Positions 1 through 17,799 of a DNA stretch of 17,799 nucleotides are shown piece by piece; positions within the stretch are counted from its first letter, which is position 1; each line of letters starts with the position of its first letter. The DNA comes from a virus, in the UHGV virus genome UHGV-1847153; one strand, given 5' to 3'. The position numbers and the translations under genes are program-made. Below the pieces are notes generated by a model that had not been told where the DNA came from, did not search any database, and saw only the letters and a list, made by a program, of their open reading frames with translations.

Positions 1-47
1 CTACACAGAGTAGATCGTCGGCAGCGTCAGATGTGTATAAGAGACAG
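1..47. other. Synthetic Illumina Nextera library adapter (P5 tail CTACAC + i5 index AGAGTAGA + read-1 adapter TCGTCGGCAGCGTC + Tn5 mosaic end AGATGTGTATAAGAGACAG); not genomic
   Basis: Exact string match: 1-6 CTACAC, 7-14 AGAGTAGA (recalled as Nextera i5 index N504/S504), 15-47 TCGTCGGCAGCGTCAGATGTGTATAAGAGACAG. The ORF-track Met at 31 lies inside this adapter. Confidence 0.9.
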
Positions 48-48
48 G

Positions 49-831
49 ATATCGAGAATGCCGAAGACGAAGCGCCGCCAGGCATCGGCGAACTTGGCGA
101 CAAACCGCCAGAGTCGCCAGGCGGAGATCCGATATCGAACGAGCCTACGGCAGATAGCGCGGGCGGTCGGGGATATCGTAAATGGGCGCTACGATGGTTC
201 AAACGATAGCGTCACCGAAATAATGGATGCGCTGGAGCGCTACAGCGAAATCATCACCCCCTGGGCGACGAAGGTAGCTGAGAACTTCACCGCAGACATA
301 GCGCGCCAGAATGAAAAGCAGTGGCGTCAGCACAGCCGGAACATCAGTGCAGAGCTGCGCAACATGGTTGACCGCGCCCCAGTAGGTCAGGTGATGAAAT
401 CCATCGTTGCCGAGCAAATTAAGTACATTAAATCGCTCCCTCTTGAGGCCGCCGATCGGGTGTATGACATTCAGAACAAGGCCATCGAGGCTGTAGTAAC
501 TGGTGGCCGCGCTGAGCCATTCGCGAAAGAGATAGCTGCTTCCGGTGACGTGTCACGCTCACGAGCGAACCTTATCGCCCGGACTGAGCTTGGGCGCGCA
601 ACCGGTGCACTGGATCAGGCGCGTGCGCTGTCAATCGGCTCGAATGGTTATATCTGGCGTACAGCCGAAGATGGCGACGTCCGGCATTCTCATCGAGAGA
701 TGGAAGGGAAGTTTGTCGAATGGGGCCGACCTCCAACGCTTGACGGCATGACCGGTCACGCTGGCGAGCTCCCGAACTGCCGCTGTTACAAAGAAATCGT
801 CTTCCCCAACCCTCATTCTTATCTCGCCTGA
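49..831 (+). CDS. Phage head morphogenesis protein, Mu F-like / SPP1 gp7 family; 5' end not defined (contig edge)
   Basis: C-terminal region has the motif pattern I recall for the Mu F domain (SRANLIARTELGRA...GYIWRTAEDGDVRHSHREMEGKFVEW). The frame is open from the adapter into the gene; the first in-frame ATG in genuine sequence is at 58. Stop TGA 829-831. Position immediately upstream of scaffold/capsid genes. Confidence 0.6.
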   Translation: MSRMPKTKRRQASANLATNRQSRQAEIRYRTSLRQIARAVGDIVNGRYDGSNDSVTEIMDALERYSEIITPWATKVAENFTADIARQNEKQWRQHSRNISAELRNMVDRAPVGQVMKSIVAEQIKYIKSLPLEAADRVYDIQNKAIEAVVTGGRAEPFAKEIAASGDVSRSRANLIARTELGRATGALDQARALSIGSNGYIWRTAEDGDVRHSHREMEGKFVEWGRPPTLDGMTGHAGELPNCRCYKEIVFPNPHSYLA

Positions 832-845
832 ATCGCAGGTAAACC

Positions 846-2066
846 ATGAAATATTTTTTCAATACCCGGCTGGGGGAAACCCGTTATCAGCTGGCTGACG
901 GCTCGCTGCTGTGCAAAGACGTGCCGATAGGACGAACAGGTAAGCAGCTCTATGGTGCTGATGACCTGCCAAAACTGAAACCCGATAAGTTCGGTGAAAT
1001 AGTCGTAACGCGCTCTCCTGAGCAGGTATTCCATCCGGCCACGCTCGCCTCATTCGAAGGGATGAGCATCACGATCCTGCATCCTGAAGATGAAAACGGA
1101 AATGTGCGGCTGGTCAACCCCGAGAACTGGAAAGAGCTTGCGGTCGGGCATCTTCAGAACGTTCGGCGCGGGACTGGTGATCAGTCTGATTTGATGCTGG
1201 CTGACCTTATCGTCAAAGACGAAAACGCCATTCAGCTTATCGAAGATGGCCTGCGTGAAGTGTCGTGCGGCTATGACGCGGAGTACGAGCAGACCGAGCC
1301 AGGTAAAGCCGAGCAGGTCGATATTACCGGAAACCATGTGGCTCTTGTCCCCAAAGGCAGAGCCGGAAATCGTTGTGCAATTGGAGACAGAGACACAATG
1401 GCAAATCAAAAGAAAAGCTGGTGGACCCGCATGCGCACGGCCATCAAAACGGGTGACGCTGACACCATGAACGAACTGCTGGACTCTGCGCCAGCGGCGG
1501 TAACGGGTGACGAAGGGGATCTGCCGAGCGGCGTTAACCTCAACATTAACCTTTCACCGCAGCAACCATTGCCGGACAAAAAGCCGGAAATGGGCGGAGA
1601 GCCAACCGGCGACGGCGAGGACGATATCAAAACCTTGCTCAAAGCCCTGCTGGCTAAGCTTGAAGGAACTGCGACGGGCGATAACGACAATAAGCCTGAC
1701 GATAATCCGACCGGTGACGGCGAGGACGATGAAGAAGAAACCACGATTACTGGTGACGCTGCTTATCGTGCCGAAGTTATCGTCCCGGGTATCGATCTGA
1801 GCCGTAAGGTGAAACCGACCGCGTTCAAACGTGATGTGCTGTCCGCCGCTGACAAAACACTGGTTCGCCAGGTTGTCGGTGATGCAGATATCCGCAAATT
1901 GCCCAAGCAATCGGTAGATATGGCGTTTAACGCCGTGTCAGAGATTGCCAAAGGGCGAAACACCCGCAGCACCACGGGCGATGCACAACGTCCAAATATG
2001 GGCATGACCAGCATCGCTTCCCTGAACAAACAAAACGCCGACTTCTGGTCTAACCGCAAAGGATAA
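846..2066 (+). CDS. Putative scaffolding / prohead protease-like protein with acidic repeat linker
   Basis: RBS AGGT 837-840 before ATG 846. Position between head morphogenesis and capsid genes. Central acidic low-complexity region with duplicated PTGDGEDD. Family (DUF2213-like) recalled, not verified. Confidence 0.5.
1606..1730 (+). repeat. In-frame 20-bp direct repeat (CCGGCGACGGCGAGGACGAT at 1606-1625, CCGGTGACGGCGAGGACGAT at 1711-1730, 1 mismatch, 105 bp apart) encoding duplicated PTGDGEDD
   Basis: Read directly from the sequence. Confidence 0.7.
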
Positions 2067-2070
2067 TCCA

Positions 2071-2574
2071 ATGACTGCATATCTGTTCCGGATGCCTGTT
2101 GGCATTGGCGGGGCTATCTCTCGCCCGCAGGACTTAACCGTCGAACCGGTGATCCTTAAATCCGCTAACGCCTTCGCTGCCTATGGTCTGGCTGGCAAAT
2201 ATGACGCTGACGGCTTTTTCGTGCCGCTGGCGGACGGTGACACCGCCGACAAGGTGAAGGGGATCTACGTTCGTCCGTATCCGACCACATCGCAGCCAGA
2301 CATGGTTCGCCAGGTGGGGACGGATAAGAACTTCCCGGGTGACGCCATGAAGCGTGGCTACATGACCGTTAATCTCGGTTCTGATTTTGATGCCAGCACC
2401 ATCAAAAAAGGCGACCCGGTATACGTTGTCGTCTCCACTGATGAATCCATCAAAGTGCCGCTGGGCGGCTTCATGTCCACGTCCGTCAGTGGCAAAAACG
2501 TGGCGCTGACCAACGCCGAATTCACAGGGGCCGGTGACGCTAACGGCAATGCAGAAATCTCCTGGAAGATTTAA
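2071..2574 (+). CDS. Phage structural protein (head-associated, possibly decoration; DUF2190-like by recollection)
   Basis: RBS AAAGGA 2058-2063 before ATG 2071. Lies between scaffold-like and major capsid genes. No motif verified. Confidence 0.45.
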   Translation: MTAYLFRMPVGIGGAISRPQDLTVEPVILKSANAFAAYGLAGKYDADGFFVPLADGDTADKVKGIYVRPYPTTSQPDMVRQVGTDKNFPGDAMKRGYMTVNLGSDFDASTIKKGDPVYVVVSTDESIKVPLGGFMSTSVSGKNVALTNAEFTGAGDANGNAEISWKI

Positions 2575-2585
2575 GGAACAGACGA

Positions 2586-3527
2586 ATGATTACTTTTGAT
2601 CAGGCAACCGTTGATAGCTCTGGTGCCTTTCTCATCGGGGAGCTGGAGCGACTCGACCAGACGCTGAACCTGCCGCTGGTGGGTTACACCTGGACCCGCG
2701 ATATTCAGCTGCGTGAAGACGTTTCTATCGCAGATGACATTTCCAGCTGGACTAACACCAGTTTTGGCGCTGCTGGTACTGGCGCAAATCCGAATGGTAA
2801 AAACTGGGTAGGCAAAGACTCCACCGCTATTGCTGGCGTGAACGTGGATATCAGCAAAGACGGCAATCCACTGAACCTCTGGGGCATGGAACTGGGCTGG
2901 ACCGTTGTAGAGCTGGCAGCAGCTCAGCAGGTAGGTCGCCCGATTGATACCCAGAAGTACGACGGGATGCAGCTCAAATGGCAGATGGACAACGACGAGC
3001 AGGTTTACATCGGCGATGATGCGCTCGGCCTGAAAGGGCTGGCAAACCTTGTCGGTGTGACGCTGAACAATGCGCCGAAGACCTGGGCGAACTCCACCAA
3101 CGACGAGATCCTCGATAGCGTGAACAGCATTCTGTCGAATGCCTGGGCAGCATCCGGTTATTCCATCGTGCCTTCTGATCTGCGCATTCCGCCAGAGCAG
3201 TATTCACTGCTGGCGAGCCGTAAGGTTTCCGAAGCGGGTAACCAGTCACTGCTGACCTATCTGGCCGTGAACACTATCGCTTTCCACCAGAACGGCGTTC
3301 CGCTGGAAATCAAAGCGGTCAAATGGCTGAAAGGGCGCGGAGTTGGCGGTAAAGACCGTATGATCGCCTACACCAACGACAAGAAATACGTGCGCTATCC
3401 GCTGGTGCCGTTGCAGAGCGTTCCTGTCCAGTATCGCGGTCTGTACCAGATTGCGACCTACTACGGCAAGCTCGGTGCGGTTGAGCCAGTGTACAAAGAA
3501 ACCCTGTCCTACGTGGACGGTATCTGA
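2586..3527 (+). CDS. Major capsid protein (Mu gpT-like by position and size)
   Basis: RBS AAGGA 2574-2578 before ATG 2586. 313 aa, follows scaffold/decoration genes, followed by a strong GC hairpin, as is common after highly expressed capsid genes. Confidence 0.6.
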   Translation: MITFDQATVDSSGAFLIGELERLDQTLNLPLVGYTWTRDIQLREDVSIADDISSWTNTSFGAAGTGANPNGKNWVGKDSTAIAGVNVDISKDGNPLNLWGMELGWTVVELAAAQQVGRPIDTQKYDGMQLKWQMDNDEQVYIGDDALGLKGLANLVGVTLNNAPKTWANSTNDEILDSVNSILSNAWAASGYSIVPSDLRIPPEQYSLLASRKVSEAGNQSLLTYLAVNTIAFHQNGVPLEIKAVKWLKGRGVGGKDRMIAYTNDKKYVRYPLVPLQSVPVQYRGLYQIATYYGKLGAVEPVYKETLSYVDGI

Positions 3528-3537
3528 TAACCAGAAC

Positions 3538-3553
3538 GGCCCCGAAAGGGGCC
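3538..3553 (+). other. Perfect 6-bp GC stem with GAAA tetraloop (GGCCCC GAAA GGGGCC) just after the major capsid stop; possible mRNA stabiliser or partial attenuator (no U-tract)
   Basis: Read directly from the sequence; 11 nt after the capsid gene's TGA and 15 nt before the next ATG. Confidence 0.4.
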
Positions 3554-3568
3554 AGAAGGGAACTGAAA

Positions 3569-3958
3569 ATGGCGAAAGAAAAGCTGGTTACCATCCATGT
3601 TCACACCCCGTTTACGCTGACGCTCGGCGATCAGTCAAAAAGGGAGTTTGGCCGGGGACGGCATAACGTACCGGAAGAGGTCGCGTCGCACTGGTTCACC
3701 CTGGCGCACTCCGAGCTTTCCGAAAGCGTGATTAGCGACACCAATGATCTGCAACCCGTTATCGACAGCCTGCAAGCGCAGATTGCCGACAAAGATAAGC
3801 AGATTGTCGATAAAGATCAGCTGATTGCCGACCTGAAAGAAGCGCTGCTCAAGCTGCAAGAGCAGAACGACAGCCTGCAAGCGCAGATTGCTGCCGCCCA
3901 GACTGGCGGTAATGGGGCGAAAGATGCCAAAGAATCAAAGCCTGCCAACAGTAAGTGA
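3569..3958 (+). CDS. Hypothetical coiled-coil head protein with internal duplication
   Basis: RBS AGAAGGG 3554-3560 before ATG 3569. C-terminal heptad-like region ([46 protein letters not shown]). Confidence 0.5.
3763..3891 (+). repeat. Perfect 24-bp direct repeat CGACAGCCTGCAAGCGCAGATTGC at 3763-3786 and 3868-3891 (105 bp apart, in frame, encoding DSLQAQIA twice)
   Basis: Read directly from the sequence. Confidence 0.8.
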
Positions 3959-4331
3959 TTTTCGCCGCGACTTCCCGCAGTTTGCTGACCCTGCCAAATA
4001 TCCAGAAGCACAAATCCAGTTTCGTCTGAATCTGGCCGATGTGCTGCTGAGCGAAAACGCCACCGGCAAAGAGTTGTTTCCGTATTTTGCCGAGTTGTTC
4101 GTGGCTCACTACATGACGCTATGGGCGGCAGATAGCCGGGCAATGCTCGTCGGCGGCCCGGGTGGCTCAACCAATGGTGTTCAGTCCTCCAAGTCCGTTG
4201 ACAAGGTAAGCGTCAGCTATGACACCAGCGCGACGCTAAACCCTGACGCAGGCTTCTGGAATAACACCCGATATGGCGCTGAATTTTATCAGCTGATCAC
4301 GATGTTCGGTGCGGGCGGTCGCCAGCTATGA
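3924..4331 (+). CDS. Head-tail connector / neck protein (DUF4054-like by recollection); start ambiguous (ATG 3888, 3912 or 3924)
   Basis: ORF frame overlaps the 3' end of the preceding gene. [12 protein letters not shown] resembles the N-terminal pattern I recall for this family. Stop TGA 4329-4331 overlaps the next ATG (ATGA). Confidence 0.45.
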
Positions 4332-4915
4332 GTTTCAAAAGCGGTGTAACAACGAGGGTGGATAACGCTCAGGCCATTCTGGATGCGCTCAGGTCGCTAA
4401 CCAAAAAGGATGTGCTGGTCGGCATCCCTTCGGAAGACAGCGAGCGTGAAGATGTTCCGTTTGGTAATGCGGGGATCGGCTACGTCAATGAATACGGCTC
4501 ACCGGCGCAAAATATCCCCCCACGCCCGCACCTGATCCCCGGCGTTAAATCGGTAGAGGAACAGACAGTGCCGCAGCTTAAAGCAGCGGCGCAGGCTGCG
4601 CTTGATGGTAATGCGGCGGGTGCAGAAAGAGCGCTAAACCGCGCCGGAACGCTGGCCGCGAATGGCGTCAGGCGTTACATGACTATTACCGGCTTTACAC
4701 CGCTTGCTGATAGCACCGTTGAAGCCCGCGCGCGTCGAGGTCGCAAAGGGGCGAAAGCTGAGTTAGCACGCAGATCGGCAGACGGAAAGCTTAATGCTAT
4801 CAACCCAGATTCTGGTCAATTGATAAGCAATGAGAATGTAAGGCCGTTGATTGATACCGGACAATACCGCAGAGCCATTACCCATGTTGTGAGGGATAAA
4901 GATGCCGACTCTTGA
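4328..4915 (+). CDS. Putative virion morphogenesis / head-tail joining protein
   Basis: ATGA overlap with the upstream gene. Motifs IPPRPHL and LIDTGQYRR resemble those recalled for tail-completion / head-tail joining proteins. Not verified. Confidence 0.45.
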
Positions 4916-5291
4916 TGTAACAGACGTGCTTTTTGACCCCGATTTTTGCGACTTCAACCTGTGGGTAACGCGTCGCGCGCAAACGGTGGACGAGGACGGG
5001 ATCGGCAGCGACAGCGAAGTTAAAACGCAGTTTGCCGGGGTTGTTACTGTTGACCGCTCCCTGGAAAACCGCCGTATGCAGTCCGGGCAAGTAATCAGTG
5101 GCGCGATTCTCATCGTGACAACTGAGCGGCTGACGCAGGGGCAGACTGGCCGTGATGCCGATATCGTGACGTATCAGAACCGTGATTATCGTGTGACATT
5201 CGTCGACCCGTACACGGCTTACGGTGCTGGCTTTGTCCAGGCGCATTGTGAATTACTGCCGTTTGATGGGGGAACTCCCGTTGAGCAATAA
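4902..5291 (+). CDS. Hypothetical neck / tail-completion protein
   Basis: RBS GAGGGA 4891-4896 before ATG 4902; 14-nt overlap with the upstream gene; position in the neck module. Confidence 0.45.
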   Translation: MPTLDVTDVLFDPDFCDFNLWVTRRAQTVDEDGIGSDSEVKTQFAGVVTVDRSLENRRMQSGQVISGAILIVTTERLTQGQTGRDADIVTYQNRDYRVTFVDPYTAYGAGFVQAHCELLPFDGGTPVEQ

Positions 5292-5829
5292 CACCAGCAC
5301 AGAGCGCGGCTGGCTGACACCCACCAGCGGCGATCCTGATTATGACGAAGCGCTCGACAGGCTGCTAAGCCGATGGATGCGCAATGTTTCCGGCTTGCCT
5401 GCGGGGATGGTTCGCCCGCGCTGGCAGAAAGAACAGCCATCACTACCGTCAGTTGAAACGAACTGGTGTGCGTTCGGCGTTACCGGGTGGCCCATTGATA
5501 ACAGTCCTGCATTCACCAATCAGACCGACGAGGGCGCTCAGCTCTGGCGGCATGAAACGTTCGAGTGCATGGCGTCGTTCTATGGCCCGGCTGGTATGTC
5601 TTATGCGTCCCGTTTTCGCGATGGCATATCTGTCCCGCAAAACAATGCTGAGCTGAACGCGCTTGGTTTGTCTCTGGGCGACTATACCGGTCTGACCCCT
5701 TTCCCCGAACTTATCAACCAGCAATGGGTTCGCCGCTACGACATGACGGTGCGCCTGCGCCGGAAGGTCGTGCGCGAGTACGGCATTAAATCGCTGGTGG
5801 AAGCGCCAGTCACCTTTTTTGGAGAATAA
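5266..5829 (+). CDS. Hypothetical phage protein (possible tail terminator / sheath-associated); start uncertain (ATG 5266 or TTG 5281 after GGGGGAA)
   Basis: Long ORF in a frame overlapping the upstream gene. Ends TAA 5827-5829 directly before the sheath gene's RBS. Confidence 0.4.
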   Translation: MGELPLSNNTSTERGWLTPTSGDPDYDEALDRLLSRWMRNVSGLPAGMVRPRWQKEQPSLPSVETNWCAFGVTGWPIDNSPAFTNQTDEGAQLWRHETFECMASFYGPAGMSYASRFRDGISVPQNNAELNALGLSLGDYTGLTPFPELINQQWVRRYDMTVRLRRKVVREYGIKSLVEAPVTFFGE

Positions 5830-5832
5830 ACT

Positions 5833-6993
5833 ATGACGCAGGGCTTACCTGTATCCAACGTTGTAAACGTTGATGTGATCATCTCGCCGAAAGCGGCTAC
5901 TGGTCGTAACTTCGGCGCACTGCTGATCCTCGGTTCTTCCACTGTCATTCCGGTGCAGGAGCGCGTTCGCCTTTATGCGTCCGTTGATGACATTGGCGAG
6001 GACTTCGGAGTCGACAGCCCGGAATATGAAGCGGCGCAGGTTTTCTTCAGCCAGTCGCCGAAGCCGACGCAGGTTTATGTTGGCCGCTGGGCGAAGACGC
6101 TGACCTCTTCCGAAGGTGGAAGCGTGGAAACCATCGTGCAAGCTGTTAATGCCTGCCTGCAGTATACCAACTGGTATGGGCTGGTTGTCGCTGATGATGT
6201 TGCTGATGGCGATGATGTGCTTGATGCTGACGACGTGATTGAGGTTGCTAAACTCATCGAAGCGTCCAGCCTGAGCCGCATTTTCGGGGTAACGTCAGCC
6301 GACGCTGAGATCATCAGCACGACTTCGACGACCGATGTTGCGTCTAAATTAAAGGCCGGTAAGTATTCCCGTACCTTTATTCAATATTCCACCAGCAGCC
6401 CTTATGCGGCGGTTTCAGCTTTCGGTCGCGCGTTTACTGTCAATTTCAACGGCAGCAATACCACCATTACCCTGAAATTCAAACAGGAACCGAGCGTAAC
6501 CTACGAAACGCTGACGGTAGGACAGGCGGCGGCTGTGGATGCGAAGAATGCGAACGTGTTCGTGTACTACGCCAACGACACGGCGATCCTGCAACAGGGT
6601 GTCATGGCGAACGGTGACTTCTTCGACGAGCGCCACGGGCTCGACTGGTTGCAGAACTACGTTCAGACCAACCTCTATAACCTGCTTTACACCAGCACCA
6701 CCAAAATTCCGCAGACTGATGCCGGTGTGACCCGTCTGCTTTCCAACGTTGAACAGTCCATGGATCAGTCCGTCACGAACGGTCTGGTAGCGGCTGGCGT
6801 GTGGAATGGTGGCCCTATCGGACAGCTGAATTCCGGCGATACGCTGACCAAAGGCTATTACGTGTATGCGCAACCGCTGTCCGAACAGGCGCAGGCCGAC
6901 CGCGAAGCGCGCAAAGCACCGTTAATTCAGGTGGCCTGTAAGCTGGCTGGCGCAGTTCATTATGCCGATGTTCAGATCAACGTGGTTCGCTAA
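5833..6993 (+). CDS. Tail sheath protein (DUF3383-like by recollection)
   Basis: RBS GGAGAA 5821-5826 before ATG 5833. 386 aa, immediately upstream of tube and chaperone genes, in a module that also has baseplate J/V/W/I-like genes (contractile tail). Confidence 0.6.
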
Positions 6994-7003
6994 GGAGCGA
7001 TAA

Positions 7004-7444
7004 ATGGCAACTTATTCTTTTCTCGATGTAACCGCGTCGCTCACCGGGCCGACCGGCGTTATCGATCTTGGTCAGGGTTCTGCGAACTCTGAGGAAGGTA
7101 TCACCCAGACCATGGGCGGCAACAAGAACACCATGACCATCGGTGCCGATGGCGAAGTGATGCACAGCCTGCACGCCGATAAGTCAGGCACCATTACGGT
7201 GACGCTGCTGAAAACCTCCCCGGTGAACAAGAAGCTGTCTCTGGCGTATAACGCGCAAAGCCAGTCCTCTGCCACCTGGGGAAATAACGTGATCGTCATT
7301 CGCAACACGGCATCGGGTGATATTTCTACTGCGCGTTCGTGTGCATTCCAGAAACAGCCTGATTTCAATAACGCCAAAGAGGGCGGAACCGTAGCCTGGG
7401 TATTCGATTGCGGCAAGATTGACCAGCTGCTCGGGGAGTTTTAA
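7004..7444 (+). CDS. Tail tube protein (DUF3277-like by recollection)
   Basis: RBS AAGGAG 6992-6997 before ATG 7004. 146 aa, between sheath and chaperone genes. Confidence 0.6.
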   Translation: MATYSFLDVTASLTGPTGVIDLGQGSANSEEGITQTMGGNKNTMTIGADGEVMHSLHADKSGTITVTLLKTSPVNKKLSLAYNAQSQSSATWGNNVIVIRNTASGDISTARSCAFQKQPDFNNAKEGGTVAWVFDCGKIDQLLGEF

Positions 7445-7447
7445 CGC

Positions 7448-7873
7448 ATGGAATTCGAAATTAAAGGCGTGAAATATCGCACCGCAAAGCTCAGCGTTTT
7501 CGAACAGCTGAAGGTGTCCCGAAAGCTGTTGCCGGTGCTGGCCGGGATGGTTTCTGACTTCCGGAGCATTCAGGAGAAGATCAGCAGCAAAGACACCGAA
7601 GGCGCGATGGCTACCATCCTGCCAAAGATTGCCAATGCTGTGTCCGATCTGAGTGATGGCGACGTGGACGCTATCCTGTTCCCCTGTCTTTCCGTTGTTT
7701 CACGCGAGCACATGAAAGGCTGGGTGCCGGTCTGCCAGCATGGCGAAATGGCGTTTGACGATATCGACCTGCTTACCATGCTGCAACTGGTGGCGCGGGT
7801 GGTCGCCGACTCGCTGGGAAATTTTTTGCAAGGACTCCCTACCAGCGAGACGCCCACCCCGCTAGCGGAATAA
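7448..7873 (+). CDS. Tail assembly chaperone (zero-frame product, lambda G analogue)
   Basis: RBS GGGGAG 7433-7438 before ATG 7448. Directly upstream of the tape measure gene. Contains a slippery run near its 3' end with an open -1 frame extension. Confidence 0.6.
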   Translation: MEFEIKGVKYRTAKLSVFEQLKVSRKLLPVLAGMVSDFRSIQEKISSKDTEGAMATILPKIANAVSDLSDGDVDAILFPCLSVVSREHMKGWVPVCQHGEMAFDDIDLLTMLQLVARVVADSLGNFLQGLPTSETPTPLAE

Positions 7874-8061
7874 CCTTCAACAGCCTGCCGGGCGGTGAAG
7901 ATTTTATTCTTCGCCCGGCGCTTGCCTTCCATATTGACCAGAAAGACCTTAACAGCGGTGCGGTAGACCTTTGCCGCATCGCGCTTCTCAATGACTACCT
8001 CGACATGCGCGAGGATAACGACGCCCGGGTAGATAAATGGAGAGCGGCCAATGAGCGGTAA
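7448..8061 (+). CDS. Tail assembly chaperone -1 frameshift fusion product (lambda G-T analogue); joins zero frame 7448 to about 7822 with the -1 frame to 8061
   Basis: The -1 frame downstream of the slippery run is open for about 80 codons (...KFFARTPYQRDAHPASGITFNSLPGGEDFILRPALAFHIDQKDLNSGAVDLCRIALLNDYLDMREDNDARVDKWRAANER) and ends 10 nt inside the tape measure gene. The chaperone frameshift upstream of the tape measure gene is a conserved feature of long-tailed phages. Confidence 0.5.
7816..7828 (+). other. Candidate -1 programmed ribosomal frameshift site: GGGAAATTTTTTG, overlapping slippery heptamers G_GGA_AAT, A_AAT_TTT, T_TTT_TTG in the chaperone zero frame
   Basis: Zero-frame codons CTG GGA AAT TTT TTG read directly. 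The -1 frame is open from 7759 to the TAA at 8059-8061. Confidence 0.5.
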
Positions 8062-10318
8062 CGCAGATACGATTAAAGATTTCCTTGTTTCGCTGGGATT
8101 CGATATCGATCAGGCTGGCGCTAATAAGTTTGAAGCCGTGCTGAAAGGCGTTACAGCTAACGTTCTGAAGGTCGGCGCGGTGGTGGAAGGCGCAGCGCTG
8201 AGCATTGTCGGATTTACCACTCAGATCGCGAACGGTCTGGATAAAATTTACTGGGCATCCCAGCGGACGGGGGCCAGTGTCCAGGGCATCAAAGCGCTGG
8301 GATACGCCGCATCGCAAACCGGTGCCAGCGCCGAGTCGGCTATGTCCTCCCTCGAAGGGCTGGCCGGTTTCATGCGTAGCAATCCGGGCGCGGAAGGCTT
8401 CCTGAACCGCCTGGGCGTCCAGACTCGCGATGCCAGCGGAAAGATGCGTGATACTGCGGCCATCTTTACTGGCGTTGGGCAAAAGCTCAACAACATGCCG
8501 TATTACCGCGCGAAACAATACGCGCAGATGCTTGGCATCGATGAAAACACGCTGATGGCGATGCGGCGCGGCATGAATGGCTTTACCGCCGATTACCAGT
8601 CGATGCTGCAAAAGACAGGGTTCAACGCTGATAAAGCGGCTGTTCAGTCCAACAAATTCATGACGTCCATGCGCGGGCTTACGTCGCTGTTCGGCATCAT
8701 GCGGGACAAGATCGGCTCAAACCTCGCTGGTGGCCTGGCTGGTTCGCTGGACAGCCTGCGGCGGCGCATCCTCGACAATTTCCCGAAGATTGAAGAGACG
8801 CTGACCAGAGTTATTAAAGGCGTGATCTGGCTTGCGAACGCATTCACGAGAATGGCGTGGCGGCTGATACAGGGCGCTGGCTCTGTCATCGACTGGTGGA
8901 AGCGTCTTGACGATGGCAGTAAAAATCTGCTGAAAATATTCGGTGCTCTACTTGTCGCATGGCGTCTGCTTAATTCTGCGTTCCTGAAATCCCCGATTGG
9001 AATTATCACCACGCTGATTCTGGCGATCGGATTACTCTATGACGATTATCAGACGTGGAAAGAAGGCGGTAAAAGCCTGATTGACTGGTCCAAGTGGGAG
9101 CCTGCAATAGAAAAGGCGAAAAAGGCAATTCTCTGGCTGCGCGATAAGCTTCTGGGGCTGAAAGATTCTGTTGGTGGATGGCAGAACTCGCTGGAAATTT
9201 TGGCTACTTTCATCGCTGGGGTATGGGTAACAAAAGTATTGGGAGCATTCGCAAAAATATCCGGTCTTCCGATACCTCCATGGCTTAAATTATGGGGAGC
9301 GTATGCTGGTTACCTGGTTTCAGATCGTGAAAACATAAAAGCCAGTGCTAAATCATCTTTGGACTATACCAAAAGGAACATTGGTGATGCTCTTGCTACG
9401 GTTGGCATCAAAACCGACCTTGGGCGAAAAGATGTTAGCGAGGTAAGAGAATGGCCCGCATGGATGGATTGGCTGCATGGTGGCCCAGGTAAGATTATTC
9501 GTCAGGCGCAAAGCAATGGCGTCGTTTATGGCGATAATGTTCAGCCTGACATTCCCGGGGCGGAACAGCATGTTCGTAGTAATGAAATTGCCCCGCATGA
9601 AAGAGATGAAATAAAAAACCGTCAGCAGGCTGCTAATGGTTATCTTGAAAAAATCTCAGACGGGATTGCCAAAATCGGTAATTTATTTTTCTCCCCGGCT
9701 GGAGCTGCTGAAATCTCTCCAAATATATCGGGTGACCCCTCCCAGTTTGCGCAATCAGTCAAACGTCCACAGGCCACAGCCCAGGGCAAAGTATTGCTCG
9801 ACTGGATGGGGCCAATGTTCAATAAACTTGAGTCGCTTTATCAACTTCCAGCTGGTCTATTGAAAAGTGTGGCGATAACCGAGTCAGGTGGTAACCAGTT
9901 CGCCATGTCCGGCGCAGGCGCGAAAGGTCTGTTTCAGTTTATGGATGGTACGGCGCGCGACATGGGCCTTCGCGGAAACGATGTATTCGACCCGCAAAAG
10001 TCAGCTCAGGCCGCAGCTAAGTACCTCAGCCAGCTGTTGCGGCAGAACGGCGGAGACCTTAGCAAAGCACTGGCATCATATAACTGGGGGATCGGGAATG
10101 TTAAGCGCTATGGCATGGGGTTAATGCCGCAGGAAACGCGTAACTACATTCCGAAAGTAATGAGCAACATGCCCACCAGCGCCCCGGTGATTCAGCAGGA
10201 AACGAATATTAACATCCACGGCGTTTCCGATCCGCGCGAGGCTGCCCGTTTGACTGTTGATCGTCAAAAGGGCGTGAATTCACAGTTAACCCAGCAACTC
10301 CCCGCAGGACCGAGATAA
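8051..10318 (+). CDS. Tail tape measure protein with C-terminal soluble lytic transglycosylase (SLT) domain
   Basis: RBS GGAGAG 8039-8044 before ATG 8051. 755 aa. Hydrophobic helices in the middle (LLKIFGALLVAWRLL..., IGIITTLILAIGLLY, LEILATFIAGVWVTKVLGAF). SLT-like block around 9840-10130 with catalytic-type ES motif (VAITESGGNQFAMSGAGAKGLFQFMDGTARDMGL...YNWGIGNV). Position after the chaperone frameshift. Confidence 0.8.
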   Translation: MSGNADTIKDFLVSLGFDIDQAGANKFEAVLKGVTANVLKVGAVVEGAALSIVGFTTQIANGLDKIYWASQRTGASVQGIKALGYAASQTGASAESAMSSLEGLAGFMRSNPGAEGFLNRLGVQTRDASGKMRDTAAIFTGVGQKLNNMPYYRAKQYAQMLGIDENTLMAMRRGMNGFTADYQSMLQKTGFNADKAAVQSNKFMTSMRGLTSLFGIMRDKIGSNLAGGLAGSLDSLRRRILDNFPKIEETLTRVIKGVIWLANAFTRMAWRLIQGAGSVIDWWKRLDDGSKNLLKIFGALLVAWRLLNSAFLKSPIGIITTLILAIGLLYDDYQTWKEGGKSLIDWSKWEPAIEKAKKAILWLRDKLLGLKDSVGGWQNSLEILATFIAGVWVTKVLGAFAKISGLPIPPWLKLWGAYAGYLVSDRENIKASAKSSLDYTKRNIGDALATVGIKTDLGRKDVSEVREWPAWMDWLHGGPGKIIRQAQSNGVVYGDNVQPDIPGAEQHVRSNEIAPHERDEIKNRQQAANGYLEKISDGIAKIGNLFFSPAGAAEISPNISGDPSQFAQSVKRPQATAQGKVLLDWMGPMFNKLESLYQLPAGLLKSVAITESGGNQFAMSGAGAKGLFQFMDGTARDMGLRGNDVFDPQKSAQAAAKYLSQLLRQNGGDLSKALASYNWGIGNVKRYGMGLMPQETRNYIPKVMSNMPTSAPVIQQETNINIHGVSDPREAARLTVDRQKGVNSQLTQQLPAGPR

Positions 10319-10932
10319 TGGATATTTTATCAGCGATTTTTCGCCAGCAATCCCGGCGAATTGGAATATTAATCCCCAGCGTGGTTGTTTCTGAAAAGCA
10401 TTCTGATGCGCTCGAAATTACTGAGCACCCGGTGGAGAAGCCAACAACGAATAGCGCTTCGGGCTTCATCGCCGATCATGCGTATAAGCGCCCAAGCGAA
10501 GTCACGATGGAATGCGGCTTCGCTGGTGGCGGTTCATTGCTGGACTTCATTGATACATCGTCAATCGGCCTCAGCGCCGGACTTAGCCCGAAAGAGACAT
10601 ACCAAAAGCTGCTGGATATGCAGCTTGAGCGCGTACCGTTCGATGTGGTTACCGGGAAGAGGGTGTACACCAATATGCTGGTGCGTGCCATTGAGGTGAC
10701 GACCGATAAAACCAGCGAGAACGTGCTGAACTGCACGCTTACCCTGCGTGAAGTGATCATGTCGCAGACATTTAAAAAGCAGGTCGCAGATAAGTCGGAT
10801 ATGCAGGATGGTGTCAGTACGTCAGCAGTGCAGAATTCCGGGACGAAATCGGTTACATCGGTGAATGATTCGCTCTTGGGGCAGGTCACGGGTGCGAGTA
10901 AGGTTGGCGGACGTTATCAGTTACCTTTCTAA
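10318..10932 (+). CDS. Hypothetical tail / baseplate protein
   Basis: TAATG overlap with the tape measure stop (coupled). 204 aa. Function not recognisable from sequence alone. Confidence 0.5.
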   Translation: MDILSAIFRQQSRRIGILIPSVVVSEKHSDALEITEHPVEKPTTNSASGFIADHAYKRPSEVTMECGFAGGGSLLDFIDTSSIGLSAGLSPKETYQKLLDMQLERVPFDVVTGKRVYTNMLVRAIEVTTDKTSENVLNCTLTLREVIMSQTFKKQVADKSDMQDGVSTSAVQNSGTKSVTSVNDSLLGQVTGASKVGGRYQLPF

Positions 10933-10942
10933 TGAGGTTTAT

Positions 10943-11248
10943 ATGCAGTTTAACGAAATACCGCTTTCTCCTGACAATCAGCAGTTCCGCGTTTTGCTGG
11001 GCAATACCACCTATACGCTCAGGATCATCTGGCGCGATGCGGCTGGCTGGATCATGGACGTGATGGATAGCGGCGGTGCTGCGCTTCTTTCTGGCGTACC
11101 TCTACTGACCGGCGTGAACCTTTTACGACAATTTCCACAGCTTGGCATTGATGGTGCGCTGGTGGTGGCTACCGATAAGGGGGCACCAGACGAACCCACC
11201 AAAACCAACCTCGGCACATACAGCCACCTTATTTTCGTACAGGAGTAG
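10943..11248 (+). CDS. Hypothetical small tail / baseplate protein
   Basis: RBS GAGG 10934-10937 before ATG 10943. The ORF-track start at 10865 would overlap the upstream gene by 68 nt, so 10943 is preferred. Stop TAG 11246-11248. Confidence 0.45.
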   Translation: MQFNEIPLSPDNQQFRVLLGNTTYTLRIIWRDAAGWIMDVMDSGGAALLSGVPLLTGVNLLRQFPQLGIDGALVVATDKGAPDEPTKTNLGTYSHLIFVQE

Positions 11249-11250
11249 AA

Positions 11251-12312
11251 ATGTCTCTTAACTGGATGCGCCATTTTGAGCTGCAACTGTTGGACCAGAA
11301 CGGGCAGGGCGTTTCCCTGTCTGACTTTAAGGTCACGTTCCAGATCGAGTGGGCAGACACACGCTGGCCGCGCGTGGCGAACGTGAAAATTTACAACCTT
11401 TCGACCGATACCACGAACAAGATACTGGGGCAGGAGTTTGCAAAAATTCGCATCATTGCCGGGTATGACGGTATTGCGCCGGATGTTGATGCGAGCCAGG
11501 TTGGTGTCGCCCGGGAGATTTCACCAGACCAGGTAGGGCAGGTGAACGGTCAGAACTACGGCCTGATATTTGACGGTGATATTCGCTTCACCGTCACCGG
11601 GAAGGACAACATTACGGATTCCTGGGTGCTGATTCAGGCCATCAGTAACCACGAAGCGTTCCTCTACGCGACTACCATCACCACGCTTGCCGCTGGCTAT
11701 ACCGTTGCGGATCTGCACCGGGCGACGATGCAGGATTTCAACGCGTTCGGCGTGACGCAGGGCATTACCGGCGACTTTCCTGATACTGTGTTTCCTCGTG
11801 GCCGCGCGATTTACTCATCCACCCGTAACGTGATGGACAATATTGCTGCGCAGTGCAAAGCGACATGGCAGTTAGTGGATGGGCAGGTGCAGATGGTGCC
11901 GGAGGATAAATACATTCACGAAGCCATCGTGCTGAATGCCGATACTGGCCTGATCGGTATGCCGCAACAAACGATGGGCGGCGGAGTAAACGTGCGGTGC
12001 CTGATAAACCCAAACATCCGTATTAATGGTCTTATCCAGCTCGATCAGGCTTCGGTGTACCGCGCCGCGCTCGGCAATAGCGAAATCGCACAGTCGCCCG
12101 GGCGTATCACCGAAACAGAAGAGAACGGCAACCGTGTGCTGACCGGCACGACGTCACAGGCTGCCAGCATTGCGACGGATGGCGTTTATATCGTCAAAGC
12201 TATCGACTATACTGGCGACACCAGAGGTCAGGCGTGGTACATGGATTTGATGTGTTTTGCGCGTGGCAGCCGCGATTTGCAGAGTAACGCATCACTTAAC
12301 CGGACGTTTTAA
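11251..12312 (+). CDS. Putative baseplate hub-like protein (Mu gpP position)
   Basis: RBS AGGAG 11241-11245 before ATG 11251. 353 aa. Position between tape-measure-proximal genes and the spike gene. Identity by synteny only. Confidence 0.45.
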   Translation: MSLNWMRHFELQLLDQNGQGVSLSDFKVTFQIEWADTRWPRVANVKIYNLSTDTTNKILGQEFAKIRIIAGYDGIAPDVDASQVGVAREISPDQVGQVNGQNYGLIFDGDIRFTVTGKDNITDSWVLIQAISNHEAFLYATTITTLAAGYTVADLHRATMQDFNAFGVTQGITGDFPDTVFPRGRAIYSSTRNVMDNIAAQCKATWQLVDGQVQMVPEDKYIHEAIVLNADTGLIGMPQQTMGGGVNVRCLINPNIRINGLIQLDQASVYRAALGNSEIAQSPGRITETEENGNRVLTGTTSQAASIATDGVYIVKAIDYTGDTRGQAWYMDLMCFARGSRDLQSNASLNRTF

Positions 12313-12315
12313 AAA

Positions 12316-12666
12316 ATGAAAAAACTCATCCTGATGATTGCTTGCAGCTCTTTTGTCTTGGCGGGCGTGGCTCATGCTGATTCCCAGTGTGGGCCTTTCC
12401 ACTTGGGCACGAGCCCGACAAATGATGGATGGGCACGCATTAACGGTGCGAAGCCTGAAAGTCAGAAGGTAACGTTCCTTAAGCAAAAAGAAGACTACGA
12501 GAACATTAAGATGGAATGGCGCATGGCTACTGACCAGCCTGGAAGATGGGTTGGTCTTGAGTACATCAAGCGCAACGGCAAAGCCATTCTCAACGCACAG
12601 TGGTTGCAAGCCAGCATGGATGCGCCGCGTCAGTATGCAACATACGACTGCGTGAAGGTGAAATGA
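12316..12666 (+). CDS. Small secreted (periplasmic) protein of unknown function; cargo (moron) gene
   Basis: N-terminal Sec signal peptide MKKLILMIACSSFVLAGVAHA with AxA cleavage motif (AHA/DS). Mature protein about 95 aa with two Cys (QCGPF..., ...YDCVKVK). Lower GC than the flanking structural genes by eye. No recognisable family. Confidence 0.55.
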   Translation: MKKLILMIACSSFVLAGVAHADSQCGPFHLGTSPTNDGWARINGAKPESQKVTFLKQKEDYENIKMEWRMATDQPGRWVGLEYIKRNGKAILNAQWLQASMDAPRQYATYDCVKVK

Positions 12667-12684
12667 TGATCCGCATCCTTAAAC

Positions 12685-12738
12685 ATCAATAATCGTTGAT
12701 CTCGCGTTTTTATTATGCACTAATCTGTACATGTACAG
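12685..12738 (+). promoter_or_regulatory. Candidate promoter/operator of the TA cassette: -10-like TATTAT (12711-12716) and 14-bp perfect palindrome CTGTACATGTACAG (12725-12738) directly upstream of the antitoxin RBS
   Basis: One of only two sizeable intergenic gaps in the window (12667-12748). Palindrome read directly. -35 element is weak or unclear, so promoter placement is tentative. Confidence 0.35.
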
Positions 12739-12748
12739 AGAGGGTGCC

Positions 12749-13162
12749 ATGAAAATCATTACTTACACGCAAATGCGATCGGATTTATCTGCAACGCTGG
12801 ACTGTTTACGCTCTGGTGAAAGCGTCACAGTTACGCAGCGCGGAAAGCCCGACCTTGTCATCAGTGCAAAATCAGTTGATGAAATCGCTTCCGCAGATGA
12901 GGTAAAAACATCTGCGAAAACAATAGACACGCATCTTGCGCAATTAATTGCATCGAATTTGTCACCACAGATAACGGAGGGTGTCATGAAGCTTACTAAG
13001 CAATTGGATGCCCTTCTTCAGTCTGATGAGGCTCGCCAGACTATGATGAAGGCCACTAATGCAGCAGTTGCTTTGCAGGGCGTGTCTGAGTCATTTATCA
13101 AAGCTCTGCAACATACTCAGACCAAGCATGCGGACATCATAAAAAAACTGGAAGATAAGTAA
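12749..13162 (+). CDS. Phd/YefM-like antitoxin with an unusually long C-terminal extension (137 aa)
   Basis: RBS GAGGG 12740-12744 before ATG 12749. N-terminus (MKIITYTQMRSDLSATLDCLRSGESVTVTQRGKPDLVISAKSVDE) resembles the Phd/YefM fold pattern recalled from P1 Phd. Stop TAA overlaps the doc ATG (TAATG) at 13160-13164. Internal in-frame GGAGGG-ATG at 12976-12988. Confidence 0.6.
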   Translation: MKIITYTQMRSDLSATLDCLRSGESVTVTQRGKPDLVISAKSVDEIASADEVKTSAKTIDTHLAQLIASNLSPQITEGVMKLTKQLDALLQSDEARQTMMKATNAAVALQGVSESFIKALQHTQTKHADIIKKLEDK

Positions 13163-13569
13163 TGACTGAGATTACATTCCTTTCGGTAGATGAGGTCATC
13201 GCTATTCAGAAGAGCACATTGCCAAATAGCGGACAACCAGACCGGGGAAAACTCGAAGGTGCCCTCAATCGCGTCGATAACTTACGCATGTATGAAGGAT
13301 GTGAGGATTTATTTAAATTTGCAGCTATGTACATGGTTGCGATAGCGAAGTCTCACGCTTTTAATGACGCCAATAAGCGAACGGCTTTCCAGGCCGCCAG
13401 CGTGTTTTTGCTTTTGAATGGCTATGAACTGAATACCTCAATGGAGTTAGTCAAGCTGACCATCTTTGCTGCTACGGGAGAGGCCGACTGCGATAACACT
13501 GCTTTGGCGCTTAAACTTTTGTCAGATTATAAGAATGAGCTGCTGGCAGATACGATAACTGGCTACTGA
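13162..13569 (+). CDS. doc: Doc (death-on-curing) family toxin, Fic fold
   Basis: Intact Doc signature HxFxDANKR (SHAFNDANKRTAF, codons 13354-13380). Overall pattern closely resembles P1 Doc as recalled (DLF..A.Y.VA.A..H.FNDANKRTA....FL..NG...........L...ATGE). 135 aa. Translationally coupled to the upstream antitoxin. Confidence 0.8.
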   Translation: MTEITFLSVDEVIAIQKSTLPNSGQPDRGKLEGALNRVDNLRMYEGCEDLFKFAAMYMVAIAKSHAFNDANKRTAFQAASVFLLLNGYELNTSMELVKLTIFAATGEADCDNTALALKLLSDYKNELLADTITGY

Positions 13570-13592
13570 TAGCAAAAAGTAAATTGTACACA

Positions 13593-13617
13593 ACCCGCCG
13601 CCGAGCGGGTTTTTTTA
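13593..13617 (+). terminator. Rho-independent terminator after doc: stem ACCCGC / GCGGGT with 6-nt loop, followed by T7
   Basis: Stem 13593-13598 pairs with 13605-13610; T-run 13610-13616. Lies 24 nt after the doc stop and 11 nt before the spike gene ATG. Confidence 0.6.
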
Positions 13618-13627
13618 TGGAGTTTTT

Positions 13628-14368
13628 ATGCCAATTCCAACTCAATCACAGATCGGCGGCGAGCAGCAGACCGCGCAGGCCATAGCCGATTCGGTGTCTA
13701 CCCAGATGCGCGTAGCGATGCCAGGCATCATTCAGTCGTTCGATCCTGACGCTGTAACCTGCACAGTAGAAGTGGCGCTTCGCGGTATTGTTGGCGACGG
13801 CTCCACCGAATTAAAACCGCTGGTGGATGTTCCTGTCATCTTCCCGCGCGGCGGCGGCTGCACGCTGACCTTTCCGGTTAAAGAAGGCGACGAGTGCCTG
13901 CTGCTCTTTGCCGACCGTTGCATCGATTTCTGGTGGCAGAGCGGCGGCGTGCAGGAGACCGTCGACCCGCGCCAGCATGACTTATCTGATGCGTTCGCCA
14001 TCGTTGGCCCACAGTCGCAAGCACGGAAAATCAGCGGTATCAGTACCAGCGCCGCGCAGCTGCGAACCGATGATGGTGCGGCGTTTGTAGAAGTCGCCGC
14101 AGGACATAACATCACCATTAAAACACCGGGCCAGCTTACAGCTACGGCTGAAGGTGGAACGACAATCACATCCCCGACTATCACGCTGAACGGCAACGTA
14201 ACGATTAATGGCAACTTGTCTCAGGGAATGGGCGAAAGCGGCGGTACTGCGACGATGCTTGGGCCGGTGACGGTAACGAATGACGTAACAGCTTCTGGTA
14301 TCAGTGTCGCCACGCATAAACATGGCGGAGTACAGACTGGCGGGGGAACTACCGGAGGGCCGCAATAA
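13628..14368 (+). CDS. Baseplate central spike protein (gpV / Mu gp45-like)
   Basis: RBS GGAG 13619-13622 before ATG 13628. N-terminal OB-fold-like region, Gly/Thr-rich beta-helix-like C-terminus (TITLNGNVTINGNL...) ending in an HxH apex motif (ATHKHGG) as in metal-binding spike tips. Followed by W/J/I-like genes. Confidence 0.65.
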   Translation: MPIPTQSQIGGEQQTAQAIADSVSTQMRVAMPGIIQSFDPDAVTCTVEVALRGIVGDGSTELKPLVDVPVIFPRGGGCTLTFPVKEGDECLLLFADRCIDFWWQSGGVQETVDPRQHDLSDAFAIVGPQSQARKISGISTSAAQLRTDDGAAFVEVAAGHNITIKTPGQLTATAEGGTTITSPTITLNGNVTINGNLSQGMGESGGTATMLGPVTVTNDVTASGISVATHKHGGVQTGGGTTGGPQ

Positions 14369-14721
14369 TGCGATACCGTCGCGAAGATACTGAAGGCGAT
14401 TACACTTTCGGCCAGGGTGACGATACTTTCCTTATCGACAGTCCGGAATGTGTCGCCCAGGCCGTAAAAACCCGTTTCGAGCTGTGGCGCGGTCAGTGGT
14501 TTCTCGATCTGACGGAAGGCACGCCGTATGTTCAGTCAGTGCTTGGGAAGCAGCGATCAGATGTCTACATCCTGGCTATACGCGAACGCATACAGGATAC
14601 ACCGGGCGTTCTGTCGATTCTTTCCTTCGATACCAATTATGACGGCACCAGCCGACGCGTCACTTTCACTTCCTCCATTGACACAATCTACGGCCAGACG
14701 ACTGTAAAAAGCGAGGCATAA
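14368..14721 (+). CDS. Baseplate protein (gpW / gp25-like by position)
   Basis: TAATG overlap with the spike gene. 117 aa. Sits between V-like and J-like genes. Identity by synteny. Confidence 0.5.
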   Translation: MRYRREDTEGDYTFGQGDDTFLIDSPECVAQAVKTRFELWRGQWFLDLTEGTPYVQSVLGKQRSDVYILAIRERIQDTPGVLSILSFDTNYDGTSRRVTFTSSIDTIYGQTTVKSEA

Positions 14722-15921
14722 ATGGCTTTGAACCTCGACACGCTGGGGCTATCGGCAACGGTAACCGCCCAGGGGATTAGTGCGCCTGATTACCAGACAA
14801 TCCTAGATACACTGACCAGCTATTTCAGGCAGATTTACGGTAGTGATGCCTACCTCGAACCAGACAGCAAAGACGGGCAGATGGTCGCGCTGGTGGCTCT
14901 TGCCGTGCATGACGCTAACAACACCGCTATCGGGATCTACAACTCTTTTTCACCGACGACAGCGCAGGCCGCAGCGCTTAGCAGCAATGTGAAAATTAAC
15001 GGGATCACGCGAAAAGTAGCGACAAACTCTACTGCTGACCTTCTGTTAACCGGTACGGCAGGCACGACTATCACGAATGGCTCCGCACGGGATAAAAACG
15101 GCATTATCTGGAATTTTCCCGCAAGTGTAGCGATCGGCGTTGATGGTACTGTGCTGGTGACGGCCACATGTGCGAATAGCGGTTCGGTTGCTGCGATGGC
15201 CGGGACTATCACCACCATTAATACACCGACTCGCGGCTGGGTGTCGGTAACCAACCCGGCTGCGGCTACTGTCGGATCACCAGCTGAAACCGACGCAGAG
15301 CTGCGCATTCGGCAGGGGCAAAGCGTCGCGCTACCATCGATCACACCGTTTGAAGGTGTCGACGGTGCAATAGCTAACGTTGCTGGCGTGACACGTCACA
15401 AGTTGTATGAGAACGACACAGGAACAACAGACAGCAACGGGCTGCCGCCGCACTCAATTTCCGCCATCGTCGATGGTGGGGATGTTACCGAAATAGCCCA
15501 GACCATCAGGGGGAATAAAGGACAGGGAACGGCAACCTACGGGACAACTTCTGTCACGGTGCCGGATACTTATGGTAATCCTCACGTCATCAGTTTTTCG
15601 CGCTCTACCGACGTACCGATTTTCGTAGCCATTACCCTGAAAGTTTTTACCGGGTATACCTCTCAAATCGGCGAGCAGATCAAACAGGCTGTTGCCGACT
15701 ATATTAATGGCCTGACAATTGGCGACGACGTTCTGCTGAGCCGTATTTATTCCCCGGCAAACCTCGGCGTTGTGAGCGGCGGGAATGCCCGCTATTACGA
15801 TATTACCGACCTGCTGATCGGTAAGTCGTCTGGCAGCGTATCGGCATCAAACATTGATATTGCCTATGATGCTTCAGCGTCCTGTAGCACCGCGAATATC
15901 AGTATCACGGTGACCTCATGA
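14722..15921 (+). CDS. Baseplate J-like protein (gpJ / gp47 family)
   Basis: ATG immediately after the upstream TAA. 399 aa. Canonical position between W-like and I-like genes. Confidence 0.6.
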   Translation: MALNLDTLGLSATVTAQGISAPDYQTILDTLTSYFRQIYGSDAYLEPDSKDGQMVALVALAVHDANNTAIGIYNSFSPTTAQAAALSSNVKINGITRKVATNSTADLLLTGTAGTTITNGSARDKNGIIWNFPASVAIGVDGTVLVTATCANSGSVAAMAGTITTINTPTRGWVSVTNPAAATVGSPAETDAELRIRQGQSVALPSITPFEGVDGAIANVAGVTRHKLYENDTGTTDSNGLPPHSISAIVDGGDVTEIAQTIRGNKGQGTATYGTTSVTVPDTYGNPHVISFSRSTDVPIFVAITLKVFTGYTSQIGEQIKQAVADYINGLTIGDDVLLSRIYSPANLGVVSGGNARYYDITDLLIGKSSGSVSASNIDIAYDASASCSTANISITVTS

Positions 15922-16598
15922 GCAAATACACCGAACTGATCACTAACTACCACGCTACCAAGCCACTCTTTTTTGACCATATAGATCTGAGCACCCGCCC
16001 GCTGATTGATGTGTCCAGCACTATGTCAGGGCTTATAACAGCCTTCGATATCGATACTGCTGTCGGTGTACAGCTCGACATCCTCGGTCTGTGGATCGGA
16101 CGCAGTCGCATAGTCAGCCAGCCAATTAGCGGAGTTTATTTCAGCTGGGACACTGACGGGCTTGGGTATGACCAGGGCATCTGGCAAGGGCCATATGATC
16201 CTGATTCTGGCTATACGACGCTAAGCGATGAGACGTACCGCATCATTCTGAAAGCGAAAATCGCTATCAACAACTGGGACGGTCGGAACGACTCTCTGCC
16301 TCCCATCCTTGACGCTGCTACCGCAGGCTCAGGCCTGAGGATGCAGATCGTCGACAACCAGGACATGACGATTTCGGTCTGGGTTTTCCCTGAAACTGAT
16401 ATTTCTGATGTGTCTCTCGAACTGATCGCCGCTATCAAACATGGCTATCTCACCGTTAAATCAGCTGGCGTATGGGCCGGTGATGTTGAAACGCCTTCGG
16501 TAGAAACACCGTCAGAAGGCTCTAAATTCTTTGGGTTTGATATGGATAACGAATACATCGGCGGGTTCGATGTTGGAGCATGGGGGACAATACTCTAA
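15918..16598 (+). CDS. Tail protein I-like (gpI / Mu gp48-like) baseplate protein
   Basis: ATGA overlap with the J-like gene. 226 aa. Position between J-like and tail fiber genes. Confidence 0.55.
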
Positions 16599-17362
16599 TG
16601 GCAATAAACAACTTTAAACCTTTCGCGCTTGATCCGAACGCTAACGTCACCTCACAAGCTGACTGGGAAGCACTTCCGGCTCTGCTTTCAGGGTTTACGG
16701 CAGGTAAAGCATCCAGCGCACAGGTCAACAAAGCTATTCGGCAAGCCAGCTTTATCGCGGCAGCGTTGGCGCAGTACACCGCCAACAAAAGCAGGCTGGA
16801 TGTGCTTGATGATGGAGACCTGAACGGGTTTATATCCAAAATGGGGACCGCTTTCGGGAAAGATTTCCAGGCGCTTGACGCCACGCTGACGGCATTGGCT
16901 GGTCTAGCAACTGGTGCAAATAAACTCCCGTATTTCACTGGAACTGATAAAGCAGCTCAGACTGATTTAACTTCTGTTGGCCGTGACATTATTGGGAAAA
17001 ATACTATTGCTGACATTCTCACATACCTTGGTTTGGGAGAAGCGGCGAAAAGGAATGTGGGGACTGGGGCGAATCAGATACCTGATATGTCATCATATGC
17101 ATCAGGTTCAGGCTGGCGAAAAATGCCAGATGGTTCAATTGAACAGTGGGGACGAATTAGTTTTCCTGGTGAACACGGGCCTGTATCCGCCAATGTTTCA
17201 TTCCCGATTCCATTTACACAGACACCGGGCATTGTAATTGTGTGCGATGGTGGTTTCGGGGGCGGGAATATGTGGGGGGCGACCAACTGGAGCACTACCG
17301 GCTTCATAGCTCACTGCAATTATGGTCTTGAAGGTGGTGCGTTTTTCGCTAAGGGCTGGTAA
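16598..17362 (+). CDS. Tail fiber protein (short; conserved N-terminal anchor plus divergent lower-GC C-terminal receptor-binding part)
   Basis: RBS GGGGGA 16583-16588 before ATG 16598 (TAATG overlap with upstream stop; ORF-track Met 16580 rejected). N-terminus [18 protein letters not shown]... resembles tail-fiber N-termini. Followed by an assembly chaperone gene. Confidence 0.65.
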
Positions 17363-17799
17363 TGATGAAATATCTGTACGTAAACAACCTGGCATATCCT
17401 TACGAACTTCAGTCTCTTTATGTTGAAAAAGGTGAATGGCCTGAAGAAAAAGGTGTTGATATAGACGAAGTAATTTTCAGGGAATATTTCTATGATACAC
17501 CACCAGAAGGAAAATACAGATGTGTCGGAGAGGATGGACTGCCTGCATGGGCAGATATTCCTCCACCAACACGTGAAGAACAAATTGCATCAGCCGAAAC
17601 TAAAAAGCAGCAATTGATTAACCAGGCCAACGAATACATAAACAGTAAACAATGGCCAGGTAAAGCATCAATTGGTCGTCTGAAAGGTGAGGAACTGGTG
17701 CAATATAATTTGTGGCTGGATTATCTGGACGCACTGGAGCTGGTCGATACTTCCAGTGCACCAGATATTGAATGGCCGGAAGAACCAGACACAATGTAA
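17362..17799 (+). CDS. Tail fiber assembly protein (Tfa chaperone)
   Basis: Overlaps the fiber gene stop (TAATGATG). 145 aa. Typical Tfa-like sequence ([39 protein letters not shown]...) and position. Stop TAA is the last three bases of the window. Confidence 0.7.
   Translation: MMKYLYVNNLAYPYELQSLYVEKGEWPEEKGVDIDEVIFREYFYDTPPEGKYRCVGEDGLPAWADIPPPTREEQIASAETKKQQLINQANEYINSKQWPGKASIGRLKGEELVQYNLWLDYLDALELVDTSSAPDIEWPEEPDTM

Follow-up and report, generated by a model that had tools for sequence, protein, structure and literature searches.

How much of the left end of the window analysed here, which comprises the whole 17,799-nt stretch of the UHGV virus genome UHGV-1847153, belongs to a phage at all, which gene is interrupted by the contig edge and where does the first complete gene begin? 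A preliminary description of the sequence had identified bases 1-47 as a P5 tail, an i5 index, a read-1 adapter and a Tn5 mosaic end. The Nextera i5 index primer was rebuilt by joining P5, an 8-nt index, TCGTCGGCAGCGTC and the 19-nt mosaic end, and the suffixes of the primer were matched against the prefix of the window. The first 47 bases as read, CTACACAGAGTAGATCGTCGGCAGCGTCAGATGTGTATAAGAGACAG, proved to be the final 47 nt of AATGATACGGCGACCACCGAGATCTACAC + AGAGTAGA + TCGTCGGCAGCGTC + AGATGTGTATAAGAGACAG on the plus strand, all 47 positions being exact. Over these 47 nt the window is like the Nextera / Nextera XT i5 primer N504, with the blocks in canonical order, in terminal position and pointing inward, except that the P5 segment of the primer is 29 nt long whereas the window has only its last 6 nt. 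The blocks, all on the plus strand, are the P5 flow-cell tail CTACAC (1-6; also printed in PMC5861650), the i5 index AGAGTAGA (7-14), the Nextera read-1 adapter part TCGTCGGCAGCGTC (15-28, exact match) and the Tn5 mosaic end AGATGTGTATAAGAGACAG (29-47, no mismatches), inside which lies a spurious ATG at 31-33. Index N504/S504, i.e. AGAGTAGA, was the sole fit among the eight classic i5 indexes tried, the other seven giving no match. The identification also finds support in the oligo table of PMC5861650, where the P5, index and Tn5-A blocks are the same; its entry i5_N504 reads AATGATACGGCGACCACCGAGATCTACAC-AGAGTAGA-(UMI)-TCGTCGGCAGCGTCAGATGTGTATAAGAGACAG, a 10-N UMI being placed between the index and TCGTCGGCAGCGTC. 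The 47-mer is present in a single copy in the window, with 0 mismatches; its chance expectation, even allowing up to 3 mismatches, was 0.00 in 200 dinucleotide-preserving shuffles of the window, and the probability of finding it by chance at a fixed position is 4^-47 (about 5e-29). The reverse complement of the mosaic end, the read-2 adapter, P7 and TruSeq sequences were absent across the window, including its right end, at up to 2 mismatches. The adapter at 1-47 is thus confirmed, exactly as first described, and it is an artefact. NCBI adapter/vector screening is made to flag contamination of this kind, and the 47 nt have to be trimmed before any submission.

This window is a textbook case of a widespread artefact, present in several phage genomes of GenBank and in no fewer than 120 IMG/VR contigs. 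The 33-nt core of the adapter was found in at least 120 IMG/VR contigs and, among the copies listed, 118 out of 121 are terminal and point inward, the length of the synthetic stretch ranges from 33 to 71 nt with a mode of 46-47, and the 8-nt slot varies, as filled by different i5 indexes, with AGAGTAGA occurring at least 13 times. Megablast searches further retrieved unrelated GenBank phage records (Vibrio, Bacillus, Acinetobacter and Escherichia) which match the window at 1-47/65 only. One of them is Escherichia phage ESSI2_ev129 (LR597640.1 / NC_049394.1), whose genome is unrelated to the window and which carries the identical 47-mer (100%) at the end of the record. The adapter also stands at the genome ends of ev207, ESSI2_ev015, the Vibrio phages JSF5/JSF6 and Bacillus phage Maceta. 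In two further records it is internal, at 22688-22744 in Acinetobacter phage TAC1 and, beneath a CDS for a long tail fibre, at 149732-149795 in Escherichia phage vB_EcoM_WFK, unlike in our window, where it is only terminal; these internal copies suggest misjoins. A literature search on adapter contamination returned generic method mentions only.

The limit between synthetic and genomic DNA can be placed with the help of the relatives of this phage. Positions 1-2100 of the window match about 340 E. coli chromosomes, and in addition a set of phages, at 87-98% nucleotide identity in megablast, the phages being Citrobacter phage Omnitron, Salmonella phage SEN34 (Brunovirus), Hafnia phage yong1 and the vB_EcoM-606R2 group. 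The alignments of these relatives all begin at query base 43, through a gapped chance match, and ungapped identity starts at 46. At the junction the relatives read ...ACCGACGAG|GATATC and the window ...AGAGACAG|GATATC, so that only AG at 46-47 coincides, by chance; the full mosaic end reaches base 47, and homology to the relatives stops at the junction of mosaic end and insert. The exact 54-mer at 48-101 was recovered in 64 IMG/VR contigs and one E. coli locus, the adapter being absent from all 65, and in 65 out of 65 the sequence upstream is the portal gene ending in ...ACCGACGAG. A 41-mer spanning the junction had no match in the metagenome contig collection searched. The homology break and the upstream portal continuations thus bear out the previous placement of the first genomic base at 48, and since every one of the 65 relatives runs on into the portal gene, the left end is, as had also been claimed, an assembly terminus and not a biological boundary. 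That the 47 nt would instead be a genuine genomic feature, e.g. one end of a Tn5/IS50 element that had inserted naturally into the prophage, is practically out of the question, because the 19-mer at 29-47 does resemble the Tn5 ends but is exactly the engineered mosaic end (0 mismatches) from which the natural outside and inside ends differ at 3 and 4 positions, respectively, in place of IS50 it is flanked by the P5 tail, a catalogued index and the primer site of Illumina read 1, it sits at position 1 pointing inward like the 118 of 121 copies in the listed adapter-tipped contigs, and none of the 65 relatives examined carries the 47 nt upstream of base 48.

In Nextera libraries read 1 begins directly after the mosaic end, and the i5-side adapter enters reads only when read 2 passes through a short insert, in the order reverse-complement mosaic end, read-1 site, index and P5. 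Judging from this library design, read 2 probably continued past the end of a short insert into the adapter; such reads, left untrimmed, would have brought in the i5-side Nextera adapter, which the assembler would then have added to the contig end. Read length or k-mer branching at the shared adapter are possible reasons for the extension ending after 47 nt. Given that bases 1-47 are a synthetic adapter, base 48 would therefore be a Tn5 tagmentation site and not the end of a genome, i.e. the trace of one Tn5 cut made 159 nt before the portal stop codon in a SEN34/Omnitron-like temperate myovirus of Enterobacteriaceae. We infer that the left end of the window is a true contig end, which should not be taken as a phage terminus, a pac/cos site or a prophage boundary. 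The best explanation overall, to which we assign a probability of about 0.97, is that of an adapter at 1-47, a tagmentation site at 48 within the 3' end of the portal gene and a head-morphogenesis gene which would be intact from the ATG at 58.

The adapter has a direct consequence for gene calling. The open reading frame called at 31..831 translates as MCIRDRISRMPK..., and its ATG at 31-33 is located inside the mosaic end (AG-ATG-TGTATAAGAGACAG); the earlier statement that its apparent start was translated adapter therefore holds. It is because this mosaic-end ATG happens to be in frame with an open ORF that an ORF finder reports a 266-aa protein with 9 unreal residues. The nine spurious codons (31..57, plus strand) encode MCIRDRISR, which precedes MPKTK... 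in the translation, with 31-47 being adapter and 48-57 being genomic DNA upstream of the real start. The gene-position index searched held no record of the exact 266-aa artefact protein MCIRDRISR..., which should not be deposited.

What the contig edge interrupts, judging from the C-terminus of the encoded protein, is the portal gene, which the preliminary description did not mention. Frame 3 of the plus strand reads from base 48 through the last 53 codons of this gene to a TAG at 207-209, and the translation of this 3' remnant (48..209; DUF1073 / Phage_portal_3), DIENAEDEAPPGIGELGDKPPESPGGDPISNEPTADSAGGRGYRKWALRWFKR*, is the C-terminus of the 488/489-aa portals annotated in E. coli ABWA45 and phage SEN34. 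The portal domain itself would lie upstream of the contig end and the remnant was thus assigned through this C-terminal match: the annotated DUF1073 portal gene ends 168 nt (ABWA45) and 165 nt (SEN34) into the matched region, and the portal tail is identical to that of the window in a Pantoea stewartii prophage (L068) and differs at one residue in E. coli ABWA45. The tail is of low complexity, acidic and rich in Pro and Gly, and it ends in a conserved W-x-L-R-W-F-K motif. Because frame 3 of 48-209 is the portal C-terminus, the gene cut by the edge would be that of the portal and not the head-morphogenesis gene.

The latter is found directly downstream of the portal gene, in frame 1 of the plus strand, and encodes a head-morphogenesis or minor head protein of the Phage_Mu_F, SPP1 gp7 family. 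Its matches to PF04233 (65.3 bits; cut-off 29.6) and TIGR01641 (43.7 bits; cut-off 39.65) are both above the curated cut-offs; PHROG 324 (head morphogenesis) aligns with residues 5-255, and other head-morphogenesis PHROGs align from residues 21-26, residues being numbered throughout on the 257-aa product that would start at ATG 58. The start codon was assessed in 19 diverse relatives with 52-100% protein identity, ranging from Escherichia to a Cupriavidus MAG (L085). The equivalent of ATG 58 is ATG in all 19 and it is the sole codon before residue 60 with a start in every one of them. Apart from the Cupriavidus MAG, every relative (17 sequences) has a GAGGA motif 9 nt upstream of this codon; its place is taken by the adapter in the window, where AGGA alone remains, by chance. 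Sequence comparisons with more remote phages extend the picture. In tblastn searches against phage genomes the alignments begin at residues 17-22 in distant phages, with identities of 52% for Klebsiella ST340-VIM1phi10.1, 44% for Acinetobacter A785.1, 42% for Burkholderia vB_PL1 and about 25% for Jedunavirus-type Klebsiella phages. In both vB_PL1 and Klebsiella phage HHU1 the annotated minor head protein includes the N-terminal region; in HHU1 the annotated gene starts at the conserved helix and is separate from the portal gene, and in vB_PL1 residue 21 of the 251-aa minor head protein (42% identical) aligns with residue 22 of the window protein.

The preliminary description had left two options for this gene, either truncation by the contig edge or a start at ATG 58, and it is the second which stands. 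A true start upstream of base 48 is very improbable, even if frame 1 is open back to base 1 in the window and some distant relatives have additional in-frame ATGs 15 or 45 nt upstream. Such ATGs are not conserved, and in the relatives L067, L068 and L070 the frame meets a stop two codons upstream. Each of 72 close relatives carrying the 54-mer has a frame-1 stop located 30-66 nt before the ATG, and in 71 of them no ATG, GTG or TTG lies between the two. Because the frame is closed at this short distance in the 72 close relatives, the start should not be sought upstream of 48.

The opposite possibility, a start farther downstream, is the one adopted by most public annotations. The family is mostly annotated as a 202-aa form from the equivalent of ATG 223 (223..225, plus strand), the codon of the internal Met56; some records give a 245-aa form from the equivalent of TTG 94, and vB_EcoM-606R2 has a still later start yielding 176 aa. 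The three choices have in common that they lessen or avoid the overlap with the portal gene. Prodigal forbids same-strand overlaps of more than 60 nt. Accordingly to the 202-aa form, the upstream part of frame 1 would be open by chance and 48-222 would contain the portal tail alone. This start has been annotated in RefSeq/GenBank for E. coli ABWA45, ECONIH5 and WEM25, phage SEN34 and Hafnia phage yong1, and given the portal amino acids frame 1 would indeed be open by chance with a probability of 10-90%. Since an open frame is not unusual under these conditions (P 0.1-0.9), no weight was given to the head-morphogenesis frame being open. Several other observations nevertheless make ATG 223 an improbable start. 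Its equivalent is ATG in 14 of the 19 relatives and is not a start codon in the other five (ATT in three, ATC and GAA in one each), and no purine-rich stretch is visible upstream of it in the sequence contexts of the relatives compared. Moreover, distant homologues include the upstream region, some of them with little or no portal overlap, and the annotated starts differ between records (202, 245 and 176 aa). Selection on the upstream codons was evaluated by Nei-Gojobori counts on codon alignments, using as null the non-coding alternative frame in sliding windows of 25 codons. For the phase of the head-morphogenesis gene this null, taken from the portal-only region, was 1.77 with a minimum of 0.78 over 126 windows. 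The dN/dS of frame 1 upstream of ATG 223 is 0.13 at residues 26-50 (nt 133-207), as against a null of at least 0.78, and 0.11 in the rest of the gene. At nt 61-132 it is 0.71, which is weak and marginal with respect to the null minimum of 0.78, so that in this first half of the overlap it is the conservation of the start codon and not dN/dS which carries the case for ATG 58.

Two further leads were tried and discarded. TTG 94 (residue 13), the start of the 245-aa form in some NCBI annotations, is a start codon in 12 of the 19 relatives only. L082, a remnant of a Pantoea stewartii prophage that lacks a portal ORF, was considered as an independent test of the N-terminus of the head-morphogenesis protein and was uninformative, because it is a deletion remnant still carrying portal-tail nucleotides.

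Start-codon conservation, the GAGGA motif, the upstream stops, the dN/dS values, the PHROG and tblastn alignments and the vB_PL1 and HHU1 annotations all support a complete head-morphogenesis gene at 58..831, predicted to encode 257 aa. The peptides AVGDIVNGR and YDGSNDSVTEIMDALER, the latter spanning Met56, belong to this protein. Many of the public start annotations of the family are therefore probably too far downstream, leaving the proteins short by 12-81 residues, and the correct model of the locus would consist of a truncated portal gene and an overlapping, complete 257-aa head-morphogenesis gene.

With the start at ATG 58, positions 58-209 would form a 152-nt out-of-frame overlap, shared by 50 codons at the end of the portal gene (frame 3) and 51 codons at the beginning of the head-morphogenesis gene (frame 1). 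Both frames are open across it in 19 out of 19 diverged relatives, and in 18 of them the portal stop falls within a few codons of the same place, being slightly later in the Cupriavidus MAG; as these relatives share ancestry, neither the counts of open frames nor those of conserved positions are independent trials. When the codons of the head-morphogenesis gene were resampled synonymously, the portal frame remained open in 1-15% of the resamplings (median about 4%) for the 18 enterobacterial-type sequences, and in a fraction of 0.46 for the high-GC Cupriavidus MAG. For the portal frame, dN/dS amounts to 0.59 over the first half of the overlap and to 1.02 over the second, compared with 0.07 in the rest of the portal gene; both values are below all 185 windows of the corresponding null (minimum 1.21, median 2.6). 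In the head-morphogenesis frame, in turn, pS is lowered in the overlap (0.39 vs 0.66). Our reading of these data is that the portal tail would be translated, kept open and only loosely constrained, the head-morphogenesis frame probably dominating in the second half of the overlap, and we infer that both frames are translated in vivo.

It could be argued, on the contrary, that the portal tail at 58-209 is an evolutionary read-through devoid of function, with selection acting on the head-morphogenesis frame only and no dual coding. We regard this as possible, though rather doubtful. The portal-frame dN/dS values, close to 1.0 for the second half and 0.6 for the first, together with the low-complexity, acidic and Pro/Gly-rich composition of the tail, are what such a read-through would leave behind, and a long overlap is not found in Burkholderia phage vB_PL1, whose portal is 54% identical and whose portal and minor head genes overlap by 4 nt only, vs 152 nt here. 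Such a read-through is, however, difficult to reconcile with a portal frame that is open and ends similarly in 18 of 19 relatives when 1-15% would be expected per sequence, with dN/dS values below those of all 185 null windows (minimum 1.21), with the depressed pS of the opposite frame or with the conservation of the terminal W-x-L-R-W-F-K motif. On balance we lean towards dual coding: the overlap appears to be conserved across a widely distributed clade of prophages from enterobacteria as well as in a Cupriavidus relative, selection would act on both frames, and automatic annotation regularly avoids the overlap. The gp7 protein of SPP1 binds its portal, and the overlap could therefore couple the synthesis of both partners. 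A literature search on SEN34 or on an overlapping portal/head-morphogenesis pair yielded nothing relevant.

Beyond its left end, the window is collinear throughout with the structural module found in Omnitron-like and E. coli prophages (95-97% identity over 78-89% of the length), and comparison with these relatives gave no sign of chimerism across it. The remnant of the portal gene is followed by the genes for head morphogenesis, DUF2213, cement, major capsid, neck, sheath and tube proteins and the chaperone, and then by those for a tape measure with an SLT domain, the baseplate, the tail fibre and tail-fibre assembly. The SEN34-like phages (Brunovirus), Omnitron and the E. coli prophages have the same portal/minor-head gene order as the window, with 88-98% nucleotide identity over 43-2100, and the translation from Omnitron is 100% identical to the 257-aa head-morphogenesis protein; the difference lies in the public annotations, which start this gene at the equivalent of 223, 94 or later and not at that of ATG 58. 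The exact DUF2213 protein of the window is widespread in records. In some E. coli relatives an integrase gene comes right after DUF2213 (L001, 5237-6466; L086, 2881-3266, cut by the end of the locus; L213-L215, 4436-5665) and replaces the cement and major-capsid genes, with HVO_A0114/TumE-like genes further downstream in L214 and L215. This subset suggests either an element inserted in the head module of the prophage or a truncated prophage.

Some minor observations concern the tail genes. In the region 7448-8051, about 180 nt separate the tail assembly chaperone gene (Phage_TAC_15) from that of the tape measure; a tiny DUF6889 ORF is annotated in this gap in relatives, at the usual site of a programmed frameshift product of the chaperone. 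Within the baseplate module, an ORF at 12731-13162 resembles Phd/YefM antitoxins (28.3 bits, just under the Pfam cut-off of 29.8) and is followed at 13162-13569 by an ORF for a Fic/DOC-family toxin, both making up an accessory 'moron'; E. coli WEM25 has a reverse-strand DUF4236 gene at this site instead. On the right (17362-17799), homology to the relatives ends at 17777 and the window finishes exactly at the stop codon of the tail-fibre assembly gene (Caudo_TAP). Here too the assembly may simply have broken off, at a region that is invertible or repeated. Beyond this point the relatives carry a second gene for tail-fibre assembly in convergent orientation, an alternative C-terminus of the tail fibre and a recombinase, an arrangement which suggests an invertible tail-fibre segment.

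Follow-up and report, generated by a model that had tools for sequence, protein, structure and literature searches.

[quoted passage not shown] In lambda, the proteins gpG and gpGT (Levin, Hendrix & Casjens 1993; Xu, Hendrix & Duda 2004, 2013, 2014, as far as the summary of these studies in PMC5009743 goes) come from two overlapping open reading frames (ORFs) situated directly upstream of the tape measure gene, the second of which has no start of its own. The two products are a short form of the chaperone and a C-terminally extended form, the latter made by slippage on the heptamer G_GGA_AAG. Frameshifting there is expected at a low level without a strong stimulator, and the extended form has two domains with a linker at the point of the shift. 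Phage P2 makes a comparable pair, gpE and gpE+E', which was reportedly described by Christie and colleagues in 2002. The P2 tail is contractile, its genes follow the order sheath, tube, chaperone and tape measure, and gene E carries a single heptamer, T_TTT_TTG (in the codons GGT TTT TTG), directly after which the RefSeq record (NC_001895) annotates a 'site of -1 translational frameshift'; the zero-frame stop follows after 18 nt, and the −1 ORF ends 8 nt inside gene T. For the Pakpunavirus / Vandenendeviridae phages (phage Adele), the downstream 'hypothetical protein' has been interpreted as supplying the C-terminal part of the long chaperone, the −1 frame being open in every genome examined and the slip motif being T-rich, GTTTTT (PMC12846349).

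We describe here a locus of the same general kind in a stretch of 17,799 nucleotides (the window) from the virus genome UHGV-1847153. The window covers the structural genes of a temperate enterobacterial myovirus from head to tail: upstream lie genes for head morphogenesis, protease, major head and connector proteins, and the tape measure gene is followed by genes for Dit-like, Pam3_gp18-like plug and hub proteins and then for wedge and fibre proteins. In the middle, the genes run in the order sheath, tube, chaperone and tape measure, and two overlapping ORFs lie between tube and tape measure. A G/GT-type programmed −1 ribosomal frameshift in the chaperone gene, as proposed in a preliminary description of this DNA, very probably explains the arrangement, a reading for which the gene order, the match to Phage_TAC_15, the DUF6889 domain without a start codon, the coding signature of the second frame and its conservation all argue. 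The features on which the argument draws are the following.

5833–6993, + strand: tail sheath gene (Pfam DUF3383, E=6e-104; phrog_205 'tail sheath', E=2e-129)
7004–7444, + strand: tail tube gene (Pfam KPP10_Orf10, E=6e-60)
7448–7873, + strand: zero-frame tail assembly chaperone ORF, short form of 141 aa (Pfam Phage_TAC_15, E=5e-33), with its stop TAA at 7871–7873
7816–7828, + strand: slippery run GGGAAATTTTTTG, with three overlapping in-phase X_XXY_YYZ heptamers
7816–7822, + strand: heptamer 1, G_GGA_AAT, from the sequence and the frame
7819–7825, + strand: heptamer 2, A_AAT_TTT, most likely the primary slip heptamer
7822–7828, + strand: heptamer 3, T_TTT_TTG, a putative second slip opportunity
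7825–8061, + strand: −1 frame extension, the predicted C-terminal part of the long form (TAC-NC, 204 aa), with the linker first, then the DUF6889 core at about 7939–8046, and the stop TAA at 8059–8061
7887–7919, + strand: GC-rich hairpin of 8 bp, extendable to 9+3 bp, within the coding sequence of the extension
8039–8044, + strand: ribosomal binding site of the tape measure gene, GGAGAG, read from the sequence, 6 nt 5' of the ATG at 8051
8051–10318, + strand: tape measure gene, 755 aa, whose product carries an SLT lytic transglycosylase domain at its C terminus (phrog_2276 'tail length tape measure protein', E=2e-219; Pfam SLT, E=2e-24)

The region 7000–8300 is 98.5% identical to Citrobacter phage Omnitron, whose genome is unannotated, and 7400–8100 is found as a prophage in E. 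coli chromosomes at an identity of at least 99%, as well as in several further enterobacterial genera at the protein level. Relatives of the tube gene are annotated as DUF3277 or as putative tail tube. The chaperone ORF has a chaperone-like fold in addition to its Pfam family membership, and is the counterpart of lambda gpG (TAC-N). For the comparisons that follow, 19 diverse phages were used together with 109 further loci from genomes and viral contigs, the latter comprising 71 unique sequences.

Set beside lambda, the locus has the same two overlapping ORFs directly upstream of the tape measure gene, the same lack of a start in the second ORF and the same predicted pair of a short and a C-terminally extended form; low-level frameshifting without a strong stimulator is predicted here too, and a structural model predicts two domains with the linker at the shift point. 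It differs in that lambda is a siphovirus slipping on its G_GGA_AAG, whereas the window has a tandem run, and in its Pfam families, Phage_TAC_15 and DUF6889. With P2 the locus shares the contractile tail, the gene order and the heptamer T_TTT_TTG itself, and the −1 ORF of the window overlaps the tape measure gene by 11 nt where that of P2 enters it by 8 nt; P2, however, has a single heptamer, and the distance to its zero-frame stop is 18 nt against 45 nt in the window. Homology of the extension to P2 E' was considered and rejected (BLASTP of the two extensions, E=0.14), as was membership in the P2 gpE family, since P2 belongs to Phage_TAC_7 and Phage_P2_GpE and the window to Phage_TAC_15 and DUF6889. 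The two systems work alike with different protein families. The Pakpunavirus case resembles ours in the type of argument and in concerning a myovirus chaperone locus, but involves another phage family and another motif, in large lytic Pseudomonas phages.

True homologues are found in Klebsiella phage Mulock (MN098327) and Burkholderia phage Magia (MT701587), whose curated GenBank records annotate a 'tape measure chaperone frameshift product' and join both frames into a single CDS; these are predicted annotations, and a search of one literature collection for a Mulock paper mentioning the frameshift found none. The fused protein of the window, used as a query in tblastn, is 56% identical to Mulock, which has the identical GGGAAATTTTTTG run and a −1 ORF of equal length. 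Magia differs from the window in having a single heptamer, C_CCT_TTT, with a 10-bp hairpin 5 nt later, a hairpin that the window lacks.

Over the slippery run, the chaperone codons are CTG GGA AAT TTT TTG (7814–7828). The preliminary description had placed three in-phase heptamers at 7816–7828 in the chaperone frame, and both the coordinates and the frame are borne out; the heptamers sit 45–51 nt before the end of the chaperone ORF. In-phase heptamers as such occur at chance level in the genes of the window, with 21 seen against 22 expected over 5659 codons. What sets the chaperone triplet apart is that no other heptamer is followed by a long −1 ORF that lacks a start codon and extends beyond the zero-frame stop; in the one other case, at 10267, the frame merely continues into the following gene, and that gene has an ATG to start from. 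A −1 frame that stays open for at least 80 codons is met at just 2.4% of in-gene positions, and 7759–8061 is the sole open stretch of at least 100 codons on the + strand that is unexplained by an ordinary gene.

The run is also conserved at sites where the protein would allow change. The sequence AAATTTTTT is found in 119 of 119 enterobacterial loci, and among 48 unique sequences GGA, AAT and TTT show no third-position variation, even at the four-fold-degenerate site of GGA (A in 48/48), with the third position of TTG being kept in 47 of the 48; synonymous sites flanking the run vary, at 50–98% identity. The three heptamers are not equivalent. G_GGA_AAT has been lost three times through synonymous leucine changes to CTC or CTT (loci L026, L034 and L111) and is therefore dispensable; T_TTT_TTG is invariant in the relatives except for one change of TTG to TTA, which is still slippery. 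At the homologous position, 17 of the 19 diverse phage relatives have a canonical in-phase heptamer, and the position that the non-enteric relatives share is N_NNT_TTT, in the form A_AAT_TTT in Acinetobacter phages and C_CCT_TTT in Burkholderia phages and WC36-2, with a Bordetella phage retaining G_GGA_AAT only. Since the −1 ORF is retained in Edwardsiella ZHS and Burkholderia E192a, both of which lack a canonical heptamer, the heptamer rule is not absolute in the family. A systematic study in E. coli places H_HH.U_UU.Y among the most efficient heptamers and defines an efficient V_VV.A_AA.R class that excludes G_GG.A_AA.U (PMC4066793). On the strength of the comparative data and these published motif rules, we infer that A_AAT_TTT (7819–7825) ranks first and T_TTT_TTG (7822–7828) second as the slip site, and G_GGA_AAT is probably a weak member of the tandem run. 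Several relatives (L007, L008, L010, L018 and L019) have a −1 stop directly 5' of the run, which confines the frame change to the run or to the roughly 50 nt after it. Reading of the 6–17 nt before 7819 revealed no upstream Shine-Dalgarno-like stimulator.

The −1 frame is open from stop to stop over 7759–8061 and ends inside the tape measure gene, just as had been claimed. Its translation from 7828 matches Pfam DUF6889 (E=1.2e-11, above the gathering score) and phrog_4364 (E=2e-17). An alignment with chaperone genes of related phages had been proposed as a check, and it shows both the slippery run and the −1 ORF to be conserved: once past the zero-frame stop, the −1 frame runs on for 55–75 codons in each of the 19 phages and in 70 of the 71 unique sequences representing the 109 loci, its end falls at or just within the start of the tape measure gene, and 128 of 129 loci have it open all the way back to the slippery run, the lone exception (L035) having a truncated extension. 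The substitutions in this region have the pattern of a coding sequence. Beyond the zero-frame stop, differences at −1 codon positions 1, 2 and 3 number 576, 482 and 1169 in the enteric set and 4532, 3602 and 7212 in all relatives; the third position thus differs about twice as often as either of the other two, an excess that argues for protein-coding selection on the −1 region. The conserved motif of the extension is LP-GED-L-RP...DG-DL-DIALMND-L-V-ADN.

If the frameshift operates in this way, most ribosomes would stop at the TAA at 7871–7873 and release the 141-aa short form, while a minority would slip back by 1 nt on the A3T6 run, most likely on A_AAU_UUU (7819–7825) and with a second chance on U_UUU_UUG (7822–7828), and would then read the −1 frame to the TAA at 8059–8061, giving a long form of 204 aa. 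The preliminary description was right that an extension is added, but its figure of about 80 residues has to be lowered to 77–78. Its proposed junction KFFARTPYQ also has to be amended, as the K lies outside the product: slippage on heptamer 1 or 2 would give ...LGNF-FARTPYQ, with the tryptic peptide VVADSLGNFFAR, and slippage on heptamer 3 would give ...LGNFL-ARTPYQ, with the tryptic peptide VVADSLGNFLAR. Either junction would yield the same length of 204 aa, and the two should be distinguishable by mass spectrometry. We infer the slippage itself, the heptamer used and its efficiency from comparative evidence.

In the long form, about 20 flexible residues would link the chaperone domain to the helical DUF6889 domain. 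This architecture is that of an AlphaFold2 model of P0004, a natural fusion that is 60% identical and that probably owes its single frame to an indel of the T run in the assembly. In the model, which has a mean pLDDT of 85, residues 1–136 form a well-folded N domain, residues 139–155 are disordered, starting directly after LGNFF, and residues 158–211 form a helical C domain predicted with confidence. When the PDB was searched by sequence with the fused protein, there was no relevant match. By analogy with the domain binding of lambda gpG/gpGT and P2 gpE/gpE+E', the N domain, common to both forms, should let them coat the tape measure protein, and the rarer C domain (DUF6889) should recruit the tube protein, in which case the frequency of slippage would set the ratio of the two forms for tail assembly.

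The 52 nt 3' of the run fold no better than shuffled sequences (z = −1.0 and z = −0.4), RNAalifold recovered no conserved structure after the run from 10 enteric sequences, and a classical stimulator, that is a stable and conserved structure some 5–9 nt 3' of the heptamer, was not found in the enterobacterial clade; for this reason the efficiency of frameshifting in that clade may be low. The non-enteric relatives differ from the enterobacterial clade in having a single heptamer followed 5–8 nt downstream by a hairpin, a structure that has the spacing of a classical stimulator. In the Acinetobacter and Burkholderia phages it begins 5–6 nt after the N_NNT_TTT heptamer and takes the form GGGCUG...CAGCCC in the former (z = −2.2 to −2.8) and GGGCUGCU...AGCAGCCC in the latter, and the Bordetella phage has a stem of 8+6 bp (z = −3.1). 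The 3' arms of these stems encode amino acids that differ between the clades, yet complementarity is kept, which suggests, without proving, that the enteric clade traded the hairpin for tandem heptamers. In the enterobacterial clade, tandem heptamers have probably taken over from the hairpin that comes after the single heptamer in the distant relatives.

Two further candidate structures near the run were rejected. A larger fold over 7829–7930, in which 7845–7854 pairs with 7917–7925 (z = −2.7), has a partner that is unconserved in the relatives, and it was not recovered by RNAalifold. An inverted repeat around the run, CTCGCTGG at 7810–7817 and CCAGCGAG at 7842–7849, is paired in 64% of cells against 61% in shuffles, with 41 of 500 shuffles equalling it. 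The 5' arm of this repeat would sit inside the ribosome during the slip.

Other ways of reading the two frames have to be weighed against programmed ribosomal frameshifting. A fused protein would also result if the RNA polymerase slipped on T6 (or on A3T6), producing mRNAs with one U fewer or two more, and two observations accord with such transcriptional slippage: the T6 homopolymer is invariant in the enterobacterial clade, and public assemblies vary in the length of the run, P0004 being a clean fusion (...LGNFFAYTPYQ) and P0002 being out of frame. Given these length variants, the run is indel-prone to some degree, whether in replication, sequencing or transcription. However, T6 is short for efficient polymerase slippage, the known cases of which use about 7–9 or more A/T, and distant relatives keep the two-frame layout without a homopolymer, with GGGAAATAC in the Bordetella phage and CCCTTTTATC in Magia, while retaining the X_XXY_YYZ phase and the hairpin 5–8 nt downstream that are hallmarks of slippage by the ribosome. 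Conservation of the phase in 17 of 19 diverse relatives would be unnecessary for a polymerase, and this account is in our view very unlikely. It is harder still to credit that the DUF6889 ORF is a separate small gene with a start, possibly a non-canonical one, from which it is translated without a frameshift. In RefSeq/PGAP and in several phage records the ORF is indeed annotated alone, with lengths of 27–75 aa, and some relatives have an in-frame ATG, GTG or TTG in the extension, after the zero-frame stop, that could permit separate initiation. But no such codon precedes the LPGGED motif in the window, in SEN34, YP3, 606R2 and EKP1 or in the Acinetobacter phages; the first one in the −1 frame of the window, at 8005, lies within the conserved domain and downstream of the conserved motif. 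Among near-identical homologues, the start has been annotated at no fewer than five positions (MPYQRD, MTFN, MPGGED, MRPAL and MAFG), some of them cutting into the conserved domain, and no Shine-Dalgarno-like sequence was seen on reading 7874–7890. An independent gene would, moreover, have no need of a frame that is open back to the run in all but one of the loci. Existing annotation of the extension is correspondingly uneven. RefSeq entries for E. coli prophages hold only a 27-aa "DUF6889 family protein" stump, and in other records the fragment is called "lytic transglycosylase" or "NTP pyrophosphohydrolase", names that were clearly carried over in error. That simple ORF calling misses the frameshift product, as the preliminary description had held, is seen in these RefSeq fragments, and it is the Mulock and Magia records that annotate the product.

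The GC-rich hairpin at 7887–7919 poses a question of its own. It had been noted as an 8-bp inverted repeat with a 17-nt loop, shortly after the zero-frame stop and too distant from the slip site for a classical stimulator, and these points stand: the arms, GCCGGGCG (7887–7894) and CGCCCGGC (7912–7919), begin 13 nt past the stop and 58 nt after the slip site (7828). The fold is stable (−23.2 kcal/mol, z = −3.6), and none of 200 shuffles was as good. In the LPGGEDxILRPA subclade most members retain 7–8 of the 8 pairs of the stem, among them prophages with a chaperone that is only about 64% identical, and third-position changes in the arms are mostly wobble-compatible (GGC to GGT, CGC to CGT). 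These properties, and a start at roughly the leading edge of a terminating ribosome, would fit a functional RNA, either a distal modulator of frameshifting or an element that protects or regulates the mostly untranslated 177 nt before the tape measure gene; such a role is nonetheless improbable. Mulock, SEN34, YP3, the Klebsiella phages and every non-enteric relative have a disrupted stem, and there is no covariation in its arms in either the 16 relatives or the 46 unique sequences examined, pairing being found in 65.6% of cells against 68.5% in column shuffles for the former and at 0.807 against 0.808 for the latter, among which A-U pairs are unassociated with G-to-A change. Both arms encode the domain's most conserved residues, the hairpin spelling out LPGGEDFILRPA, which is the most conserved motif of the extension. 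When this peptide was recoded synonymously with the codon usage of the window itself, in which CCG, GGC/GGT and CGC/CGT are preferred, 8 of 8 pairs arose in 6.6% of draws and at least 7 in 29%. A conserved RNA element was rejected for want of covariation and of pairing above that of shuffles and because such a stem is expected in 6.6–29% of recodings, and a rho-independent terminator because a terminator scan did not flag the hairpin and there is no U tract, GCTTGCCTTCC being what comes after the stem. Rfam and tRNA scans of the window gave no matches, and there is thus no Rfam match for the hairpin. Most likely, the hairpin is an incidental by-product of preferred codons for the conserved LPGG...RPA motif. 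We also consider doubtful a combined scenario, in which the enteric clade swapped the proximal hairpin of the Burkholderia, Acinetobacter and Bordetella phages for the invariant A3T6 triple-heptamer run, which would offer ribosomes several chances to slip that are independent of structure, and the hairpin at 7887–7919 was itself selected, shielding or regulating the 177-nt stretch before the tape measure gene.

With programmed ribosomal frameshifting as the preferred reading, the locus is an unannotated case of a textbook mechanism. That mechanism has been known since 1993–2004, and the window adds one more clade to it. The long form of the chaperone is absent from the nearest records, Omnitron being unannotated and RefSeq having nothing but the 27-aa stump in E. 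coli. The family further provides a small natural comparison between tandem heptamers without a hairpin and a single heptamer with one. If DUF6889 were recognised as the −1 encoded C-terminal domain of Phage_TAC_15 chaperones, hundreds of prophage annotations would be corrected, and such recognition would give this domain of unknown function a role.

Across the non-enterobacterial relatives, namely phages of Burkholderia, Acinetobacter and Bordetella, the frameshift region of the tail assembly chaperone gene consists of a single slippery heptamer followed, 5-8 nt downstream, by a hairpin. The heptamer and hairpin lie at the following positions, each in the local coordinates of its locus (L-numbers):

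Heptamer and hairpin regions in non-enterobacterial relatives
L002, 1722-1765
L015, 1878-1922
L017, 1995-2038
L016 and L018, 1908-1957
L011, 1851-1909

The amino acids encoded by the 3′ arm of this hairpin differ by clade, and its complementarity is kept. The hairpin is absent from the enterobacterial clade, which carries an invariant A3T6 tandem run in its place. A canonical X_XXY_YYZ heptamer is lacking in Edwardsiella phage ZHS (L014, about 1870-1950), which reads GGG GAT TTT ATG, and in Burkholderia phage E192a (L017, about 1990-2050), which reads GGT TCT TTT ATC. Both retain the long open -1 frame as well as the conserved extension, and in E192a the downstream hairpin is still present. 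The slip in these two phages may be non-canonical, or may involve a single tRNA on U_UUU.

In the window itself, an inverted repeat of 17 nt (82% complementary) occupies both sides of the slippery run at 7801-7858, with a perfect inner 8 bp formed by CTCGCTGG at 7810-7817 and CCAGCGAG at 7842-7849, and the slippery run would fall in its loop. This repeat is weakly kept in the relatives, with 64% paired cells vs 61% in shuffles.

Several assembly-derived proteins (P0002, P0004, P0001 and P0109) show that in some assemblies indels fall in the T6 run or close to it; P0004 reads through as a clean in-frame fusion (...LGNFFAYTPYQ...), whose counterpart P0002 is an out-of-frame product (...LGNFCKDSLPARRPPR). 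The T6 homopolymer is indel-prone in sequence data, the cause being either sequencing error or real variation. Only one of the 129 loci has a shortened -1 extension: in Enterobacter sp. R1(2018) (L035, about 1620-1694) it is reduced to 22 codons, ending in ...LRPARRRFSG*, probably because the prophage is decaying or because its assembly contains an indel.

Further downstream in the window, an in-phase A_AAG_GGC heptamer lies at 10267-10273, 45 nt upstream of the tape measure stop, and the -1 frame from it leads directly into the Dit-like gene at 10318-10932. The Dit-like gene starts at an ATG of its own, which overlaps the stop codon of the tape measure gene, so the heptamer is probably a coincidence. 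The ORF of the Pam3_gp18-like plug protein, as listed at 10865-11248, shares 68 nt with the Dit-like gene, and its Pfam match begins only at residue 30; the true start of the plug gene is probably downstream of 10865.

As a separate observation, the baseplate gene block holds a Phd/Doc-type toxin-antitoxin pair (12731-13569, + strand), whose two ORFs share an ATGA overlap and which looks like a moron inserted among the structural genes:

Phd/Doc-type pair among the baseplate genes
12731-13162, +, antitoxin-like ORF, 143 aa; weak PhdYeFM_antitox match (E=1.5e-6), slightly below the gathering score
13162-13569, +, toxin-like ORF, 135 aa; Pfam Fic/DOC (E=1.5e-11) and phrog_577 'Doc-like toxin' (E=1.5e-33)

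In public databases, the -1 extension (7874-8061 in the window; homologues P0121-P0148, and L131 at 879-962) is listed as a stand-alone protein, under names as varied as 'DUF6889 family protein', 'lytic transglycosylase' and 'NTP pyrophosphohydrolase'. Its entries begin at no fewer than five different places, and the RefSeq version from E. coli is only 27 aa long. The domain that Pfam lists as DUF6889 appears to be the C-terminal part that Phage_TAC_15 chaperones gain through the frameshift.

Follow-up and report, generated by a model that had tools for sequence, protein, structure and literature searches.

An enterobacterial prophage carries a tape measure gene with an AT-rich central block, and this block is likely to be the silent-site signature of two exchanged cassettes, here called C1 and C2, within a gene that is partly constant and partly swappable. 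The gene resides in a window (the whole stretch of DNA analysed) of 17,799 nucleotides from the virus genome UHGV-1847153. It is a recombinational mosaic, judging from abrupt changes of identity along its length and from the independent assortment of its segments among related prophages. It is well known that phage genes are mosaic and that tape measure proteins can bear muralytic domains, and the finding is therefore ordinary in kind. Its value is that of a clean example, in which whole cassettes distinguish the tape measure alleles of closely related backbones.

Identity and surroundings of the gene

The enterobacterial prophage is SEN34-like, with a contractile tail, and its tape measure protein (755 amino acids) is encoded by the gene at positions 8051 to 10318 (+ strand, as are all of its parts given below). 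An earlier reading of the sequence alone, hereafter the sequence-only reading, had already called this a tape measure gene, which is borne out by profile matches and by synteny with chaperone and baseplate genes. In a PHROG profile comparison, amino acids 1 to 754 match phrog_2276, "tail length tape measure protein" (E=1.6e-219), and the second match is phrog_12506 (E=5.7e-79). The Pfam family PhageMin_Tail is matched below threshold (20 bits, cutoff 33.2). Proteins identical in length to the 755-amino acid protein are found in cluster P0002, which has 485 member sequences, and homologues number ~6100. An AlphaFold2 model based on a 20-allele alignment is mostly helical to about amino acid 450, and is unreliable (mean pLDDT 34.4, pTM 0.22).

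Sheath, tube and tail assembly chaperone genes lie upstream of the tape measure gene, and Dit-like, plug and hub baseplate genes lie downstream. The chaperone gene (7448 to 7873, + strand) is directly adjacent, and is recognized by Pfam Phage_TAC_15 (E=4.9e-33) and phrog_1688 (E=2.2e-57). A slippery heptamer, A_AAT_TTT, occurs at 7819 to 7825, and on the + strand the -1 frame stays open from this site (7819) up to 8061, with its stop codon at 8059 to 8061. This frame encodes a segment matching Pfam DUF6889 (E=7.3e-12), which is annotated as a separate CDS in RefSeq relatives. The -1 extension of the chaperone would correspond to a G/GT-type frameshift product, if frameshifting takes place here.

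Constant parts and exchangeable cassettes

Syntenic prophages of E. coli and other enterobacteria carry tape measure alleles of 667 to 857 amino acids, and seven syntenic alleles have seven different lengths, from 670 to 857 amino acids. The flanking tail genes of related prophage backbones are roughly 90 to 100% identical, and the tape measure alleles on such backbones differ by up to ~190 amino acids, in the number of hydrophobic helices and in the type of wall-degrading domain. Relatives are not collinear with the window gene, which is found in 43 E. coli genomes but is matched over at least 80% of its length in only 17 of the 43. In the phage collection, the match of the nearest phage (94.8%) ends after the first 515 nucleotides. 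When segments are compared domain by domain, their best matches differ in lineage. The sequence-only reading had proposed module shuffling between three blocks; exchange is supported, but it involves several cassettes and junctions. Among the best 120 cluster representatives we recognize about 20 segment architectures, in most of which the constant segments are 96 to 100% identical.

The N-terminal module (8051 to 8565, about amino acids 1 to 172) is common to all alleles of the lineage, with 89 to 100% nucleotide identity to alleles L001 to L007. From about nucleotide 8566, the identity of L006 and L007 to the window drops suddenly to 49 to 69%, and a high-conservation island at 8375 to 8550 stops at this junction (~8565). 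The second N-terminal module (8566 to 8902, about amino acids 173 to 284) exists in two allelic types, one in the window and L001 to L005, the other in L006, L007 and Omnitron, and has a third-position GC content (GC3) of ~0.7.

It is followed by a hydrophobic helix pair (8927 to 9037, amino acids 293 to 329) that is present in every family member examined. Its two Kyte-Doolittle peaks (1.50 and 1.98, 19-residue) are at the same position in 20 of 20 alleles and phages. Next to the pair is a conserved island (9041 to 9100), the WKEGGKSLIDW island, which encodes DDYQTWKEGGKSLIDWSKW, with a mean pairwise nucleotide identity of 0.80 to 0.82 among 12 diverse alleles. Identity has fallen to 0.50 by position 9113, and junctions occur at the downstream edge of the island, which retains 83 to 85% nucleotide identity even to Acinetobacter phage genes. 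At the other end of the gene, the conserved C-terminal tail (10196 to 10318, about amino acids 716 to 755) has 100% amino acid identity in most alleles and is kept where the muralytic domain differs. In L005, homology returns at 10189, past its non-SLT domain.

Cassette C1 (9101 to 9478, amino acids 351 to 476) has a GC3 of 0.40 and contains a third hydrophobic helix (amino acids 383 to 401, nucleotides 9197 to 9253). Its slot holds unrelated sequence in L002, L004 and L080, and in L006 and L007. C1 is 80 to 83% identical in amino acids to its counterpart in the lineage of Escherichia phage vB_EcoM-606R2 (606R2), whose flanks are only 53 to 76% identical. Alleles of its own lineage have flanks that are 98 to 100% identical and a C1 that is 77% identical, so that the C1 of the 606R2-like lineage is equally close. 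By these pairwise segment identities, C1 appears to be incongruent with its flanks.

Cassette C2 (9479 to 9775, amino acids 477 to 575) is hydrophilic, with a GC3 of 0.37 that reaches 0.18 in a core near 9566 to 9616. It is carried by L001, L002, L006, L073, L077, L079 and L080, and is missing or partial in L003, L004, L005, L007 and L078. Its presence is independent of C1: three C1 states with C2 present or absent make six combinations, and all six are seen among sequenced alleles (window/L001; L005/L078; L002/L080; L004; L006; L007). Taken alone, C1 plus C2 matches no PHROG family. Small open reading frames embedded in the AT-rich block, at 9353 to 9598 (- strand), 9636 to 9863 (+ strand) and 9640 to 9822 (- strand), also have no PHROG match, and were rejected as hidden genes on that basis.

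The putative SLT (GH23-type) lytic transglycosylase domain (9815 to 10117, amino acids 589 to 689) is matched by PF01464 with E=1.9e-24 (85.9 bits, cutoff 21.3). A C-terminal SLT domain had been predicted from position 9880 onwards, and it is indeed present, although it starts slightly earlier. Family 1 lytic transglycosylases have a catalytic Glu in an E-S motif, and the motifs G-L-x-Q and (A/S)-Y-N-x-G. E611-S612, G626-L-F-Q629 and S676-Y-N-W-G680 are invariant in all 20 aligned alleles, and Glu611 (9881 to 9883) is the putative catalytic residue. Sequence matches of this region in the PDB include the tape measure protein 9b45 (E=2.6e-9), T7 gp16 (E=3e-6) and Slt70. In L005, 606R2 and Omnitron the SLT domain is exchanged for an endolysin-like domain, which indicates that the muralytic domain is itself swappable.

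According to junction alignments and a conservation profile of 12 alleles, the nucleotide junctions are sharp and coincide with the downstream ends of conserved islands. Besides the ~8565 junction, which is inside the N-terminal third proposed by the sequence-only reading, further junctions are found at ~9558 and 10189, around the muralytic domain. The places where identity changes suggest that the islands may serve as crossover sites. Allele L002 contains a 219-nucleotide internal duplication. Self-comparison of the window protein reveals no internal repeats, and repeat-driven length variation was therefore rejected for the window allele.

Base composition and its possible causes

The GC content of the gene is 0.568 from 8051 to 8899, 0.469 from 8900 to 9880 and 0.550 from 9881 to 10318, and a sliding profile was also computed. 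Unsupervised maximum-likelihood segmentation of GC3 with two breakpoints sets the change-points at 8903 and 9893. These are only 3 to 13 nucleotides from the boundaries that the sequence-only reading had drawn by eye, and its AT-rich middle is thus confirmed by windowed analysis, in which GC is clearly non-uniform across the gene. The dip is synonymous and almost purely confined to third codon positions, where GC is 0.424 in the middle and 0.666 in the flanks (chi2=43, p=5e-11).

Low GC3 goes with the cassettes, not with a position in the gene. GC3 is 0.40 to 0.53 for the C1 family in all carriers, and 0.28 to 0.40 for C2 in every carrier, Enterobacter prophages included. In L080, a C1-slot cassette with a GC3 of 0.66 is right beside a low-GC3 C2. 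At the left compositional boundary (~8900, change-point 8903), no recombination junction is present in any allele examined, and the conserved hydrophobic hairpin region has an intermediate GC3 of 0.52, which counts against the cassette explanation. At the right, the low-GC3 tract continues through the linker and the start of the SLT domain (9776 to 9892), where the protein is conserved and the window-type allele has A/T-ending codons. For 9740 to 9895 we counted codon differences by direction, using only codons with identical amino acids in the window and the other allele. Compared with L006, the window has A/T and the other allele G/C at 8 sites, with 0 in reverse; compared with L002 to L004, the counts are 11 to 13, with 3 in reverse. 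Such differences are symmetric in the flanks. L006 is 100% identical to the window until ~9820 and divergent beyond.

AT-rich silent sites in C1 and C2 might be selected rather than being a foreign trace, for example because slow translation aids chaperone loading or folding, or because weak mRNA structure permits translation of a C-terminal SLT fragment to start internally. GC3 of the C1 family is indeed below that of the flanks in every carrying lineage, an observation that is compatible with a cassette-intrinsic constraint as well as with foreign origin, and the consistently low GC3 of C2 points in the same direction, as does the lack of a donor of matching GC. However, in functional-looking alleles that slot is also filled by unrelated cassettes with a GC3 of 0.5 to 0.88, so AT-richness is not required by position. 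Also, it is only in window-type alleles that the low-GC3 tract extends ~70 nucleotides into the start of the SLT domain, where the protein is conserved, and the tract ends at a recombination junction. Promoters and terminators predicted in 8000 to 10400 show no excess over shuffled expectation, and the window has no match to an RNA family in Rfam. Selection on silent sites is a distinctly unlikely explanation.

We found no lower-GC donor lineage in phage records, E. coli genomes, GTDB species genomes, IMG/VR or 1.84 billion protein representatives. The GC content of carrier loci is 0.49 to 0.55 throughout. Among species genomes, the C1+C2 protein sequence finds two loci only, in Shimwellia and E. 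coli prophages, both with the same allele. An exhaustive comparison with the 1.84 billion representatives yields 37 matches, nearly all of them to C1 in proteins of tape-measure size or fragments, and almost no homologues of C2. The 606R2-like lineage (~50% GC) was considered as a direct donor of C1 and rejected: silent sites are saturated (36 to 43% third-position identity), and the GC3 of its C1, at 0.48 to 0.53, is higher than that of the window's.

It is also conceivable that nothing has been exchanged, and that a middle under relaxed constraint, with indel-prone low-complexity or coiled-coil sequence, merely evolves much faster and so looks mosaic when it is not, a caveat that Smug et al. 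raise for tape measure proteins. Conservation is indeed lowest in the central region, and tape measure proteins often show a mosaic signal that could not be confirmed as recent (PMC10684548). Yet third-position identity between the window and L003 is 99 to 100% in the N-terminal modules, 51% in C1, 35% in C2, 82% in the SLT domain and 90% in the C-terminal tail; rate variation at the protein level cannot yield a drop from 99 to 100% to 35 to 51% at silent sites inside one gene. Alternative cassettes are unalignable (13 to 27% amino acid identity) and unlike in length and composition, the full set of C1-by-C2 combinations exists, and a distant lineage resembles the window more closely in C1 than in the flanks. 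The window protein also has no internal repeats. Accelerated evolution without exchange is very improbable.

The sequence-only reading implies a link between the AT-richness and predicted membrane helices, and the codons of such hydrophobic helices are T-rich. The helices are inside the block as claimed, all three of them (8927 to 9037 and 9197 to 9253), but they are confined to its first third. Second codon positions have marginally less GC in the block than in the flanks (0.424 versus 0.449, p=0.54), and first positions are flat (0.564 versus 0.572, p=0.88); because neither differs significantly, the hydrophobic helices do not cause the dip. Moreover, the AT-richest part of the block, 9254 to 9880, encodes hydrophilic sequence (mean hydropathy -0.42), and identical amino acids have A/T-ending codons here and G/C-ending ones in other alleles. 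The codon-position analysis thus rules out a by-product of amino acid composition, to which we give hardly any credence. Chance fluctuation has practically no probability at all, even though the 17.8-kb window holds two more AT-rich stretches, since the log-likelihood ratio of the segmentation is 22.5, whereas 200 permutations average 5.8 and never exceed 12.4, and among the remaining 18 structural genes GC3 is at least 0.552 in every 330-codon window (mean 0.615), versus 0.424 here.

In the explanation that we prefer and consider likely, the parts of the gene that stay constant are the N-terminal ~172 amino acids, the hairpin of hydrophobic helices, the WKEGGKSLIDW island and the final ~40 amino acids. 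Their constancy probably reflects the need to fit a chaperone, tube and baseplate that are inherited together with them, and a role as the core of the membrane-insertion step. The second N-terminal module, C1, C2 and the muralytic domain are swappable, and related prophages swap, lose or duplicate them through recombination, the junctions lying where conserved islands end. The AT-rich block would then consist of the C1 and C2 of this allele plus a short hitch-hiking stretch of SLT sequence, with the silent-site signature inherited together with the cassettes. The source of the signature is most likely a past in an AT-richer gene pool, or else a recent origin, as C2 is nearly an orphan.

Related tape measure proteins and possible roles of the cassettes

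SEN34-like relatives include Salmonella phage SEN34 (Brunovirus), Hafnia phage yong1, Escherichia phages vB_EcoM-606R2, 689R2 and 611R5, Klebsiella phage ST11-VIM1phi8.3 and Citrobacter phage Omnitron. Electron microscopy of SEN34 shows a contractile tail (PMC5261728). These phages share with the window the synteny of the tail module, the position of the gene, the hydrophobic hairpin and a homologous N-terminal part (64 to 100% amino acid identity over roughly the first 180 amino acids). The SLT domain at the C terminus is likewise present in SEN34, yong1 and the Klebsiella phage, whereas 606R2 and Omnitron have a non-SLT domain. Unlike the window protein, those of the SEN34-like phages are 661 to 669 amino acids long and all lack C2, and a C1-family cassette is found only in the 606R2 group. 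Nucleotide identity to the window is ~66 to 73% where alignable, except for the first 515 nucleotides of Omnitron (94.8%).

Tape measure proteins of mycobacteriophage TM4 and others contain peptidoglycan-hydrolase motifs (Piuri & Hatfull 2006, PMC1796659). As in the window family, TM4-type proteins, PDB 9b45 ("gp41 Tape measure protein") and T7 gp16 carry a muralytic domain on an ejected tail or internal protein, but the similarity is confined to SLT and the remaining protein is unrelated by sequence. In the window family, the muralytic domain is near the C terminus and is itself exchangeable (SLT versus endolysin-like).

[quoted passage not shown] 2016, PMC5099701). These parts, essential by experiment, match the invariant parts of the window family in position, and the cassettes lie where the TP901-1 protein has its dispensable middle. 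TP901-1 is a siphovirus of a Gram-positive host, and the likeness is positional; the middle of its protein consists of tandem repeats, in contrast to the repeat-free window protein.

The near-identical flanks around unrelated or anciently diverged segments resemble both the fragment shuffling that Smug et al. describe for host-interaction proteins of phages and the classical exchange of cassettes in tail fibres and tailspikes, and such flanks around unrelated internal segments point to ongoing recombination inside the gene. Smug et al. (2023) could not confirm genuine recent mosaicism for tape measure proteins (PMC10684548). Unlike that survey, the silent-site identities presented here are direct evidence of such recent mosaicism in one family. 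The alleles also advise caution with tape measure genes as single phylogenetic markers.

Exchange of cassettes may affect tail length, the number of membrane helices, the injection route and escape from exclusion or defence. The number of predicted hydrophobic or membrane helices per allele varies with the cassettes, and is 2, 3 or 5. In siphoviruses, recent work links local tape measure regions with the route of entry at the inner membrane and with recognition by a defence nuclease that acts at the injection stage (PMC13190303), and the natural allele series could therefore serve to test the role of the tape measure central region. As a tentative and rather doubtful suggestion, C1 and C2 might form an "entry-specificity" module, exchanged like tail-fibre tips among enterobacterial contractile-tail prophages. 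Inner-membrane entry factors, superinfection exclusion or injection-stage defences that recognize tape measure proteins could then drive turnover, and the AT-rich C2 would be a young insert and nearly an orphan. If so, the alleles would constitute a natural series, on near-identical backbones, for studying the tape measure middle in DNA injection, and a confirmed case of the recent tape measure mosaicism that the large survey could not find.

Two other regions of the window are equally AT-rich, namely the Phd/Doc pair (12731 to 13569) and the tail-fibre end (16580 to 17799). The Phd/Doc cargo and the fibre end may be similar exchangeable parts of the prophage.

Base composition and domain layout of the tape measure gene

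The tape measure protein gene (8051-10318, + strand; 755 aa) is preceded by a DUF3383-type sheath gene, a tube gene and a tail assembly chaperone gene, and is followed by Dit-like, Pam3-gp18-type plug and hub genes. Its product matches phrog_2276 ("tail length tape measure protein") from end to end (E=1.6e-219) and Pfam PhageMin_Tail at sub-threshold level only. A C-terminal SLT domain, proposed earlier, is confirmed at aa 589-689 (nt 9815-10117, + strand; Pfam SLT, E=1.9e-24). Its E-S, G-L-F-Q and S-Y-N-W-G motifs show no variation across 20 alleles, and the region has sequence matches to a solved tape measure protein (9b45), T7 gp16 and Slt70.

Chaperone frameshift arrangements ahead of tape measure genes are a conserved layout, and a predicted site of this kind, a perfect -1 slippery heptamer (A_AAT_TTT), lies within the chaperone gene at 7819-7825. 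The -1 frame, open from 7819 to 8061, encodes DUF6889 and is a separate small CDS in the RefSeq annotation; it probably represents a G/GT-type frameshift product.

The sequence-only reading placed an AT-rich middle at about 8900-9880, which is real and rightly located. Segment counts and a sliding profile give a GC content of 0.568 for 8051-8899, 0.469 for 8900-9880 and 0.550 for 9881-10318. When GC at codon position 3 (GC3) was segmented with two breakpoints, blind to those coordinates, the best breakpoints were 8903 and 9893, with a log-likelihood ratio of 22.5, whereas 200 permutations averaged 5.8 and reached 12.4 at most. The middle differs from the flanks at codon position 3 (0.424 vs 0.666, chi2=43, p=5e-11), and not at position 1 (0.564 vs 0.572, p=0.88) or position 2 (0.424 vs 0.449, p=0.54), as third bases shift from C/G-led (0.33/0.34) to T/A-led (0.33/0.25). 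The dip is a silent-site rather than an amino-acid phenomenon, and is far beyond chance. GC3 lies at 0.53-0.68 in the window's other structural genes, none of which includes a 330-codon window below 0.552; only the Phd/Doc pair (12731-13569) and the tail-fibre end (16580-17799) are equally AT-rich.

Hydropathy analysis places hydrophobic helices, all on the + strand, at aa 38-56, as a hairpin pair at aa 293-329 (nt 8927-9037) and at aa 383-401 (nt 9197-9253). The proposal that the AT-rich block encodes membrane helices thus holds only for its first third; the remainder (9254-9880) is hydrophilic, and the helices are not the cause of the AT-richness.

Cassettes in the middle of the gene

In the phage collection, a close match covers the first 515 nt only (94.8%, Citrobacter phage Omnitron). 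The gene occurs in 43 complete E. coli genomes, and at least 80% of it is matched in just 17 of these; the remaining carriers match at both ends and not in the middle. Protein and codon alignments of seven syntenic prophage loci (L001-L007), whose tape measure proteins have 755, 857, 670, 693, 674, 735 and 671 aa, yield a cassette map. An N-terminal module of ~172 aa is common to all and is followed, from a sharp junction near nt 8565, by a second N-terminal module of two allelic types. The hydrophobic hairpin and an adjoining island, DDYQTWKEGGKSLIDWSKW (9041-9100), are again common to all. Cassette C1 (9101-9478) comes next, in three or more unrelated forms; only some alleles have cassette C2 (9479-9775), and the last ~40 aa form a common tail. 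Most alleles have SLT as their muralytic domain, whereas L005, Escherichia phage 606R2 and Omnitron have in its place an unrelated domain matching an endolysin (PDB 7q47, E=4e-5) and phrog_873 (E=2e-41), with no Pfam match.

The 60-nt island, encoding DDYQTWKEGGKSLIDW, is 83-85% identical in nucleotides to tape-measure-position genes of Acinetobacter phages, a conservation far above all surrounding sequence. The endolysin-like replacement (4501-5025 in L005) also occurs in the tape measure genes of L008 and L011, and RefSeq still labels the gene "lytic transglycosylase catalytic". L002 (E. coli CUPF09) carries a 97.7% identical direct duplication of 219 nt (4051-4269 and 4531-4749; gene nt 1051-1269 and 1531-1749), gaining two hydrophobic helices and an 857-aa protein.

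Compared with L003, the two N-terminal modules share 99% and 100% of third positions and the hairpin segment 90%. The figure falls to 51% for C1 and 35% for as much of C2 as can be aligned, and stands at 82% for the SLT domain and 90% for the tail. All six combinations of three C1 states with two C2 states were seen (window and L001; L005 and L078; L002 and L080; L004; L006; L007). The best 120 cluster representatives in a large protein collection, from E. coli, Salmonella, Enterobacter, Klebsiella, Citrobacter and Cronobacter, show ~20 segment architectures and lengths of 670-832 aa. Most of them keep the constant segments at 96-100% identity. C1, where it occurs, has an identity of 100, 88, 77-80 or 49%, and C2 one of 98, 73-86 or 30-40%; each is missing from some representatives. 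Compared with the 606R2-like lineage, C1 has 80-83% identity and its flanking segments just 53-76%; C1 is equally close to alleles of its own lineage with 98-100% identical flanks.

As judged from these alignments, the central variation is exchange, not fast evolution. The suggested module shuffling is borne out as exchange of several segments (C1, C2, the second N-terminal module and the muralytic domain), in a gene whose GC is not uniform and whose E. coli relatives are not collinear. Conservation among 12 diverse alleles is highest at 8375-8550 and 9041-9077 and drops sharply just downstream of each, where the junctions sit; crossing-over within conserved islands would fit these positions.

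Origin of the low third-position GC

Low GC3 goes with the cassette and not with position in the gene. C2-family GC3 is 0.28-0.40 in every carrier, Enterobacter prophages included, and C1-family GC3 is 0.40-0.53, whereas unrelated cassettes in the same slot have values of 0.5-0.88. In L080, an alternative C1 with GC3 of 0.66 directly adjoins a low-GC3 C2. The tract also runs ~70 nt into the protein-conserved SLT start. At codons for identical amino acids in 9740-9895, the window has A/T and L006 has G/C at eight sites, with no reverse case (p=0.008). Compared with L002-L004, 11-13 sites go the same way and 3 the reverse, and differences are symmetric in both flanks. Up to ~9820, L006 and the window are 100% identical; they differ beyond, which places the right-hand junction there.

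We favour a historical origin, in which low GC3 is the signature of a gene pool that was young or richer in AT. Alternatively, the cassette itself may impose a constraint, since C1 relatives have GC3 below that of their own flanks in all lineages. The cassette-bound GC3 and the directional silent differences argue against a constraint tied to position. Amino-acid composition is excluded by the cassette-bound GC3 and by A/T-ending codons for identical amino acids.

No donor of matching composition was found in any collection searched. Among 1.84 billion representatives, C2 has hardly any relatives, and it matches no PHROG. We found no promoter, terminator or RNA signals, and small ORFs embedded in the AT-rich block have no homologues. 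The only distant carrier of a C2-like segment (~35% aa) is L013 (Elizabethkingia phage EKP1, OM284015.1). Elizabethkingia is a low-GC host, and the enterobacterial-type tail module of this phage (~53% GC) is seemingly odd for it.

Possible roles of the cassettes and other variable spots

The cassette region alters protein length (667-857 aa), how many hydrophobic helices follow the N-terminal one (two in L006, L007 and Salmonella phage SEN34, three in the window type, five to six in L002) and the predicted wall-degrading chemistry (SLT or endolysin-like). The constant parts probably make the contacts with the chaperone, tube, terminator and baseplate hub inherited alongside them, and probably also supply the core membrane-insertion element. 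They parallel the parts shown experimentally to be required in the TP901-1 tape measure protein, namely the N-terminal 154 aa, the C-terminal 60 aa and the first hydrophobic region (PMC5099701). Among siphoviruses, local divergence within the tape measure protein correlates with which inner-membrane entry route is used, and also with susceptibility to a nuclease that acts at the injection stage and contacts this protein (PMC13190303); by analogy, such selection could drive cassette turnover in these prophages.

Earlier work has established muralytic motifs within tape measure proteins (PMC1796659) and fragment shuffling among phage host-interaction proteins (PMC10684548). In the fragment-shuffling survey, tape measure proteins often looked mosaic by sequence, but a genuine recent case could not be confirmed; the SEN34-like prophage family supplies one. 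The literature searched contained no description of a cassette structure for SEN34-like prophages.

A Phd/YefM-type antitoxin and Fic/Doc toxin pair (12731-13569, GC 0.45) occupies a variable cargo slot between baseplate genes. The pair recurs in L006 and L078; in L001-L004 its place is taken by an oppositely oriented DUF4236 gene, and in L005, L007, L077 and L079 by other small ORFs. The strongly AT-rich tail-fibre end (16580-17799), with GC3 of 0.45 and 0.33 in its last two ORFs, is another compositionally foreign and probably exchangeable region. In L080, an E. coli prophage, the sheath gene (1453-2943) is called at 496 aa, versus 381-386 aa in all other relatives, an excess that may reflect an insertion or an alternative start call. 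At the Dit-like/plug gene junction (10850-11006), the close matches to L001 and L014 are interrupted, which suggests a further small variable patch. The 127-aa ORF called at 10865-11248 probably starts later, near 10943, because its homologues have 101 aa.

Follow-up and report, generated by a model that had tools for sequence, protein, structure and literature searches.

What does a small exported protein do whose gene is fixed inside the tail operon of temperate phages, directly after the gene for the baseplate hub? The question is raised by the virus genome UHGV-1847153, analyzed here as one stretch of 17,799 nucleotides (the window), in which an open reading frame of 116 codons, ORF116, lies between the hub gene and a Phd/Doc toxin–antitoxin (TA) pair. 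An earlier note on this DNA had taken the gene for a moron in a cargo island and had named superinfection exclusion as one possible role of its product. Superinfection exclusion is also the reading that we tentatively favor, on evidence that is new to the present report; the moron and cargo setting did not hold.

Results

The gene and its relatives

ORF116 (12316–12666, plus strand) has an ATG start and 116 codons, as had been described, and the sequence quoted for it matches; its own stop codon, TGA, is followed by another in-frame TGA (12667–12669). The spacer between the TAA of the hub gene (12310–12312) and the start of ORF116 is 3 nt (AAA), and not 4 nt as given before. The ribosome-binding site had been called weak, correctly, as the Shine–Dalgarno sequence is poor, with a GGA at 13–15 nt upstream of the start. 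Comparison with four E. coli relatives gave dN/dS values of 0.06–0.27; because of these values we conclude that ORF116 is a genuine coding gene under purifying selection.

ORF116 had been regarded as an orphan without a recognizable family. The results showed, however, a full-length match to the profile phrog_3443 (E = 7.2e-46; ORF116 residues 3–116 against profile positions 3–114 of 115), and at least 169 homologous 90%-identity clusters were found in a search of 5.8 billion clustered proteins. These clusters came from E. coli, Salmonella, Citrobacter, Enterobacter, Klebsiella, Serratia, Yersinia, Pantoea, Cronobacter, and others. With an exhaustive profile search, the family was represented by 63 sequences at 50% identity, and homologs are encoded in 20 deposited phage genomes. 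Judging by these searches, the family is small and appears to be confined to Enterobacterales. Database labels for the relatives are always ‘hypothetical’ or, by automatic rule, ‘secreted protein’. phrog_3443 is thus a catalogued family without a described function, structure or genomic-context analysis, and literature searches found no work on it or on hub-directed exclusion.

Profiles of Pfam, NCBIfam and PADLOC gave no meaningful match to ORF116 (PADLOC none at E up to 0.1). A match to the NCBIfam profile PhrK was rejected, as it covers the signal peptide only, and a sequence-profile search of the PDB returned nanobody matches only, which were spurious. Neither a Pfam match nor a close fold match linked ORF116 to the MliC/PliC, Ivy, PliG or PliI lysozyme inhibitors.

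Position in the tail operon

The genes around ORF116 have the predicted make-up of the tail and baseplate module of a temperate myovirus, in the order tape measure with an SLT domain (8051–10318), Dit-like protein, plug (Pam3 gp18 type), hub, ORF116, Phd, Doc, spike, sheath initiator, J/gp47, and wedge. The hub gene (11251–12312, plus strand; 353 aa) matched phrog_196 (E = 3e-84), and its match to PF22759 (E217_GP41), with a score of 26 bits, was just below the cut-off of that profile. The spike gene (13628–14368, plus strand) contains the gpV Apex motif (PF18352, PF18946), forms the right border of a variable cargo slot, and is kept downstream in all loci.

The cargo slot (12667–13604) is defined by homology breakpoints and lies outside the ORF116 unit. 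It holds phd (12749–13162) and doc (13162–13569), both with Pfam, NCBIfam and PHROG matches, and a terminator-like hairpin (13592–13611). In blastn comparisons, the homology between related prophages and phages runs through 12662–12664 and resumes at 13592–13605. Because the backbone homology extends to 12662–12664, the island begins after the stop codon of ORF116, which therefore is not the first cargo gene that it had been thought to be.

The slot measured 58–2348 nt among 50 loci. Its contents in relatives were Phd/Doc, an opposite-strand DUF4236 gene, a 210-residue protein, a 116-residue minus-strand ORF, an Mrr-like nuclease, HEPN-like pairs, or nothing; in the cargo-free loci of Rahnella (L015) and Pantoea (L025), the gap between ORF116 and the spike gene was 58–62 nt. 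An identical ORF116 protein was found with different cargo (L044), and one of 96% identity with another cargo (L002). In a Serratia locus (L034), the same Phd/Doc pair (83% and 94% amino acid identity) lies beside an ORF116 homolog that is only 46% identical. These combinations indicate that ORF116 and the TA pair are inherited independently; the earlier note had proposed to test whether the two co-occur. ORF116 was present in every TA-carrying relative seen.

In nearly every one of some 60 loci, drawn from at least 12 genera, an ORF116 homolog comes directly after the hub gene, within approximately 20 nt or overlapping it; the exceptions to this tight spacing are fusions or arrays. SEN34 (Brunovirus), Mulock, and several Klebsiella and E. 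coli phages have the same gene order at 34–51% identity. No promoter of its own was detected for ORF116, the sole promoter-like match (12185–12213) being within chance expectation, and no terminator follows the gene; its translation is predicted to follow that of the hub directly, as part of the late operon. In Providencia PSTCR3 and Acinetobacter AbTJ, which are distant phages with the same baseplate type, the hub gene is followed directly by the spike gene, without ORF116. The Hafnia phage yong1, whose hub is 64% identical, carries an unrelated non-secreted ORF in the position of ORF116. In Izhakiella (L035), a deletion fuses the hub to the C-terminal half of an ORF116 homolog. Since ORF116 is absent from PSTCR3 and AbTJ and replaced in yong1, it is accessory and not structural. 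By these comparisons, ORF116 appears to be a conserved accessory tail-module gene of SEN34-like (Brunovirus-type) temperate myoviruses of Enterobacterales.

The possibility that ORF116 is an orphan moron or cargo gene, traveling with Phd/Doc for host fitness or virulence, can be judged from these data. The product is secreted and the gene adjoins the cargo slot, as such a role would have it. However, the gene has relatives in at least 169 clusters, is conserved and not sporadic in its loci, stays in its position whatever the cargo and even in cargo-free loci, and has no detected promoter or terminator of its own, while the TA pair moves independently of it. We consider this explanation very improbable.

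Predicted export and structure

The features of the signal peptide were scored across 114 full-length homologs with a 9-residue Kyte–Doolittle window. In ORF116, the Sec/SPase I signal peptide MKKLILMIACSSFVLAGVAHA (12316–12378, plus strand) consists of the n-region MKK, a hydrophobic core, and AHA before the predicted cleavage after A21, with DS following. A hydrophobic core was found in 114 of 114 homologs (9-residue mean at least 1.7, median 2.8), and the n-region was net positive in 111 of 114. In the homologs the signal ends as [AV]-x-A/D-[STGQ]-Q-C (the slash marks the cleavage), and the signal sequences themselves are not conserved. The SEN34 homolog was annotated too short, and a TTG start gives its signal peptide back. 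These family-wide features bear out the Sec signal peptide with AxA cleavage that the earlier note had described; the product is almost certainly exported via Sec, and its predicted location is the periplasm.

Cys25 (12388–12390, plus strand) and Cys112 (12649–12651, plus strand) are invariant in 73 aligned homologs and probably form a disulfide that joins the N- and C-terminal strands, in agreement with the previous description of a disulfide-stabilized periplasmic protein with two cysteines in the mature part. A lipobox ([LVI][ASTVI][GAS]C) was absent from the end of the signal; the sole early cysteine, C10 (MIAC), is 9 residues away from the start and unconserved in the homologs. A sister form of 290–300 residues has a lipoprotein signal (LSGC or LVSC, as in the relatives P0123 and P0135), a helical N-domain of approximately 170 residues, and the same barrel, and is without Asp at +2. 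The envelope location of ORF116 is supported by this lipoprotein-fused form, because it fills the same slot after the hub gene. Analysis of its helical N-domain gave no functional lead.

The AlphaFold2 model of ORF116, made with a 73-sequence alignment, had a pLDDT of 85.9 and a pTM of 0.71. It contains an N-terminal helix (residues 2–17; the signal peptide, with low pLDDT) followed by eight β-strands, and the mature protein of approximately 95 residues is modeled as an eight-stranded up-and-down β-barrel. The β1–β2 hairpin P27–A40, PFHLGTSPTNDGWA (12394–12435, plus strand), is the variable part and the proposed specificity element; its modeled strands are residues 28–32 and 40–42. The rest of the barrel, R41–K116 (12436–12663, plus strand), is a scaffold with the conserved motifs RINGxKPExQKxTFL, DYxNxK, NGKAILN, and MDAPRxYxTYDC and with modeled strands at 49–54, 63–71, 77–86, 89–98, and 107–114 (pLDDT 85–94). 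The likeness to the eight-stranded up-and-down barrels of the avidin/streptavidin type is one of general topology only, with 6–8% identity and no significant Foldseek match, and nothing points to biotin binding. Sequence and fold searches of the PDB found no fold-specific relative of ORF116.

Hairpin types and tandem arrays

ORF116 diverges faster than the genes next to it. It was 68–77% identical where the hub was 96–99% identical, and 34–52% where the hub was 61–64% identical. In the same pairs, dS was 0.35–1.6 for ORF116 and 0.1–0.2 for the hub. Because the values of ORF116 are far above those of the hub, its alleles are old, much more so than their flanks, and have been moved by recombination. 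Most of the divergence fell in the signal peptide and the first hairpin that follows C25–G26, up to the conserved R-I-N-G.

Single linkage over-merged the hairpin types, and typing was therefore done by average linkage on the hairpin core. This gave 20 clusters among 140 sequences, seven of them with at least three members, compared with 35 clusters for the scaffold. Every hairpin type was seen with several C-terminal scaffolds, and five hairpin types share one E. coli-type scaffold. Type A, the type of the window, reads PFxLGTSxxNDGWA. The others are type B/F (PF[RL]L[ST][AP]GPxDGWF), type C (DFK[IV]HWAxDGLA), type D (PYRLTAGxxG[FL]M), type E (DF[TV]FSTSGxxDGF), type G (DFTLVPNDDGWM), and type H (PYTLDAVKVNDGWV). 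The hairpin thus appears to exist as approximately seven discrete ancient types on interchangeable scaffolds.

ORF116 is a single copy in the window. Tandem arrays of 4–7 copies, mostly with different hairpin types, were found between hub and spike in three loci: Serratia aquatilis (L022; seven copies, one of them frameshifted), Pseudescherichia vulneris (L023; four copies), and a metagenome contig (L067; at least four copies). In the S. aquatilis array, five copies have scaffolds that are 84–99% identical and hairpins that are 14–46% identical, with one repeated type-E pair at 93%, and a sixth copy is divergent throughout. The hub-proximal copy of this array is of the type found with that hub tail elsewhere.

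The types and arrays also bear on the possibility that ORF116 is an accessory lysis factor in the periplasm, for which expression from the late operon and a periplasmic location would be suitable. Such a function leaves the type polymorphism and the arrays unexplained, and Mulock has a full cassette of holin, SAR endolysin and spanin elsewhere in its genome (PMC6856289). We give a role in lysis hardly any credence.

Co-variation of the hairpin with the hub tail

The last 12 residues of the hub, DLQSNASLNRTF (12274–12309, plus strand; type A), form a polymorphic C-terminal tail that is encoded approximately 85 nt upstream of the hairpin. Among 18 prophage pairs with hub bodies at least 93% identical, 12 carry unrelated tails and hairpins, and in these 12 the tails are only 26% identical. 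The type A hairpin was found with the tail DLQ[ST]N[AST][SA]LNRT[FY] in 10 non-redundant loci; the sources of this pairing were E. coli, Trabulsiella, Kosakonia, Pantoea, Rahnella, Erwinia, an Enterobacterales MAG, and unassigned sequencing-run contigs. Type E was found with [SN]DSTL[MIL]KTGA, type B/F with ..AAK[DN][KR].., and type D with ..SQxTLxKxQV. Type C had the tail ..AIQ[KR]TNY in four loci and a second tail, LYSPKAMQGTTN, in two E. coli loci (L004 and L014), and the E-like hairpin of locus L028 has a non-E tail.

Mantel correlations with hub-tail identity were calculated for 33 non-redundant loci. The tail correlated with the ORF116 hairpin at r = 0.66 (p = 0.0005) and with the intervening signal peptide at r = 0.24 (p = 0.0005). 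The correlations with the hub body (r = 0.10), with the ORF116 scaffold (r = 0.12), and with spike, tape-measure C-terminus, plug, Dit and initiator (r 0.14 or less) were not significant. The hub body itself correlated with these five at r = 0.42–0.80. Partial correlations between tail and hairpin were 0.64–0.66, and without type A the correlation was r = 0.39 (p = 0.0002). By these measures, hub tail type appears to follow hairpin type.

Other candidates for the partner of the hairpin were rejected. The hairpin correlated with spike, tape-measure C-terminus, plug, Dit, and sheath initiator at r 0.18 or less, and the spike N-terminus was rejected on the same grounds (r up to 0.18). Tail fibers differ among loci with identical ORF116. 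RNA pairing was rejected as the cause of the co-variation, since in 12 loci the predicted pairing of the tail-coding and hairpin-coding segments was not beyond that of shuffled controls. The variable hub end, at approximately 12 residues only, contains no toxin domain.

For type A across genera, pS was 0.65–1.15 (saturated), and pN was 0.06–0.20 for tail and hairpin vs 0.4–0.69 for the intervening signal peptide. Because pS is saturated and pN is nevertheless low, the types are probably ancient, with both elements under purifying selection within a type.

The main rival to an exclusion function is linkage inside one recombination cassette. ORF116 would then be an exported protein that acts in the envelope with its hairpin aimed elsewhere, at a host outer-membrane or periplasmic protein or at a component of unrelated phages, and the hub tail would be co-exchanged with it as a block. 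Linkage alone predicts the co-variation, because tail and hairpin share one divergent cassette of approximately 170 nt between the conserved WYMDLMCFARG and RINGAKPE, which would act as recombination anchors. The weak co-variation of the intervening signal peptide with both flanks (r = 0.22–0.24) is what a cassette of shared ancestry would give. The two tails of the type C hairpins and the non-E tail of the E-like hairpin count against exclusion. On the other hand, within a type the tail is approximately 75% identical, compared with 31% for the intervening signal peptide and approximately 60% for hub bodies. Since it is under purifying selection within a type, the hub tail would not be a neutral hitch-hiker; this selection argues against pure hitch-hiking, although it does not prove an interaction. 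On balance, we regard linkage alone as unlikely.

A hairpin aimed at a host protein could be one that masks a receptor. A lipoprotein-anchored version of ORF116 exists, as for the Llp and Cor proteins, and Llp acts on its receptor from the periplasmic side (PMC9586334). An identical ORF116 protein occurs with several tail-fiber sets, including invertible ones, which speaks against an allele-specific masking of the receptor that the phage itself uses.

ORF116 might also inhibit the SLT domain of the tape measure of incoming phages and so stop the penetration of peptidoglycan. An SLT-domain tape measure is present in every ORF116 module, and bacterial lysozyme inhibitors are β-rich and insert an inter-strand loop into the active site. 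T4 Spackle is a precedent, being a small periplasmic disulfide protein that inhibits a tail lysozyme (PMC7677548). However, ORF116 types correlated with the tape-measure C-terminus at r = 0.08–0.18 only, identical ORF116 proteins are found with tape measures that are 78–100% identical, and the pairing with the hub tail would be left unexplained. Inhibition of this kind thus seems improbable.

Discussion

We suggest, with a probability of roughly 40%, that ORF116 is a periplasmic, type-specific superinfection-exclusion protein that recognizes the hub tail of incoming phages. The barrel would be a conserved scaffold and the first hairpin, P27–A40, a specificity loop, each type of which is matched to a hub-tail type; from the co-variation we infer that the hairpin binds the hub tail. 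ORF116 and the hub are produced in separate compartments; their natural meeting place would be the periplasm. A cell that expresses the late genes of a prophage, or ORF116 in lysogeny, would hold ORF116 in its periplasm, and the two would meet in the attacked cell once the spike–hub tip has crossed the outer membrane. If ORF116 captured the hub C-tail of a same-type phage on its way in, the tip would be kept from opening and tape measure and DNA from leaving, which would result in type-specific exclusion. [quoted passage not shown]

More tentatively still, hub tail and ORF116 hairpin could constitute a lock-and-key system of ‘exclusion groups’ in temperate myoviruses, in which approximately seven types are kept across Enterobacterales by negative frequency-dependent selection. 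Every phage would bring along a periplasmic receptor for the hub-tail type that it has itself, and phages of that type would be stopped when their tip is about to open. Rare hub-tail types would escape the common ORF116 types, by which the polymorphism would be maintained, and arrays of several hairpin types would widen the range of exclusion.

A matched hairpin and hub tail would also be expected of a docking pair. ORF116, folded and oxidized in the periplasm, could dock its hairpin on the hub tails of progeny virions at lysis and decorate the baseplate, and its gene belongs to the late operon, with translation coupled to that of the hub. However, docking gives no reason for a balanced polymorphism, most array copies differ from the hub-proximal type and would be useless for docking, and ORF116 is absent or replaced in related functional phages. 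A conflict system is favored because conflict predicts both balanced polymorphism and arrays, neither of which is predicted by a docking or assembly pair. We think that a post-lysis virion accessory is a quite improbable explanation.

If the pairing is functional, this pair of peptide and receptor would decide which related prophages superinfect which lysogens of E. coli, Salmonella, Klebsiella, Serratia and relatives, and superinfection compatibility could be read directly from sequence. Exclusion of this kind would be type-specific and directed against the baseplate hub, which has so far not been described as a target, and it would account for the fixed place of a small exported protein in the tail operon. 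It would also provide a marker for the prediction of phage–prophage interference, for use, e.g., in phage therapy or in work on prophage induction. The lock-and-key reading, if true, would add to phage incompatibility a new layer that lies in the tail operon and is separate from repressor immunity. Even under linkage alone, the architecture of phrog_3443 is defined as signal peptide, variable hairpin and disulfide-closed barrel, the cargo hotspot in the hub–spike interval has been given its true borders, and hairpin types of ancient origin are seen to persist on exchanged scaffolds.

Phage-encoded periplasmic exclusion proteins are an already known kind. As far as our literature searches show, the findings suggest that a typed cassette of hub tail and exported barrel, with arrays, is new. 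Like ORF116, T4 Spackle (gp61.3) is a small phage protein that is directed to the periplasm by a cleavable signal and contains one disulfide, and it neutralizes a tail-tip component of incoming related phages (PMC7677548), as we propose for ORF116. Spackle is a 75-residue α-helical bundle that inhibits the gp5 lysozyme, whereas the ORF116 model is an all-β barrel; PDB searches gave no sequence or fold match between the two. Unlike Spackle, ORF116 has a short polymorphic hub peptide tail as its proposed target, and it occurs as discrete types and in arrays.

The superinfection-exclusion lipoproteins of the T5 Llp and Cor type are small phage proteins that work at the periplasmic side of the envelope (PMC9586334), and some ORF116 relatives are fusions of the outer-membrane lipoprotein type. 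The target of Llp is the host receptor FhuA, whereas ORF116 alleles do not follow tail-fiber type, and ORF116 has no sequence similarity to these proteins, nor is it related to Llp in fold. Ltp of TP-J34 (PMC3952083) and HK97 gp15 are prophage exclusion factors aimed at the tape measure and are proposed to act on ejected tail proteins. Ltp and gp15 differ from ORF116 in fold, anchor and target, and ORF116 displays no co-variation with the tape measure.

In the polymorphic toxin/immunity loci of CDI, Rhs and T6SS, a large protein ends in a variable C-terminal region and its gene is directly followed by a small matched one, and arrays of orphan immunity genes occur. The hub–ORF116 pair resembles these loci in its discrete ancient types, modular exchange, and arrays of divergent copies. 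It differs from them in the length of the variable end, which is only approximately 12 residues, in the export of the small protein, and in that the large protein is part of the virion.

Tandem and altered copies of ORF116

ORF116, the 116-aa gene at 12316–12666 on the plus strand that encodes a predicted exported barrel protein, directly follows the baseplate hub gene, and in three related loci we observed that the region between hub and spike was occupied by a tandem array of four to seven ORF116 paralogues (L022, 7695–12583; L023, 629–2849; L067, 1–1657). A separate signal peptide is present in every copy, and the hairpin type, i.e. the variant class of the β1–β2 segment P27–A40, differs in most of them. 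The L022 array contains one frameshifted copy and is split by a minus-strand ORF of 402 residues, which we take to be a putative IS transposase.

Other homologues were misannotated or altered. In Salmonella phage SEN34 (locus L007, 3486–3827), the deposited start of SEN34_20 is an internal ATG giving a product of 77 aa; starting instead at a TTG located 108 nt upstream extends the product to include a signal peptide as well as the conserved cysteine. In Izhakiella australiensis (L035, 8525–10129), a single reading frame runs from the hub into what is left of the ORF116 homologue, its C-terminal half; a deletion appears to have destroyed the gene.

The Phd/Doc cassette within the tail operon

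In the window, the tail operon is interrupted midway by a Phd/Doc cassette (12667–13611). Just 5′ of the phd start (ATG at 12749, with the RBS GAGGG) lies a perfect tandem palindrome, TGTACATGTACA (12726–12737), which is likely to be an operator. A terminator-like hairpin followed by a T-run (13592–13611) immediately precedes the spike gene, and in locus L003 this hairpin falls within the conserved right flank. A terminator at this place within the late operon would require read-through or antitermination. A Phd/Doc pair with approximately 82% DNA identity was also found in other E. coli genomes (ecoli_genomes matches H7, H10, and H11). The alignments in these genomes were confined to the phd-doc portion of the query, consistent with the toxin–antitoxin pair being an independently mobile cassette.

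Gene starts and small ORFs upstream of the hub

The longest ORF of the plug gene (10865–11248) overlaps the Dit-like gene (10318–10932) by 68 nt. Relatives annotate a plug of 101 residues starting near 10943, so the gene probably begins 3′ of position 10865. In relatives, the tail assembly chaperone and tape measure genes are separated by a small DUF6889 ORF (window 7448–8051; L041 5891–6019), a position suggesting the usual chaperone frameshift product directly 5′ of the tape measure gene.

Comparison with other phages and prophages

Unrelated small secreted proteins are encoded beside the hub gene in two distant relatives. Burkholderia phage Magia encodes one of 123 residues on the minus strand, opposite to the hub and spike genes that flank it (L039, 3945–4316), and in Providencia phage PSTCR3 a protein of 157 residues is encoded between plug and hub (L038, 2463–2936). 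The placement of exported proteins next to tail-tip genes in such distant relatives may be convergent.

In the prophage loci L041–L045 (region 15888–20351), whose ORF116 is identical to that of the window, tail-fibre and Caudo_TAP genes close the prophage. Other alleles of this prophage type occupy different chromosomal sites, and in some of them a resolvase-family gene accompanies an invertible segment of the tail-fibre region. Past the prophage end in L041–L045, the Pfam domains are PBP, aminotransferase class III, radical SAM/BATS, aminotransferase class I/II, and methyltransferase, a set compatible with ybhB-bioA-bioB-bioF-bioC, the genes on the bio side of the lambda attachment region.

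Follow-up and report, generated by a model that had tools for sequence, protein, structure and literature searches.

The locus considered here raises a simple question: is the perfect palindrome located just upstream of the antitoxin gene in a phage-borne toxin-antitoxin cassette the operator at which the antitoxin represses its own operon? An initial annotation had proposed this for a 17,799-nt stretch of UHGV virus genome UHGV-1847153 (hereafter, the window), all coordinates below being positions in that stretch.

A Phd-Doc-type cassette in a prophage baseplate module

The antitoxin gene (12749 to 13162, plus strand) codes for 137 amino acids and was examined by Pfam, NCBIfam, a PDB profile match, an AlphaFold2 (AF2) model, and Foldseek. 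It lies upstream of a gene for a 135-aa Doc-type toxin (13162 to 13569, plus strand), whose start overlaps the antitoxin stop (TAATG). The toxin matches the Fic/DOC family PF02661 with an E value of 1.5e-11 and scores 81.3 bits against TIGR01550 (DOC_P1; cut-off, 38.65). It is 41% identical to P1 Doc and conserves the HxFNDANKRT motif (HAFNDANKR), an instance of the HxFx(D/N)(A/G)NKR signature, which assigns it by sequence to the Doc subfamily of Fic proteins. A strong intrinsic terminator predicted at 13592 to 13619 (plus strand; a 7-bp stem with 5 GC pairs, then a T-run) closes the cassette.

The operon lies in a myovirus baseplate module, within a prophage late operon. It is preceded by genes for the plug, the hub, and a 116-aa secreted open reading frame (ORF) product and followed by the gpV spike gene, a sheath-initiator-like gene, and gpJ. 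Among E. coli genomes, this position in the module is occupied by the cassette at 98 to 99% identity, by an 82%-identical version of it, or by unrelated cargo. Homology to the 82%-identical cassette spans ~12690 to ~13619; therefore, the promoter, the palindrome, both genes, and the terminator appear to move as one unit. Since this homology begins 35 nt upstream of the palindrome, the latter is internal to the mobile unit, and a role as its recombination or boundary site was rejected.

The palindrome was initially described as 14 bp long. The 14-mer CTGTACATGTACAG is indeed present at 12725 to 12738, ending, as stated then, 11 nt upstream of the antitoxin ATG (12749). Sequence inspection and a palindrome scan revealed that the perfect palindrome extends one base further on each side, to the 16-bp TCTGTACATGTACAGA (12724 to 12739, no strand assigned). 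It is followed directly by GAGGG (12740 to 12744, plus strand), read from the sequence as the Shine-Dalgarno element of the antitoxin gene; a purine-rich GAG(A/G)GG is found 3′ of the palindrome in most relatives. The inner 12 bp, TGTACATGTACA (12726 to 12737), consist of two abutting copies of the self-complementary hexamer TGTACA (12726 to 12731 and 12732 to 12737). Their GTAC cores are thus 6 bp apart, centre to centre (GTAC-N2-GTAC).

The chance occurrence of such palindromes was estimated in first-order Markov simulations based on the dinucleotide statistics of the window. Simulated windows contained on average 1.32 perfect palindromes of at least 14 bp, in line with the previous estimate of about one, and 0.35 of at least 16 bp; 29% contained at least one of at least 16 bp. 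In the real window, the palindrome at 12724 to 12739 is the only one of at least 14 bp. Because ~1.3 palindromes of this size are expected per window, the existence of the palindrome alone is not significant, and its significance derives from conservation across relatives.

No second copy of the 12-mer or of TGTACA was found within 90 nt upstream in the window. TGTACA also occurs at 13328, inside doc, where it arises from Met-Tyr-Met codons, and at 13585, just 5′ of the terminator. Neither copy is kept in relatives, and we rejected them as auxiliary operators, considering them chance occurrences.

The inner 12 bp are invariant among homologous cassettes

The initial annotation pointed to homologous cassettes as the place to look for the palindrome. 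Relatives were retrieved by protein similarity only, never by motif, from a protein database (68 homologues), GTDB (one genome per species), JGI/ENA metagenomes, IMG/VR, E. coli genomes, and contigs encoding selected distant homologues. After removal of duplicates, 21 distinct loci with an intact full-length family member were left, the window itself not counted; many of them come from one clade, and ~8 to 9 lineages are clearly independent. The antitoxins of these loci are from 85% down to ~33 to 37% identical to the window protein. The 12-mer TGTACATGTACA was unchanged in all of them (21/21), at 7 to 17 nt before the antitoxin start codon, and the 6-bp spacing of the GTAC cores is common to the window and every relative. 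Information content in the aligned relatives reached its maximum in precisely these 12 columns, falling to near zero in most of the upstream flank; between lineages, flanking DNA could not be aligned. For each independent lineage, the chance of finding a given 12-mer in a 40-nt upstream stretch is ~2e-6. Strong purifying selection acts on the 12-bp core.

Outside the core, the palindrome varies. It is 16 bp long in most relatives, 18 bp in a pseudogene remnant (L009), 20 bp in L131 and L108, and 12 to 14 bp in others. Positions ±7 are mostly C/G, with A/G, C/A, and a compensatory T/A (L159) also found, and independent lineages extended the palindromy with different bases: ATC..GAT, ATTC..GAAT, or T..A in place of C..G at ±7 (L159). 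The selected portion is the inner 12 bp of the 16-bp palindrome.

The cassette occurs in several genomic contexts: in the baseplate slot of prophages, near a prophage antiterminator (Serratia, L131), and on the chromosome beside a GntR/aminotransferase gene (L137; the Morganella locus L005 has the same upstream sequence as L137). The site travels with the cassette and not with neighbouring genes. The exact 14-mer CTGTACATGTACAG was found in 115 IMG/VR contigs, in 11 of which a member of this rare antitoxin family starts 6 to 15 nt downstream; in the others, the downstream ORFs are not Phd/YefM. Since only 11 of the 115 contigs belong to the family, the 14-mer alone is not diagnostic outside it.

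The antitoxin carries a predicted Phd/YefM-type DNA-binding domain

The antitoxin consists of a Phd/YefM-type DNA-binding domain (residues 1 to 40), a variable and probably disordered linker, and a conserved C-terminal helical module ending in ...HTQTKHADIIKKLEDK. PF02604 matches residues 1 to 38 with an E value of 1.4e-6 and a score of 28.5 bits, just below the cut-off of 29.8, and TIGR01552 scores 20.2, likewise just below its cut-off of 20.8; these matches cover residues 1 to 42 only, ~40 residues of the canonical domain being present. The antitoxin of one relative (L006) scores above the curated cut-off (37.2 bits). When the family profile was compared to PDB, P1 Phd was the best solved relative (E = 8e-5, residues 1 to 52); across 45 aa, the N terminus of the antitoxin shares 36% identity with P1 Phd. 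In the AF2 model, residues 2 to 39 form a β1-α1-α2-β2-β3 arrangement (pLDDT 82 to 89), and residues 44 to 59 are disordered and are followed by lower-confidence helices, of which the last is better defined; the helix α3 region is not confidently modelled. P1 Phd structures, including the operator complexes 4ZM2 and 4ZM0, were the top Foldseek matches in PDB; YefM chains were also among the matches, and the isolated DNA-binding domain 4ZLX aligned at 1.7 Å over 38 columns. Together, the profile matches and the model assign the Phd/YefM fold to the N-terminal domain.

Residues M1, K2, Y6, T7, Q8, R10, L13, and S14 are invariant across the antitoxin family. In the crystal structure of an S. aureus YoeB-YefM-DNA complex, one YefM dimer occupies each TTGTACA box, in one major groove; Arg10 reads the GTAC guanines, and Tyr6 and Ser7 contact the flanking thymines (PMC7544224).

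An in-frame ATG at 12731, inside the palindrome, would extend the ORF to 143 aa, and this version is annotated in some records (P0002). We rejected it as the start codon since the spacers between the core and the ATG vary from 7 to 17 nt and are out of frame among relatives. Position 1 of the Pfam Phd/YefM profile aligns to the Met at 12749.

A further in-frame ATG, that of Met80, is preceded by a Shine-Dalgarno-like sequence (GGAGGG-N4-ATG, 12976 to 12988, plus strand). All members of the EG[V/I/A]M clade (9/9) retain GGAGGG before Met80, although the preceding residue differs among them (T/K/R/M, G always being the third base of its codon) and nearby wobble positions are not constant. In Xenorhabdus, stand-alone 56-aa antitoxins start at the position equivalent to Met80. 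Met80 could possibly serve as a second start, which would yield a 58-aa antitoxin without the DNA-binding domain.

The core is lost together with the DNA-binding domain or its contact residues

Several Xenorhabdus cassettes provide natural controls. Their 56-aa antitoxin consists of the C-terminal module only and is followed by an intact Doc. Two of them (L010 and L011) have neither the 12-mer nor a palindrome. In L012 to L014 and L162, CTGTACAcaTACAG is found in place of the 12-mer, with the second box decayed to CATACA, while the promoter remains clearly homologous to that of the family (...GCTAATCTGTACA...). The 12-mer is also absent from L150, the most divergent full-length member, in which Tyr6-Thr7 are replaced by Asp6-Asp7. 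Further upstream, L150 carries three TTGTGC repeats with a 10-bp period.

One locus retains the palindrome without a functional cassette. In L009, a pseudogene remnant on a Pantoea plasmid, Tyr6 is changed to a stop codon and there is no doc gene; the palindrome is still perfect. Its retention is uninformative and not contrary to the pattern seen elsewhere. [quoted passage not shown]

The palindrome overlaps the predicted promoter

Promoter elements were sought by comparison of conserved blocks and by an approximate position-weight-matrix scan based on published compilations of base frequencies. A −35-like hexamer, TTGATC, is predicted at 12696 to 12701 (plus strand). It is TTGCTC-like in relatives; those of the main clade carry a cATTGCTc block whose distance from the palindrome is constant. 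A second block, TATG(C)GCTAATC, abuts the palindrome and is conserved across relatives. The predicted −10 region (12716 to 12726, plus strand) combines a TG at 12716 to 12717 with either ACTAAT (12719 to 12724) or TAATCT (12721 to 12726). In the window, the two top models, TTGATC-17-(TGc)ACTAAT and TTGATC-19-TAATCT, tied, leaving the register ambiguous. The top-ranked −10 of most lineages is a TAnnCT hexamer that shares its final T with the start of the 12-mer; a TGn frequently precedes it, as in L006, L008, L135, L133, and L052, and is visible in L157 and L159 as well. The last T of TAATCT in the window is likewise the first base of the core. The hexamer that keeps proper −35 spacing across lineages is ACTAAT/TAATCT (12719 to 12726), which overlaps the left edge of the palindrome. 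A stricter standard σ70 scan of 12200 to 13800 found no promoter.

The initial annotation had taken TATTAT as the −10 element. This hexamer is present at 12711 to 12716 (plus strand), as reported, but its assignment is probably wrong: it lies 9 nt from the −35-like TTGATC, has no good −35 at 16 to 18 nt, and is not among the three best models. We keep it as a less likely alternative. Under the preferred −10 models, transcription would start at ~12731 to 12733, inside the palindrome; under the TATTAT model, it would start at ~12723, just upstream. In the preferred models, the proposed operator would overlap the −10 element and the start site; under either model, a protein bound there would obstruct RNA polymerase.

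Alternative explanations for the conserved palindrome

Other roles for the palindrome were weighed against autoregulation. It could be the site of a different host or phage regulator, such as a LexA-like SOS repressor or a prophage repressor. The E. coli LexA box is CTGT-N8-ACAG (16-bp CTG-N10-CAG), its interior being variable and rich in A and T. The outer CTGT...ACAG bases of the palindrome resemble the arms of this box, SOS regulation is known for several toxin-antitoxin loci, and the cassette lies within a prophage late operon. However, the spacing here is CTGT-N6-ACAG, two bases short, and selection acts on the inner 12-mer, whereas the interiors of LexA boxes vary. The outer C/G that LexA requires is broken in L005, L006, L008, L135, L148, and L157 and is T/A in L159. 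On its spacing and conservation pattern, a LexA box was rejected. A regulator other than the antitoxin is also difficult to reconcile with a site that follows the cassette into unrelated contexts and genera and vanishes where the antitoxin's own DNA-binding domain is missing; we regard such a regulator as very unlikely. Least probable of the alternatives is a 5′ untranslated region hairpin that modulates mRNA stability or antitoxin translation. The RNA of 12715 to 12775 does fold into a −12.8 kcal/mol structure in which the palindrome forms a 6-bp stem with a CAUG loop, but this fold is ordinary (z = −1.3), 18 of 200 shuffled sequences folding at least equally well. None of the 12 core bases varies, not even the four of the would-be loop, and the 21 loci show no compensatory stem changes in the core, a pattern that marks sequence-specific recognition by a protein and not base pairing. 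Moreover, with transcription predicted to begin in or beside the palindrome, part of the hairpin may be missing from the transcript, and the 6-bp stem does not sequester the Shine-Dalgarno sequence. The hairpin was rejected because its fold is no better than that of shuffled sequences and its core shows no covariation.

The conserved bases could, finally, be parts of the core promoter (−10, discriminator, and start) or belong to a chance palindrome inherited with the cassette, with no regulatory role. One palindrome of at least 14 bp is expected per window, the left flank overlaps the predicted −10, and the cassettes are horizontally mobile, so that some of the similarity reflects recent descent (copies 98 to 100% identical). 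Promoter elements, however, are never kept at 12 of 12 positions across lineages whose proteins are 33 to 50% identical and whose −35 and spacer are randomized, and inheritance by chance has to contend with the ~2e-6 probability that applies anew to each independent lineage. Furthermore, decay of the core coincides exactly with loss of the DNA-binding domain, even though the surrounding promoter is kept (L012 to L014). An explanation without regulation is therefore a poor candidate, about as improbable as a foreign regulator.

We favour the reading in which the palindrome serves the Phd-Doc-type cassette as its operator and is bound by the cassette's own antitoxin, which would autorepress the operon. 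We estimate its probability at roughly 0.8, because the 12-bp core is unchanged in all relatives whose antitoxin retains the DNA-binding domain. The core is lost together with the domain or its contact residues, and its GTAC/TGTACA element is the one that YefM and P1 Phd bind in experiments. The Phd/YefM-like fold, the variety of genomic contexts, and the extension of palindromy with different bases in independent lineages also speak for this reading. The autoregulatory role proposed initially is thereby strengthened.

A model of autorepression at abutting boxes

In the mechanism that we propose, dimers of the N-terminal Phd/YefM-fold domain would recognize the GTAC cores of both TGTACA boxes as YefM does, with Arg10 on the guanines and residues 6 and 7 on the flanking thymines. 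Antitoxin bound at the palindrome would occlude the −10 end and the predicted start, blocking RNA polymerase and repressing the operon. The antitoxin-Doc complex probably binds more tightly than the antitoxin alone. By analogy with P1 and YefM-YoeB, Doc would probably act as a corepressor, modulating affinity through the C-terminal module.

The spacing of the boxes constrains this model. A distance of 6 bp corresponds to ~206° of helical rotation and a rise of ~20 Å; therefore, two dimers bound at the same time could be accommodated only on approximately opposite sides of the helix. Alternatively, one dimer may bind in either of two registers. The binding mode of YefM and Phd is not simply transferable to this site since a 6-bp spacing is unprecedented and spacing changes in YefM-YoeB disrupt cooperativity. 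We speculate that the unusual length of the linker joining the DNA-binding domain to the Doc-binding module may permit bridging around the helix. A more elaborate and rather unlikely scenario combines these elements: GTAC boxes half a turn apart would be clamped by opposite-face dimers or by a tetramer held together through the linker or Doc, Met80 would give rise to a second isoform, and the ratio of repressor-competent to neutralizer-only antitoxin would, together with the toxin:antitoxin ratio, set expression.

If confirmed, these predictions would give a Phd-Doc family that is widespread on enterobacterial prophages a clean operator defined by its sequence, TGTACATGTACA. They would also demonstrate that the GTAC-reading chemistry of the Phd/YefM domain is usable at a spacing of 6 bp as well as at the canonical 12 to 13 bp. 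Boxes 6 bp apart bear on conditional cooperativity, that is, on how a toxin bridges antitoxin dimers on DNA, in a case where the sites lie on opposite faces of the helix. Since the core hexamer is that of the host yefM-yoeB operator, regulatory cross-talk between the prophage cassette and the chromosomal toxin-antitoxin system is possible. For annotation, the 12-mer is a useful landmark of the family's start codon and promoter, and its position indicates that the 143-aa annotations begin too early. Overall, a known mechanism is refined and current understanding is not overturned, the novelty being the compact layout of abutting boxes.

Comparison with known operators

TGTACA-core operators are textbook features of Phd/YefM antitoxins. 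Among characterized operators of this kind, a centre-to-centre spacing of 6 bp has no precedent, all having 12 to 13 bp. A literature search for TGTACATGTACA returned unrelated primers and sequences only, one for prophage baseplate Doc cassettes gave nothing specific, and abutting boxes invariant across a prophage-borne Phd-Doc family with an atypical 137-aa antitoxin were not found in the searchable literature. Outside toxin-antitoxin systems, Fur and DtxR/IdeR occupy overlapping hexamer repeats from opposite DNA faces. Their two dimers, about half a helical turn apart, have the geometry that would be required on the 12-mer; the analogy, the folds and biology being unrelated, shows only that such an arrangement is physically possible.

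The closest parallels for the boxes themselves come from yefM-yoeB and axe-txe of E. coli, E. faecium, and S. aureus. YefM of E. coli footprints two palindromes with a TGTACA core, 12 bp apart centre to centre and overlapping the −10 (PMC1802561), and yefM homologues are commonly preceded by paired TGTACA boxes (PMC1802561, PMC7730913). The spacer between the GTAC cores has been summarized as N8 for YefM operators (GTAC-N8-GTAC) and as N9 for those of Phd (PMC7544224), and altered box spacing disrupts cooperative binding in YefM-YoeB (reviewed in PMC3920265). [quoted passage not shown] In them, too, one box is strengthened by extra palindromic flanks (PMC1802561, PMC7730913, PMC7544224); the 18- or 20-bp palindromes of some lineages here recall the extended “L” palindrome of yefM-yoeB. 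They differ in that their boxes are 12 bp apart and accommodate two dimers in adjacent major grooves on one face, whereas here the boxes abut. Their partner toxin is YoeB, which has the RelE/ParE fold, instead of Doc. Compared to YefM, the 137-aa antitoxin has a long linker and a different C-terminal module.

The chromosomal Phd-Doc system of Enterococcus faecalis likewise combines a Doc-family module with a single compact perfect palindrome near the −10, which its antitoxin recognizes in place of two separated sites (PMC13034048). Its antitoxin, however, has an AbrB/MazE-like β-sheet domain and not the β-α-α-β-β Phd/YefM fold predicted here, and its palindrome is a different 10-bp sequence (PMC13034048).

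Comparison with P1 phd-doc is the most direct. The P1 operator contains two adjacent palindromic Phd sites and displays conditional cooperativity with Doc; read directly, the sequence upstream of phd is TATAAT-T-GTGTACAC-ATAAC-GAGTACAC-GAGGTG-...ATG. There, GTGTACAC and GAGTACAC are 13 bp apart centre to centre, in contrast to the 6 bp that separate the TGTACA boxes of our cassette. Doc bridges two Phd dimers on one DNA face in P1, but the same cannot be presumed where half a helical turn separates the boxes. P1 Phd is a 73-aa protein with a short disordered Doc-binding tail; the antitoxin studied here has instead a linker of ~40 aa and a C-terminal module of ~58 aa, which exists also as a stand-alone antitoxin. 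Alongside these differences, the two systems, both located in phage genomes, have toxins of the same family (41% identity), antitoxins with the same N-terminal fold (36% identity), GTAC cores in their operator sequences, and the same order of −10 (predicted here), operator, ribosome-binding site, and ATG.

Genomic slot of the cassette and assignment of the antitoxin start

The toxin-antitoxin unit, comprising promoter, operator, both genes, and terminator (approximately 12690-13619 of the window), sits in a cargo slot of variable content, with the baseplate hub region on one side and the gpV spike gene on the other. In closely related E. coli prophages, the same slot holds unrelated genes encoding either a 210-amino acid (aa) hypothetical protein or a DUF4236 protein; the region concerned in locus L003 is 1868-2677. 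Upstream of the unit lies a 116-aa open reading frame (ORF; 12316-12666) with a signal peptide-like sequence at its N terminus (MKKLILMIACSSFVLAGVAHA). Searches of Pfam and NCBIfam with this ORF gave no match, and related prophages have an ORF of similar size (102 to 117 aa) in the same place, whether or not they carry the toxin-antitoxin cassette.

An ATG (12731-12733) within the CATG at the center of the operator palindrome is in frame with the antitoxin gene. It opens a 143-aa ORF, which the ORF finder lists and which some database records carry as their annotation (proteins P0002 and P0017). The frame relation between the palindrome ATG and the antitoxin start is not kept in relatives, where spacers of 7 to 17 nt separate the palindrome core from the start codon. 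The 143-aa ORF is therefore an annotation artifact, and the true antitoxin start is at 12749.

Copies and variants of the proposed operator sequence at other sites

Two further TGTACA hexamers are present in the window, one inside doc (13328-13333), where it arises from Met-Tyr-Met codons, and one directly before the terminator (13585-13590). When relatives were checked, neither was conserved: They often have TAT for Tyr or other downstream sequence at these sites. Both copies are thus probably due to chance. The Morganella-type cassettes L005 and L137 carry, besides the 12-mer core, an additional TGTACA (GTGTGTACAAAA). It lies ~76 nt before the antitoxin ATG, upstream of the predicted −35 element, and may be an auxiliary site. 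In the antitoxin gene, the part encoding the variable linker contains a 12-bp perfect palindrome, GCAATTAATTGC (12940-12951). It overlaps a weak hairpin resembling a terminator that was predicted on the minus strand (12942-12928).

A decayed cassette remnant on a Pantoea plasmid (L009; features at 2968-2985 and 3001-3020), in which Tyr6 of the antitoxin is changed to a TAA stop and the doc gene is missing, keeps an 18-bp perfect palindrome, ATCTGTACATGTACAGAT. The 12-mer is absent from L150 (features at 1085-1114 and 1201-1952), the family member that has diverged furthest, with 33% identity, Asp6-Asp7 in the antitoxin, and HAFHDGNKR as its Doc motif. This locus has three TTGTGC repeats with a 10-bp period, GTGCAC among them, ~90 to 115 nt upstream, which could serve as an alternative operator.

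The exact 14-mer, CTGTACATGTACAG, also occurs 9 nt upstream of a recurrent ~125-aa ORF (MADQIILNGLKD…EVWAMEQSLYF) in IMG/VR loci (L026, L040, L066, L018, L063, L044, L100, L056, and L103). The product is not related to Phd/YefM and has a weak, below-threshold match to PD-(D/E)XK nucleases.

A candidate internal start in the antitoxin gene

An internal Shine-Dalgarno sequence, GGAGGG (12976-12981), precedes an in-frame ATG at antitoxin codon 80 (12986-12988), and this region is similar in sequence to the main antitoxin start (GAGGGTGCCATG versus GAGGGTGTCATG). In the EG[V/I/A]M clade, all nine members retain GGAGGG, although wobble bases near it vary; the residue before it differs (T, K, R, or M), and its codon always ends in G. 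Stand-alone 56-aa Xenorhabdus antitoxins start at the residue equivalent to codon 80. The internal start may give rise to a neutralizer-only isoform without the DNA binding domain.

Follow-up and report, generated by a model that had tools for sequence, protein, structure and literature searches.

The question raised by this locus is whether a prophage antitoxin gene of the Phd/Doc type specifies one protein or two. The gene occupies 12749..13162 (stop included) of a 17,799-nucleotide stretch of viral DNA (UHGV virus genome UHGV-1847153), the whole of which is referred to here as the window; all features given below lie on the plus strand unless stated otherwise. Its product has 137 aa and a mass of 14.9 kDa, as against the ~73 aa of P1 Phd, and RefSeq/PGAP places the start at the same position, in the entry WP_001515093.1, which is labeled a type II toxin-antitoxin system Phd/YefM family antitoxin. 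An earlier note on this DNA had singled out this length as an atypical architecture for a Doc partner and had offered two readings of it: a fused or novel toxin-neutralizing domain, or two nested products from one gene, namely a full-length DNA-binding antitoxin and a short Doc-binding peptide initiated within the same frame. The length is not new in itself because the Phd/YefM annotation already exists in RefSeq; the identical 137-aa protein occurs on 506 contigs across Enterobacteriaceae and bears the NCBI name Phd/YefM family antitoxin. The charge of atypicality stands relative to P1 but falls within the antitoxin's own Doc clade, where lengths of 94-157 aa are the rule (P1 and Salmonella Phd have 73 aa and the solved YefM/Phd chains 82-92 aa). 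Occurrences of the long antitoxin come from prophages and from metagenome-derived DNA, the metagenome scan contributing only 6 extra loci, and a tblastn search of isolated phage genomes with the antitoxin gave no match. Likewise, PHROGs and PADLOC searches with the antitoxin gave no match, and a literature search on the RefSeq accessions recovered no description of the 137-aa protein. An antisense ORF at 12763-12987 was rejected as a candidate gene, its start relying on a non-conserved GTC codon.

The toxin partner, at 13162..13569 (135 aa), is clearly identifiable from profile matches as a Doc toxin of the Fic-fold EF-Tu kinase family. It is detected by TIGR01550 with 81.3 bits against a cut-off of 38.65 (E 6e-23), by the Fic model PF02661, by P1 Doc (3k33, E 7e-20) and by phrog_577, and it carries the Doc-type motif HAFNDANKR, which conforms to the pattern HxFx(D/N)(A/G)NKR. 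The antitoxin stop overlaps the doc start as TAATG in the window and in all 26 loci, throughout which the junction GAAGAYAARTRATG is conserved; the stretch TGGAAGA (13149..13155), 7-13 nt before the doc ATG and the longest invariant nucleotide run of the gene, is the probable ribosome-binding or coupling region for doc. At the other end of the cassette, the main start is preceded by GAGGG (12740..12744), read from the sequence as its SD, 4 nt before the ATG at 12749. Directly 5' of this SD is a perfect 16-bp palindrome, TCTGTACATGTACAGA (12724..12739; 100% complementary), which is conserved upstream of the homologues, where it is visible as in-frame 'NLYMYR' or 'CTCT' translations. It is plausibly a Phd-type operator, since at P1 phd the corresponding position is occupied by GTGTACAC and GAGTACAC. 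An intrinsic-terminator-like hairpin with a T-run (13592..13611) marks the end of the cassette. Only two ORFs lie between operator and terminator, and a separate gene for a DNA-binding regulator, of the kind that defines three-component toxin-antitoxin systems, is absent from that interval. The cassette is situated in a prophage tail module, between a baseplate hub gene with a conserved 116-aa signal-peptide ORF on one side and the spike gene on the other, a slot that holds other cargo in related E. coli prophages. The cassette is a moron that an enterobacterial prophage carries within its baseplate module, and it has been retained in place down to ~60% antitoxin identity. Strains with the cassette include E. 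coli ECONIH5 and ABWA45.

The case for a second product begins with the sequence GGAGGG at 12976..12981 (codons 76-78). It is followed after 4 nt (TGTC) by an in-frame ATG at 12986, exactly as the earlier note had it, and the frame opened there (12986..13162) yields the 58-aa peptide quoted in that note, a predicted short antitoxin of 6.5 kDa and pI ~9.2 that comprises residues 80-137. The sense strand of the 17.8-kb window contains GGAGG at just 3 places, one of them the real SD of gene 14368, and the motif is depleted when both strands are counted (12 occurrences versus 27.8 +/- 5.4 in shuffles). Among the 99 internal in-frame ATGs of 24 genes, the one at 12986 alone has GGAGG 3-9 nt upstream. 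These counts argue that the internal GGAGGG-ATG is more than a product of chance. No slippery frameshift site follows the internal SD. An internal sigma-70-like promoter for a separate short transcript was not found either, the best candidate by eye starting downstream of the SD.

A codon alignment of 12-13 homologues with 45-100% amino acid identity, in which synonymous sites are well diverged and not saturated (a median of 50% identical codons at identical residues and a mean third-position entropy of ~1.2 bits), bears directly on this point. A conserved Glu-Gly dictates four of the six bases of GGAGGG, and the argument rests on the two free positions. Ahead of Glu77, the codon specifies T, R, K, M or S and is nonetheless always NNG (ACG, CGG, AAG, ATG or TCG), and a further variant, GCG for Ala, is found in locus L046 outside the 13-sequence codon alignment; Glu77 itself is GAG in every aligned homologue. 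The nearby codons of Gly78, Val79 and Ser72 vary freely, and four-fold sites elsewhere in the gene have entropies of 1.4-1.9 bits. A rough estimate from the empirical frequency of invariant degenerate sites in the alignment puts the chance of such invariance at 0.005-0.01. The longest invariant nucleotide runs in the 411-nt gene across 13 homologues are TGGAAGA (13149-13155), GGAGGG (12976-12981, the second longest) and the ATGAA of the main start. No other run exceeds 3 nt, so that constancy at the nucleotide level is limited to the two known initiation regions and the internal site. The geometry is equally fixed: GGAGG, 5 nt, ATG or GTG and a 58-aa product recur in 12/12 distinct clade members despite upstream indels that vary the total length from 136 to 153 aa. 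Two M80V variants use GTG, which adds little because GTG offers the only single-step route from Met to Val. What the alignment presents is therefore the pattern expected of a nested isoform, a conserved SD and start maintained at synonymous sites. Beyond this clade the arrangement dissolves: L043 and L045 are without GGAGG, in L042 and L007 the ATG follows GGAGG at 11 nt, and the clades with a beta-type middle region have none. The internal SD-ATG is a clade-specific feature.

A further indication that such a product can serve as an antitoxin comes from Xenorhabdus, where in four species (loci L010, L011, L013 and L014) a 56-57-aa ORF aligns to residues ~80-137 and is followed at once, through the same TAATG overlap, by an intact Doc. 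A Phd domain is missing from these short antitoxins. The sequence just ahead of them, CTAATCTGTACACATACAGAAAAAGAGGTG..ATG, is homologous to CTAATCTGTACATGTACAGAGAGGGTG..ATG of the window, and their operator palindrome is degenerate, TGTACACATACA. They resemble the window's system in the C-terminal motif, the TAATG junction, a ~72% identical Doc and the homologous 5' UTR, but differ from it in their complete lack of the Phd domain and in the degenerate operator. They were apparently derived by in-frame deletion of the N-terminus, and their operator seems to be decaying; a product equivalent to the proposed short isoform is thus maintained alongside a live toxin in these four species. We set aside as expression evidence a 58-aa protein cluster (P0069) that is identical to the internal frame of a clade member; it stems from a contig edge and from a 1.9-kb scaffold that is unrelated in its upstream part, and was treated as a consequence of gene calling. 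Taken together, the invariant GGAGG, its position before the sole internal ATG of this kind and the stand-alone Xenorhabdus forms lead us to favor, by a little over an even chance, functional internal initiation at 12986 and a short isoform from the same gene. The proposal of nested products thereby gains comparative support, from the conservation of GGAGG, the fixed geometry and the Xenorhabdus orthologues.

The most durable alternative is that only the 137-aa product is made and that the GGAGG-ATG is unused, having been conserved for E77-G78 together with codon preference, a translational pause or residual linkage, in which case nothing would set the locus apart from an ordinary Phd/Doc prophage moron with an existing annotation. 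The constraint that the invariant Glu-Gly places on four of the six bases is in keeping with it, and so is the near-invariance of other two-fold sites (for example K2, Q8 and Q85, each at 12/13). It also accommodates the predicted poor accessibility of the internal site, described below, and the fact that distant members manage without GGAGG-N5-ATG. Against it, codon 76 ends in G whichever of five amino acids it specifies, when four-fold sites elsewhere reach 1.4-1.9 bits; invariant runs of comparable length occur only at the two bona fide initiation regions; and GGAGG is otherwise avoided on the sense strand. Furthermore, a strong SD at a 5-nt spacing from an ATG normally initiates translation in Enterobacteria, and SD-induced pausing, which this alternative may invoke, has been questioned. 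On balance we regard the production of the long form alone as somewhat unlikely.

If a short isoform were made, its utility would depend on how the functions of the antitoxin are distributed along the chain. A family alignment of enterobacterial members (128-157 aa, Enterobacterales; the wider sampling of loci spans 94-157 aa) displays a near-invariant N-terminus and C-terminal motif, SFxKALQHTQTKHAxIIKKLEDK, on either side of a variable middle. The antitoxin is tripartite, with a Phd-like N-domain, a hypervariable middle and a near-invariant C-terminus. Residues 1-40 (12749..12868) form the Phd/YefM-type dimerization and DNA-binding domain, as indicated by Pfam, the P1 Phd profile, BLASTP, AlphaFold2 and Foldseek. 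PF02604 matches residues 1-38 with 28.5 bits versus a cut-off of 29.8 and TIGR01552 scores 20.2 versus 20.8, both narrowly under threshold, since the matches span only about half of either model; precomputed Pfam assignments and the NCBI name place the antitoxin in Phd/YefM despite these scores. BLASTP against P1 Phd gives 36% identity over residues 1-45 (E 8e-9), and a family profile run against the PDB recovers P1 Phd (3hry) at 5e-5 over residues 1-52, in line with the earlier reading that Phd/YefM likeness is confined to the first ~45 residues. AlphaFold2, supplied with a 26-sequence alignment, models residues 1-39 as Phd-like with the order E-H-H-E-E (pLDDT ~86), and the best PDB fold found for the N-domain by Foldseek is 4zlx_A, the P1 Phd N-terminal domain (TM 0.82, rmsd 2.3). 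The protein accordingly agrees with the Phd/YefM family in its N-domain, gene order and toxin partner, and departs from it in length, 137 aa being far from compact.

Next to this domain lies the hypervariable middle. Residues 41-113 (12869..13087) are predicted to comprise a disordered linker (~41-57) and then three low-confidence helices, with AlphaFold2 pLDDT values of 48-68. The model has residues 40-57 disordered (pLDDT below 50) and helices at 50-70, 73-91, 93-109 and 114-136, whose pLDDT is only 58-74, with a pTM of 0.30; the helical-looking extension foreseen from the letters alone is thus reproduced beyond residue 50, at low confidence (pLDDT 58-74). The middle has no relative in Pfam, NCBIfam, PHROG or PDB. 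A whole-length counterpart among known single-domain antitoxins was sought by profile and by structure and none emerged (TMq 0.30 or lower), nor did profile searches with the C-terminal 58 aa alone or residues 60-137 alone yield a Pfam or NCBIfam family. Among 1.84 billion representatives the C-terminal queries retrieved only 10 clusters, all of one narrow family. In other clades the middle has been swapped for unrelated sequence, some of it beta-type looking. Identity to the window over residues 41-113 drops to 4-20%, while in the same loci Doc remains 59-78% identical and the last 24 residues 58-79%. Because the middle decays in this manner while Doc and the C-terminal 24 aa stay conserved, the ~70-residue extension is best interpreted as a replaceable spacer with no conserved new domain.

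This interpretation competes with one that treats the added ~70 residues as a distinct domain with its own function, be it a second contact with Doc, sensing, or recognition of a protease or phage trigger; such a view is compatible with the other explanations and does not exclude them. It derives some encouragement from the moderate conservation of LAQLIxSNxSPQ..EG..L.KQLD.LL.SDEA within the 137-aa clade and from the predicted helicity of this segment. However, clades with a 59-78% identical Doc replace the segment by unrelated, even beta-type, sequence, and it is deleted in the 94-aa antitoxin of locus L027 and in the 56-57-aa Xenorhabdus forms; model confidence is low (pLDDT 58-68), and no family or fold matches it. 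We consider a domain function for the extension improbable. The suggestion of a fused or novel neutralizing domain likewise finds no support in its original form, as the element that covaries with Doc is confined to the last ~24 residues and the extra ~70 constitute the hypervariable spacer.

It is in these last residues that the neutralizing activity probably resides. The conserved C-terminal motif SFIKALQHTQTKHADIIKKLEDK (residues 114-137; 13088..13159) is near-invariant, tracks Doc identity and is the sole part retained in the stand-alone Xenorhabdus antitoxins. The C-terminal ~24 aa are the likely Doc-neutralizing helix, and it is this helix that, to judge from the alignments, co-evolves with Doc. 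Precedent is provided by the Phd of Salmonella Typhimurium, whose C-terminal peptide 52-73 alone neutralizes Doc in vivo, with hot spots at F56, I59, M60, H63, L67 and L70 (PMC9207808). The invariant residues F116, A119, L120, T123, H127 and I130 of the present family have the same spacing (i, +3, +4, +7, +11, +14) as these hot spots; this match in register is weak evidence, having been made by eye alone in a 24-residue segment that is invariant at more than half of its positions. A pairwise alignment of the C-terminus with residues 46-73 of P1 Phd is not significant, its score being reached by 1787/2000 shuffles.

Folding of the mRNA introduces a further consideration. In 11/11 homologues the SD-ATG stretch is predicted by local folding to be less accessible than typical in-gene positions (mean percentile 0.12), and the unpaired probability at the internal SD-ATG is ~40-fold below that at the main start. 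The low accessibility arises because GGAGGGUGUC pairs with GAUGCCCUUC (13007-13016), in a predicted hairpin that puts the ATG at the 5' edge of the loop; in MFE folds the segment GATGCCCTTC (13007..13016) is accordingly a possible anti-SD arm for 12976-12985. An SD-masking hairpin is possible but unsupported, and if real it would either weaken internal initiation or make it rely on ribosomes engaged in translation of the long form. That GGAGG was instead kept as one arm of this hairpin (12976-12985 with 13007-16), for mRNA stability or to set the ratio of antitoxin to toxin translation, appears very improbable: MFE folds of most homologues do pair GGAGG(G) with CCUUC or CCUCC ~30 nt downstream, 86-100% of sequences can form the five core pairs, and throughout the set Leu89 is CTY and codon 88 has a pyrimidine at its end, but compensatory changes are lacking at every pair, shuffles do as well in the percentage paired (453/500 reach it) and in the covariation score (443/500 reach it), a shift of the 3' arm by +3 leaves the pairing almost unchanged, the consensus energy is only -4.3 kcal/mol, and a hairpin masking the SD would fit regulated internal initiation as well, so that the two need not exclude each other. 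The hairpin explains the conservation of GGAGG no better than does a role as SD.

Returning to internal initiation, these observations can be assembled into a scheme for the operation of the cassette. By analogy with the P1 and Salmonella systems, the Phd-like N-domain would dimerize and repress the operon at the TCTGTACATGTACAGA palindrome. A long, fast-evolving spacer, predicted to be largely disordered or helical, would join it to the C-terminal helix 114-137, which would occupy the Phd groove of Doc and inhibit its kinase in the same way as Phd 52-73. Ribosomes would also start at codon 80 by means of the RBS within the spacer (GGAGG, 5 nt, ATG), as its conservation suggests, and an SD-masking hairpin, if present, might be opened by ribosomes translating the long form. 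The resulting 58-aa product would neutralize Doc and would be unable to bind DNA; it would thus buffer Doc without adding to repression, and the two forms may compete for Doc. A two-gene operon could in this way supply both a repressor-antitoxin and an antitoxin-only species from a single gene. We give roughly even chances to the full proposal, in which one gene gives rise to a 137-aa repressor-antitoxin and a 58-aa antitoxin-only isoform whose ratio, possibly set by the hairpin, tunes free Doc and repression independently.

Type II antitoxins are usually viewed as one protein for both repression and neutralization, and the coupling of the two (conditional cooperativity) sets toxin release. 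If the above scheme is true, a nested neutralizer without a DNA-binding domain would uncouple repression from neutralization within a single gene, which would add a regulatory layer to a textbook toxin-antitoxin family and, for phage-borne conflict systems, another example of 'genes within genes'. A search of the literature on nested or internal-start antitoxins uncovered no type II antitoxin gene with a nested antitoxin isoform; the new element contributed here is comparative, a predicted internal RBS and start conserved within an antitoxin gene. The modularity of the antitoxin, with conserved ends, a replaceable middle and natural deletions that keep the toxin-binding helix, is also useful for defining minimal Doc inhibitors.

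Among known systems, the three-component type II systems (paaR2-paaA2-parE2 and omega-epsilon-zeta) possess a separate regulator and an antitoxin devoid of DNA-binding activity, encoded by separate genes. The logic, in which one species represses and a small one only neutralizes, would be alike, whereas here both would be derived from one ORF by alternative initiation, and the two-gene Phd/Doc cassette would, if this is true, act like a three-component system. Another related system is P1 Phd/Doc (PDB 3K33, 3HS2, 4ZLX), with which the present system shares an N-domain of the same fold that is 36% identical to P1 Phd 1-45, the common HxFxD(A/G)NKR motif of Doc, the TAATG overlap and a GTAC-centered palindrome just 5' of the SD. 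It differs from P1 in the length of the antitoxin (137 aa versus 73 aa), with ~70 residues inserted between the DNA-binding domain and the neutralizing helix, in a C-terminal helix that is ~6 residues longer and not significantly alignable, in the conserved internal SD and ATG, and in its location in a prophage baseplate module, as opposed to the plasmid prophage of P1. The Phd/Doc of Salmonella Typhimurium (PMC9207808) is alike in the spacing of the hot spots, but its antitoxin has the canonical 73 aa. The nearest precedent for a nested antitoxin is RpnL/RpnS, in which a small C-terminal protein separately translated inside the longer ORF is an antitoxin (PMC10327210). In that system the nested product lies in the toxin gene and inhibits the full-length toxin, whereas the one predicted here lies inside the antitoxin gene and would share the neutralizing helix with the full-length protein.

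Directly upstream of the phd/doc toxin-antitoxin cassette, the window carries a 116-aa ORF (12316-12666) belonging to phrog_3443, a PHROG of unknown function, with a clear signal peptide at its N-terminus (MKKLILMIACSSFVLAGVAHA/DSQ). Its product is a secreted protein whose gene lies within the baseplate operon. Most of the related prophages possess an equivalent of 111-117 aa just upstream of the cassette, its place being taken by a 232-aa ORF in the Pantoea locus L043. The slot between this ORF and the spike gene (window 12690-13620) is a cargo hotspot. In other E. coli prophages Phd/Doc is replaced in the same slot by a 210-aa hypothetical protein or by other small ORFs, and an example of such alternative content is seen at 2993-3625 of the related locus L003 from E. 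coli 730V1 when compared with window 12690-13620.

At the nucleotide level, the longest invariant run of the antitoxin gene is TGGAAGA (window 13149-13155), which spans the codons CTG GAA GAT of Leu134-Glu135-Asp136 and has its synonymous sites frozen 7-13 nt before the ATG of doc. The pattern agrees with a weak, conserved ribosome-binding or coupling signal for doc. Two related loci, L037 and L044, show an extra GGAGG in antitoxin codons 73-78 (CCG GAG GTA ATG GAG GG), 9 nt upstream of the conserved internal Shine-Dalgarno (SD)-like copy, and their codon 76 is a further ATG in the same frame. On both strands of the window about 28 GGAGG occurrences would be expected in total, and the motif is strongly depleted on the coding strand (3 sense versus 9 antisense), in keeping with SD-like motifs being avoided inside genes. 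Outside the SD regions, the third base of antitoxin codon 68 (window 12950-12952) is A in all 12 homologues, even as the encoded residue varies between A, S, T and E.

The antitoxins of Enterobacter mori, Lelliottia and viral contigs (L006, L008, L022-L026; 106-122 aa) retain both termini, the middle having been exchanged for a beta-looking segment (e.g. KYTIQVSKTPSGDTCYVTKKPNGEVVTSIYK) that may represent a small inserted domain. The metagenome scaffold L046 (1-600) encodes an intact Doc and an intact spike gene, and its homology to the antitoxin begins only at about residue 49, preceded by unrelated sequence resembling a receiver-domain fragment; it is a chimera produced during assembly or else a naturally occurring variant that would rely on the internal start. 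Four Xenorhabdus loci (L010, L011, L013 and L014) contain stand-alone Doc antitoxins of 56-57 aa that lack the Phd domain and adjoin an intact Doc, with an antirepressor-like gene located upstream. Additional short-gene copies (L007, L012, L015, L028 and L029) are orphans lacking a downstream Doc; in L029 a different N-terminal part, of 63 aa, is present.

Follow-up and report, generated by a model that had tools for sequence, protein, structure and literature searches.

How a phage can keep a transcription terminator within the operon that builds its tail, a few nucleotides ahead of the spike gene, and what such an element does there, are the questions raised by this locus. The stretch analysed, referred to as the window, comprises 17,799 nt of the virus genome UHGV-1847153 and consists of a head and tail module in which all genes are co-oriented. 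The module starts with head morphogenesis, protease/scaffold, cement and major capsid genes, followed by those for the neck proteins, and the window ends inside the first fibre-assembly gene (Table 1). A GC hairpin without a plus-strand T tract (CGGCCCCGAAAGGGGCC, positions 3537–3554) lies 10 nt past the major capsid stop codon (3527) and may stabilise the capsid mRNA at its 3′ end. The original prediction of a textbook Rho-independent terminator 11 nt ahead of a gpV-like gene, with six further tail genes downstream, was borne out in each of these respects: the stem, loop, T7 tract, RNA folding and a strict scan all agree, the positions of the T tract and the ATG give the 11 nt spacing, and the gene list is correct.

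Table 1. Features of the window, in order of position (+, strand as given)
Feature	Position	Strand	Evidence and remarks
Sheath gene	5833–6993		Followed by tube and chaperone
Tape measure gene	8051–10318		Followed by Dit-like protein, plug and hub
Baseplate hub gene	11251–12312	+	phrog_196, 3e-84; conserved left anchor of the slot
116-aa gene	12316–12666	+	phrog_3443, 7e-46; frequent, optional first slot gene
Candidate sigma-70 promoter of phd-doc	12696–12724	+	TTGATC, 17 nt, TGc-ACTAAT; extended −10
Perfect 14-bp palindrome CTGTACATGTACAG, candidate Phd/Doc operator	12725–12738	Strand-neutral	Between the candidate −10 and the phd Shine–Dalgarno sequence
phd-like antitoxin gene, 137 aa	12749–13162	+	Pfam PhdYeFM_antitox, 1.4e-6
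doc toxin gene, 135 aa	13162–13569	+	phrog_577 Doc-like toxin, 1.5e-33; Pfam Fic/DOC
Terminator hairpin (7-bp stem, 6-nt loop)	13592–13611	+	Sequence, consensus scan, RNA folding, covariation
T7 tract (terminator U tract)	13610–13616	+	Sequence; near-invariant in relatives
Spike Shine–Dalgarno sequence, GGAG	13619–13622	+	ATG 5 nt further on; relatives have GGAG or GGGG
Baseplate spike gene (gpV-like N domain and Apex motif)	13628–14368	+	Pfam PF18352, 2.6e-41; Apex, 3.5e-8; conserved right anchor of the slot
Tail genes past the spike	14368–17799	+	W/gp25-like, J, DUF2612, fibre, fibre assembly

The element lies on the plus strand in the 58-nt non-coding gap between doc and the spike gene, 3′ of the doc stop codon (TGA, 13567–13569), with the hairpin 22 nt downstream of it. 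The 5′ arm (AACCCGC, 13592–13598) and the 3′ arm (GCGGGTT, 13605–13611) form seven pairs, five of them G-C, around the loop CGCCGA (13599–13604), and the T7 tract, which overlaps the final two stem pairs, is followed by ATGGAGTTTTT and then by the spike ATG. The same 7-bp hairpin was recovered when positions 13570–13640 were folded with RNAfold, and the hairpin alone gave −10.6 kcal/mol. It was among the best sites of a generic consensus scan, which showed no terminator-like excess over the window as a whole (22 calls versus 18.7 expected). With a strict definition (Watson–Crick stem of at least 7 pairs, at least 5 of them G-C, and at least 6 T directly after), the element at 13592–13616 was the one site found on either strand of the entire 17.8-kb window, and only 1 of 300 dinucleotide-preserving shuffles of the window contained any such site. 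There is no T run past the hairpin on the reverse strand, indicating that the element is unidirectional; a bidirectional terminator that would also serve minus-strand cargo was rejected for the same reason, and where relatives carry minus-strand cargo, separate hairpins for it lie at the left end of the DNA between hub and spike gene. A search of Rfam at the gathering threshold found no known RNA family anywhere in the window. Having a GC-rich hairpin with a short loop, an adjacent U tract, a non-coding position and covariation among its homologues, the 13592–13616 element is almost certainly a functional terminator.

The first relatives compared were E. coli prophages with spike proteins 92–99% identical to that of the window. 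They carry other DNA at the same place, always closed by a GC hairpin and a T tract and then by TTTATGGRGTTTTT-ATG. When the spike protein was used to retrieve a further 160 loci from reference genomes and IMG/VR, a hairpin and T tract were found within ~30 nt of the spike ATG in 135 of the 141 loci with an alignable spike start (~96%), in Escherichia, Salmonella, Klebsiella, Enterobacter, Serratia, Photorhabdus, Pantoea, Erwinia, Yersinia and others, suggesting that the lineage has evidently long lived with the terminator. Of the six exceptions, one is a truncated contig, another has a spacer of 30 nt, and the remaining four have no spacer and no hairpin, the hub stop codon overlapping the spike ATG. 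Another 30, remoter loci have a different spike N-terminus, and in those inspected (for example L033, L048, L056, L062, L068 and L082) a CDS abuts the spike gene and there is no hairpin. Over 143 loci (1.15 Mb), 118 of the 130 plus-strand terminator calls were located within 250 nt upstream of the spike ATG, leaving the local tail operon otherwise essentially without terminators.

For the analysis of covariation, 62 distinct homologous hairpins were aligned and their base pairs counted. Standard pairs occupied 96.8% of the cells, and compensatory double changes were present in five of the seven stem pairs, giving stem variants such as CCCGC/GCGGG, GCCGC/GCGGC, CCAGC/GCTGG, CCTGC/GCAGG and CCCACC/GGTGGG. 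None of 500 shuffles matched any of the observed measures, and sliding the 3′ partner out of register lowered the pairing to 35–55%. The alignment was centred on detected hairpins and hence leans toward structure, but the compensatory variants are still plain in the raw sequences. The T columns were invariant or nearly so across the 62 homologues, with a run of at least 5–9 T. The compensatory changes span spike identities from 51% to 100%, pointing to selection on the folded structure and not to sequence homology. Together with the clustering of terminator calls ahead of the spike gene, they indicate that both the structure and the position of the hairpin are under selection.

The DNA between the two conserved anchors, the hub and the spike gene, is a highly variable slot. 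Measured from the hub anchor in 129 loci, the distance from the hub stop codon to the spike ATG ranged from 30 nt to 2.8 kb. Fourteen loci (30–86 nt) have the hub, the hairpin and the spike gene only, two more (L073 and L155) have the phrog_3443 gene in addition, and relatives with spike proteins 51–74% identical have no cargo at the position. The ORFs of the slot fall into more than 40 recurrent clusters with real cargo families among them. Among the E. coli relatives, the contents were a 633-nt ORF, a 387-nt ORF for a secreted-looking protein, a minus-strand DUF4236 gene, a 604-nt cassette, a 546-nt ORF and a 1116-nt gene; Arc-like repressors, a tRNA_anti-like secreted protein and a T5orf172 protein were also found. 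The slot of a Dryocola clanedunensis locus (L021) encodes a homologue of PD-Lambda-1 (1e-82) with a T5orf172 domain, that of a Pantoea ananatis locus (L080) encodes the PDC-S42 candidate defence protein (2e-36), and those of an IMG/VR contig (L131) and of Yersinia aldovae (L084) encode a second, 124-aa Doc variant with a 74-aa Phd-like antitoxin, the upstream region of which is different and has no CTGTACATGTACAG palindrome. Most cargo representatives gave no match when scanned with Pfam and PADLOC.

The 116-aa phrog_3443 gene was present in 95 of the 129 loci and missing where the hub directly precedes the hairpin and the spike gene. Its product has no Pfam match, and its labelling as a sheath initiator was rejected, as that label belongs to the W/gp25-like gene. 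The gene is a mosaic: compared with the ECONIH5 prophage, the window is 98% identical from 12547 onwards and 93% identical up to 12267, while positions 12268–12546 could not be aligned by megablast, and the proteins share 66.7% amino acid identity overall. It may be a structural gene or a long-resident cargo.

A canonical terminator accompanied all 111 cargo-bearing loci as compared with 15 of the 18 cargo-less ones (Fisher p=0.002, uncorrected for phylogeny), so that every occupied slot has a predicted terminator at its border. In these counts, four cargo loci and L073, missed by the automatic T-run measure because T's lie inside the stem, were included as canonical by eye, and the three cargo-less exceptions (L076, L079 and L089) have a degenerate terminator. 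Within the E. coli-type group, hairpins of a single family, CCCGC-CNCCGA-GCGGG, were found beside seven or more different slot contents, and certain other cargos come with stem alleles of their own. When the window was compared with relatives that carry other cargo, homology restarted at 13604–13605, within the hairpin, and on the left a junction with ECONIH5 lies within the phrog_3443 gene. The breakpoints at both flanks show that cassettes have been swapped between them, sometimes with the hairpin included and sometimes not.

The plus-strand terminator is retained beside minus-strand cargo of the DUF4236 type and in most cargo-less loci, indicating that ending the cargo transcript is not the whole story. 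Blocking of other upstream transcription in the lysogen, quick refilling of the slot, and an attenuator, RNA or recombination role are candidate reasons for its retention. Two further observations concern insertion around the spike gene. In Burkholderia phage Magia (L175, 2123–2494), which has a spike 42% identical, the hub and spike genes are separated by a minus-strand gene; insertions at this place may have been tolerated for a long time, and far beyond the Enterobacterales. A second small slot lies just past the spike gene in Salmonella phage SEN34 (L174, 4257–4496) and E. coli LR-33 (L006, 3705–3932), where a hairpin with a T run (AAAAGCCCCGGG...CGGGGCTTTTT) and a ~45-aa membrane-like ORF (SEN34_23) precede the W-like gene; the window has no such insert, its spike stop codon overlapping the W start at 14368.

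In the window the cargo is a phd-doc cassette, which was found in only 8 of the 129 loci. The two genes overlap by 1 nt (TAATG). The match of the antitoxin to PhdYeFM_antitox covers its N-terminal 38 aa only, with 28.5 bits, just below the cut-off of 29.8 bits, and the identical protein of ECONIH5 is labelled as a Phd/YefM family antitoxin by RefSeq. Doc has the complete Fic-type motif HxFx(D/N)(A/G)NKR, here HAFNDANKR, and matches the P1 Doc structure in the PDB (3k33, 7e-20); as judged from its sequence, the doc gene is intact. The candidate promoter has 4/6 matches in each hexamer plus the extended −10 and was not called by the consensus scan, the rule of which demands an A at position 2 of the −10 element. 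Both the palindrome, which recurs unchanged in a Serratia sp. Ag1 prophage (L020) despite diverged flanks, and the promoter-like segment, which is conserved there together with the cassette, are candidates for the cassette's own control region: CTGTACATGTACAG is likely the Phd/Doc operator, and the two elements together would form the promoter and operator of the cassette. The phd-doc cassette also differs in GC content from its flanks (0.43–0.47 versus 0.53–0.60), is absent at this position in relatives and has its own terminator, albeit a shared one. The proposal that the terminator insulates the toxin–antitoxin cassette as its own transcription unit holds in part: it plausibly closes the phd-doc unit, but it is not specific to phd-doc, being shared by the 135 relatives described above.

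Transcription of the genes downstream has to be reconciled with this element. The consensus scan called no sigma-70-like site between the hairpin and the spike gene, and only ~11–25 nt, the T tract and the Shine–Dalgarno sequence, are conserved there across relatives, indicating that no conserved promoter fits into that space. A late promoter at or after the hairpin was rejected on both grounds, in agreement with the original prediction that no new promoter follows the terminator, and the spike, baseplate and fibre genes would thus need transcripts that cross the terminator in every relative. For internal promoters elsewhere in the window, the consensus scan showed no enrichment (14 sites versus 14.4 expected).

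In characterised lambdoid phages, Q-modified polymerase ignores terminators throughout the late operon. Neither a Q gene nor a late promoter is present in the window, which does not extend to that region. Four complete relatives, SEN34, Omnitron, ECONIH5 and TOK-001, all of them lambda-like myoviruses, were checked. All four have a Q-type antiterminator at the lambdoid position, followed by one co-oriented lysis-head-tail block. The ECONIH5 prophage, which is 93–98% identical to the window over the alignable parts (mostly 97–98%), has a nin region, a Pfam Phage_antitermQ protein (1e-24), holin, lysozyme, Rz, terminase and the structural genes on one strand, while TOK-001 and Omnitron have a different Q-like protein (phrog_753, 1e-57) at the same position. 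Salmonella phage SEN34 (Brunovirus), described as lambda-like with myovirus morphology (PMC5261728), has an annotated Q-like protein and the same hairpin before its spike gene. The layout expected of a Q-antiterminated lambdoid late operon is therefore present, with the upstream Q seen in the relatives only and the co-oriented late genes seen in the window as well, and the suggestion that late transcription is antiterminated gains indirect support from these four genomes. The LF82 'Gally' prophage, considered as a relative with a transcriptome, is P22/HK620-like and was set aside; what it shares with the ECONIH5 prophage is the torS-torT integration site.

Other features of these relatives were noted in passing. 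In the ECONIH5 prophage, otherwise nearly identical, a ~13.7-kb element (L171, ~20100–33900) separates the DUF2213 head gene from the Gp24 cement gene. It contains genes for two tyrosine recombinases and a TOPRIM/DUF927 primase, Icd-like and ash genes, IS5 and an additional DUF2280 (small-terminase-like) gene, and has the appearance of a P4-like or PICI-like satellite residing in the head module of a prophage. At the prophage ends of relatives (L171, 2762–4771; L173, 42187–43584) there is an invertible-looking tail-fibre segment, with opposed fibre-assembly and gp53-like genes beside a Hin/Cin-type recombinase that is frameshifted in ECONIH5.

Taken together, these results make it probable that the element is a functional Rho-independent terminator that forms the fixed right border of a hypervariable moron slot, located between the baseplate hub and the spike gene of SEN34-like lambdoid myoviruses. 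In the lysogen, phd-doc would be transcribed from its own promoter/operator and the transcript would stop at the U tract, so that transcription from the cargo, or stray transcription from upstream, would be kept out of the genes for spike, baseplate and fibres. In the lytic cycle, to judge from the relatives, Q-modified, terminator-resistant polymerase would transcribe the lysis-head-tail block and cross the hairpin, and the spike would be translated from its own Shine–Dalgarno sequence, 3 nt past the U tract. Comparison of the loci shows that cargo turns over by recombination between the hub/phrog_3443 region at the left and the hairpin, T tract and spike start at the right, the terminator being kept at the border while the cargo changes. 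The best reading is thus the classical 'moron' arrangement, and no new mechanism would be needed. The alternatives, considered below in falling order of probability, are less well supported because there are relatives with no spacer and no hairpin, because the U tract is the best conserved part and because the stem is kept by compensatory change.

The element could be a leaky attenuator. With no antitermination at work, it would be a partial stop in the lytic cycle, and the genes for spike, baseplate and fibres would be transcribed less than those for head, sheath and tube. Baseplate proteins are required in small numbers, the site is a natural boundary within the tail module, the element is conserved even without cargo, and the tail genes downstream depend on crossing transcripts since no promoter fits after the hairpin. 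However, the tape measure, Dit-like, plug and hub proteins encoded upstream are likewise needed in low copy number, so that the boundary separates no copy-number classes. The hairpin is missing from the relatives without a spacer, showing that attenuation is unnecessary for assembly, the four complete relatives encode Q-type antiterminators, and a 7-bp GC stem followed by U7 is the design of a strong and not of a weak terminator. We consider this reading unlikely. Less likely again is a broader possibility, that the hairpin and T tract are a cis element that itself makes the hotspot, as a hairpin-directed or microhomology landing pad, or a Q-independent attenuator that gates the synthesis of spike and baseplate; either would account for the persistence of the element in empty slots and beside cargo on the minus strand.

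It is quite improbable that the hairpin is primarily an element of RNA stability or translation, protecting the 3′ end of the upstream mRNA or, from its place 7 nt 5′ of the spike Shine–Dalgarno sequence, decoupling and setting the translation of the spike, with termination incidental. The short and fairly constant distance between the hairpin and this sequence, the fact that the T tract and the Shine–Dalgarno sequence are the most conserved bases, and the T-tract-less GC hairpin past the major capsid gene, which suggests that such 3′ hairpins are used elsewhere, are all in line with this idea. In contrast, the near-invariant T run after the stem is the signature of termination and would be needless for a stabiliser or for translation, and the link between terminator and cargo is not predicted.

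That the element is a recombination border or a relic, that is a homology patch, a hairpin target or the scar of a moron insertion with no current transcriptional role, appears very improbable. The breakpoints within the hairpin, the single allele that flanks many contents, the alleles that travel with particular cargos and the existence of loci with the hairpin only would all fit a border of this kind, but the compensatory changes across the whole range of spike identities point to selection on the fold, and a neutral scar would be expected to decay, yet no cargo-bearing locus has lost its canonical terminator. Finally, the scenario of the original prediction in which the terminator came with the phd-doc island and imposes a costly polarity on the baseplate genes, suggested by a hairpin placed so shortly past doc and ahead of six essential tail genes, is scarcely credible and already contradicted by the comparative sequence data, as the same position has a terminator with many other cargos or with none, an identical allele lies beside unrelated cargos, and the isolated plaque-forming or inducible phages SEN34 and Omnitron carry it (PMC5261728). 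The comparison with relatives lacking the island, which had been proposed as a check, went the same way: the terminator is kept, and the same allele lies beside at least seven slot contents.

The moron-slot arrangement favoured here has several known counterparts. Morons are units with their own promoter and terminator that are expressed from repressed prophages, and those of lambdoid phages include HK97 gene 15 and lambda lom and bor (Juhala/Hendrix model, reviewed in PMC3594210). As in these, the extra genes of the slot are AT-richer and lie within a late structural operon, expression from the repressed prophage would be presumed, and the late operon in the phage family is Q-antiterminated. 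Unlike them, the slot belongs to a contractile-tailed, SEN34-like phage and lies between baseplate hub and spike, and its terminator is a fixed border that is common to many cargos and kept in most empty slots. The slot also resembles the P2 and P4 hotspots in having highly variable cargo in a defined interval between conserved core genes, with recognised defence systems (PD-Lambda-1, PDC-S42) and toxin–antitoxin pairs among it, as expected of an accessory or defence hotspot of prophages; it differs in the phage family, in its place within a lambdoid myovirus tail operon and in that most cargos match no known defence model.

In the mobile element Tn916 (PMC11658703), a terminator keeps the genes downstream of it from being expressed too early or when not wanted, and antitermination is involved, a situation similar to that proposed here, although the element and the antitermination system are different and the function, tested in Tn916, would here follow from sequence. 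The cassette itself is similar to the phd-doc operon of P1 in the intact HxFxDANKR motif of Doc, its match to the P1 Doc structures (7e-20), the upstream antitoxin gene that overlaps the toxin gene and the palindromic candidate operator in the promoter region. In contrast to P1, only the N-terminal ~38 aa of the 137-aa antitoxin match Phd/YefM, and the cassette lies in the tail operon of an integrated prophage, P1 being a plasmid prophage.

What is new is the fixed border of a widespread hotspot for accessory and defence genes, the moron architecture itself being well known, and the mechanistic interest is low to moderate. The natural series from no spacer through hairpin only to hairpin with cargo would suit measurements of how a terminator insulates the structural genes of a prophage. 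The practical value of the element is that of a signpost for cargo mining: the signature of hub, variable DNA, GC hairpin, T tract, Shine–Dalgarno sequence and spike marks the slot in SEN34-like prophages of the Enterobacterales, and the slot is a defined place to mine for lysogenic-conversion and anti-phage functions, which has so far yielded PD-Lambda-1 and PDC-S42 as recognised or candidate defence systems, besides two variants of Phd/Doc and several dozen genes that are still uncharacterised.

Follow-up and report, generated by a model that had tools for sequence, protein, structure and literature searches.

The G segment of phage Mu, with its invertase Gin and gix sites, and the C segment of phage P1, with Cin and cix, are invertible host-range segments. 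The P segment of the cryptic prophage e14 is a further case, with PinE as its invertase and pixL and pixR as its sites. The H-G genes of phage P2 are reportedly a fixed fibre/assembly pair related to the variable parts of Mu and P1. Inversion of the e14 P segment with PinE has been described (Plasterk and van de Putte 1985, cited in PMC4272514), and published Din-family sites include pixL, TTCTCCCAAACC AA GGTTTTCGAGAG, and pixR, TTCTCCCAAACC AA CGTTTATGAAAA (PMC3241671, Table 3). Tail fibre assembly chaperones (Tfa) are modular: the N-domain binds the fibre and is variable, and the C-domain trimerises and is conserved (PMC9608196).

Here we analysed a window (the whole stretch of DNA, 17,799 nt) that ends in a fibre gene and its Tfa gene. 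We put the probability at roughly 80% that a host-range cassette occupies 17016-17799 and the 110 nt that follow the window, that it is fixed and does not invert, and that its crossover site is an orphan. Loci used for comparison are designated by L numbers.

Tail module and base composition

All long open reading frames of the window lie on the plus strand and together make up a contractile-tail late module (Table 1). The fibre gene most likely starts at 16598; a longer reading frame of 260 residues from 16580 is less likely. The start at 16598 overlaps the DUF2612 stop as TAATG, which fits the 254-residue fibre assumed in an earlier, sequence-only reading of this DNA, and the gene calls of relatives agree (fibre 254 aa, Tfa 145 aa). 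An exact look-up of the 260-residue product gave no match, the called form being the 254-residue one. The tfa start overlaps the fibre stop, again as TAATG, and tfa is translationally coupled to the fibre gene.

Table 1. Features of the tail module and base composition towards the window end
Feature	Position	Strand	GC (%)	GC3 (%)	Basis or remark
gpV-like spike with Apex motif	13628-14368	+
117-aa gene	14368-14721	+
Baseplate_J	14722-15921	+
DUF2612 / wedge-1	15918-16598	+	50.5
Tail fibre gene, 254 aa, Gp53-like C-terminal domain	16598-17362	+			ORF list, translation
Constant (backbone) part of fibre, residues 1 to ~140	16598-17015	+	49.5	46.8	Identity to same-backbone prophages
AT-rich patch in fibre, 106 nt	16910-17015		39.6
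Predicted orphan Din-family (Pin/Gin/Cin/Hin-type) invertase crossover site	17016-17041	.			Core 17028-17029
Variable part of fibre	17042-17362		50.8	44.3
Conserved linker opening the variable part	17042-17116	+			blast segments
Putative receptor-binding tip, Gp53-like C-terminal domain	17117-17359	+			Pfam, PDB alignment
Tail fibre assembly chaperone gene (tfa), 145 aa	17362-17799	+	41.8	33	Caudo_TAP match
Tfa N-terminal fibre-specific domain region	17362-17498	+	34.3		Most AT-rich stretch; role from PMC9608196
Tfa conserved C-terminal (trimerisation) domain region	17499-17777	+	45.5		Phage matches
End of tfa, 22 nt (..EEPDTM*), typically seen in fixed cassettes	17778-17799	+			Comparison with relatives
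Segment	16580-16974		50.4
Segment	16598-16909		52.9
Segment	16975-17362		49.0

The C-terminal part of the fibre matched Gp53-like_C (PF21882) with a marginal score of 29.5 bits against a cut-off of 24.9 (residues 181-248 of the 260-residue frame), and the closest solved structures, both weak PDB matches, were the tips of the short tail fibre gp92 (E 7e-6) and of the R2 pyocin fibre (E 5e-4). Tfa matched Caudo_TAP (PF02413) with 115.9 bits against a cut-off of 22.1 (E 1.8e-33). An NCBIfam profile search gave no model for either protein, and a phmmer search of the PDB with Tfa gave no hit with an E value of 0.01 or lower. In P2-like and Mu-like phages the N-domain region of Tfa is not conserved, and their matches begin at about 17499. 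From there on, DNA identity to P2-like, Mu-like, HK97-type and Klebsiella phages is 84-91%, and 36 of the 39 phage records listed match solely inside 17499-17778, mostly at 17501-17777.

The fibre gene is chimeric. Up to residue ~144 the protein is part of a backbone, that of a DUF2612-type myovirus-like tail module, and this constant part presumably attaches it to the DUF2612/Baseplate_J wedge. Residues ~145-254 would form the receptor-binding tip, which Tfa is expected to fold and trimerise. By analogy with related fibres, the tip may bind a surface receptor, probably LPS.

The low GC content at the end of the window, noted in the sequence-only reading, is real: 16975-17799 has 45.2% GC against 53.2% for the whole window, which places it within the lowest 1.6% of all 825-nt windows. 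It stems from two sources, the backbone patch at 16910-17015 and the assembly gene. The proposal that the fibre C-terminus and the assembly gene are both AT-richer holds for the latter (41.8%) and not for the former (50.8%). A composition step within the fibre gene near 16975-16990 is absent, since the constant part is at 49.5% and the binomial change-point likelihood is flat from ~16400 to ~17350. As the DUF2612 gene 5' of the fibre is already at 50.5%, the fibre N-terminus is not GC-rich like the remaining tail module, contrary to the sequence-only reading. The patch, which is 93-100% identical in same-backbone prophages with a different cassette, is probably what drew attention to this region. 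Relatives whose baseplates are Mu-like (55-58% GC) do show a GC step at the junction, and the present backbone does not; composition alone misplaces such junctions where the GC content of the backbone is already similar. Other low-GC islands of the window lie at 12316-13569 (46%) and 8751-9750 (48%).

These figures bear on an explanation in which a junction at 16975-16990 is marked by a GC drop and all downstream sequence was imported as one block from an AT-richer donor. The exceptional GC content of the last 825 nt speaks for it, and the cassette is indeed foreign to the backbone. It is contradicted by the missing step inside the fibre gene, by the assignment of the patch to the backbone, and by the restriction of low GC beyond that patch to tfa, chiefly its N-domain. 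The breakpoints of relatives described below add to this, as they lie at 17005-17043, with none at 16975-16990. We therefore regard import of such a block as very improbable.

The crossover site and the junction in the fibre gene

A 26-bp imperfect palindrome, TTCTCACATACCTTGGTTTGGGAGAA, was found at 17016-17041. It consists of two 12-bp half-sites, TTCTCACATACC and GGTTTGGGAGAA, around the 2-bp core TT, and reads TTCTCCCAAACC AA GGTATGTGAGAA on the minus strand. The half-sites are palindromic at 10 of 12 positions, and the consensus score is 19 out of 20. Scoring against a 20-position consensus had replaced a strict IUPAC site pattern, which gave no match in the first loci scanned. The 26-mer is unique in the window (0 expected by chance) and encodes I-L-T-Y-L-G-L-G-E, residues 140-148, at the boundary between the constant and the variable part of the fibre. 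Selection at the protein level may act on the LGLGE peptide itself.

The site is identical to e14 pixL and to pixR at 22 of 26 positions each, including all 14 of the inner half-site and core, and to cixR, hixL and gixL at 21, 20 and 17 positions, respectively. Its AA/TT core is that of pix, cix and hix. Identity is complete (26/26) to the left site of two E. coli prophages, L012 (strain WEM25, NZ_CP061530) and L013, where it lies in the same fibre gene. This match, together with its context, indicates that the 26-mer of the window is homologous to a functional crossover site of an invertase. It qualifies as a Din-type site by sequence and position, and is a putative substrate of a Hin/Gin/Cin/Pin recombinase.

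In L012 and L013, an inverted right site lies ~1.85 kb from the left one, and both loci also contain tfa, tfa', Sv' and a recombinase gene. The recombinase gene is intact in L012, whereas in L013 it is a truncated pseudogene without the C-terminus. The L012 protein has Resolvase and HTH_7 domains and matches Gin (PDB 3UJ3) over its full length (E 1e-56). The same invertible architecture was found in Citrobacter phage Omnitron (L001, CP115737) and in phage SKA5, and small serine invertase genes are present in L001, L003, L006 and L012. In-silico inversion at the cores yielded in-frame alternative fibres of 303 aa in L012, 310 aa in L013 and 244 aa in Omnitron. L006 has sites identical to pixL and pixR beside an annotated pinE, and there the cassette of the window is the promoterless alternative, with a tip 99-100% identical to ours.

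To locate homology breakpoints, phages, E. coli genomes and the retrieved loci were searched with megablast and blastn. In more than 10 relatives, all breakpoints fell within 17005-17043, on the 26-mer. The constant part of the fibre is 95-100% identical in L012 and L013, 93-100% in the IMG/VR contig L008 and ~77% in Yersinia phage YP3, and it is unrelated to the corresponding part of the cassette donors L005, L006, L039 and L043. YP3 is collinear until 17042. L008 is 96.4% identical until 17034 and then continues with another cassette. L012 and L013 match through 17041 at 95-100%, with the site at 100%, and drop to ~40% from 17042. Conversely, the e14-like E. coli loci L005 and L006 are at ~40% before the site and at 92-100% from 17042 to 17775/17777, while in SKA5, L039, L042 and L043 matching starts at 17016-17025. 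The discordance at 17016-17042 thus runs both ways.

In the base-by-base alignment, relatives of the backbone share the left 12 nt (TTCTCACATACC), and relatives of the cassette share everything rightwards from ACC-TT-GG. These two limits bracket the joint to ~17025-17043 (~19 nt). Since the right half-site and the next ~75 nt are conserved in most cassettes, resolution is ~19 nt at best. A recombination junction inside the fibre gene had been postulated in the sequence-only reading, and there is one. It lies at the site, 30-60 nt downstream of the position given then (16975-16990), where no relative breaks. That composition-based placement had missed the crossover site at the boundary.

Relatives collinear over the entire region exist (L038 and L041, 98%; L010, 97%; L004, 95%). 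A homologue of this kind, together with an absent composition shift, had been named beforehand as evidence against a cassette. Half of this came true, as collinear homologues were found; they belong to the same prophage lineage, so that the mosaic pattern against all other relatives stands.

Conservation continues beyond the site. The linker at 17042-17116 is common to otherwise different cassettes at 77-83% identity (17017-17116 in SKA5, 81%; 17020-17100 in Omnitron, 82.7%; 17018-17091 in L007 and L009, 77%), and the alignments mark it as a second recombination-prone stretch. This is relevant for an explanation by purely homologous recombination, which would use the LGLGE-AAKR linker as left-hand and the Tfa C-domain as right-hand homology and would make the likeness to pix, gix and cix inherited baggage. 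About 100 nt at 77-83% identity follow the site even in unrelated cassettes, L010 has a second joint at the end of the linker, and the domain in which the invertible-type relatives reach their right limit (17777) is 84-91% conserved among many phages. Because the junction is not resolved below ~19 nt, ordinary exchange fits it equally well. Against this, the breakpoints of independent relatives cluster on the 26-mer and are not spread across the linker. The codons of L-G-L-G-E are synonymously invariant in most invertase loci, and substitutions in them were seen in L002, L014, L017 and the fixed cassette L009.

The contig L008 is informative here. Its backbone reaches only 2 nt beyond the core, and in place of the right half-site it has the unrelated GGATTAACAGGC, as would fit exchange at the core with a quasi-site. 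Site-specific and short-homology exchange look alike in sequence, and L008 mildly favours involvement of the core, given where its backbone stops and that its right half-site is non-cognate. Even with this reservation, purely homologous exchange is a possibility to be taken seriously, to which we would give somewhat less than even odds.

Downstream context and distribution of the cassette

An exact look-up of the Tfa protein led to the 18,678-nt contig NODE_66 of ENA ERZ652521, which is 100% identical to the window over positions 11362-17799, at the same coordinates. The window therefore corresponds to the first 17,799 nt of NODE_66, and the true downstream sequence is known for a further 879 nt. 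The tfa stop is followed by 110 nt common to fixed cassettes, a lambda-type attR and E. coli ybhB. The stretch after the 110 nt is 87-88% identical to the P arm of lambda attP and ends in the core GCTTTTTTATACTAA; E. coli sequence (CTTGAGCGAAACGGGAAGG...) follows, with ybhB 99% identical. In L038, which is 98% identical, ybhB, bioA and bioBFCD lie downstream. The attR and ybhB 3' of the cassette indicate a prophage at the lambda attachment site of E. coli, with tfa as its last gene. A hairpin after tfa was considered as an intrinsic terminator and rejected, as it has a 7-bp stem, a loop of ~23 nt and no T-run.

Neither an invertase nor tfa', Sv' or a second cassette was found in the window or in the 879 nt of downstream contig. 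A partner site was absent from the 17.8-kb window, the 879 nt downstream and the 6 kb downstream in L038, where the best scores were at chance level (13/20). Two defining features of an invertible segment, the partner site and the invertase, are thus lacking in the sequence examined. The early region of the prophage would lie upstream of the contig, and an invertase gene might still be encoded there. The sequence-only reading had pointed beyond the end of the window for an invertase or an alternative fibre segment; attR and host ybhB occupy that place. Since partner site, second cassette and invertase are missing, the site at 17016-17041 is best described as an orphan relic and the phage as expressing one fibre specificity. 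The site is likely to be inactive now.

These observations leave very little room for a still active invertible segment, of which the cassette would be one half and whose invertase and second cassette would lie beyond the window. Such an arrangement is present in the same-backbone L012, L013 and Omnitron, and draft Citrobacter assemblies break at the site, suggesting live inversion there. In the present prophage, however, the module ends 110 nt after the tfa stop and gives way to attR and ybhB, and its tfa has the 22-nt ending of fixed cassettes. We consider an active segment extremely unlikely.

The right end of the cassette also distinguishes fixed from invertible relatives. Matches to L005, L006, L012 and L004 end at 17775-17777, and the invertible relatives diverge at 17777/17778, where the convergent tfa' starts to overlap. 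The ending ..EEPDTM* is also found in the non-invertible L007, L009, L037 and L039, with dinI and an integrase gene downstream. An exact 36-mer of the tfa end recurs in L007-L011 and had no match in the searched set of genome contigs. L039 and L043, which have Mu-like baseplates, stay collinear past the tfa end, and their 98%-identical block runs from 17017 to contig position 17909, so that the module ends 110 nt beyond the tfa stop.

Backbone and cassette are largely distributed independently. In a set of 5426 complete E. coli genomes, 74 had the backbone segment (16400-17015), 83 had the cassette-specific one (17042-17498), and a single genome joined the two (at least 80% of the 16400-17799 query, 91.9% identity). 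A gapped backbone-plus-cassette pattern was not found in viral or metagenome contigs. Counterparts ~98% identical to the cassette itself occur as one half of invertible segments linked to pinE and, in fixed form, with Mu-like baseplates. With the two-way discordance and the occurrence of backbone and cassette in different E. coli genomes, the view of the fibre C-terminus and the assembly gene as an exchangeable host-range unit was borne out. The unit is not indivisible. L010 is 100% identical up to ~17120 and 73-86% thereafter; in L004 the tip is at 74% in 17120-17240, and tfa is at 100% over 17362-17640 and 96% over 17640-17777. To judge from these finer joints, tip and chaperone are not always inherited together. 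Along with the phage matches confined to the Tfa C-domain region, the joints agree with the published modular structure of Tfa (PMC9608196).

Origin of the cassette and comparison with known systems

Taken together, the data are most consistent with a fixed cassette behind an orphan site. Tip and chaperone would come from a pool of cassettes that circulates among enterobacterial prophages, usually as halves of Pin/Gin-type segments. In sister prophages, the identical site, an inverted partner and a Gin-like invertase would allow in-frame switching of the fibre from one tip to the other. In the present lineage, the cassette may have arrived, or the partner half may have been lost, by recombination at or near the crossover site on the left. 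The left exchange could have been site-specific or based on short homology, and the right one presumably occurred by homologous recombination, for which the conserved Tfa C-domain region is the likely right-hand homology. E14 of K-12 was considered as a donor and rejected, as its own cassettes differ and only the Tfa C-domain matches (80%); donor-like copies were found in other e14-like prophages (L005, L006).

The orphan site might also serve as a docking point, at which co-resident Pin-type invertases (pinE, pinQ, pinR) would recombine it in trans with the sites of other prophages, and homologous exchange in the conserved Tfa C-domain would complete the swap. The 26/26 identity to functional sites and the joint of L008 2 nt from the core are compatible with this idea, which we nevertheless consider unlikely. 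If true, an invertase-less phage could capture new receptor-binding cassettes from the prophage pool of its host.

For this prophage family, the analysis provides a sequence-defined boundary of the host-range module, from the core at 17028-17029 to the right end 110 nt past tfa, which is useful for annotation and for fibre-swap engineering.

Among described systems, the e14 P segment is closest. The sites are alike in sequence, as detailed above, and occupy the same position in the fibre gene (..NLGLGE..), and in e14-like pinE-linked segments of many E. coli (L005, L006) one half is ~98% identical to the tip and tfa of the window. In contrast to e14, the present prophage has no pin gene, partner site or second cassette in the sequence examined, and its backbone has a DUF2612-type baseplate, whereas that of e14 is of the YmfQ/Mu-Gp48 type.

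With the Mu G and P1 C segments, the locus shares a constant fibre part joined at a 26-bp site to variable parts, each with its own Tfa, and the invertases of the sister prophages are close homologues of Mu Gin. Unlike in Mu and P1, the arrangement is frozen in one orientation, and the gix core is GA rather than AA/TT. The P2 H-G genes are likewise a fibre/Tfa pair that does not invert, and their distal part forms mosaics with invertible cassettes from other phages; the Tfa C-domain of P2-like phages is 86-89% identical to the window at the DNA level. The locus differs from the P2 pair in backbone, in tip domain and in the length of the fibre, here 254 aa.

Two relatives of the backbone, L012 and Omnitron, share the baseplate-J/DUF2612/fibre genes at 93-100% DNA identity up to the site, and the left site of L012 is the same as that of the window. 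They differ in having kept a full invertible segment with its invertase, in their tips and in their chromosomal positions; L012 adjoins yciI-tonB, unlike the prophage of the window at the lambda attachment site. The locus is a classical mosaic tail fibre with an invertase site at the module boundary, a kind already known and not new in mechanism. It adds one more example of an invertible-segment cassette fixed in a phage that lacks the invertase, and opens no new biological question.

State of the crossover site in relatives

The Din-family crossover site inside the fibre gene was compared with its counterparts in related loci. In L008, a locus with the same backbone, the left half-site and core are retained, and the right half reads GGATTAACAGGC, not GGTTTGGGAGAA. 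Such a joint, 2 nt away from the core, is what recombination with a quasi-site would be expected to produce.

Two draft Citrobacter assemblies, those of C. braakii ATCC 51113 and Citrobacter sp. wls619, are broken at the crossover site or directly past it. In C. braakii, the stretch bounded by the two half-sites forms a 1610-nt contig of its own, with coverage about twice as high. These assemblies suggest that both orientations, or two copies, were present in the Citrobacter cultures.

Backbone and cassette are collinear in just one complete E. coli genome, that of E. coli 2021CK-01361 (L004). Its alternative fibre end is truncated by an IS26 insertion, and the flanking 4 kb that were examined contain no annotated invertase gene. 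Truncation by IS26 may be another route to the fixation of an invertible segment.

Coordinates of features in the window, its source contig and related loci
Feature	Location	Remarks
Phd-like antitoxin and Doc/Fic toxin genes	window 12731-13569	low-GC island (45-46%), baseplate genes on both sides
Second low-GC stretch	window 8751-9750	46-50% GC, within gene 8051-10318
Crossover site in L008	L008 13413-13438	
Truncated alternative fibre end	L004 5971-6880	
Citrobacter assembly breaks	L014 5437-5575, L015 end, L025 (1610 nt), L034	
Sequence downstream of the window	source contig 17800-18678 (L040 6439-7317)	
100 nt after tfa	source contig 17810-17909	
Copy of these 100 nt	L006 2281-2380	88% identity, inverted

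Low-GC stretches among the tail genes

The toxin-antitoxin pair consists of a Phd-like antitoxin of 143 aa, which scores under the cut-offs of both Pfam and NCBIfam, and a 135-aa Doc/Fic toxin that matches TIGR01550 at E 6e-23. The small genes at this spot differ between the window and its relatives: a DUF4236 gene on the opposite strand takes the place of the pair in L012 and L013 (same backbone), and unannotated ORFs are found in L041 and L004. The spot looks like a hot spot for moron insertion between baseplate genes. Separately, a second low-GC stretch falls within a 755-aa gene, presumably the tape measure.

Right end of the prophage

The window is a truncated form of ENA contig ERZ652521 NODE_66, whose end consists of Nextera adapter sequence (CTGTCTCTTATACACATCTCCGAGCCCACGAGAC), an assembly artefact. 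The 100 nt after tfa recur in the e14-like prophage of L006, beyond pinE, on its far side. The contig part downstream of the window contains a lambda-type attR (core GCTTTTTTATACTAA), with a P arm 87-88% identical to that of lambda, and E. coli ybhB, indicating that this contractile-tail prophage uses the lambda attachment site.
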